Positions 1 through 32,000 of a stretch of DNA of 32,000 nt are shown in pieces. The translations under genes were made by a program, and so were the position numbers. The stretch covers positions 330,001 through 362,000 of the forward strand of contig NZ_CP027570.1 of assembly GCF_003010495.1 (NCBI RefSeq). The letters are read 5' to 3'. Under the pieces are notes generated by a model. It made no database searches, was not told where the DNA came from, and saw only the letters and a program-made list of their open reading frames with translations. Origin of the DNA: Megasphaera elsdenii DSM 20460. Its GTDB lineage: Bacteria > Bacillota > Negativicutes > Veillonellales > Megasphaeraceae. The stretch's first letter is position 1, and the number at the start of each line of letters is the position of its first letter.

Positions 1-558
1 ATAGTCATTGGCAGCTACCATAAAGCCGAAAGTCCCGGCTGCTGGATCACAGAGGCGCTCTCCCGGTTTAGGATGTACCATTCGCACCATCATATTTATG
101 AGGGGACGCGGTGTAAAATACTGGCCGGCGCCAGACTTGGTTTCATTAGCATTTTTCTCCAGCAGCCCTTCATACAGGTTGCCCAGCCCTTCTTCTCTGG
201 CAGAAAACCAGTCGAGCTCATCAATATCCTTGATGATTTTTTCCAAGTTGGCCGGCTCATCAATACTGGTCGACGCATCCTTATAGATGGCATTGACTTT
301 AGGGTTAGGCGTCTTTTGGGCATTGCCCAGGTCCAGGAGCATCTGTTTGTAGAAAGTCTTGAGTTCCAGCCCTTCTTTCGCTTTGAGCTCATCCCAACGA
401 TATCGTTCCGGGATTCCTTCTTCCTGGCCCTGTTCCTTGCTCATCTTGAGGAACAAAATATACGTAAGTTCCGTCACATAATCCTGATAAGTAATGCCAT
501 CATCCCGAAGGACATTACATTCATTCCACAAACGTTGTACAATTTCCTGATTGGTCAT
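1..558 (-). CDS. hsdM: Type I restriction-modification DNA methyltransferase subunit M, N-terminal 186 aa; the 3' end runs off the window
   Basis: Hand translation of the minus strand from ATG at 558 gives MTNQEIVQRLWNECNVLRDDGITYQDYVTELTYILFLKM...KSGAGQYFTPRPLINMMVRMVHPKPGERLCDPAAGTFGFMVAAND. This contains the HsdM N-terminal domain, the GQYFTPR motif and the DPAxGTxGF AdoMet motif I. The frame is open to position 1. It is absent from the ORF track because it has no stop in the window. It starts 16 nt after the hsdR stop. Confidence 0.9.
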   Translation of the reverse strand, partial: MTNQEIVQRLWNECNVLRDDGITYQDYVTELTYILFLKMSKEQGQEEGIPERYRWDELKAKEGLELKTFYKQMLLDLGNAQKTPNPKVNAIYKDASTSIDEPANLEKIIKDIDELDWFSAREEGLGNLYEGLLEKNANETKSGAGQYFTPRPLINMMVRMVHPKPGERLCDPAAGTFGFMVAANDY

Positions 559-573
559 AATCTTCTCTTTCTA

Positions 574-3500
574 TTACGCAAATATGATATCATTAATGAC
601 ATCGACAATTTCATCTGTTTTATCTTTAAAAATCCGCTGCATCCCTTTATAGCCTCCCCGGCTGCGGAAGGCGTCGTTAGAATCGAAGGCGACTTGGGCA
701 TTAGGCCCTAAGACATTGTTCAGGAGCAGTTGTTTTTTAATTCGTTCCAACCATTTCATCTGCGTGGGTGTCCATTCTGCCAAGCCATAGACCTTGTTCA
801 TGGCGCGTTCTACCAGAGCGTCTTCAGACTCCAGCGGTGTCCCCAGTGCGGCTTGGCGGATAAAGCTGATAATATTAGCCGCTGTCGCTTCTTTATTCAC
901 TTGCCGCCATGCAGACTGCAAATCGCGTTCCCGGAACCCCTGTGTTTGAAGGATGGCATCAATTTGCTGTAACTCTTTCAAGGTCAAATCTCTCGGACGG
1001 TTCACGATGACGCCGATGCCCGCAATGGCATTGACGTTATGCTTGATGAAGGCGTTAAATTCTTCCAGATAATCGCCAGGGCCTTCCCCGGTTTTGCCAT
1101 AGCTCTGACGCACGTCGACCAGCATATCATCCTGATGGGAAATAAGGACCTTCCGGGAATCCCTGTGGAAAGCATCAATGAGCCAGATGGCCTGTCCTTC
1201 TTTTACCATGGCCTGCTGGTCGCTTTTTTCCAATAACCGGGTCCATTGAAAGAGGTCCTTGATACCTGTCGCCGTTTCCAGTGATTTTCGTTCTTTCTCA
1301 TTCAGGCGATGCAACTTGCGCTGCACTTTGGCAATCAGCTGATCCCGATACTCTTCAAAGTCCCCTTCCTTTTCAGCTTCCGTAACTAGCTGAAAGAGGT
1401 CTTCCATAGAACGATGGACGTTCTTTTCGTGAATGACGGAATTCATGTCAGTTACTTTTTCCATACTGGCGAATTGTCCGACGGCGTCATAGATATTGAA
1501 ATAGTCCATGCCTGGGAACAGGCGCGTAGCACGGCCCAGCATTTGTTCAAATAAGATACGGGACTTCACACGACGCATGAACACGAGGTTCATAATGGAC
1601 GGCACGTCAATGCCCGTCGTCAAAAGGTCTACGGTAACGACGATATTCGGGAATTCCTCATTTTTAAATTCCCGGATATGCTGTTCTTTGTGACGATCAT
1701 GGCCCGTAATTTTCATGATGGCATTCGCCGGTAAAGGCTTATCGGCTTTGGCAAAGGCTTCCTGCAGCAAGTATACTATCATGTCGGCATGAGAATCACG
1801 GGCGGCAAAGATAAGCGTCTTGCCGAGTTCGCGGTCCAGCGGGTCCAGCCGTTCTGCCAACGCCTGACAAACGACACGGTTGAAGGATTCGGTCACGACT
1901 TTCGTATTGAACGCATCGACATCGAAATCCATATCATCGGGCAGCTGATATTTTTTGATAGACGCATCGGACTCATGAAAGACTTCGACTTCTTCATCTT
2001 TATGAAAATGAATGCCTTCTTTTGAAAGTTCCGTCGTGATGACATAAGGAGCATTATGGTCCATCAAATAGCCATCAAGGACGGCCTGCCGGTAGGTATA
2101 ACTATAGACAGGGGTGCCAAAAATATTGACCGTATTCAAAGCCGGCGTCGCAGTCATCCCAATGGCTACGGCATCAAAGTAGTCGATGACACGGCGGTAT
2201 TGGCTGATATATTCACTGGGGTCGTAATGTTCCATTTCCTCATCGCTCATCTCGCGGTCTTCTAAATAGCCGCGGTGCGCTTCATCAACGATGATAAAAT
2301 CATACGTCCCCGGAGAAAGCTGGGGAAGCTCTTCTTCATTATGGAACAGCCGCTGTACCAACCCTTGTACGGTGGCGATGTGGATGCGGGTATGGGCTTC
2401 CGGATTTTTATCACCATATTCTTTGACACCATAAATACTGCTGATGGACTGGCCTTCTACCTTGTTATCTTTGAGGGCATCTGCCGTCTGCTGTGCCAGT
2501 GACTGCCGGTCTACAAGATATAAGATGCGGCGGGCCCGTTTATGCTTAATCAGCCGGTACATCAGGGCAATAGCTGTACGCGTCTTCCCGGTCCCCGTTG
2601 CCATAGCCAGCAGGATACGGTTCTTATGCTTGCCGATGGCCTCTTCAATTTTCTGGATAGCTAACTTTTGATAATAGCGTCCAGCAAAATCAGGATAGTA
2701 ATCGTCCTTTTGCAACGCCGAATCAGCATCCTCTTCGGGACGGGCCATTTCCTTCATCTTGATATCATCCGGCGTCAGCCAGCTTTCGAGAGGGCCATCG
2801 GGGTGATTTTGATTGCGCATATCCCGAAACCAGATACCTGACTGGCTTTTCATCTGAGATAAATAAGGCCGTCCATTGGCGCCGAATAAAAATGCGACGT
2901 TCTCCATCTGATATTTTTCCGAGTTCTTTAGGTACTTATAATAATCATAGGCTTGTCCCAACGCACTGGTGGCTACCGTTTCTCCATACCTTTTGGCTTC
3001 GACAATACCTACGGCGCGTTCACCGATAAAGAGGACATAATCAGCCCGTTCCCTTCTATGGGGCAGCTTCCACTCGGCAATCGCCATATTGTGTCCCTTT
3101 TGCGGAAGCGTCCCTTTCGTCCAGTTATTAAGGGTTGGCGTATCGGCTTCCCATCCCGCATCCCGAAGCTGCTGATCAATGATTTCCCGTGTCTGTGCTT
3201 CTGTTAACCTGTTTTGGGCTGCAAATTTTTTATTTTTACGTCGGCGTTCAGCACGCACACTTTCGGGTACCTTTACGGACTGCGTATGCTGGAGTTGTTC
3301 AATCTCAGCCGTCAACTCTTCAATTTTCTTTTGCTGATTGTCAACGACAGCCTGCTGATTTAGAGGCTTCTGATAAGGCTTTATTTCATCTTGGGTGAAC
3401 GTTTCCAGGAACCAGCACCACACAAAGAAGGCCCGCTGATCGACAGTGAGCGCCTCCTCAAGAGAGGGATGGAAATCAGCTTCATGAGCCGCCTTATTAC

Positions 3501-3768
3501 GCAAGCGGCGAATTTTGTCCAAAGCCACGGTCACGCTGTATGGATAATCATTGCCCGAAGCCTGCATCCGCAAAATGCGCTCATTCTGCTGTAAATTCCA
3601 ATCCTTCAGGCCATCTAAGCGAAAAATCAGTTTGGTTAACTGTTCAGCAAAGGAGCCAAAAATAGTCAAGCTGCTCTTGACATCCGAATACATCAAAAGC
3701 TCTGCGCTATCCGCTAATTTTGCCAGACTGGGATACTCCTTACTCTCAAAATTTGCCAATGTTACCAT
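574..3768 (-). CDS. hsdR: Type I restriction enzyme R subunit (SF2 DEAH helicase/nuclease) with an N-terminal DUF4145-like extension and an EcoEI-R-type C-terminal domain
   Basis: 1064 aa ORF. HSDR_N-like nuclease core (ADYVLFIGERAVGIVEAKR). Helicase motif I MATGTGKTRTAIAL, motif II IIVDEAHRG, motif III GMTATP, motif VI QMLGRATR. The C-terminal 150 aa (DYLEEFNAFIK...IISFIRQAALG...WTPTQMKWLERIK) resemble the EcoEI R C-terminal domain. The first ~130 aa (KIRRLRNKAAHE) resemble DUF4145 and are followed by a coiled-coil linker. Confidence 0.92.
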   Translation of the reverse strand: MVTLANFESKEYPSLAKLADSAELLMYSDVKSSLTIFGSFAEQLTKLIFRLDGLKDWNLQQNERILRMQASGNDYPYSVTVALDKIRRLRNKAAHEADFHPSLEEALTVDQRAFFVWCWFLETFTQDEIKPYQKPLNQQAVVDNQQKKIEELTAEIEQLQHTQSVKVPESVRAERRRKNKKFAAQNRLTEAQTREIIDQQLRDAGWEADTPTLNNWTKGTLPQKGHNMAIAEWKLPHRRERADYVLFIGERAVGIVEAKRYGETVATSALGQAYDYYKYLKNSEKYQMENVAFLFGANGRPYLSQMKSQSGIWFRDMRNQNHPDGPLESWLTPDDIKMKEMARPEEDADSALQKDDYYPDFAGRYYQKLAIQKIEEAIGKHKNRILLAMATGTGKTRTAIALMYRLIKHKRARRILYLVDRQSLAQQTADALKDNKVEGQSISSIYGVKEYGDKNPEAHTRIHIATVQGLVQRLFHNEEELPQLSPGTYDFIIVDEAHRGYLEDREMSDEEMEHYDPSEYISQYRRVIDYFDAVAIGMTATPALNTVNIFGTPVYSYTYRQAVLDGYLMDHNAPYVITTELSKEGIHFHKDEEVEVFHESDASIKKYQLPDDMDFDVDAFNTKVVTESFNRVVCQALAERLDPLDRELGKTLIFAARDSHADMIVYLLQEAFAKADKPLPANAIMKITGHDRHKEQHIREFKNEEFPNIVVTVDLLTTGIDVPSIMNLVFMRRVKSRILFEQMLGRATRLFPGMDYFNIYDAVGQFASMEKVTDMNSVIHEKNVHRSMEDLFQLVTEAEKEGDFEEYRDQLIAKVQRKLHRLNEKERKSLETATGIKDLFQWTRLLEKSDQQAMVKEGQAIWLIDAFHRDSRKVLISHQDDMLVDVRQSYGKTGEGPGDYLEEFNAFIKHNVNAIAGIGVIVNRPRDLTLKELQQIDAILQTQGFRERDLQSAWRQVNKEATAANIISFIRQAALGTPLESEDALVERAMNKVYGLAEWTPTQMKWLERIKKQLLLNNVLGPNAQVAFDSNDAFRSRGGYKGMQRIFKDKTDEIVDVINDIIFA

Positions 3769-3883
3769 CCCTTTGTGTTGCTTTTTTTATATTTTATCAT
3801 ACGAAGTTATCGGGCTTCAAGTAAGGTCGGGAAGCTAGCCGCAAATCATACGCCGTTCGCAGAGCGCAGGCGGCCGATTGAAA

Positions 3884-3977
3884 AAAAAAATAACCACACG
3901 GCTCATGAACCGCGTGGTTATCGTATTCTTTATGGTGGAGATAAGGAGGATCGAACTCCTGACCTCTTGCATGCCAT
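3884..3977 (-). repeat. Copy A of a tRNA-Ala-derived repeat: 3' 45 nt of tRNA-Ala (3933-3977) plus its downstream hairpin terminator (3884-3932)
   Basis: The reverse complement reads ATGGCATGCAAGAGGTCAGGAGTTCGATCCTCCTTATCTCCACCATAAAGAATACGATAACCACGCGGTTCATGAGCCGTGTGGTTATTTTTT. This matches 15711-15803 (anticodon loop to CCA of the intact tRNA-Ala, plus terminator) with one C-to-T change in the hairpin. The 5' half of the tRNA is absent. Confidence 0.9.
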
Positions 3978-4084
3978 CTCCAAATTCCCGGAAAATAAGC
4001 TCAATCAGCCTTATATATATCATTTAAATAGTACAAACAGTCCCATATGTCCAATGAGAAAAATACTTCTGGTAGTAATTGCTA

Positions 4085-4126
4085 TACAAAAGCTAACCTA
4101 CGATAGCCAACAATATCGTAGGTTAG
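4085..4126 (-). terminator. Rho-independent terminator closing the toxin/immunity array
   Basis: A 13-bp perfect stem, CTAACCTACGATA (4093-4105) with TATCGTAGGTTAG (4114-4126). On the minus-strand RNA it is followed by CUUUUGUA. It lies 28 nt after the stop of the 4154-4687 ORF. Confidence 0.6.
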
Positions 4127-4153
4127 AAATTAAAGAAATGGAGCATCTAATAT

Positions 4154-4687
4154 TTACACGTCGCTAGCTAACGTATGTTTCGAGGCTTCTCCTTTTCCAT
4201 TGCGCAGGGCTATTTGCAGGGTGTACGTAGGATAGCTGACGCCACCTTCTACTTGTTTTGGCTCCAATACAATCCCATCGACCTTATAGCCATCGACAGC
4301 ATCGTTGCCCTCATAAAGCATCTTGAAACGGAGTTCATAAGTACCGGATGGCAGATTTTCCATTTTAAAACTTCCGTGTTCACAAATCGTGAAAGCACGG
4401 ATTGGATGAGCATCCTCGCCGGTTGTCCAAAGGCGTGCGTACACGGGGTTTTCATTATTACTATTATCAATAACGAGTGCATGATACCCGTCATCATCTT
4501 CTACTGGCTGATTCGGTACATAAGCACTGACGACGCCTTCTTTCGGCTTTCCCTTAATGGTTTGAACGACCTTCGTCTTTTCAGCAGGCTGCCGGTATTC
4601 AGCAATCAAAGCTTTCACATGCGGATAAAGTAAAGCAACAACTCCAACCGCAACGAGAATAGCTACCAAATGCATTGATTTTTTCAT
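4154..4687 (-). CDS. Hypothetical membrane-anchored protein: N-terminal TM/signal anchor plus a beta-rich domain. It is the last gene of the toxin array.
   Basis: The ORF track gives 4154-4732. The start was moved to ATG 4687 (MKKSMHLVAILVAVGVVALL...) because GAAGGT lies 8 nt upstream. It has one hydrophobic helix. The soluble domain includes FKMENLPSGTYELRFKM, which resembles CarboxypepD_reg/PEGA-type beta-sandwich motifs. No confident family match. Confidence 0.6.
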   Translation of the reverse strand: MKKSMHLVAILVAVGVVALLYPHVKALIAEYRQPAEKTKVVQTIKGKPKEGVVSAYVPNQPVEDDDGYHALVIDNSNNENPVYARLWTTGEDAHPIRAFTICEHGSFKMENLPSGTYELRFKMLYEGNDAVDGYKVDGIVLEPKQVEGGVSYPTYTLQIALRNGKGEASKHTLASDV

Positions 4688-4704
4688 CTCTACTACCTTC
4701 TCAA

Positions 4705-5115
4705 CTAATAAAGCATTTTGTATATAATCCATATAATTATTGAAGCTAAAACCATCACAATGCTAGACATAACAACAAAATGTCCCATAACTTTAAAGGG
4801 AAATAAAGTTTCTTTATACACTTTTTCATCATTTTGTTGTCTCGCATATATGAGTTTTCCCAGCGCTTTGATTAATAGCCCTAAAATATACAAGACTATC
4901 GAATAATTAAAAGCACTATCAGCCTTTAAGAAGATTACCATGCTGATTAATGCAATCCCTGTGATACCAAAACTCGATGAATATAATATAAAAGGTATCG
5001 TTCTTCGTCGATAGATGTTAAATCGAGAAAGATGAATGCTTTGAGCATATATAATCAAAAAGCAACCAAAAATCAAAATATTATTCGAAGAATGACTGGC
5101 CAGCATAAGCATCAC
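4705..5115 (-). CDS. Small multi-pass (about 4 TM) membrane protein, candidate cognate immunity protein for toxin cassette 1
   Basis: 136 aa, very AT-rich. It starts inside or overlapping the toxin stop (GTGATG overlaps TGA at 5112-5115). An alternative ATG at 5106 lies 9 nt after GAGGAA. Hydrophobic segments include ILIFGCFLIIY, GITGIALISMVIFL, IVLYILGLLIKAL and HFVVMSSIVMVLASIIIWII. Its position directly 3' of a toxin C-terminal domain is the canonical immunity position. Confidence 0.6.
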   Translation of the reverse strand: MMLMLASHSSNNILIFGCFLIIYAQSIHLSRFNIYRRRTIPFILYSSSFGITGIALISMVIFLKADSAFNYSIVLYILGLLIKALGKLIYARQQNDEKVYKETLFPFKVMGHFVVMSSIVMVLASIIIWIIYKMLY

Positions 5116-8100
5116 TTCCTCTTTTTTAGATTTTTTAAGTTATCATTTTTAATGCTATCTAAAATTCTAGAAATCATTACTTTTCCCAATATAGTATTAA
5201 CTAATGGGTCGTATCCTAATCTACCAGCAAAGTATCCAATATAGGCTCCTCCTGCCGTAGGTAAAAAAACATCTGATACAGCAAAAATATGTCCATAAGG
5301 AACGATATAATTTTGCACATCTTCTCGTGCTGTATAAAAATCATCTAGCGTCCCCAACGGCTTCAAATCTTTGCCAACTGCTTTAAGGACTGTATCATCA
5401 CCGGTACTAAGCACATTTTCTTTCAGGACATCTGCGGAATATCGGGTCATTGCATTGTCCGGAACCGGTACTTTTCGTTGAACTGGTTGTGAAAGAGCAA
5501 TGCCACTTCCAATCAAAGCTAAATCAGCATCATTGGGCTTTTTAGGGGCTGGAGGTATTGCCGTAAATCCATCATCGCTTACTTGCATAGCTGCTGGCGG
5601 CAGCGAAGAAGGAATAATTTTGTCTTTATGTTCATTTACAAAAGACACAGGTATAGGAGCTTCCATTTTTGTATCAACATACATTTTTCTGGGTGCGGAA
5701 TAAACAATATCCGCTCCATCAAGTACCGATTCTTCGCCATAAGTGACATCTAACAACTGTGCTGTTTCGTTTTGTGGATTCGATAATTCAATATTTCCAA
5801 ATTTATTATGGATTCTATCATAAGGCAATTCTTTCCAATCATCCTCTCCATCAGCAGTCTGATAATAACCGCTATAAAGATTACCGGTATCAATGCCAGT
5901 TAAAAATCTGCGATGTAGTTGATCATATCCGCCATCATCAGAATATAGATGCCCGTCAATTTGATATTTTCCTGTAACTATATTGCTCCCATCACTACCC
6001 ATTTTATGAATAGAGCCATCTTCAGCCACTACCTCTTGGTATGTTACCGGAGGATCAATAGGGACTGATTCTGGTGAAGTGGAAACTGATTCCGATGTAT
6101 CGCTGTCATCATAATTATCAATATTATCGTCTGATGATGAGCCACTATTGGGATAATTATTTTCTACATTTAACACACTTTCATAGTTCCAATCATTTGC
6201 ATCCGTATTATAAGAAACGTCGCCGCCAGCTTCTTGTGTACCACCCAGGATGAGGGCACCTGCTACACCTATGCTGCCTACCGTTGCTCCTGCGATTTCT
6301 CCTGCGCCATCCTCTAAAAGAAGCGCGGCAGCATAAACCTCAGCAGCAAGTTCATCATTCCATTTCGTTCCATACTGTGCTGTAGCTCCGCCTGTCTGGA
6401 TATTCTTGCCGGCAGCCGCATTGACAGTAGCACCCAAAGTTGCGCTGATCCATTGGGCTTTAGCCGGGTCATTTCCTGCCCATTCTTTAATCTTATTAAT
6501 GAGCAGTTCATTCGTCATGCCCGCGGCAAAGCCACTGCCGGCCTTATTTCCAGCAATCCGGCTCGTGATTTCGGCTACAAGGCCATGAGCCAGGGCTTTA
6601 TCGAATTTGCCATCGCGGTCATAGTAATGGAGCAGTTCATCTGCATTTTTCGCAAAGAGCCGGGCCAGTTCCTGCCGTTCTTCTACTTTCTGCTTATCAA
6701 AGATGTGGTCCAGCGTCTGTAGGGCATGGGCTGTATCACGGTTGATCTTCGTCACATCCGTGACTCCTTGGGTGACTTGAATCGTCCCCTGGGAAATGGC
6801 TGACCGGGTGACTGAATGAGCATCTTTAGTGGTGCCTGGCAAAATATCCGGTGTGAGGCCGGTTTCATTGAAATGCTGGTTGCGTTCCTGGTCTGACGCA
6901 TAGTGGTTATAAGCCACACCGGTATTTTTTACGTCATAAGCGGCCTTATTCTGGATATCTTCCAGGTGCAGGGTGCCGGTCGTCAGGTGATTACGGTTGG
7001 CATCGGCCGTGCTGGCGATGACAGCCCCTTTGAGTTGGGTATCCTTGTTCACATCCACATCATACCCCTGGTCACCGGCATAGATACCGGCCTGTTCGGT
7101 CACGCTGGCGTAATCACTGGTCGTCTTCCCACGGCTGTACGAAGCGTTTCCACTTTTCGCCCCCGTCCCAGTATAGGTGAAATGCGTAGCATGGGTCCCT
7201 TGTGGCAAGAAATTTTCCTGGACGTCAATAGAGGGGGAATAAGCTACGCTAATTCCAGTCGACGAACGATTACCCCGGTAGGTCTCTGAATCCTGTACAC
7301 TTTCGATGTGCAGATTTCCGCCCGTCTTTACGGTCACAGACTGTCCCTGGAGCTGGGAACCGACGAGGGTTGTATCCTTTCCAGAACTCGTCATCAGGCG
7401 GTCTTGTGCCGTGACGTGGCTGCCCGTATGGGTGACGCGCGTCGTCGTCCCTTGGTCTTTCATCTTGCCATACGATGCGTCGATACTGGTCAGGCCGCCA
7501 TGGAAGGACGCTCCGATGGAAGCGCCATGACTCTGATAACTGTCACGGATGGTTTCTTCATTCGTACCGGCCTGGAGGCGGACGGCTCCGCTGGCCGTGA
7601 GGGATACATTCTTCCCTTGAATAGATTCGCCAACCGCCGTCAGATTTCCTTTATTTTTCGGTGAACTTTCAGCCCGGACCGTCACGTCGCCGGCACTCAT
7701 CATCCGGCCGCCGACATAGGTCTGCTGATTCACTTCTGATTCCTGTTTAAAGGAACTGGAGCCAATCCCGACATGCAGGCCAACTGACGTCACATCGGCA
7801 GGCGATTTGCCTTTCAGGTCCTTCCGGAGGTTCCGGCCGGCTTCTACCAGTTCCAAGCCCTGCAAGGTCTTATTGTCCCGCGACTGGGCCGTGCGGACGG
7901 CACCGCGGAAGGTTTCACCCGCCGAAATGGCCGAATTACTCAGACTGAGGCTCAGGCCCGACCGGGATTCTTCATGGGTCCGTTTTTCGTGGGCTTCATT
8001 CGTCGCCCCATCGACGAGCACTTCCTGTCCCGTCAAGGTCACGCCCTGCTGGCCGAAGACATCGGCTGTCGTCAAATGGGCCGTATCGCCCGCAGCCAGG

Positions 8101-8225
8101 GTCAGGCTGCCGCCTGTCGATGCCAGGGTACTGCCGACCTGGGTTTTCCATTCTCCTTCATAATTATCCTTTGTCTGCTGGGTCCCGATGAGGACGCCCA
8201 ATCCGGCACCGAGAACGCCGGACAA
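5112..8225 (-). CDS. 5'-truncated CdiA/FhaB-family polymorphic toxin cassette 1: haemagglutinin (FHA-2) repeat core, pre-toxin region and a unique 414-aa C-terminal domain
   Basis: 1037 aa ORF called from TTG. The frame is actually open to 8276, and core-like GC-rich sequence begins about 8258, right at the stop of the upstream gene. Repeat-rich sequence is typical of TPS exoproteins (GDVTVRAES...GNLTAVGESIQGKNVSLTASGAVRLQAG...VTVKTGGNLHIESVQDSETYRGNRSSTGISVAY). There is no signal peptide, no TPS domain and no RBS. Sequence after ...AQYGTKWN (6357-6365) is unrelated to cassette 2. Confidence 0.8.
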   Translation of the reverse strand: MSGVLGAGLGVLIGTQQTKDNYEGEWKTQVGSTLASTGGSLTLAAGDTAHLTTADVFGQQGVTLTGQEVLVDGATNEAHEKRTHEESRSGLSLSLSNSAISAGETFRGAVRTAQSRDNKTLQGLELVEAGRNLRKDLKGKSPADVTSVGLHVGIGSSSFKQESEVNQQTYVGGRMMSAGDVTVRAESSPKNKGNLTAVGESIQGKNVSLTASGAVRLQAGTNEETIRDSYQSHGASIGASFHGGLTSIDASYGKMKDQGTTTRVTHTGSHVTAQDRLMTSSGKDTTLVGSQLQGQSVTVKTGGNLHIESVQDSETYRGNRSSTGISVAYSPSIDVQENFLPQGTHATHFTYTGTGAKSGNASYSRGKTTSDYASVTEQAGIYAGDQGYDVDVNKDTQLKGAVIASTADANRNHLTTGTLHLEDIQNKAAYDVKNTGVAYNHYASDQERNQHFNETGLTPDILPGTTKDAHSVTRSAISQGTIQVTQGVTDVTKINRDTAHALQTLDHIFDKQKVEERQELARLFAKNADELLHYYDRDGKFDKALAHGLVAEITSRIAGNKAGSGFAAGMTNELLINKIKEWAGNDPAKAQWISATLGATVNAAAGKNIQTGGATAQYGTKWNDELAAEVYAAALLLEDGAGEIAGATVGSIGVAGALILGGTQEAGGDVSYNTDANDWNYESVLNVENNYPNSGSSSDDNIDNYDDSDTSESVSTSPESVPIDPPVTYQEVVAEDGSIHKMGSDGSNIVTGKYQIDGHLYSDDGGYDQLHRRFLTGIDTGNLYSGYYQTADGEDDWKELPYDRIHNKFGNIELSNPQNETAQLLDVTYGEESVLDGADIVYSAPRKMYVDTKMEAPIPVSFVNEHKDKIIPSSLPPAAMQVSDDGFTAIPPAPKKPNDADLALIGSGIALSQPVQRKVPVPDNAMTRYSADVLKENVLSTGDDTVLKAVGKDLKPLGTLDDFYTAREDVQNYIVPYGHIFAVSDVFLPTAGGAYIGYFAGRLGYDPLVNTILGKVMISRILDSIKNDNLKNLKKRK
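6357..7913 (-). repeat. 1.56 kb near-identical direct repeat, copy 1 (shared toxin core)
   Basis: It aligns base for base with 9375-10931 at a constant offset of 3018 bp. Only scattered substitutions were seen, about a dozen amino-acid differences across about 516 codons by eye. The boundaries are sharp at both ends. Confidence 0.9.
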
Positions 8226-8262
8226 CTTGACCTCGGTATAGGCCGTCGCCGCTAGTGCAAGA

Positions 8263-8637
8263 TTATGTCTTGTTATCTACACTCGGTCTAGTAATCCAAT
8301 AAATAATCAATAATATTCCCAATACAGGCATAAATATTGCAAACATCCAATAACCACTTTTGTTTACATCATGCAATCTTTTTACACTAATAACTATTAC
8401 CAACCAAGAAAAGAGAAATTGATATAAAATTAAAAATAAAGATATAAAAATCGAAATAAACAAATCATCCAAAAGGTTGGCAAAATGTAACGACAATAGA
8501 ATGGCACTTAAAATAACTACACCCAAAAAGTAAACAATATTAATATGCAAAAAACGTCTCCGATATTCTAATAAATTGATGTTTCCTTGAAAAGAAAAAT
8601 ACTTTTTCCATATCTCTTTATATTTTTTGGGGAGCAT
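8263..8637 (-). CDS. DUF805-family inner-membrane protein, candidate immunity protein for toxin cassette 2
   Basis: 124 aa, AT-rich. GGAGG lies 8 nt upstream of ATG 8637, 14 nt after the toxin 2 stop. It has 3-4 hydrophobic helices and the DUF805 signature KRLHDVNKSGYWMFAIFMPVLGILLIIYWITRPS (compare RRLHDxxxSGWW). Confidence 0.7.
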   Translation of the reverse strand: MLPKKYKEIWKKYFSFQGNINLLEYRRRFLHINIVYFLGVVILSAILLSLHFANLLDDLFISIFISLFLILYQFLFSWLVIVISVKRLHDVNKSGYWMFAIFMPVLGILLIIYWITRPSVDNKT

Positions 8638-8651
8638 ACTTATACCTCCAT

Positions 8652-11015
8652 TTATATTTCATCCTTTATAAGCATTTCAATGTATTCCCGTCCTACTTTA
8701 TCCACAGTCCGAGGAATCAAGCCCATATCTTCAGCTAATTTAATAGTATTAATTTTTAATAATAATCCTCCTCCGCCCCCAACATAAATTTCTCCACCAA
8801 TACTTAAATACACGTCTTTTCCTGTATATGTAGTGCCTATTGGCTTCAAATTTGATAATATGGAAAAGTCTTCAGTATAAGAACCAGTTTGTGGATTATA
8901 TGAACGTTCATAACTACTTCCTAAAAGGCCATCAAAAAGACCAATCTCTCCATTATTATTAATTGTTAAAGGTGAATTTGTAGATATATTCAAATAAACA
9001 TTTCCCCCAATGGAAATAAAACCAATCTTCCCTCCTAATCCTATTCCTAGATGCCCTTCTACGCTAGCTCTAGTTCGTTTAGGAAGTGTTTCTGCATATA
9101 AGCGCAATAACTCACGCAAATTTTCTGTCATTGTAAAATCCGAACAATACTTATAAGTTATACCCAAATATTGAGCAGCTCTATTAAATGTATATATAAA
9201 ATCATTCTCACCAACTTCAGGTACATCAGGATTATCTCTGCTAATGATGTACGCACTTTCTAAAACCATGATAACTCCATTGAAATTGCCTTGTTCTAAG
9301 TTTTCGTGTAAGTATTGAGCAATCGACGGATATGATCCATCCCCATCAAAACTTTGTTGAAAATGATCTAATCCATTCCATTTGATACCATACTGTGCTG
9401 TAGCTCCGCCTGTCTGGATATTCTTGCCGGTAGCCGCATTGACAGTAGCACCCAAAGCTGCGCTAATCCATTGGGCTTTGGCCGGGTCATTTCCCGCCCA
9501 TTCTTTAATCTTATTCATGAGCAGTTCATTCGTCATGCCCGCGGCAAAGCCACTGCCGGCCTTATTTCCGGCAAGCTGGCTCGTGATTTCGGCTACAAGG
9601 CCATGAGCCAGGGCTTTATCGAATTTGCCGTCGCGGTCATAGTAATGAAGCAGTTCATCTGCATTTTTCGCAAAGAGTCGGGCCAGTTCCTGCCGTTCTT
9701 CTACTTTCTGCTTATCAAAGATGTGATTCAGCGTCTGTAGGGCATGGGCTGTATCACGGTTGATTTTCGTCACATCCGTGACTCCTTGGGTGACTTGAAT
9801 CGTCCCCTGGGAAATGGCTGACCGGGTGACTGAATGTGCATCTTTAGCAGCACCTGGCAAAATATCCGGTGTGAGGCCGGTTTCGTTGAAATGCTGGTTG
9901 CGTTCCTGGTCTGACGCATAGTGGTTATAAGCCACACCGGTATTTTTTACGTCATAAGCGGCCTTATTCTGGATGTCTTCCAGGTGCAGGGTGCCGGTCG
10001 TCAGGTGATTACGGTTGGCATCGGCCGTGCTGGCGATGACAGCCCCTTTGAGTTGGGTATCCTTGTTCACATCCACATCATACCCCTGGTCACCGGCATA
10101 GATACCGGCCTGTTCGGTCACGCTGGCGTAATCACTGGTCGTCTTCCCACGGCTGTACGAAGCGTTTCCACTTTTCGCCCCCGTCCCAGTATAGGTGAAA
10201 TGCGTAGCATGGGTCCCTTGTGGCAAGAAATTTTCCTGGACGTCAACAGAGGGGGAATAAGCTACGCTAATTCCAGTCGACGAACGATTACCCCGGTAGG
10301 TCTCTGAATCCTGTACACTTTCGATGTGCAGATTTCCGCCCGTCTTTACGGTCACAGACTGTCCCTGGAGCTGGGAACCGACGAGGGTTGTATCCTTTCC
10401 AGAACTCATCATCAGGCGGTCTTGTGCCGTGACGTGGCTGCCCGTATGGGTGACGCGCGTCGTCGTCCCTTGGTCTTTCATCTTGCCATACGATGCGTCG
10501 ATACTGGTCAGGCCGCCATGGAAGGACGCTCCGATTGAAGCGCCATGGCTCTGATAGCTGTCGCGGATGGTTTCTTCATTCGTACCGGCCTGGAGGCGGA
10601 CAGCTCCGCTGGCCGTGAGGGATACATTCTTCCCTTGAATAGATTCGCCAACCGCCGTCAGATTTCCTTTATTTTTCGGTGAACTTTCAGCCCGGACCGT
10701 CACGTCGCCGGCACTCATCATCCGGCCGCCGGCATAGGTCTGATGATTCACTTCTGATTCCTGTTTGAAGGAGCTGGAGCCAATCCCGACGTGCAGGCCA
10801 ACTGACGTCACATCGGCAGGCGATTTTCCTTTCAGATCCTTCCGGAGGTTCCGGCCGGCTTCTACCAGTTCCAAGCCCTGCAAGGTCTTATTGTCCCGCG
10901 ACTGGGCCGTGCGGACGGCGCCGCGGAAGGATTCAATAGGAAGTTCACTACGGTAAGGTAATTTAGAAATTTTGAAGGCAGGACTAGGAACATTAGCTTG
11001 ATAAAACAGTAACAC
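8652..11015 (-). CDS. 5'-truncated CdiA/FhaB-family polymorphic toxin cassette 2: shared core plus a unique 240-aa glycine-rich C-terminal domain
   Basis: 787 aa ORF called from GTG. Homology to cassette 1 begins abruptly at FRGAVRTAQSRDNKTLQG (nt 10931) after 28 unrelated AT-rich codons. It is identical in architecture up to AQYGIKWN (9375-9383) and then diverges completely (GLDHFQQSFDGDGSY...GHLGIGLGGKIGFISIGGNVYL...LSIGGEIYVGGGGGLLLKI...). Confidence 0.8.
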   Translation of the reverse strand: MLLFYQANVPSPAFKISKLPYRSELPIESFRGAVRTAQSRDNKTLQGLELVEAGRNLRKDLKGKSPADVTSVGLHVGIGSSSFKQESEVNHQTYAGGRMMSAGDVTVRAESSPKNKGNLTAVGESIQGKNVSLTASGAVRLQAGTNEETIRDSYQSHGASIGASFHGGLTSIDASYGKMKDQGTTTRVTHTGSHVTAQDRLMMSSGKDTTLVGSQLQGQSVTVKTGGNLHIESVQDSETYRGNRSSTGISVAYSPSVDVQENFLPQGTHATHFTYTGTGAKSGNASYSRGKTTSDYASVTEQAGIYAGDQGYDVDVNKDTQLKGAVIASTADANRNHLTTGTLHLEDIQNKAAYDVKNTGVAYNHYASDQERNQHFNETGLTPDILPGAAKDAHSVTRSAISQGTIQVTQGVTDVTKINRDTAHALQTLNHIFDKQKVEERQELARLFAKNADELLHYYDRDGKFDKALAHGLVAEITSQLAGNKAGSGFAAGMTNELLMNKIKEWAGNDPAKAQWISAALGATVNAATGKNIQTGGATAQYGIKWNGLDHFQQSFDGDGSYPSIAQYLHENLEQGNFNGVIMVLESAYIISRDNPDVPEVGENDFIYTFNRAAQYLGITYKYCSDFTMTENLRELLRLYAETLPKRTRASVEGHLGIGLGGKIGFISIGGNVYLNISTNSPLTINNNGEIGLFDGLLGSSYERSYNPQTGSYTEDFSILSNLKPIGTTYTGKDVYLSIGGEIYVGGGGGLLLKINTIKLAEDMGLIPRTVDKVGREYIEMLIKDEI
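9375..10931 (-). repeat. 1.56 kb near-identical direct repeat, copy 2 (shared toxin core)
   Basis: See 6357-7913. Same orientation, offset 3018 bp. Confidence 0.9.
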
Positions 11016-11131
11016 GAGGACATTACCAATTCCTTTAGCTTTGGTGGTGGTATTTCCAGTCCATTCATTAATATCATTAACTTTAAAATCATATCAATCT
11101 ATCACATAACACTCTTGGCATTATGTAGCGT

Positions 11132-11527
11132 TTACGATAGGTATAAAATGATTAGTATGCCGAAATAAAGTGCAGCTATAATCCATATTATTAAATTAAC
11201 ATAAATTTCTTTCATGGACTTATGTTGAGCTCGCAAATAATTCCTTCTTCCATAAATCATTACGCCATACCAAATGAAGAAAAAAATAAGTGTAAAAATT
11301 GCCGAAAAAAAATAGTACACTTCATCTGGCTTCATAATGATTACACATATAAAATTAAACAACGCTGCGGAAAATATAATGCTAATAATAAAAAATTGTT
11401 TTTTAGGCACATATCTCAATAATATTTTTTCTTTATCTGTTTGTTTTACTCTAAAAATAAATGATTTTAATATTTCGAATAAAAGTATACTTATGCCAAC
11501 ACAATATATTATATCTTTAAAATCCAT
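11132..11527 (-). CDS. Small 4-TM membrane protein, candidate orphan immunity gene of a decayed third cassette
   Basis: 131 aa, very AT-rich. GAAGGAG lies 7-8 nt upstream of ATG 11527. Hydrophobic segments include IIYCVGISILLFEIL, FFIISIIFSAALFNFICVII, YYFFSAIFTLIFFFIWYGVMIY and IIWIIAALYFGILIILYL. It lies just downstream of the toxin-core remnant at 11587-11717. Confidence 0.55.
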   Translation of the reverse strand: MDFKDIIYCVGISILLFEILKSFIFRVKQTDKEKILLRYVPKKQFFIISIIFSAALFNFICVIIMKPDEVYYFFSAIFTLIFFFIWYGVMIYGRRNYLRAQHKSMKEIYVNLIIWIIAALYFGILIILYLS

Positions 11528-11586
11528 TTTATTTCTCCTTCAGTTCTCCTTGCGCGCATCTAGATTTGTGATATTTGTCAATATAG

Positions 11587-11717
11587 CTCTGACAGCTGTC
11601 ACAGAAGGCTTCCTCATTCGTACCGGCCTAGAGACGGACATCTCCCCATTGGCCGTGAAAGATACATTCCTACCTTAAATATTTTCGCCAACAGCTGTCA
11701 GATTTCCTTTATTTTTC
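11587..11717 (-). pseudogene. Degenerate fragment of the toxin repeat core (third copy)
   Basis: It aligns with 7531-7659 of cassette 1 (CTCTGA.A.CTGTCAC...TTCATTCGTACCGGCCT.GAG.CGGAC...CAGATTTCCTTTATTTTTC). It has many substitutions, a 2-nt indel and an in-frame TAA (VGENI*GRNVSFTA against VGESIQGKNVSLTA). Confidence 0.8.
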
Positions 11718-11876
11718 CCGGATTCCGATGCGGCTTCGCCGCGTCAATTTCATGATTGTATTACGACCATGTGCCATCTGTCATAAATTCCGGCTATGTA
11801 CAGGATTCACAGCGGTACGCCCTTTGGGCGTCCCCTACGGTATCGCATAGAGGCGATGAAAATGAACGCAGGCCGT

Positions 11877-11932
11877 AAAAAAATAACCATGCGGCTCATG
11901 AACCGCGTGGTTATCGTATTCTTTATGATGAC
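11877..11932 (-). repeat. Copy B of the tRNA-Ala-downstream repeat, which also serves as the terminator hairpin of the phn operon
   Basis: The reverse complement CATCATAAAGAATACGATAACCACGCGGTTCATGAGCCGCATGGTTATTTTTTT matches 15751-15803 (CACCATAAAGAATACG...GCCGCGTGGTTATTTTTT). It has one hairpin mismatch and one mismatch in the CCA-end remnant. It lies 13 nt after the phnE stop. Confidence 0.85.
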
Positions 11933-11944
11933 AAGATGGATTCA

Positions 11945-13492
11945 TTATGACATGTTGTTGATCCGCTGTTTTTTACGCAGCCATTCCGAAAATATTTCAA
12001 CGACCGTCACCATTCCTACCATCCCCCATAACAAGGCTCCGGCAGCGGCCCATTCATAATGCATCATCGCCAAAATCAGCGGGGTACCGATGCCACCGGC
12101 ACCGACCAGACCCAGGATGGCAGCATCACGCAGATTGATATCTAACCGGTACAGGATAGCCGCTCCGTAACGAGGTCCCAATTGGGGCAGGACAGCCCAA
12201 CGGACAGATCGCACGGCAGAAACCCCCATGCCCCGGCATGCGCGGTACGGCTCCAGATGAATATCGTCGATAGCGATGAGGAACCGCTTGGCCAGGAGGC
12301 CCACACTGCACAGAGTCAGTGTCAGCACACCGGCAAAAGGCCCAGGACCGGTAACGCGAATCCACATCAAGCCATATACAAAGACGGGAACAGTGCGGAT
12401 GAGCAACAATATCAGCCGGGAAGCCAGTGCTGCTGGTGCAGAAAAGAGCCGGAAACTAGCGGTAAAGGAAAACCAGGCAGCAATGACCGTTCCCCCTAGT
12501 GTACCCAGAAAAGCAATGCAAAATGTTTCATATAATAACCAGGGAACGCCATCATGAGCTAAAGAACATATCATAGACCAGTCGGGATGAATGATTCCCT
12601 GTACCATAGCCGCAGCGGCTGCCATTCCCTTCCCATCTGTATCTGGCAGAACCAGCGTCTGAAAAGAGGAAAGAAATAACCCGGCCAATACTAGTCCCAA
12701 TACCGTCTTTTCTGTCCGGGATAAATGTCTTTTACCAGAAAGGACCTGGCGCAGCCATTCACTGACTCCTTCGGTCAATATGACAACCCCATATAACAGT
12801 AATAGAATCATGCCAACTTCACTGTATTCGCGCCAGGCCAGCCTTTCATTCAGCAACAGGCCGATACCACCGGCCCCGACGTAGCCAAGGATAGCCGCAT
12901 GACGCACATTGGCTTCCAGCATATACAATACATTAATCAGATATCCTGCCAGCACCACCGGAAGGATAGTGCGAATGAACGCCCGCAGACGGCCGCATCC
13001 CGCCGCTTCCAGCGCTTTGGCTGCTTTCTGGTCAGCATTTTCCATATCTTCATAACCCATACGGGCCATGACCGCTGTCGTATATATGCTCAGGGCCAGT
13101 GTCCCTGCCAGCGTTCCCAAACCGACGAGAAAGGTGCACAAAAGTGCCAGGATCAGAGCCGGGATAGTACGGATGAGATGGATGACTGCCTTGAACGGAA
13201 CACGCAGCCAGGCATGAGGATTGAGATAGGCACTGGCAAAGGAGCCCCCCACCAATCCCAGCACAGCTCCGATGCCTGTACCGGCCAGGGACATCTGCAC
13301 CGTGGCCCAAAGTGGTGCCAGTACGATCCGGCCATAGGACATATCCGGAGGTATCATGGCTCCGGCAATATCGAAGAAACGCACACCTCGCCGCAATAAG
13401 AGTGATAAAGACACGCCGGCACTTTCCCCGCAGAGGATAGTTAATGCCAGAAACAGCAGCACCATGACCGTACGGCGCAAGGAATACCTCAT
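11945..13492 (-). CDS. phnE: Phosphonate/phosphite-type ABC transporter permease, fused double PhnE
   Basis: 515 aa, about 12 predicted TM helices in two homologous halves. PhnE-like sequence is present in both halves (GAILGYVGAGGIGLLL and AAILGLVGAGGIGTPL). The ATGA start overlaps the phnC stop. Confidence 0.8.
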   Translation of the reverse strand: MRYSLRRTVMVLLFLALTILCGESAGVSLSLLLRRGVRFFDIAGAMIPPDMSYGRIVLAPLWATVQMSLAGTGIGAVLGLVGGSFASAYLNPHAWLRVPFKAVIHLIRTIPALILALLCTFLVGLGTLAGTLALSIYTTAVMARMGYEDMENADQKAAKALEAAGCGRLRAFIRTILPVVLAGYLINVLYMLEANVRHAAILGYVGAGGIGLLLNERLAWREYSEVGMILLLLYGVVILTEGVSEWLRQVLSGKRHLSRTEKTVLGLVLAGLFLSSFQTLVLPDTDGKGMAAAAAMVQGIIHPDWSMICSLAHDGVPWLLYETFCIAFLGTLGGTVIAAWFSFTASFRLFSAPAALASRLILLLIRTVPVFVYGLMWIRVTGPGPFAGVLTLTLCSVGLLAKRFLIAIDDIHLEPYRACRGMGVSAVRSVRWAVLPQLGPRYGAAILYRLDINLRDAAILGLVGAGGIGTPLILAMMHYEWAAAGALLWGMVGMVTVVEIFSEWLRKKQRINNMS

Positions 13493-14238
13493 GACGTCTG
13501 CCTCCCATACAAGGCCTGCAGCCGGTCTTCTGTCCAGTCTGCCGGGGCCCCGTCAAAAAATATCCGTCCATCTTTCAACCCGATAATTCGGTCCGACCAG
13601 GTCCGTGCCTGTTCCACGTTATGGCTGTTCATGACGACGGTAAGGCCCTGTTCTTTTTGCAGCCTGCACATGAGCTCTAATACCTGCCGGGCTGTTAGCG
13701 GGTCCAGCGAGGCGACCGGTTCATCGGCCAGGAGAATCGTAGCATCCTGCATCAGCGTCCGGGCAATAGCTACACGCTGTTTCTGTCCTCCACTCAGGGC
13801 ATGAGCCAGCGTCTGGCGGTATTCTTCCATTCCCACAGCTTCCAATGCCGCCAGCGCTTTTTCTCTTTCCACCCGAGGGAAGAAACCTGACAGGGCCCGC
13901 CAGAGCGGAATCCGGGCCAAGCAGCCATTGAGCACATTCTGCAAACACGTACACGTATCGACCAGACAGAAATCTTGGAAAATCATGCCGACCCGCTGTT
14001 GAATAGTCCGTCGCTTCCGGCTTTTCAGCGTATCGAATCGAACTTCGTCAATCCAGACTTCTCCTGAATCAGGACATACCATATGATTGAACAGGCGAAG
14101 TAGCGTTGTCTTACCGGCACCGCTGGGACCAATGACCGATACGAACTGTCCGGCCGGAATCGTAAAAGATATATCACGCAGGACAGGCTTTCCTTTCTTA
14201 TATGACTGGCAGATGTGTTTTAATTCCAGCATAGCCAT
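13489..14238 (-). CDS. phnC: Phosphonate-type ABC transporter ATP-binding protein
   Basis: Walker A GPSGAGKTT, signature LSGGQKQRVAIARTL, Walker B ILLADEPVASLD. The start was moved from the ORF-track GTG (14256) to ATG 14238 (MAMLELKH), which has AAGGGGAAG 6 nt upstream. Confidence 0.85.
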   Translation of the reverse strand: MAMLELKHICQSYKKGKPVLRDISFTIPAGQFVSVIGPSGAGKTTLLRLFNHMVCPDSGEVWIDEVRFDTLKSRKRRTIQQRVGMIFQDFCLVDTCTCLQNVLNGCLARIPLWRALSGFFPRVEREKALAALEAVGMEEYRQTLAHALSGGQKQRVAIARTLMQDATILLADEPVASLDPLTARQVLELMCRLQKEQGLTVVMNSHNVEQARTWSDRIIGLKDGRIFFDGAPADWTEDRLQALYGRQTS

Positions 14239-14260
14239 GATTCTTCCCCTTTTCACATCA

Positions 14261-15292
14261 TTATTTCAATTCTTTTTGAACTTTTCGTTCGCCATCATAA
14301 TCCGAACTCTGTGCCCAGTCATATCCTTTATGACCCAGTGTCTGTAATACCTTCAAGCCTTCATCGGTCTTTCCGATTTCAATGAGCGATTCGCCCAGAG
14401 CCTTGCGGAAATTTTCATCCTGCATGACCTTGCTGGTCTTGCTGACACTGACCGTATCATTATAAATCTTATCCGTTACGCCAATGACACCGGTCTGAGA
14501 CCAGATATCCGCCGTACCGCCAAATTTTTCCTGCCAGTTTTTGGCCATATGGGCGCGGATATGTGAATAAGCCACGATGACATCTACCTGTCCCGATGCC
14601 AGGCGCGCTGTCAAAGTCGTATATGAATCAGACTGTACAACATGGGACAGATCAGAAATCTTCTTGCCATAATTATCCTTCAACCACAATGACGGATACA
14701 GATACCCCGAAGCAGATGCCGGACTCATGACGCCCCAGGTCAAGTCATTCAATTCATCCCATGTTGGCTTTTCCCCCCGTTTTACCTTGGCAAGAAGCGC
14801 CTGCCCTTTGGCACTGGGCCCGACAACGATTGCCGATCGATAATACTTTACCAAATCCTTCTTGAACACTTCCGGTATGCCGTTATTCCAAACAGACAAA
14901 TCTGTCGTATCCTTGTCAATGCCCTGGCGTAGAGCCGTCAACAGTACATCAACATCGTTGTCATACATGACATACGTAGCGCCGGAAATGAAACCCATAT
15001 CGGCACTGCCCGAACTCAGCGCTTCTCCGACAGCATTATAAGAGGTACCGACATTGATAGTTACTTTCTTGATATTGTATCCTTTTTCCTTCATTTTTTC
15101 CTGAATCATCTTCCCCAGCGGTTCCGTTTTCGTCTGGATGGTATCAGCATCCTGATAAGGAGATACGGCAATTTTTAATTCTTCTACCTCTTTCGACCCG
15201 CTCTTCTGCGTATCGCTGCTGCCACAACCAGACAGGAATACACAACTCATAAGCAGTGCAGATATCAAGACTTGCCATTTTTTCATCATCAT
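14261..15292 (-). CDS. phnD: PhnD-family (phosphonate/phosphite) substrate-binding lipoprotein
   Basis: 343 aa. It has a lipoprotein signal with lipobox LSGC, and a PhnD-like fold signature (IAVSPYQDA..., VGTSYNAVGEALSSGSADMGFISGATY). GAGGAG lies 5 nt upstream of the ATG. Confidence 0.8.
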   Translation of the reverse strand: MMMKKWQVLISALLMSCVFLSGCGSSDTQKSGSKEVEELKIAVSPYQDADTIQTKTEPLGKMIQEKMKEKGYNIKKVTINVGTSYNAVGEALSSGSADMGFISGATYVMYDNDVDVLLTALRQGIDKDTTDLSVWNNGIPEVFKKDLVKYYRSAIVVGPSAKGQALLAKVKRGEKPTWDELNDLTWGVMSPASASGYLYPSLWLKDNYGKKISDLSHVVQSDSYTTLTARLASGQVDVIVAYSHIRAHMAKNWQEKFGGTADIWSQTGVIGVTDKIYNDTVSVSKTSKVMQDENFRKALGESLIEIGKTDEGLKVLQTLGHKGYDWAQSSDYDGERKVQKELK

Positions 15293-15524
15293 CGACTCCT
15301 CACAACAATATAATAATACACATTACAGCCATACAAAAAAAGAGAGGTCCCTGCGTCCCTCTCCGTACAACCAGTCCATGCGACAAAAAGGGACTATGAT
15401 TCCCACATAACGGTCGGCGTCTCTGGCACCCTCTCAGTCCGGCACACGAACTCCCTCGCATGTTGGTCGTTAATATTACTATATAACAAATCCAGGGAGC
15501 TCCCCCAAGATTCATATTCAGACC
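15293..15524 (-). promoter_or_regulatory. About 230-nt structured 5' leader of phnDCE with a terminator-like hairpin: candidate riboswitch or attenuator, class unassigned
   Basis: On the minus-strand RNA, a long-range 7-bp helix CAUGCGA (15456-15462) with UCGCAUG (15377-15383) encloses about 72 nt that contain the hairpin GUUCG-UGUGC-CGGAC and a CUGAGAGG motif. AGAGGUC near the 5' end is complementary to GACCUCU in the 3' hairpin. The hairpin GGAGAGG...CCUCUC is followed by U7 (15334-15365), just upstream of the RBS. Confidence 0.35.
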
Positions 15525-15530
15525 TCTTTT

Positions 15531-15559
15531 AGTATAATATATGCAATTTGCAAATTCAA
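15531..15559 (-). promoter_or_regulatory. Putative sigma-70 promoter of phnDCE
   Basis: On the minus strand: TTGAAT (-35, 15554-15559), 17 nt spacer, TATACT (-10, 15531-15536). Confidence 0.45.
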
Positions 15560-15629
15560 GGTAAACAATACCGTCGACGGTGTCAACATATTATGGGAAT
15601 TTCTTGAATAAGAAAAAAGTCTTTGAAAC

Positions 15630-15659
15630 TTGACAATAATCCATAGTTCATGCTATAAT
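15630..15659 (+). promoter_or_regulatory. Promoter of tRNA-Ala
   Basis: Consensus TTGACA (15630-15635), 18-nt spacer, consensus TATAAT (15654-15659), 20 nt upstream of the tRNA 5' end. Confidence 0.7.
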
Positions 15660-15679
15660 ATTTTTCGTACCAAACACAT

Positions 15680-15755
<76 letters not shown>

Positions 15756-15766
15756 TAAAGAATACG

Positions 15767-15804
15767 ATAACCACGCGGTTCATGAGCCGCGTGGTTATTT
15801 TTTA
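15767..15804 (+). terminator. Rho-independent terminator of tRNA-Ala (master copy of the repeated hairpin)
   Basis: A 12-bp stem, ATAACCACGCGG with CCGCGTGGTTAT, loop TTCATGAG, followed by TTTTTT. Confidence 0.85.
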
Positions 15805-15845
15805 TTACATGAAAAACTGAAGAAGGTTAGCACTAGGGTTAGCAA

Positions 15846-15890
15846 TAAAAAAAACGACAGTAACCAGCAACAGGAACTGTCGTTTTTTTT
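15846..15890. terminator. Bidirectional hairpin terminator
   Basis: A8-ACGACAGT...ACTGTCGT-T8. The 9-bp stem is flanked by an A-run and a T-run. Confidence 0.55.
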
Positions 15891-15901
15891 ATTCGTGCTT
15901 T

Positions 15902-15952
15902 AAGGAAAAGGGACCGCGCATAGTAGCAAAAGTGCTATGCGATGGTCCCTTT
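15902..15952 (-). terminator. Terminator of the flavodoxin-like gene
   Basis: Minus-strand RNA AGGGACCAUCGCAUAG...CUAUGCGCGGUCCCU followed by UUUUCCUU. It starts about 40 nt after the stop at 15994. Confidence 0.65.
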
Positions 15953-15993
15953 GCATCTGACTATTTTACCGGAGTGGGATTCTGGTAAACGAA

Positions 15994-16449
15994 TCAGGCA
16001 ACCTTATCAGTTTGGGTACGGTAATAGGTATTTTCGGCAAAGTCTTTGACCGATTCTACGTTAAATAATTCATTGTCTCCCAAAGGCGTCTTGGCCATGG
16101 ATTCAGCTACGTAGTCGACATGGGTCCCTGCGACCCAGACACCGGCTGGCAGGAGTTCTACGGCGCTGCGCAGGTTCTTGGAGATATCGTCGGAGAAGAG
16201 GTCGCGATGCATGATGGCAAAGAGGGCCACTTTCCCGGCTTTGAGCCGCGGCAGGACGGCTTGGGAGATACTATCTAATTTCAGGTTCAGGAACCAGACG
16301 CCGGCGAAGACGATGTCGTAATCGTCAAAGTTTTCTGGGGCCTGTTCCATGGGCAGGAAATCTGTATTGGCAGGCAAGACCGAACGGATAGCTTCGGCTA
16401 ATTTTTTAACTCTCCCTGTCTGGGAGGAATACAGTACTAAGGCTTTCAT
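15994..16449 (-). CDS. Flavodoxin-like fold protein
   Basis: MKALVLYSSQTGRVKKLAEAI is a flavodoxin-type FMN phosphate-binding loop, and the protein is short (151 aa). The start was moved to ATG 16449, with AAAGGAG 10 nt upstream. The ORF-track GTG at 16458 has no spacing to the RBS. Confidence 0.7.
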   Translation of the reverse strand: MKALVLYSSQTGRVKKLAEAIRSVLPANTDFLPMEQAPENFDDYDIVFAGVWFLNLKLDSISQAVLPRLKAGKVALFAIMHRDLFSDDISKNLRSAVELLPAGVWVAGTHVDYVAESMAKTPLGDNELFNVESVKDFAENTYYRTQTDKVA

Positions 16450-16645
16450 AGTTTCCACGCTCCTTTCCTATGGATGGACATCACTTTCTATGTCTGTACT
16501 ATACCATGGAAAAAGACGGGAGGCTGTTGTATTTACAACACCTCATAGAATATGTTTTCCATATGGGAAGATAACGATATATATATTTTCCTAATCGTAC
16601 AATTCATGATATACTGACCTTTGTTTCTACGAAAGGAGTCTTATT

Positions 16646-17188
16646 ATGGAATGGATTACGACGACGGATATTCACATTCTCTTTGGGCTGCACCACCTGG
16701 CCGGGCCGCACATGGATATGTTCATGACTTGGTTCACGACGATGATCAATACAATCTGGCTCTGGGCTATCCTGGCTGCTGGCGGTCTTTGGAAACGGCA
16801 GAGCCGGTGGGTCACGATTTCCATCATCGTCGCTGTCTTCCTGGCCATCCTCGTCGGTGATGTGGCCATCAAGCACGTCGTCATGCGCATCCGGCCGTAT
16901 CTGGTCATTCCCGATGCGCCGACGCTGGCTACGCTGAAATACCCGATCAGCTATTCCTTCCCGTCGGGCCATTCTTTCTTTTTCTTTGCTGGCGCAACGG
17001 TCTTGTTCCGTTTCCGCCGGCGCCTGGGCATGGCAGCCTACGGCTTGGCCTGTGTCGTCGCCATTTCCCGCATGTATCTGTTCATGCACTTCCCCAGCGA
17101 CGTCTTCACCGGCGCGGTCCTGGGCATCCTCATCGGGAATATCGCCTGGAAGATGTGCGGGTATGCCAAAAATAGGCTGTCCTATTAA
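16646..17188 (+). CDS. PAP2-family lipid phosphatase (undecaprenyl-diphosphate / phosphatidylglycerophosphate phosphatase type)
   Basis: All three PAP2 motifs are present: KHVVMRIRPY (KxxxxxxRP), FPSGHS (PSGH) and SRMYLFMHFPSDV (SRxxxxxHxxxD). It has 5-6 TM helices. AAAGGAG lies 8 nt upstream of the ATG. Confidence 0.85.
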   Translation: MEWITTTDIHILFGLHHLAGPHMDMFMTWFTTMINTIWLWAILAAGGLWKRQSRWVTISIIVAVFLAILVGDVAIKHVVMRIRPYLVIPDAPTLATLKYPISYSFPSGHSFFFFAGATVLFRFRRRLGMAAYGLACVVAISRMYLFMHFPSDVFTGAVLGILIGNIAWKMCGYAKNRLSY

Positions 17189-17204
17189 GGACAGCCTATT
17201 TTTG
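17171..17204 (+). terminator. Terminator of the PAP2 gene, overlapping its stop codon
   Basis: A 12-bp perfect stem, AATAGGCTGTCC with GGACAGCCTATT, followed by TTTT. It lies between convergent genes. Confidence 0.75.
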
Positions 17205-17227
17205 AGTATTAAGTTTGTAGTTTTTAA

Positions 17228-18025
17228 TTAAGCTTTTGCTTTTTTCGGTACTAAATCGCCGATCCGGTCCAGGATATAATGGGGCTGGTAGGAGAACTGT
17301 TGGATATTTTCCCGGTTCGAGACACCGCTCATGACCAAGACGGTTTCCATACCCGATTCTACCCCGCCGATGATATCCGTATCCATCCGGTCGCCAATCA
17401 TGACGGCTTCTTCAGAATGGACGCCCAGTTTTTTCAAGCCTGTGCGCATCATCAACGGATTGGGCTTGCCGATGAAGTAGGCTTGTTTCCCCGTAGCCAG
17501 TTCAATCGGTGCAATCAAGGCCCGGCATGCCGGGATGACGCCGCGGTCGCTAGGGCTGGTCATATCGCCGTTGGTGCCAATCAGCTTGGCCCCTTTGTTG
17601 ATCAGCTCGGTCGCCTTGATGATCATTTCATAATTATAGCCTGTCGTTTCGCCGACGACTACGTATTCCGGATTGACATCATTGAAGGGGATACCGACTT
17701 CATAAAGGGCATTGATCAAGCCGTGGGCCCCGATGATGTAAGCCGAGCAGCCTGGAGCCTGGGTCTTCAGGAAATGAGCCGTCGCCAGGGCACTCGTGTA
17801 AAAATGACTTTCCTCGACATCCAGTCCCATAGACTGGAGCTTTTTTCGAAGTTCCAGCGGAGTCCGTTCGCTAGAATTGGTAAGGAACAGGAACTGCTTC
17901 TTTTCTTTCTGGAGCCAGTTTACAAATTCCTTTACCCCTGGAATCAAGGTGCTGCCTTGGTAGATGACACCGTCCATATCACTGATGAAACCCTTTTTAG
18001 AACGTATGATATTCAAATCCCTCAT
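17228..18025 (-). CDS. HAD superfamily subfamily IIA phosphatase (NagD/YutF-like)
   Basis: HAD motifs: I DMDGVIYQG, II LTNSS, III IGKPNP, IV GDRMDTDIIGG. AAGGGGGAA RBS. Confidence 0.85.
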   Translation of the reverse strand: MRDLNIIRSKKGFISDMDGVIYQGSTLIPGVKEFVNWLQKEKKQFLFLTNSSERTPLELRKKLQSMGLDVEESHFYTSALATAHFLKTQAPGCSAYIIGAHGLINALYEVGIPFNDVNPEYVVVGETTGYNYEMIIKATELINKGAKLIGTNGDMTSPSDRGVIPACRALIAPIELATGKQAYFIGKPNPLMMRTGLKKLGVHSEEAVMIGDRMDTDIIGGVESGMETVLVMSGVSNRENIQQFSYQPHYILDRIGDLVPKKAKA

Positions 18026-18053
18026 GAATTGATTCCCCCTTTATAGATGAACG

Positions 18054-19214
18054 CTATTGATTTGCCACGAAGCCGGCGATGACCATGCGCTGTACTTCAT
18101 TGGTGCCTTCGTAAATCTGCATGATCTTAGCATCGCGGACGAGTTTTTCTACCGGATATTCCCGGCTGTAACCGAAGCCACCAAGGATCTGGACAGCTTC
18201 CAATGCGACCTGGACGGCTATGTCACCGGCAAAGCATTTGGCAATGGCGGCTTCGCGGGTGTAGTTCCGTTTCGGTACGGCATAGTACGTGTTGAGGAAG
18301 TTGATGATCGACGCACGGGCGACTTCGGTCTTCATATCCATATCGGCCAGTTTAAAGGCGATGACTTCGTGCTTAATGATCGGTTTGCCGAAGGTGACGC
18401 GCTGTTTAGCATATTTGACCGATTCGTCGATAGCCCGCTGAGCAATGCCGACGGCCAACGAGGCAACCATAGGACGGGCCAGGTCCAAAGTCTGCATGGC
18501 ATAGATGAAGCCCTTCCCTTCCTGGCCGATGAGGTGGTCTGCCGGGATGTGGACGTCCTGGAAGATGACTTCCGTCGTATTGGACAGGCGGATACCCATC
18601 TTATCTTCTTCTTTGCCGACGGAAACGCCTGGGCGGTCGCGTTCGACGATGAAGGCCGAAATGCCTTTGACGCCTTTCGTCTTGTCGGTGATGGCGAAGA
18701 CCGTGTAGACCGAAGCGACGCCGCCGTTGGTGATGAAGCATTTCGTGCCGTTCAATACGTATTCATCGCCCTGTTTGACAGCGACGGTCGTCCCGGCTGC
18801 CGCATCGGAACCAGCGTTGGCTTCGGTCAGGCAGAAAGCGCAGAAGCCGCTGCCCTTTTCGCCGGTCAGGTATTCGGCATAGAGCTTCTTCTGGGCGTCC
18901 GTGCCGTGCTGAAGCACCGGTTTCAGGCCCAGGCCGGAAGCGGCGATAGCCGTAGCGACGCCGGCGTCGACTTTGGCCAGTTCTTCATAGACCGCTGCGA
19001 CGGTGTAGTAATCCTGGCCCAGGCCGCCGTATTCTTCCGGGATTTCCAGGCCGCAGAAGCCCATGTCAACGGCTTCCTGATAGATGTCCAGCAATTTCTG
19101 GCCCGGTTCCTTGGCCTGATCCAGTTCATGAACAAAGGGAGCCACTTTCTTTTCAGCAAAATCCTTTGCCAAGTTAACCAGATCCTGCTGATCTTTCTTC
19201 AAAATATAACCCAT
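18054..19214 (-). CDS. Acyl-CoA dehydrogenase, short-chain/butyryl-CoA dehydrogenase-like
   Basis: ACAD family throughout (GLEIPEEYGG, FCLTEANAGSD, KCFITNGG, ...IMQIYEGTNEVQRMVIAGF). The start was moved from 19301 to ATG 19214 (MGYILKKDQQDL), which has GGAGG 9 nt upstream. The upstream 29 codons have no homology signal. Confidence 0.88.
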   Translation of the reverse strand: MGYILKKDQQDLVNLAKDFAEKKVAPFVHELDQAKEPGQKLLDIYQEAVDMGFCGLEIPEEYGGLGQDYYTVAAVYEELAKVDAGVATAIAASGLGLKPVLQHGTDAQKKLYAEYLTGEKGSGFCAFCLTEANAGSDAAAGTTVAVKQGDEYVLNGTKCFITNGGVASVYTVFAITDKTKGVKGISAFIVERDRPGVSVGKEEDKMGIRLSNTTEVIFQDVHIPADHLIGQEGKGFIYAMQTLDLARPMVASLAVGIAQRAIDESVKYAKQRVTFGKPIIKHEVIAFKLADMDMKTEVARASIINFLNTYYAVPKRNYTREAAIAKCFAGDIAVQVALEAVQILGGFGYSREYPVEKLVRDAKIMQIYEGTNEVQRMVIAGFVANQ

Positions 19215-19449
19215 GATGAAAACCTCCTCTGACAGAAAATAAGCGGATGACAAATGCGGATATACTATACTATTTATTTTCATTCTATCAGAAATGGCCA
19301 AAAAAGCAACTGTTAGTGGCTAGCAAGCCGTTCGTAGGGGCCGTCCCAAAGTGCGGCCCGCTTCAGGATATGTATGATTTTTCCCAACTAGTCTGTCAGA
19401 AGAATTATCCAAATTCCGGAACGGGCCCGCCACGTGCGAGTCCCTACAA

Positions 19450-19490
19450 CAAAAAAAGAGAGGCCGTTATATTAATAACAGCCTCTCTTT
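19450..19490 (-). terminator. Terminator downstream of tRNA-Pro (bidirectional shape)
   Basis: AGAGAGGC (19457-19464) pairs with GCCTCTCT (19481-19488). The stem is flanked by A7 and T6 runs. Confidence 0.7.
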
Positions 19491-19497
19491 TTTGTCT

Positions 19498-19574
19498 TGG
19501 TCGGAACGGCGAGATTTGAACTCGCGACCTCTTCCACCCCAAGGAAGCGCGCTACCAAGCTGCGCCACGTCCCG
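19498..19574 (-). tRNA. tRNA-Pro, anticodon GGG, CCA encoded
   Basis: The reverse complement is CGGGACGTGGCGCAGCTTGGTAGCGCGCTTCCTTGGGGTGGAAGAGGTCGCGAGTTCAAATCTCGCCGTTCCGACCA. Acceptor CGGGACG/CGTTCCG. Anticodon loop TTGGGGT (U33, GGG, G37). T loop TTCAAAT. 77 nt. Confidence 0.92.
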
Positions 19575-19585
19575 TCGACTTTTCT

Positions 19586-19614
19586 ATTTTAACTGATTCG
19601 ACGGGACTTGTCAA
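19586..19614 (-). promoter_or_regulatory. Promoter of tRNA-Pro
   Basis: On the minus strand: TTGACA (19609-19614), 17 nt spacer, TAAAAT (19586-19591), 11 nt upstream of the tRNA 5' end. Confidence 0.65.
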
Positions 19615-19618
19615 TAGT

Positions 19619-20968
19619 CTATTTGTTATCTCTTTTGCGGAAAAACGGCAGGGCGACTTCCGGGAACAAGGTATAGCTCAGGACGTCTTCCGGGCTGGCA
19701 TTGGGGAAGCCTTCATCAGCCAGGGCCTTCTTCGATTTTTCCAGTTCCGGTTCCAAGTCGTCAGCCGGTCGATGGGTGATGACCGGTTCGTCGCCGATGC
19801 ACATCTTGCGGAATTTTTCGTCAATCTTGCCGGGAACGCGGCCGTATTTGCCGCGGACGATGTCGCGGACTTCGTTGGTGACGATCTTATAGCGGCCGTA
19901 GAGGACGTTCAGGGCCGCTGCCGAGCCGGTAATCTGGCTGGTCGGCGTGACCAGCGGCGGATAACCGAGGTCGCGGCGGACGTTGGGCATTTCGGCCAGG
20001 ACTTCGTCGAAGCGGTCTTCGGCGCCCTGGGCCTTGAGCTGATTGTAGAGATTGGTCAGCATGCCGCCGGGAATCTGGTATTTGCGGACAGCCGGGTTGA
20101 TTTGGCTGGGCATGGTCAGTTTAAATTCATCTTCCAGTTCCTTGCGGACGTTCTTGAAGTGGTCGACGATGGGCCACAGGCGGTCGACGTCGATGTCCGT
20201 ATCGTAAATGCTGTGTTGCAGGGACATGACCATTGATTCCGTCGCCGGCTGGCTGGTGATTTCACCGAACGGCGACAAGGCCGTATCAATGATATCGACA
20301 CCGGCTTCGATGGCCTTCATGTAGGTCATTTCGCCGAGGCCGCACGTGCAGTGCGTGTGCAGTTCGATGGGGACGGACAAGTGCTTCTTGAGCATGCGGA
20401 TCAGGTTGTAGGCATCATACGGCGACAACAGGCCGGACATATCTTTGATGCAGATCGAGTCGACGCCCATATCCTGCAATTCTTTAGCGACTTTGGTGAA
20501 CGATTCCATCGTATGGATAGGGCTGATGGTGTAGACCAGGGCACCCTGGACATGGACAGATTTCGTATCTTTCGCCGCTTTGATGGATGCTTCCAGGTTG
20601 CGCGGGTCGTTGAGAGCGTCGAAGACGCGGATGATGTCAATGCCGTTATCGACGGCACGGTTGACAAATTCGTAGACGACGTCGTCGGCATAATGGCGGT
20701 AGCCTAAGATATTCTGGCCGCGGAACAGCATCTGCAGCGGCGTCTTCTTGACGTGCTTCTTGATGGTCCGCAGGCGTTCCCAAGGGTCTTCGTCGAGGAA
20801 GCGCATACACGAATCAAAGGTAGCGCCGCCCCAACATTCCAGGGCATTATAGCCGACTTCATCCATCGCTTCCAGGACCGGCAGCATCTGGCGCAGGCGC
20901 ATACGCGTGGCCGCAATGGACTGGTGGCCGTCGCGAAGGACCGTTTCTGTGATTTTTACTCTTGCCAT
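19619..20968 (-). CDS. Carboxyltransferase of the oxaloacetate decarboxylase alpha / pyruvate carboxylase B / transcarboxylase 5S family, without a biotinyl domain
   Basis: The N-terminus ITETVLRDGHQS is the HMGL-like TIM barrel motif. CIKDMSGLL carries the carbamylated-Lys KDM motif, and ELHTHCTCG is the HxH metal site. A conserved PYC_OADA C-terminal region is present. The protein ends at 449 aa with no AMKM biotin attachment motif. GGAGG RBS. Confidence 0.85.
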   Translation of the reverse strand: MARVKITETVLRDGHQSIAATRMRLRQMLPVLEAMDEVGYNALECWGGATFDSCMRFLDEDPWERLRTIKKHVKKTPLQMLFRGQNILGYRHYADDVVYEFVNRAVDNGIDIIRVFDALNDPRNLEASIKAAKDTKSVHVQGALVYTISPIHTMESFTKVAKELQDMGVDSICIKDMSGLLSPYDAYNLIRMLKKHLSVPIELHTHCTCGLGEMTYMKAIEAGVDIIDTALSPFGEITSQPATESMVMSLQHSIYDTDIDVDRLWPIVDHFKNVRKELEDEFKLTMPSQINPAVRKYQIPGGMLTNLYNQLKAQGAEDRFDEVLAEMPNVRRDLGYPPLVTPTSQITGSAAALNVLYGRYKIVTNEVRDIVRGKYGRVPGKIDEKFRKMCIGDEPVITHRPADDLEPELEKSKKALADEGFPNASPEDVLSYTLFPEVALPFFRKRDNK

Positions 20969-21033
20969 TCTATTTCCTCCAATATTGTATTTATCTTCAA
21001 AGGTTGGATGCGAAAATCATGCGTACTATTTTA

Positions 21034-22089
21034 TTATATCATAGTAGGACCGGTTTTGCTATTCACATCGAGGTCATAGCTTGTCCGCCCCTGGCAGACG
21101 CGGATATGACCGACGGGCACCTCATCCTGGCGCCAGGTCAGGCGATGAGGCAGGCTCCAGCGGGCCGTCTTGACGGTGACGTTGCGATAGCCCCGGACGC
21201 GGGACGTGTCGCGCCGGTTGTAACAAATGGTGATGCCCGGTCCAGCAGGCAGGCTGCGGAGGAAGGACAGGAGCTGCCGGCCATAGCGGCGGGTATCGAC
21301 TAATTCGCCCATAGCCGGCGTATAGGCCCCGGCCAGGACCTGCGTGTCGTCATCCAGGTCTTCCGTGGCTTGCAGGCCCGTCCGGATGCAATTTATGCCC
21401 TGTTCCAGGAAGCGTTGCTTCATATAGGCGGCCCGGACGACGCCTTCATGGATGGTCAGGGCATGGTAGCAGCCGGCCCGCCAGCTGTCGGCCAGGTCCG
21501 TCCCGGTGAGGACGGCAACGGGATAGATGCGGGCCAAATCCGGCTGGAGGCGGCAGATGGCGTCTGTCGTCCGGACCAGGCTGTCCCAGTCTTCCCCAGG
21601 CAGGCCGGGCATGAGCTGATGACCGACAGTGAAGCCGTACTGCCGCAAGAGTTCCGTCGCCGCCACGACGTCCCCTGCTGTGTGGCCCCGCCGGGCCTTT
21701 GTGAGGACATCATCATCCATGGACTGGACGCCCAGTTCGACACAGGTCAGGCCATAGCCTTGCAGGCGCTCCAAGATAGCCGGCGTAATGCAGTCCGGCC
21801 GGGTCGAACAGCGGATTCCGTCAATGGTACCGGCCATAAGGGCTTCATGCGCCGGCTGCAGCAGGCCTTCCTGGATCTCTACGGGAATAGCCGTGAAACT
21901 GCCGCCATAGAAGGCAACTTCCCATCGGCGCGGCGTCCGGGCCGAAGCCGTATAAGAGGCAATGAGGCGGCGCACCTCATCAGGCGACGGAACCCCTCTA
22001 TGCCCGGTAATCTGCCACTGATTACAAAAGACACAGCGATGAGGACAGCCGATATGAGGAATGAAAATAGGGATAATAGACGTTTGCAT
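21034..22089 (-). CDS. ELP3-like radical SAM protein
   Basis: CPHRCVFCNQ is a CxxxCxxC motif near the N-terminus (IPIFIPHIGCPHRCVFC), followed by a TIM-barrel radical SAM core. The start was moved to ATG 22089 (MQTSIIP), which has AGGAGG 6 nt upstream. Confidence 0.8.
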   Translation of the reverse strand: MQTSIIPIFIPHIGCPHRCVFCNQWQITGHRGVPSPDEVRRLIASYTASARTPRRWEVAFYGGSFTAIPVEIQEGLLQPAHEALMAGTIDGIRCSTRPDCITPAILERLQGYGLTCVELGVQSMDDDVLTKARRGHTAGDVVAATELLRQYGFTVGHQLMPGLPGEDWDSLVRTTDAICRLQPDLARIYPVAVLTGTDLADSWRAGCYHALTIHEGVVRAAYMKQRFLEQGINCIRTGLQATEDLDDDTQVLAGAYTPAMGELVDTRRYGRQLLSFLRSLPAGPGITICYNRRDTSRVRGYRNVTVKTARWSLPHRLTWRQDEVPVGHIRVCQGRTSYDLDVNSKTGPTMI

Positions 22090-22101
22090 GAGGCCTCCTG
22101 T

Positions 22102-22140
22102 AAAAAAAAGGCGCTGTCGCATGAAGACAGCGCCTTTTTT
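22102..22140 (-). terminator. Rho-independent terminator after rnc, ending 13 nt before the radical SAM start codon
   Basis: An 11-bp stem, AAGGCGCTGTC with GACAGCGCCTT. It has U8 on the minus strand and T6 on the plus strand. Confidence 0.75.
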
Positions 22141-22141
22141 A

Positions 22142-22204
22142 GTGGTTCGTTGTTCGTGGTTTGTGGTTCGTAATACTAGCCACTAGCCACGAATCACTAG
22201 CCAC
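22142..22204. repeat. 63-nt imperfect palindrome built of short GTGGYTMGT repeats, immediately 3' of the rnc stop codon
   Basis: Left arm GTGGTTCGTTGTTCGTGGTTTGTGGTTCGT (22142-22171), spacer AAT, right arm ACTAGCCACTAGCCACGAATCACTAGCCAC (22175-22204). 21 of 30 positions are Watson-Crick complementary on the minus-strand RNA. Confidence 0.7.
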
Positions 22205-22921
22205 TCAAAACTCTTCGCCTTTCAATTTCATGAGTGCTGTGTGCGCTGCATGTTGTTCGGCGTCTTTTTTTGTTTTTCCCGATCCTTCGCCCAGGACTTT
22301 GCCGTTGACCTTGACTTCCATGTAGAAGGTCTTGTCATGATCCGGTCCTTCGCTGCGGCACAGTTCGTATTCGATGTGCTGCGGGCCTTCTTGCTGGACG
22401 TATTCCTGGAAGAGGGTCTTATAGTCTTTTTCATAATGGCCGCTCTTGACTAGGTCCAGGTAGCCTTTGAGCTGGTGAAGGATGAATTTCCGTGCTTCTT
22501 CATAGGAACTGTCGATGTAGATGGCACCGACGACGGCTTCAAAGGCGTCGGCCATGATGCTCGGCCGCGTGCGGCCGCCCGTAGCCAGTTCCCCCTTGCC
22601 CAGGAGGATATAGTCCCCCATGTGGAACTTGGCACAGACCGAAGCCAGCGGCGTTTCGCTGACGACGCTGGCCCGGGCCTTAGAGAGTTCCCCTTCGGGC
22701 ATGTTGGGATAATGAAGGAACAGGTACTCCCCTACGACCAGGTCCAGGATGGCATCGCCTAAAAATTCCAGGCGTTCATTGTAATAGCCATGGCTGGCCT
22801 TGTTTTCATTGGCGTAGGAAGAATGGGTCAGGGCCTGGTCCAAAACGAGGAGGTTATGGAATTCCTTGAGGCCCAGGACCTGTATGAATTGTTCTAACTG
22901 TTGTTTCCGTTCTGTATCCAT
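22205..22921 (-). CDS. rnc: Ribonuclease III
   Basis: RNase III signature NERLEFLGDAILD, catalytic acidic residues and a C-terminal dsRBD (KTFYMEVKVNGKVLGEGSGKTKKDAEQHAAHTAL). 238 aa. Confidence 0.95.
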   Translation of the reverse strand: MDTERKQQLEQFIQVLGLKEFHNLLVLDQALTHSSYANENKASHGYYNERLEFLGDAILDLVVGEYLFLHYPNMPEGELSKARASVVSETPLASVCAKFHMGDYILLGKGELATGGRTRPSIMADAFEAVVGAIYIDSSYEEARKFILHQLKGYLDLVKSGHYEKDYKTLFQEYVQQEGPQHIEYELCRSEGPDHDKTFYMEVKVNGKVLGEGSGKTKKDAEQHAAHTALMKLKGEEF

Positions 22922-22938
22922 CAGGTCAGTCTTCTTTA

Positions 22939-24201
22939 TTATTCAGCGTACTTCTTGAAGAGCAGGGTTGCATTGTGACCGCCGAAACCGAAGGAGTTGG
23001 AAATGGCGACGTTGACGTCGGCTTCTACGGCTTTGTTCGGTACATAGTTGAGGCCCAGTTCTTTCAATTCGTCTTCCGGTTCGACGAGGTTGATCGTCGG
23101 ATGGACTTTGCCCGTTTCGATGGTCATGGCGCAGGCAATGGCTTCGACAGCGCCGGCAGCGCCGAGGAGATGACCTGTCATGGACTTCGTTGAGCTGATG
23201 AGCATATCTTTGGCATGGTCGCCGAAGACGCGGGCAATGGCCTTCGATTCGTTGAGGTCATTGAGGTGCGTCGACGTGCCGTGAGCGTTGACATAGTCGA
23301 CGTCTTCCGGCTGGAGGCCGGCGTCTTTGACAGCCAGGGCCATGCACTTGGACTGCTGGATGCCTTCCGGAGCCGGAGCGGTGATGTGGTAAGCGTCGGC
23401 ATTGCTGCCATAACCGCCGATTTCACAGTAGATGTGAGCGCCGCGTTTCTTAGCGTGTTCCAATTCTTCGAGGAAGACGACGCCAGCACCTTCGCCCATG
23501 ACGAAACCGTCGCGGTCTTTATCGAAGGGGCGCGATGCATGAGCCGGGTCATCGTTGCGCGTGCTCAAGGCTTTCATAGCGGCAAAGCCGGCGACAGCGC
23601 CCGGAGAAACAGCGGCTTCCGTACCGCCGGCAACGGCAGCGTCGAGTTCGCCGCGCTGGATCATGCGGTAAGCAGCGCCGATGGAGTTCGTACCCGTAGC
23701 ACAAGCCGTGACGACGCTGGCGCAATGGCCCTGGAGGCCAAAGAAGATCGATACCTGGCCCGATGCCATGTTGGCGATCATCTTCGGTACGACGAAGGGA
23801 TTGACGCGGGACGGACCTTTGGCGAACAAGCCTTTGTACAAGTTGTGGAGCGTTTCCATACCGCCAATGCCGGTACCGATGATCGTACCGATGCGGTCGC
23901 GGTCTTCTTCATCCAGATTGATTTTGGAATCGTCGAGAGCCAATTTAGCAGCCGCTACGGAGAACTGAGTAGACGGATCCATGTGGCGGGCTTCTTTACG
24001 GTCGATGCCGTAGTCAGCGGGGTTAAAATCTTTGACTTCGCCGGCAATGCGGGCAGCATATTCGGTTGTGTCAAAGTGGGTAATGGGGCCGATGCCGTTT
24101 TCGCCGTTGAGCAGGGCATTCCAGAAGGTATCCTTGCCGATGCCGACAGGAGAAATGACACCTAACCCGGTAATTACTACGCGTTTTTCCAAAGTTTTCA
24201 C
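22939..24201 (-). CDS. fabF: 3-oxoacyl-ACP synthase II
   Basis: Active-site Cys in VVTACATGTNSIG. HGTST and GHLLGAAG His motifs. C-terminal NSFGFGGHNATLLFK. The true start may be TTG at 24192 (MEKRVVITG), which has GAGGTG 6 nt upstream, rather than GTG 24201. Confidence 0.93.
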   Translation of the reverse strand: MKTLEKRVVITGLGVISPVGIGKDTFWNALLNGENGIGPITHFDTTEYAARIAGEVKDFNPADYGIDRKEARHMDPSTQFSVAAAKLALDDSKINLDEEDRDRIGTIIGTGIGGMETLHNLYKGLFAKGPSRVNPFVVPKMIANMASGQVSIFFGLQGHCASVVTACATGTNSIGAAYRMIQRGELDAAVAGGTEAAVSPGAVAGFAAMKALSTRNDDPAHASRPFDKDRDGFVMGEGAGVVFLEELEHAKKRGAHIYCEIGGYGSNADAYHITAPAPEGIQQSKCMALAVKDAGLQPEDVDYVNAHGTSTHLNDLNESKAIARVFGDHAKDMLISSTKSMTGHLLGAAGAVEAIACAMTIETGKVHPTINLVEPEDELKELGLNYVPNKAVEADVNVAISNSFGFGGHNATLLFKKYAE

Positions 24202-24224
24202 CTCATTAAAAAAGTTAACACCAA

Positions 24225-25181
24225 TCAGTCGGGAATGGCTTCCATTTCCCGTTTGATATTCGCAAATATATCCTTGACCGGCAGGATGTCGTGGATTTCC
24301 ATCATGCGCTTGCCGGAAAATACCAGGCCTGTTTCGACGTCGCCCTGCTGGGCCCGCGTCAGTGCCCGGATAATGCAGTACTTATGGCTGCACTTCTTGA
24401 GACACTGGTCACACGTTTCCGGTTTCGGCGCCGTGCCCAGGAGGATCCGTTCGGAGAAAGGCGTGCGGATGGCCTGGCCGGGAAGGCCGACAGGACTGTG
24501 TACGAGGACAAAATCTTCCGGTTTATTGGCCCGGAGATAGACTTTCTTCAATTCATCAGCACCGTTCGATTCGACACTGGCGGCAAAACGGCTGCCCATC
24601 TGGACGCCATTGGCACCGAGGCGCAGCATTTCTGCTACATCTTCACCATGCAAGACCCCGCCGGCACCGATGACAGGGATGTCGACGGCAGCGCGGACTT
24701 CCGGCACGATGAGACGGCTCGAACGGTTAGTTCCCAAATGCCCGCCTGCTTCTGCACCTTCGACGACGACGGCCGAAGCACCCAGGGATTGGGATATTTT
24801 AGCTAGTTTGGCAGAAGACACAATAGGGACAATAGGCGTGCCCGATGCTTTGCCCCAGGCGAACATGTCCCGGGAAAAGCCTGCGCCTGCCACAACCAGA
24901 TCGATTCCTTCTTCAATAGCAGTGGTCACGATACCCTTGAATTCACGGGCTGCAACCATTACGTTTATACCTATGATTCCATGAGGAGATAATTTTCTGG
25001 CTAATTTAATTTCATGTCGCAATTCGTCAAAAGGCATGCCAGATGCCGCAATAAGGCCGATACCGCCTTCATTGGCTACGGCTGCAGCCAACCGGGCTGT
25101 GGACAAACGGATGGCCATGCCGCCCTGAATGATTGGCACCTTTGCTACGAGCTTGCCTATTCTTAATTCTGGCAGCTTCAC
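24225..25181 (-). CDS. fabK: Enoyl-ACP reductase II (FMN-dependent, NPD/nitronate monooxygenase fold)
   Basis: PIIQGGMA...LAAAVANEGGIGLIA N-terminal motif and the TIM-barrel FMN motifs (GAGGV, VQMGSRF). It sits between acpP and fabF. A GTG start at 25181 (GGAGG 8 nt upstream) is preferred over ATG 25196, which has no RBS. Confidence 0.85.
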   Translation of the reverse strand: MKLPELRIGKLVAKVPIIQGGMAIRLSTARLAAAVANEGGIGLIAASGMPFDELRHEIKLARKLSPHGIIGINVMVAAREFKGIVTTAIEEGIDLVVAGAGFSRDMFAWGKASGTPIVPIVSSAKLAKISQSLGASAVVVEGAEAGGHLGTNRSSRLIVPEVRAAVDIPVIGAGGVLHGEDVAEMLRLGANGVQMGSRFAASVESNGADELKKVYLRANKPEDFVLVHSPVGLPGQAIRTPFSERILLGTAPKPETCDQCLKKCSHKYCIIRALTRAQQGDVETGLVFSGKRMMEIHDILPVKDIFANIKREMEAIPD

Positions 25182-25257
25182 TCTGTTTTCCTCCATTCAA
25201 GATACCGGGAGGGGAAGACATGCAACATGCCTCCCCCTTCGGGCTCTTATTGCGTAC

Positions 25258-25503
25258 TTACGCTTTCTTTTCCTTTTCAATGTAATCAACTGTATCTTTG
25301 ACAGTTTTGATTTTTTCGGCAACATCATCAGGGATTTCGATATTGAATTCTTCTTCGAAAGCCATGATAAGTTCAACAATGTCCAAGGAATCAGCGCCTA
25401 AATCATCGATGTAAGCAGCGTCCATTTTGACTTCTTTTTCGTCAACGCCTAACTGTTCAACAACAATGCTCTTAACTTTTTCAAAAGTATCCTGTTCGCT
25501 CAT
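25258..25503 (-). CDS. acpP: Acyl carrier protein
   Basis: [20 protein letters not shown] carries the phosphopantetheine Ser in DSL. About 81 aa. ATG 25503 is preferred (9 nt from AGGGGG). ATG 25509 is the alternative. Confidence 0.95.
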
Positions 25504-25541
25504 TTCCATTCACCCCCTTTCAATGGAGTATATTTTCTCTA

Positions 25542-26285
25542 TTACATTACCATGCCGCCATCGACATTGAGGGTCTGGCCGGTAATATAGCTGGCGTCAT
25601 CCGATGCCAGGAACAAGACGGCTTTCGCCACTTCTTCCGGCTGGGCCACGCGGCCCATGGGAATGGTCTTGACCATAGCATCGACGGCTTCTTCACCGAG
25701 GACAGCGGTCATATCCGTTGCGATGCAGCCGGGAGCGACGGCATTGCAGCGGATGTTGCGCGATGCCAGTTCCTTGGCGACGGATTTGGTGAAGCCGATG
25801 AGGCCGGCTTTGGCAGCGGCGTAATTGGCCTGGCCGGCATTGCCCGTTTCACCGACGACGGACGTAATGTTGATGATCGAACCACTGCGCTGTTTCATCA
25901 TCAGCCGCGATACGGCCTTGGTGCAGTGGAAGGCCCCGTTGAGGTTGGTATTGAGGACGGCCTGCCAATCTTCTTCTTTCATGATCATGAGCAGCCCGTC
26001 GCGGGTGATGCCCGCATTATTGACTAAAATATCGACGCGGCCCCATTCTTTCTTGACCGCTTTTACCATATCGGCAACCGCTTTTTCATCAGAGACATCG
26101 CACTGGATGGCCATGGCCTGGACGCCTTTTTCTTCGACGGCCTGCTTCGTTTCTTCAGCAGCCTTCGTATTGCCGGCATAGATGATGGCGACGCTGGCGC
26201 CGGCTTCAGCCAGGGCCAGGGCAACGGCGCGGCCGATGCCGCGGGAGCCGCCAGTGACGATTGCAGTTTTCCCTGTTAAGTGCAT
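25542..26285 (-). CDS. fabG: 3-oxoacyl-ACP reductase
   Basis: SDR motifs TGGSRGIG, NNAG and YAAAKAG (YxxxK). The start was moved to ATG 26285 (MHLTGKTAIVTGG), with GGAGG 9 nt upstream, just after the fabD stop. Confidence 0.93.
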   Translation of the reverse strand: MHLTGKTAIVTGGSRGIGRAVALALAEAGASVAIIYAGNTKAAEETKQAVEEKGVQAMAIQCDVSDEKAVADMVKAVKKEWGRVDILVNNAGITRDGLLMIMKEEDWQAVLNTNLNGAFHCTKAVSRLMMKQRSGSIINITSVVGETGNAGQANYAAAKAGLIGFTKSVAKELASRNIRCNAVAPGCIATDMTAVLGEEAVDAMVKTIPMGRVAQPEEVAKAVLFLASDDASYITGQTLNVDGGMVM

Positions 26286-26286
26286 T

Positions 26287-27231
26287 TTATCGAACCTCCT
26301 GGAAAAATTCAAGCGTTTTCTGCAAGGAAGGAATATCTTCTACATTCTCGCTGTGGATTTTGCGGTCGATTTTCCGGTTGAACCCGCACAAAGTCTTGCC
26401 CGGACCGACTTCGACGAAGGTTTCGGCACCAAAGGCCTGCATGGCTTTCGTGCAGTCGATCCAGAGGACCGGGCTGGCAGCCTGTTTGACCAGGTTGGCC
26501 TTGATATCGGCAGCCGATGTTTCGATCTGGCCGTTGACGTTGGCAACGACAGGGATCTTGGCATCGGAAATGGTGATGTCATCGAGGACTTCTGCCAGGC
26601 GTTTGGCTGCCGGTTCCATGAGGGTGCTGTGGAAAGGCGCACTGACGTGGAGGAGGATAGCCCGTTTGGCACCGGCTTCCTTCATAGCCGCAGCCGCTTC
26701 TTCGACGGCTTTGGTGCTGCCGGCGATGACGATCTGGCCGGGGCAGTTGAAGTTGACAGCCTGGACGGTGCCGCCCTGGGCCGAAATCTGAGCGCAGATT
26801 TCTTTGATCTTATCTTCAGCCAGGCCGAGGATAGCGGCCATGCCGCCTTCACCGAGAGGCACGGCTTCCTGCATGAACTGGCCGCGGAGGCGGACGGTGC
26901 GGACGGCGTCGGCAAAGGTCAGGGCGCCGGCAGCGACGAGGGCCGAATATTCGCCGAGGCTGTGGCCGGCAGCGATGTCCGGTGTCAGCCCTTCCTGGGC
27001 GAGAACGCGGCAGCAGGCCGTGCTGGCCGTGAGGATAGCCGGCTGTGTATTATAGGTCTTCATGAGTTCTTCATCGGGACCTTCGAAGCAGAGCTTGGTC
27101 AAGGAAAAGCCCAATGCGTCGTCAGCTTCTTCAAAAAGCTGTTTGACCACGGGATATGCATCGTATAAATCTTTGACCATGCCGACTTTCTGGGCACCCT
27201 GGCCGGGGAAAACAAATGCCTTTTTCATCAT
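26287..27231 (-). CDS. fabD: Malonyl-CoA:ACP transacylase
   Basis: FVFPGQGAQ, active-site GHSLGEYSAL, and Q/H motif VSAPFHS. 314 aa. Confidence 0.95.
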   Translation of the reverse strand: MMKKAFVFPGQGAQKVGMVKDLYDAYPVVKQLFEEADDALGFSLTKLCFEGPDEELMKTYNTQPAILTASTACCRVLAQEGLTPDIAAGHSLGEYSALVAAGALTFADAVRTVRLRGQFMQEAVPLGEGGMAAILGLAEDKIKEICAQISAQGGTVQAVNFNCPGQIVIAGSTKAVEEAAAAMKEAGAKRAILLHVSAPFHSTLMEPAAKRLAEVLDDITISDAKIPVVANVNGQIETSAADIKANLVKQAASPVLWIDCTKAMQAFGAETFVEVGPGKTLCGFNRKIDRKIHSENVEDIPSLQKTLEFFQEVR

Positions 27232-27254
27232 CAGTCACACCTCTCGTAAAAAAA

Positions 27255-28250
27255 TCAATACCATTTCATAACTAAGCTGGCCCAGGTCAGACCGGCTCCG
27301 AATCCATCCAGGCAGACGATATCGCCGCGGTGGATCATGCCTGCGTGAACGGCTTCATCCAAGGCGATAGGAATGGAAGCGCCGGATGTATTCGCATATT
27401 TCTCGATGTTGACGAAGACTTTTTCCATCGGTACATGGAGCCGTTTTGCCGCAGACTGGATGATGCGGATGTTGGCCTGATGGGGAACAAGGACGTCGAT
27501 GTCTTCCTTCGTCAGTTCCGAGCGTTTAAGGGCTAATTCAGCTGCGTGAGGCATAGCTTTGACGGCGAATTTATAGACTTCTTTGCCGTCCATCTTGGCA
27601 TAGGCCATACCGTTTTCGCGCAGGGCATCGGTCGGCGGCATTTCGACACCGCTGGCCGGGATGGTCAGGAAATCACCGCCTGTCCCATCGGCACCCATAG
27701 CACCGCCGAGGATGCCATAGCCGCTGGGGACCGGGCCGATGACAGCAGCGCCGGCGCCATCTCCGAAGAGGACGCACGACGAGCGGTCTTTCCAGTTGAC
27801 GACGCGGGTCAGGATTTCTGCACCGATGACCAAAATATATTTATACATCTTATTTTCAATGAACTGGGAAGCGATGATCGAGCCGTAAGCAAAGCCCGAG
27901 CAGGCTGCTTCCAAATCGAAGGCCGCTGCATTGACAGCGTGGAGATTGGCCTGGACTTTGCAGGCCGTCGACGGCAGGGCCCGGTCCGGGGTCAGCGTGC
28001 AGACGATGATCAAATTCAAATCTTCCGCTTTGATGCCGGCATTCTTCAAGGCTTCTTCGCCGGCTTTAGTAGCCAGGTCCGACGTATTGACGCCTTTCGG
28101 AGCGACGTGACGGGCGCCGATGCCTGTACGGCTGCGGATCCATTCATCGGATGTATCCATCATTTTTTCTAAATCTTTATTCGTCCATACCTGATCAGGT
28201 ACACAGTGACCTGTACCAAGAATCCCAGCGGGATTAGCTTTCACTATCAT
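27255..28250 (-). CDS. fabH: 3-oxoacyl-ACP synthase III
   Basis: Active site AACSGF, HQANIRI and GFGAGLTW. The start overlaps the end of plsX by 17 nt. Confidence 0.93.
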   Translation of the reverse strand: MIVKANPAGILGTGHCVPDQVWTNKDLEKMMDTSDEWIRSRTGIGARHVAPKGVNTSDLATKAGEEALKNAGIKAEDLNLIIVCTLTPDRALPSTACKVQANLHAVNAAAFDLEAACSGFAYGSIIASQFIENKMYKYILVIGAEILTRVVNWKDRSSCVLFGDGAGAAVIGPVPSGYGILGGAMGADGTGGDFLTIPASGVEMPPTDALRENGMAYAKMDGKEVYKFAVKAMPHAAELALKRSELTKEDIDVLVPHQANIRIIQSAAKRLHVPMEKVFVNIEKYANTSGASIPIALDEAVHAGMIHRGDIVCLDGFGAGLTWASLVMKWY

Positions 28251-29259
28251 ACTGTTCTACCTCTTCTTCCTCTATACTTTTACGAATATGGCCGACGACG
28301 TCCCGTTCTGCCACTTCTCCGGCAACGCGGACGGCGTTCTTGATGGCCTTGGCTTTCGAACTGCCATGACAGATGATAAAGCTGCCATCGACACCGAGCA
28401 GCGGCGCACCGCCGTACTCAGTGAAATCAAGCCGTTTCTTCAGCGATTTCAGCGCCGGGTAAACCGCTAAGGCCCCTAATTTAGCGATGAAGCCGCTGTT
28501 TTTAATCGTATCTCTGACGAGGCGGATGATGAACATGGCCATGCCTTCGCCAAATTTTAAGATGACATTGCCGACGAAGCCGTCACAGACGACGACATCG
28601 ACCGTGCCTTTCGGTATGTCTCTCCCTTCTACGTTACCATAGAAAGAGATAGTTTTCAAATTTTCCAGCATAGGATACGTCTTCTGGCAGAGTTCATTGC
28701 CTTTCGACGCTTCTTCGCCGATATTGAGCAGGCCGACCGTCGGCTTTTCTACGCCCAGGATATACTTGGCGTAGTGATAGCCCATGATAGCCCCTTCGAC
28801 GAGGTGCTTCGGCTTACTGTTGGCATTGGCCCCGGAATCGAGGAGCACCGTAATGCCCTTCTTCGATGGGATAGGCGTCGCGATACAGGGCCGTTCGATG
28901 CCTTTGATGCGCCCCAGCCCGAAGAGAGCCGCCGTGACAGCGGCGCCCGTGCTGCCAGCGGCGACGACAGCATCGCAGAGGCCGTCTTTGACCAGCCGCG
29001 TCGCCACGACGATGGAAGCGTCTTTCTTGCGGCGGATGGCCTGGGCTGGATGTTCGCCCATTTCAATGACTTCGCTGGCGTGGACGATGGACAGGCGGTC
29101 GCTTTCTTTGGCGCCATATTTCGTCAGGACGCCGCGTATTTTCTTTTCGTCACCTACCAGGACGACATCAAAATCATATGCCTTGACGGCTTCTACGGCA
29201 CCGAGGACAATCTCTTCCGGTGCGTAATCACCGCCCATAGCATCTACAGCTATTTTCAT
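28234..29259 (-). CDS. plsX: Phosphate:acyl-ACP acyltransferase
   Basis: MKIAVDAMGGDYAPEEIV N-terminus, and PlsX family sequence throughout (GSTGA, VVCDGFVGNV). Confidence 0.95.
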   Translation of the reverse strand: MKIAVDAMGGDYAPEEIVLGAVEAVKAYDFDVVLVGDEKKIRGVLTKYGAKESDRLSIVHASEVIEMGEHPAQAIRRKKDASIVVATRLVKDGLCDAVVAAGSTGAAVTAALFGLGRIKGIERPCIATPIPSKKGITVLLDSGANANSKPKHLVEGAIMGYHYAKYILGVEKPTVGLLNIGEEASKGNELCQKTYPMLENLKTISFYGNVEGRDIPKGTVDVVVCDGFVGNVILKFGEGMAMFIIRLVRDTIKNSGFIAKLGALAVYPALKSLKKRLDFTEYGGAPLLGVDGSFIICHGSSKAKAIKNAVRVAGEVAERDVVGHIRKSIEEEEVEQYDSES

Positions 29260-29274
29260 TCTACTACCGCTCCA

Positions 29275-29817
29275 TTATTCCAAAGATTCTATAATAAATT
29301 TCGCCCGGAATACTTCTTTACGCATTTTCCGGATGGTGACCCATACGTAGTACTTCTGATCGCGCTGGCGCATGACTTCGGCCTTGGCAATCAGTTTATC
29401 GCCTACGGTGACGGGCTGTTTATATTTTATATTCGCTACTGCCGTAATGCAGACAGGAAGGTTCAATACCGTCCGCGCCAGGGAACTGGCCTGGGCATAC
29501 AGGCATTGGGAGCGCACGATGTGAGCTTCGTCGACCATATCGTCCGTAGCCGTCATGATCGAAATGGCGTTCTTGCCGATGATGCAGTCGACGAGCTCAC
29601 CGACGACGGTCGCATTGCGCAGTTTCGGCTGCGCCGCTTCCGCTTTCTGGCGGATGCGGATGCGCATTTCAGGTATCCCCAAAGCCATGCGGTCCAGGCG
29701 GATTGTCGCTACGCTGACAGAAAATTCTTCAGCTAATTCTTCGTCATTTATGAAAGGATTTTCTTCAATCCGCTTCTGTAATAAAGCATGTCGCTTCTCT
29801 CTCGCTATACGAACCAT
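29275..29817 (-). CDS. fapR: Fatty acid/phospholipid synthesis transcriptional repressor FapR
   Basis: N-terminal DeoR-type HTH (NPFINDEELAEEFSVSVATIRLDRMALGIPE) plus a C-terminal hot-dog thioesterase-like domain. It is the first gene of the plsX-fab cluster. The start was moved to ATG 29817 (MVRIAREKR). Confidence 0.9.
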   Translation of the reverse strand: MVRIAREKRHALLQKRIEENPFINDEELAEEFSVSVATIRLDRMALGIPEMRIRIRQKAEAAQPKLRNATVVGELVDCIIGKNAISIMTATDDMVDEAHIVRSQCLYAQASSLARTVLNLPVCITAVANIKYKQPVTVGDKLIAKAEVMRQRDQKYYVWVTIRKMRKEVFRAKFIIESLE

Positions 29818-29834
29818 TTCATTCACCCTTGAAA

Positions 29835-29851
29835 TTATTACCAAGTACTAA
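29835..29851 (-). promoter_or_regulatory. Candidate FapR operator
   Basis: The minus strand reads TTAGTACTTGGTAATAA, a 17-bp imperfect inverted repeat (TTAGTAC / GTAATAA). It lies between the -10 box and the fapR start. It resembles the TTAGTAC-type half-sites described for Bacillus and Staphylococcus FapR boxes, recalled from memory and not searched. Confidence 0.5.
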
Positions 29852-29869
29852 CAGCACATACAACTAGAG

Positions 29870-29898
29870 ATTATATAATGTTTTGACAAATTTGGCAA
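29870..29898 (-). promoter_or_regulatory. Promoter of the fapR-plsX-fab operon
   Basis: On the minus strand: TTGCCA (29893-29898), 17 nt spacer, TATAAT (29870-29875). Confidence 0.6.
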
Positions 29899-29900
29899 GG

Positions 29901-29958
29901 AAAATAAAAAAGTATGCTTTCTTTTCATTCAACTCATTGAATTGCCGAAAGCATACTT
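29901..29958 (-). terminator. Terminator of the ydbC-like gene
   Basis: A 12-bp stem, AAGTATGCTTTC (29910-29921) with GAAAGCATACTT (29947-29958). It is followed on the minus strand by UUUUUUAUUUU. Confidence 0.75.
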
Positions 29959-29967
29959 CATCACTCC

Positions 29968-30198
29968 TTAGTATTTATCGAAATCCATTTCGTTCAATAC
30001 ATCACGCAGTTTTTCCAGTTCTTCCTTGGTCATGGTAATACCTTTGGTCATGGCCTGGTAATCCGGGTCCCACGAGCGAAGGTCGAATTTCGGAGCCCGA
30101 TTGTTCCAGCTGATGTACGTCAGTTCTTTGCGCCAGCCGTCTTTATTTTCCGACAGCGTCCCGCAAATATCTTCGATATTGAAATTTAACTGTGCCAT
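29968..30198 (-). CDS. YdbC-like PC4-fold ssDNA-binding protein
   Basis: 76 aa. LSENKDGWRKELTYISWNNRAPKFDLRSWDPDYQAMTKGITMTKEE closely follows the pattern of Lactococcus YdbC (LSEN.KGWRKELN.VSWN...PKYDIR.W.PDH.KMGKGITL). GGGAGG RBS 7 nt upstream. Confidence 0.75.
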   Translation of the reverse strand: MAQLNFNIEDICGTLSENKDGWRKELTYISWNNRAPKFDLRSWDPDYQAMTKGITMTKEELEKLRDVLNEMDFDKY

Positions 30199-30341
30199 TG
30201 TATACCTCCCAATAGGTGTTCTCCCACCTGTGTTGTCATTTTCAGGTTAACGCTATAACCCAATTATTTTATATAATAGCAAATATGCGCTGTATGTCAA
30301 TACAGCAGATTCGCCAATTATGTCAAGCCTTTTTTGACTTT

Positions 30342-31178
30342 TTACCCATGCATTTTATGTCTTTTAAACAGGCCGCCGTGCGCTTCGCTGATATCAAAGA
30401 CCGAGACGAAGGCATTGGAGTCGACACTGGTAATGGCATCGCGGATCTTAGTGACTTCCAGGCGCGACACGACGCAGTAGAGAATCATCGTCTTTTCCCG
30501 CTTGTATGCGCCTTCGCCGTTGATGAGGGTCACGGCGCGGCCCATGTCTTTGGTCAGGCAGTCCGTGACTTGGTCGTGCTTGCCTGTGACGATGAGCATG
30601 CCCTTCATTTCGTCGAGGCCGTTGGTGACGACGTCGATCATCTTATAGGCGATGAAGTATGCCACCAGGGAATACATGGCGCTGTCCCAGGAGAAGACGA
30701 AGCCCGAACTGCCCAGGATGAAGAGGTTGAAGAACATGATCGTCTCGCCGACGGAAAAGGGCGTGCGCCTGTCGGCGATGATGGCCAGGACTTCCGTCCC
30801 GTCCAGGGAGCCGCCCCAGCGGATGATGAGGCCCACGCCGAGACCAATGATGATGCCGCCGTAAATGGTCGACAAGAAGGGGTCCGACGTGACCGGTTCG
30901 TAATGGATGAAATTGCTCCACCCGGACAGGCAGAGGATGGAAAAGAGCGAAGATACCGTAAAAAAGGCCCCTATCTTCTTATAGCCGAAGATGAAGAACG
31001 GGATGTTCAGGATGATGATGAACACGCTGAAACTGATACCCGTCAGCTGCGCGGCCATGAGGGCGATGCCGACGACGCCGCCGTCGATGACGTGGTTCGG
31101 GACCAGGAAGACGTCCAGGCCGATGGTGTAGATGAGAGCGCCAAAGGCCAGGCCCAGGGCACGCAAGATATATTTCAT
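30342..31178 (-). CDS. YitT-family membrane protein (DUF161 repeats plus a C-terminal DUF2179 domain)
   Basis: 278 aa. It has 5-6 TM helices with a YitT-like N-terminus (LGLAFGALIYTIGLDVFLVPNHVIDGGVVGIA) and a soluble C-terminal domain (MLIVTGKHDQVTDCL...AVTLINGEGAY...VVSRLEV.KI). ATGA start overlap with the upstream gene. Confidence 0.8.
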   Translation of the reverse strand: MKYILRALGLAFGALIYTIGLDVFLVPNHVIDGGVVGIALMAAQLTGISFSVFIIILNIPFFIFGYKKIGAFFTVSSLFSILCLSGWSNFIHYEPVTSDPFLSTIYGGIIIGLGVGLIIRWGGSLDGTEVLAIIADRRTPFSVGETIMFFNLFILGSSGFVFSWDSAMYSLVAYFIAYKMIDVVTNGLDEMKGMLIVTGKHDQVTDCLTKDMGRAVTLINGEGAYKREKTMILYCVVSRLEVTKIRDAITSVDSNAFVSVFDISEAHGGLFKRHKMHG

Positions 31179-31594
31179 GGATTTCCTCCTCGTTGTTTGG
31201 CTAAATAACGGCGGCCGATAATCCAGGCGACGAAATCATCGACCGGTTCCGGCGGATACTGGAAGGACAGGGGCACGAAGCGGCGCCAGCCCCTGCGCGG
31301 CGTGTATTTGAAGTAGAGCTTGCGCCCTTCGACAGTGGTGAATTTCTCGTCGGTCAGGGAAAAGGTGATATCCTGATGATCCCGGGCAATCCACTGCTCG
31401 ACCAGGGGCTGCAGCTTCTTGTGATTCGTCCCGTCGCCCATGACGATGTGGGAAAAGGGATGGGTTTCATAAACCCGGCTCAAATAATCGCCCAGCTCCG
31501 GCGTTGGCACGATGGCCTTGGTAACCAGGCTGCCATCTTCTGCGACGACAGCGGTCCCGGTCTTTTCCGAACCAGGATCAATAGCAAAGATCAA
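31175..31594 (-). CDS. RNase-H-fold (RuvC/YqgF-like) putative nuclease; function uncertain
   Basis: 139 aa. The N-terminal IFAIDPGSEKTGTAVV resembles the first catalytic-Asp strand of RuvC/YqgF-type resolvases. It is translationally coupled to the yitT-family gene. Confidence 0.5.
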   Translation of the reverse strand: MIFAIDPGSEKTGTAVVAEDGSLVTKAIVPTPELGDYLSRVYETHPFSHIVMGDGTNHKKLQPLVEQWIARDHQDITFSLTDEKFTTVEGRKLYFKYTPRRGWRRFVPLSFQYPPEPVDDFVAWIIGRRYLAKQRGGNP

Positions 31595-31606
31595 AATATC
31601 TCCCCC

Positions 31607-32000
31607 TTATTCATCGGCTTCTACGCGGATATCGATCTGCAACGGGCCGGCCGTGTAGGTATCGGTTTCAGTCACGGCTTTGAGGACGATATCGGAGCCG
31701 CCGTGATTCTTTATCTTGCTGATGGTTTCAAACATTTCCGTGGCCGTCAGGGCCCCGACATTCCCCGTCAGAGGGTTCGGCAGGAGGCCTTTCGCCTGGG
31801 CCTGCTGATTGACGTTATGGAGGAAGCGCATGACCTGTAATTCGGCATTGTTCGACAATTCCTGAGCCGTCAGCCGTTCTTCATAGACGACGTCGCCGCG
31901 GTGATAGATGAGGTTGTTGTCATACATTTCCACGTGGACCAGGGCCGGTTCGCCGAGCATGATGTTGCCGGCGGCGATGATACGGACCAGTTTCTGCGAC
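31607..32000 (-). CDS. Hypothetical protein, C-terminal part; the 5' end lies outside the window
   Basis: The frame is open from 32000 (…SQKLVRIIAAGNIMLGEPALVHVEMYDNN…) to the stop at 31607. Codon usage matches neighbouring genes. No family recognised. Confidence 0.5.
   Translation of the reverse strand, partial: SQKLVRIIAAGNIMLGEPALVHVEMYDNNLIYHRGDVVYEERLTAQELSNNAELQVMRFLHNVNQQAQAKGLLPNPLTGNVGALTATEMFETISKIKNHGGSDIVLKAVTETDTYTAGPLQIDIRVEADE

Follow-up and report, generated by a model that had tools for sequence, protein, structure and literature searches.

A DUF805-family membrane protein gene as the candidate immunity partner of a rare putative CdiA/TpsA-type C-terminal toxin domain in Megasphaera elsdenii

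We analysed a 32,000-nt stretch of the Megasphaera elsdenii DSM 20460 genome (NZ_CP027570.1, positions 330,001 to 362,000; hereafter the window), in which bases 9374-8263 of the minus strand probably encode the variable C-terminal toxin domain (CT) of a CdiA/TpsA-type protein and its cognate immunity gene. We are confident, as far as sequence evidence allows, that the CT and the DUF805 gene behind it constitute a toxin/immunity pair. A small polytopic membrane partner accompanies the CT in every lineage, from which action on the membrane is the best reading of the toxin; that the CT permeabilises membranes is a more tentative proposal, to which we give a little less than an even chance. The features of the locus are listed in Table 1.

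Table 1. Features of the toxin island and its edges, in window coordinates.
Feature	Position	Strand	Remarks
Cassette 2 ORF, haemagglutinin-repeat	11015-8652	minus	787 aa; Fil_haemagg_2 106.9 bits
Haemagglutinin-repeat and pre-toxin part of cassette 2, conserved	9375-11015	minus	Fil_haemagg_2; ~95% repeat with cassette 3
Variable C-terminal domain (CT), 240 aa, putative toxin	8655-9374	minus	last 240 codons of cassette 2
Stop TAA (8654-8652) and 14-nt spacer ATGGAGGTATAAGT	8638-8654	minus	GGAGG at 8649-8645
DUF805-family inner-membrane protein, 124 aa, putative immunity	8263-8637	minus	PF05656 match
Orphan cassette 3, 1037 aa	5112-8225	minus	FHA/pre-toxin part common with cassette 2
Cassette 3 CT, 414 aa	6356-5115	minus	unlike cassette 2 CT
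Polytopic membrane protein, 136 aa, cassette 3 immunity slot	4705-5115	minus	overlaps cassette 3 stop
Polytopic membrane protein, 131 aa	11132-11527	minus	after degraded cassette-1 remnant
Degraded cassette-1 remnant	11583-11717		
54-nt direct repeat, upstream copy	11877-11930		terminator-like hairpin after ABC permease gene; left island edge
54-nt direct repeat, downstream copy	3884-3937		94% identical; minus-strand hairpin and T-run; right edge

Cassette 2 lies in a toxin island of ~8 kb between the two 54-nt direct repeats. The first-pass annotation had described a 240-aa C-terminal domain with G-rich β-like segments, quoting GHLGIGLGGKIGFISIGGNVYLNIS and VYLSIGGEIYVGGGGGLLLKI, and a downstream gene 14 nt past the toxin stop behind a GGAGG. 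Both were seen on the minus strand; the two quoted segments fall inside the cassette 2 CT, and the GGAGG is placed 7 nt ahead of the DUF805 ATG (8637). The motif AQYGIKWN (9392-9375) directly precedes the CT, the stretch homologous to the adjacent cassette (repeat D1, 95%) ends exactly at 9374, and the GC content falls from ~0.55 to ~0.37 on entering the CT. The stop of the homology together with the fall in GC indicates that the domain boundary is real. With a single exception, every aligned member of the CT family keeps the boundary sequence Q(Y/W)G(I/T)KWN, which appears to be the functional analogue of the VENN boundary; the pre-toxin VENN domain PF04829 had no match at E up to 1. A Pfam profile search found no TPS secretion domain in the cassette 2 ORF, and a TpsB/CdiB transporter is absent from the window, so that this copy is an orphan cassette and not a complete system. 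Its 5' end has been replaced by unrelated sequence, and, given this and the missing secretion domain, the toxin encoded in the window may never be produced.

The 124-aa downstream ORF was assigned to DUF805 in the first-pass annotation, and this held when the HMM was run: PF05656 matched with E 3.6e-14 and 53.6 bits (cut-off 25.7) over profile positions 1-104 of 111. DUF805 (PF05656) is a widespread inner-membrane family that includes E. coli YhaH and YhaI. The ORF contains the KRLHDVNKSGYW loop, corresponding to the basic KR(L)HD...SG(W/Y)W loop between transmembrane (TM) helices that is a feature of the family, and the AlphaFold model shows three long TM helices (22-52, 59-91 and 97-115), also seen as hydropathy segments. 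Close homologues share its start Met, and PF05656 is carried by 12 of the 12 matches to the ORF for which precomputed Pfam domains are listed. Across copies down to 42% identity with the window protein, 21 columns of the clade are invariant, including K86, R87, L88, H89, D90, S94, G95 and W97. A Foldseek search with the model gave no match, PHROGs returned only a generic 'membrane protein' match, and a promoter scan of the immunity gene yielded a signal no better than that of shuffled sequences. In the literature that we searched, no function was recorded for DUF805 and no paper tied the family to immunity.

The pair of CT and DUF805 genes recurs, with equal short spacing and a ribosome-binding site (RBS), in the related loci L025, L007/L009/L010 and L024. 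The pair in L025 is 99% identical to that of the window. In L007/L009/L010 the CT shares 85% and the DUF805 protein 71% identity with the window (pre-toxin part of L007, 76%), and in L024, a locus from a Megasphaera MAG in which the CT is frameshifted, the values are 62% for the pre-toxin part, ~69% for the CT and 42% for DUF805. The downstream gene thus diverges faster than the toxin CT, as seen in the comparison of the window with L007 and L024. A complete carrier was found in L007, where a TpsB gene (ShlB, 324.2 bits) adjoins that of a 2326-aa TpsA (TPS, 172.7 bits) terminating in the same CT, and the DUF805 gene starts 14 nt on; a TPS domain and TpsB are also present in L033. Both ORFs of the window pair are conserved at 99-100% in the independent metagenome contigs P0014, L025 and P0001.

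DUF805 copies also occur with no toxin, in arrays of small TM genes (L001-L006, L011-L014, L019, L020 and L021), where no CT was found near DUF805 within flanks of up to 10 kb. One gene of these arrays, L001_133, has 81% identity to the slot gene behind the L007 orphan cassette, and the layout TTGGAGG-N7-ATG is common to L007, L024 and the orphan arrays. Upstream of the orphan DUF805 genes of L001, L011 and L021 we found ~55 nt of the toxin 3' end together with the RBS, left as a deletion scar. The earlier proposal that DUF805 occupies the immunity slot of the cassette thus gains support from three independent comparisons, the recurring pair, the complete TpsBA of L007 and these scarred toxin-less copies, all of which suggest an immunity role.

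The CT had also been labelled glycine-zipper-like, and this part of the description did not stand. Glycine makes up 13% of the CT and 20% of its β part, and the canonical GxxxGxxxG occurs once, is no commoner than in shuffled sequences (P=0.37) and is not kept among homologues; what is kept is G-x-G-x-G (invariant G110, G112 and G114) and IGGxxYxGxGG. The β-like character, by contrast, agrees with the AlphaFold model (pLDDT 75.9; built on an alignment of 7 sequences only), in which the N-terminal sub-domain is helical and the other, a β-meander of eight strands, is Gly-rich and amphipathic. The strands are strongly amphipathic at β periodicity, their opposite face carrying Gly or small polar residues, and no hydrophobic TM segment was found in the hydropathy profile of the CT. 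In Foldseek, the highest-probability matches of the model were transmembrane β-barrels with low TM-scores, and nothing in PDB or BFVD exceeded a TM-score of 0.38. Given these scores and the 7-sequence alignment, the β-meander fold and the analogy to barrels are tentative. Conserved polar residues (E/N/D in GENDF, D187, Y197 and N209) are also compatible with an enzyme.

Searches of Pfam and NCBIfam with the CT gave no match, the CT profile had no sequence match in PDB, and PADLOC gave no meaningful matches. A match to Colicin_M (E 0.14) was rejected as not significant, the colicin M catalytic motif being judged absent. The family is tiny, with 8 representatives among 1.84 billion proteins in an exhaustive phmmer search, on which this figure rests, as a word-indexed search gave nothing though homologues exist. 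All homologues are located at the C-terminus of TpsA-type proteins. Loci could not be scanned with the 7-sequence alignment because its members diverge too much; a 5-sequence alignment, which worked, detected one genome locus and four metagenome loci. These data suggest that the CT represents a rare and previously unannotated family of putative toxins carried on haemagglutinin-repeat/TpsA-type proteins, including those of Megasphaera.

Among more distant CT lineages, small polytopic membrane proteins were found downstream in all five for which downstream DNA was available. These relatives use partners other than DUF805, including two-TM hairpins of 66-87 aa, and the use of DUF805 appears to be restricted to the Megasphaera-type clade of the CT family only. 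Although P0021 has only the β sub-domain in common with the family, its partner is still of the same 'IKYP' type, which indicates that the partner tracks the β sub-domain. Behind the P0018-type CT lies a three-TM 'IKRFR' protein of 125 aa, which was compared with DUF805 as a possible remote member: BLASTP gave E 0.038, hhalign 0.3-1.2% probability and the DUF805 clade HMM E 6.5; 5 of 10 'IKRFR' members had sub-threshold Pfam DUF805 matches (best E 0.076), and the protein was left out of the DUF805 counts. A tblastn search of plasmids with DUF805 gave four distant partial matches, too few for a family-wide survey; the sole annotated context, on a C. botulinum plasmid, had no toxin beside the DUF805 gene, and none of the few unrelated DUF805 genes inspected adjoins a toxin. 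Of the wider association of DUF805 with toxin genes envisaged in the first-pass annotation, we saw only that with TpsA/CdiA-type carriers, in one DUF805 clade, and none with Rhs, LXG or MafB.

The explanation that fits these data best is that the helical N-terminal part of the CT probably serves in targeting or entry, while the Gly-rich amphipathic β-meander would be the toxic part, acting in or at the cytoplasmic membrane of the target cell in a pore-like or ionophore-like manner. The DUF805 protein would then protect by binding the toxin within or at the membrane, as polytopic immunity proteins of channel-forming effectors do. The sequences themselves show the gene structure, the DUF805 membership, the conserved pairing, carriage on a complete TpsBA system in L007 and the scarred orphan copies; from these we infer that the CT is toxic, that the DUF805 protein protects, that the membrane is the target and that neutralisation takes place within it. 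We regard as quite unlikely the narrower version, in which the β sub-domain would be a membrane-inserting β-barrel-like pore former and the DUF805 fold an intramembrane binder of β-hairpin toxins. Orphan cassette 2 may be a reserve from which a full-length tpsA elsewhere could be altered by recombination, and its immunity gene could protect against neighbours that deploy the toxin, such as L007-type strains.

An alternative, which we consider unlikely but worth weighing, is that the two genes are a true toxin/immunity pair in which the toxin, instead of forming pores, acts as an enzyme or binds a target or receptor embedded in the membrane. DUF805 would then occlude that target or keep the toxin from entering, possibly by imitating a housekeeping DUF805 receptor while being resistant itself. 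Such a toxin is suggested by the invariant polar residues in both sub-domains, by the CT having no TM segment, by the weak and non-significant Colicin_M match (E 0.14) and by the requirement of CDI toxins for specific inner-membrane proteins for entry (PMC11630599). However, hardly any of the DUF805 protein lies outside the membrane, where it could inhibit an enzyme, and no enzyme family was found by Pfam, NCBIfam, PDB sequence search or Foldseek. As for target mimicry, related CTs are served by non-homologous small TM proteins, which fits better with direct intramembrane binding.

It is very unlikely, in our estimate, that the DUF805 gene encodes a toxin-handling helper or a membrane protein merely travelling with the cassette. 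Some toxin loci do carry accessory genes other than immunity, and DUF805 genes elsewhere are not toxin-linked, as in the C. botulinum plasmid context. Against this, the first-slot position, the 14-nt spacing and the RBS are kept over three diverged pairs, the gene diverges faster than the toxin, and it persists with other slot-gene homologues after deletion of the toxin, where a helper would be useless. The idea that the cassette is a relic in decay, now functionless and with ORFs open by chance, draws on the degraded state of cassette 1, on the lack of a TPS domain and TpsB in the window and on the replaced 5' end. We find it scarcely credible, since both the CT-bearing ORF and the DUF805 ORF are intact and are conserved at 99-100% in the three independent contigs, and the 21 invariant columns show the DUF805 clade to be under evident constraint. 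We prefer the reading of a membrane-acting toxin with its cognate immunity protein.

The locus resembles contact-dependent inhibition (CDI; CdiB/CdiA/CdiI) systems in its FHA-repeat toxin, exported by a TpsB partner in L007, in the variable CT after a short conserved boundary motif, and in the small downstream ORF with a putative immunity role. The tandem 5'-truncated cassettes with common upstream homology likewise recall the orphan cdiA-CT/cdiI modules of CDI loci. It differs from CDI in that the host is a Negativicute (Megasphaera-type), that the boundary is Q(Y/W)G(I/T)KWN and not VENN, with no match to the PT-VENN Pfam model, and that the window has neither cdiB nor a full-length cdiA. 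The CdiI partners of CDI ionophore toxins are small and hydrophobic (PMC11630599), and in the EC93-type toxins the ionophore domain folds as a bundle of five helices in which GxxxGxxxG is conserved (Halvorsen et al. 2024, PMC11630599). The window CT shares with the EC93-type toxins a predicted bipartite organisation (a helical part at the N-terminus, the toxic part at the C-terminus), a conserved Gly-rich motif and partnership with very hydrophobic, membrane-embedded and highly polymorphic proteins; the EC93-type CdiI proteins are two-TM hairpins, like the 66-87-aa partners of the distant CT relatives. In contrast, the toxic part in the window is predicted to be all-β with a conserved GxGxG, there is no sequence similarity, and the immunity candidate is a three-TM DUF805 protein of 124 aa. 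The proteins that neutralise channel-forming effectors are almost always polytopic membrane proteins (PMC12744356). Pore-forming colicins, whose immunity proteins are polytopic, and glycine-zipper effectors such as EsxX/TelE with ExiCD (PMC12744356) are similar in setting a membrane-acting toxin against a small multi-pass protein, as proposed for the window, and in having orphan immunity copies in 'antitoxin islands', whereas those toxins are helical, have unrelated folds and delivery routes, and none involves DUF805. Compared with the DUF805 family itself, the window protein is typical in its full-domain-length match above the cut-off and its KRLHD...SG(Y/W)W loop between TM helices, but its clade is tied to a toxin cassette while the other DUF805 genes inspected are not.

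The scarred orphan DUF805 copies add a further example of immunity-gene arrays, found in metagenome contigs. The predicted β-rich architecture of the CT differs from that of the known helical CDI ionophores, and a β-barrel-like pore former, should the CT be one, would represent a hitherto undescribed kind of contact-dependent toxin. Recruitment of immunity proteins is often ad hoc, and the result may therefore say little about DUF805 in general; the narrower version above, if true, would hint at housekeeping DUF805 proteins that bind membrane-inserting peptides, guard against them or act as their receptors. For one clade of DUF805, the locus supplies a concrete hypothesis, immunity to a contact-delivered toxin, which, if true, would be the first function for this branch of the family.

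The first-pass annotation had placed a Gly-rich C-terminal domain ahead of a DUF805 ORF 14 nt past its stop and behind a GGAGG. We confirmed this arrangement on the minus strand, which bears all of the relevant genes. The variable toxin domain (CT) of the haemagglutinin-repeat cassette 2 contains both of the Gly-rich segments quoted earlier, and the GGAGG lies within the intergenic gap, 7 nt before the next ATG (8637). The 124-aa product starting there contains KRLHDVNKSGYW and matched Pfam DUF805 over profile positions 1-104 of 111 with 53.6 bits (cut-off 25.7; E = 3.6e-14), in agreement with the family assignment proposed. The repeat common to cassette 2 and the cassette 3 ORF (8225-5112), 95% identical, stops exactly at 9374, and the GC content falls there from ~0.55 to ~0.37; position 9374 is therefore the true module boundary. 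A near-identical pair of plus-strand 128-aa ORFs (9921-10307 and 6903-7289), antisense within the repeated haemagglutinin region, was also observed; these are most probably spurious reading frames produced by the high-GC repeat and not genes.

Features of the toxin/immunity array and of related loci (L numbers) in other genomes and metagenome contigs
Feature	Coordinates	Strand	Remarks
Phosphonate-type ABC transporter	15292-11945	minus	first in minus-strand order
54-nt direct repeat, two copies	11877-11930; 3884-3937		94% identical, 7993 bp apart
Degraded haemagglutinin-repeat remnant (cassette 1)	11717-11583	minus	84-87% identical to other cassettes, with stop codons
131-aa four-TM protein	11132-11527	minus	intact, behind the remnant
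Cassette 2 ORF, 787 aa	11015-8652	minus	Fil_haemagg_2, 106.9 bits
Cassette 2 CT	9374-8655	minus	last 240 codons, after AQYGIKWN
Cassette 2 stop codon	8654-8652	minus
Boundary motif Q(Y/W)G(I/T)KWN(G/D)	9375-9392; 6357-6374		also in L007, L022, L023, L026, L028, L033
Cassette 3 CT, 414 aa	5115-6356	minus	unlike cassette 2 CT
136-aa polytopic membrane protein	4705-5115	minus	start overlaps cassette 3 stop
192-aa membrane-anchored protein	4154-4732	minus	next after the 136-aa protein
Type I restriction enzyme R subunit	3768-574	minus
'IKRFR' family, 125 aa	L023 3128-3505; L033 8001-8378		three TM, invariant KRFR
(I/M)K(Y/F)(P/S) membrane proteins	L026 3271-3528; L022 1802-2059; L027 6777-7040; L028 3266-3466; L029 1755-2135

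The minus-strand order is the ABC transporter, the remnant with the 131-aa gene, cassette 2 with DUF805, cassette 3 with its membrane genes, and the restriction gene. Since no two-partner-secretion (TPS) domain was detected in cassette 2 or cassette 3 and no TpsB transporter in the window, and the 54-nt repeat copies flank the entire toxin/immunity array, the cassettes are orphans inside an ~8-kb island. Each repeat copy comprises a terminator-like hairpin and T-run on the minus strand, and the upstream copy lies just past the ABC permease stop, suggesting that the island was inserted at, or duplicated, the permease terminator. The remnant and the 131-aa gene look like a cassette without its toxin, in which the gene of the slot right behind the toxin was kept. 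The cassette 3 CT, for which no Pfam match was found, and the membrane-protein gene behind it form a second uncharacterised candidate toxin/immunity pair.

Close homologues of the window DUF805 protein (n = 13) occurred in two classes of context. In the first (L025, L007, L009, L010 and L024), the DUF805 gene lies directly 3' of the same CT. Identity to the window is 99% for L025; in L007, L009 and L010 it is 85% for the CT and 71% for DUF805, and in L024, from a Megasphaera sp. MAG, ~69% (frameshifted) and 42%, respectively. The CT of L007 forms the C-terminus of a 2326-aa TpsA (TPS, 172.7 bits) that adjoins TpsB (ShlB, 324.2 bits, and POTRA domains), and 14 nt separate the TpsA stop from the DUF805 start. 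In the second class (L001-L006, L011-L014 and L019-L021), DUF805 copies lie amid arrays of small membrane-protein genes, and no CT was found within the flanks examined (up to 10 kb). Among the array genes, L001_133 shares 81% identity with the 130-aa slot gene behind the orphan cassette of L007. The ~55 nt 5' of the orphan DUF805 starts in L001, L011 and L021 align to the last codons of the toxin and the RBS; this stretch is a deletion scar of the toxin gene and marks these copies as descendants of CT+DUF805 cassettes. Conserved first-slot synteny, divergence faster than that of the toxin and retention after toxin loss are together the traits by which a cognate immunity gene is usually recognised in comparative analyses. 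The immunity role proposed earlier for DUF805 is thus supported on these three points, from which protection against the toxin would be predicted.

The arrays of L001-L006 and L011-L014 (~7600-13200) also contain an ADP-ribosylglycohydrolase gene, a PM0498-domain gene and three paralogous TM genes of 130-133 aa, with restriction-modification genes alongside, and resemble acquired immunity islands. In L015-L018, also of the second class, the DUF805 gene is cut short by an IS element; it directly follows an IS3-type transposase pair (HTH_Tnp_1 and rve), with YadA-type adhesin genes further upstream, one of which has an SLH domain, which we take as a Negativicutes marker. The L015 product (7167-7481; 104 aa) is shorter at both ends, its alignment with the window protein covering residues 7-106 of the latter. 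The last 38 residues of a 119-aa metagenomic protein (P0019) are 100% identical to the CT end and its N-terminus is unrelated, which again points to recombination or deletion affecting the 3' end of the toxin.

The toxin link is limited to only one DUF805 clade. The few unrelated DUF805 genes inspected had no toxin neighbours, and no paper linking DUF805 to immunity was found in the literature searched. Behind a 36%-identical CT, which ends a full-length 2390-aa TpsA with TpsB in the same locus, the first slot is occupied by the 'IKRFR' family, indexed in 94 blocks of the contig collection. This family has the same topology as DUF805 and a similar loop, but gave only sub-threshold DUF805 matches (best E = 0.076).

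The CT had no match in Pfam, NCBIfam or PDB sequences, and a word-index search missed its relatives. An exhaustive phmmer search of 1.84 billion representatives yielded only eight, five of which are full-length homologues (29-36% identity); P0021 matches in the C-terminal half only. Part of the pre-toxin region is kept in most relatives, ending in GxKWNG in five, KWND in P0021 and NYNG in P0016. An AlphaFold model (seven-sequence alignment; pLDDT 75.9, pTM 0.58) predicted four helices (24-102), eight antiparallel strands (109-215) and two short helices. The glycines that are invariant fall in the patterns GxGxG and IGGxxYxGxGG. Hydrophobic moments of the strands are high at beta periodicity, and nowhere is the CT sufficiently hydrophobic to form a TM helix. 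Since a canonical GxxxGxxxG is present just once, as often as expected by chance, and is not conserved, the first-pass description was right as to a Gly-rich, beta-like domain and wrong as to a glycine zipper. Foldseek returned no convincing analogue, its highest-probability matches being designed and natural transmembrane beta-barrels (TM-scores <=0.38), and a BFVD search gave nothing useful.

A small polytopic membrane protein lies behind every CT lineage whose downstream sequence was examined: DUF805 in the Megasphaera-type clade, the 'IKRFR' protein and a 137-aa TM protein in the P0018 type, two-TM proteins of 66-87 aa in P0015, P0016 and P0017, and a 126-aa membrane protein in P0021. The partners of the last four share a TM-then-(I/M)K(Y/F)(P/S) motif. 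Its position after the first TM helix recalls the TM-then-(V/I)KR(L/F) junction seen in DUF805 and the 'IKRFR' family, through either convergence or remote homology. P0021 has the beta sub-domain only, yet keeps an 'IKYP'-type partner; the partner thus follows the beta part, which is therefore probably where toxicity resides. The helical N-part resembles the exchangeable entry domain known from CdiA-CTs (PMC11630599).

Polytopic membrane proteins neutralise almost all known channel-forming effectors (PMC12744356), and ionophores of contact-dependent inhibition (CDI) are paired with small hydrophobic CdiI proteins (PMC11630599). The toxin could be enzymatic or receptor-directed; given these pairings and the membrane-protein partners, we favour the hypothesis that it would act on the membrane and be neutralised within the membrane by DUF805, the model of which consists of three long helices with almost no extramembrane mass. 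Membership in the EC93-type ionophore family was ruled out, because the fold and motif differ and sequence similarity is absent.

The window module works like a cdiA-CT/cdiI orphan module. By strict CDI criteria, the window copy falls short in the TPS domain, TpsB and PT-VENN, whereas the related L007 and L033 loci have both the TPS domain and TpsB. KWN replaces the proteobacterial VENN, the boundary motif standing in its place at the CT boundary of the Negativicute TpsA proteins listed above, in which the Pfam PT-VENN model did not detect the pre-toxin region. The CT and DUF805 make up a new, probable toxin/immunity family whose architecture is well known, and this gives one DUF805 clade a useful, testable function.
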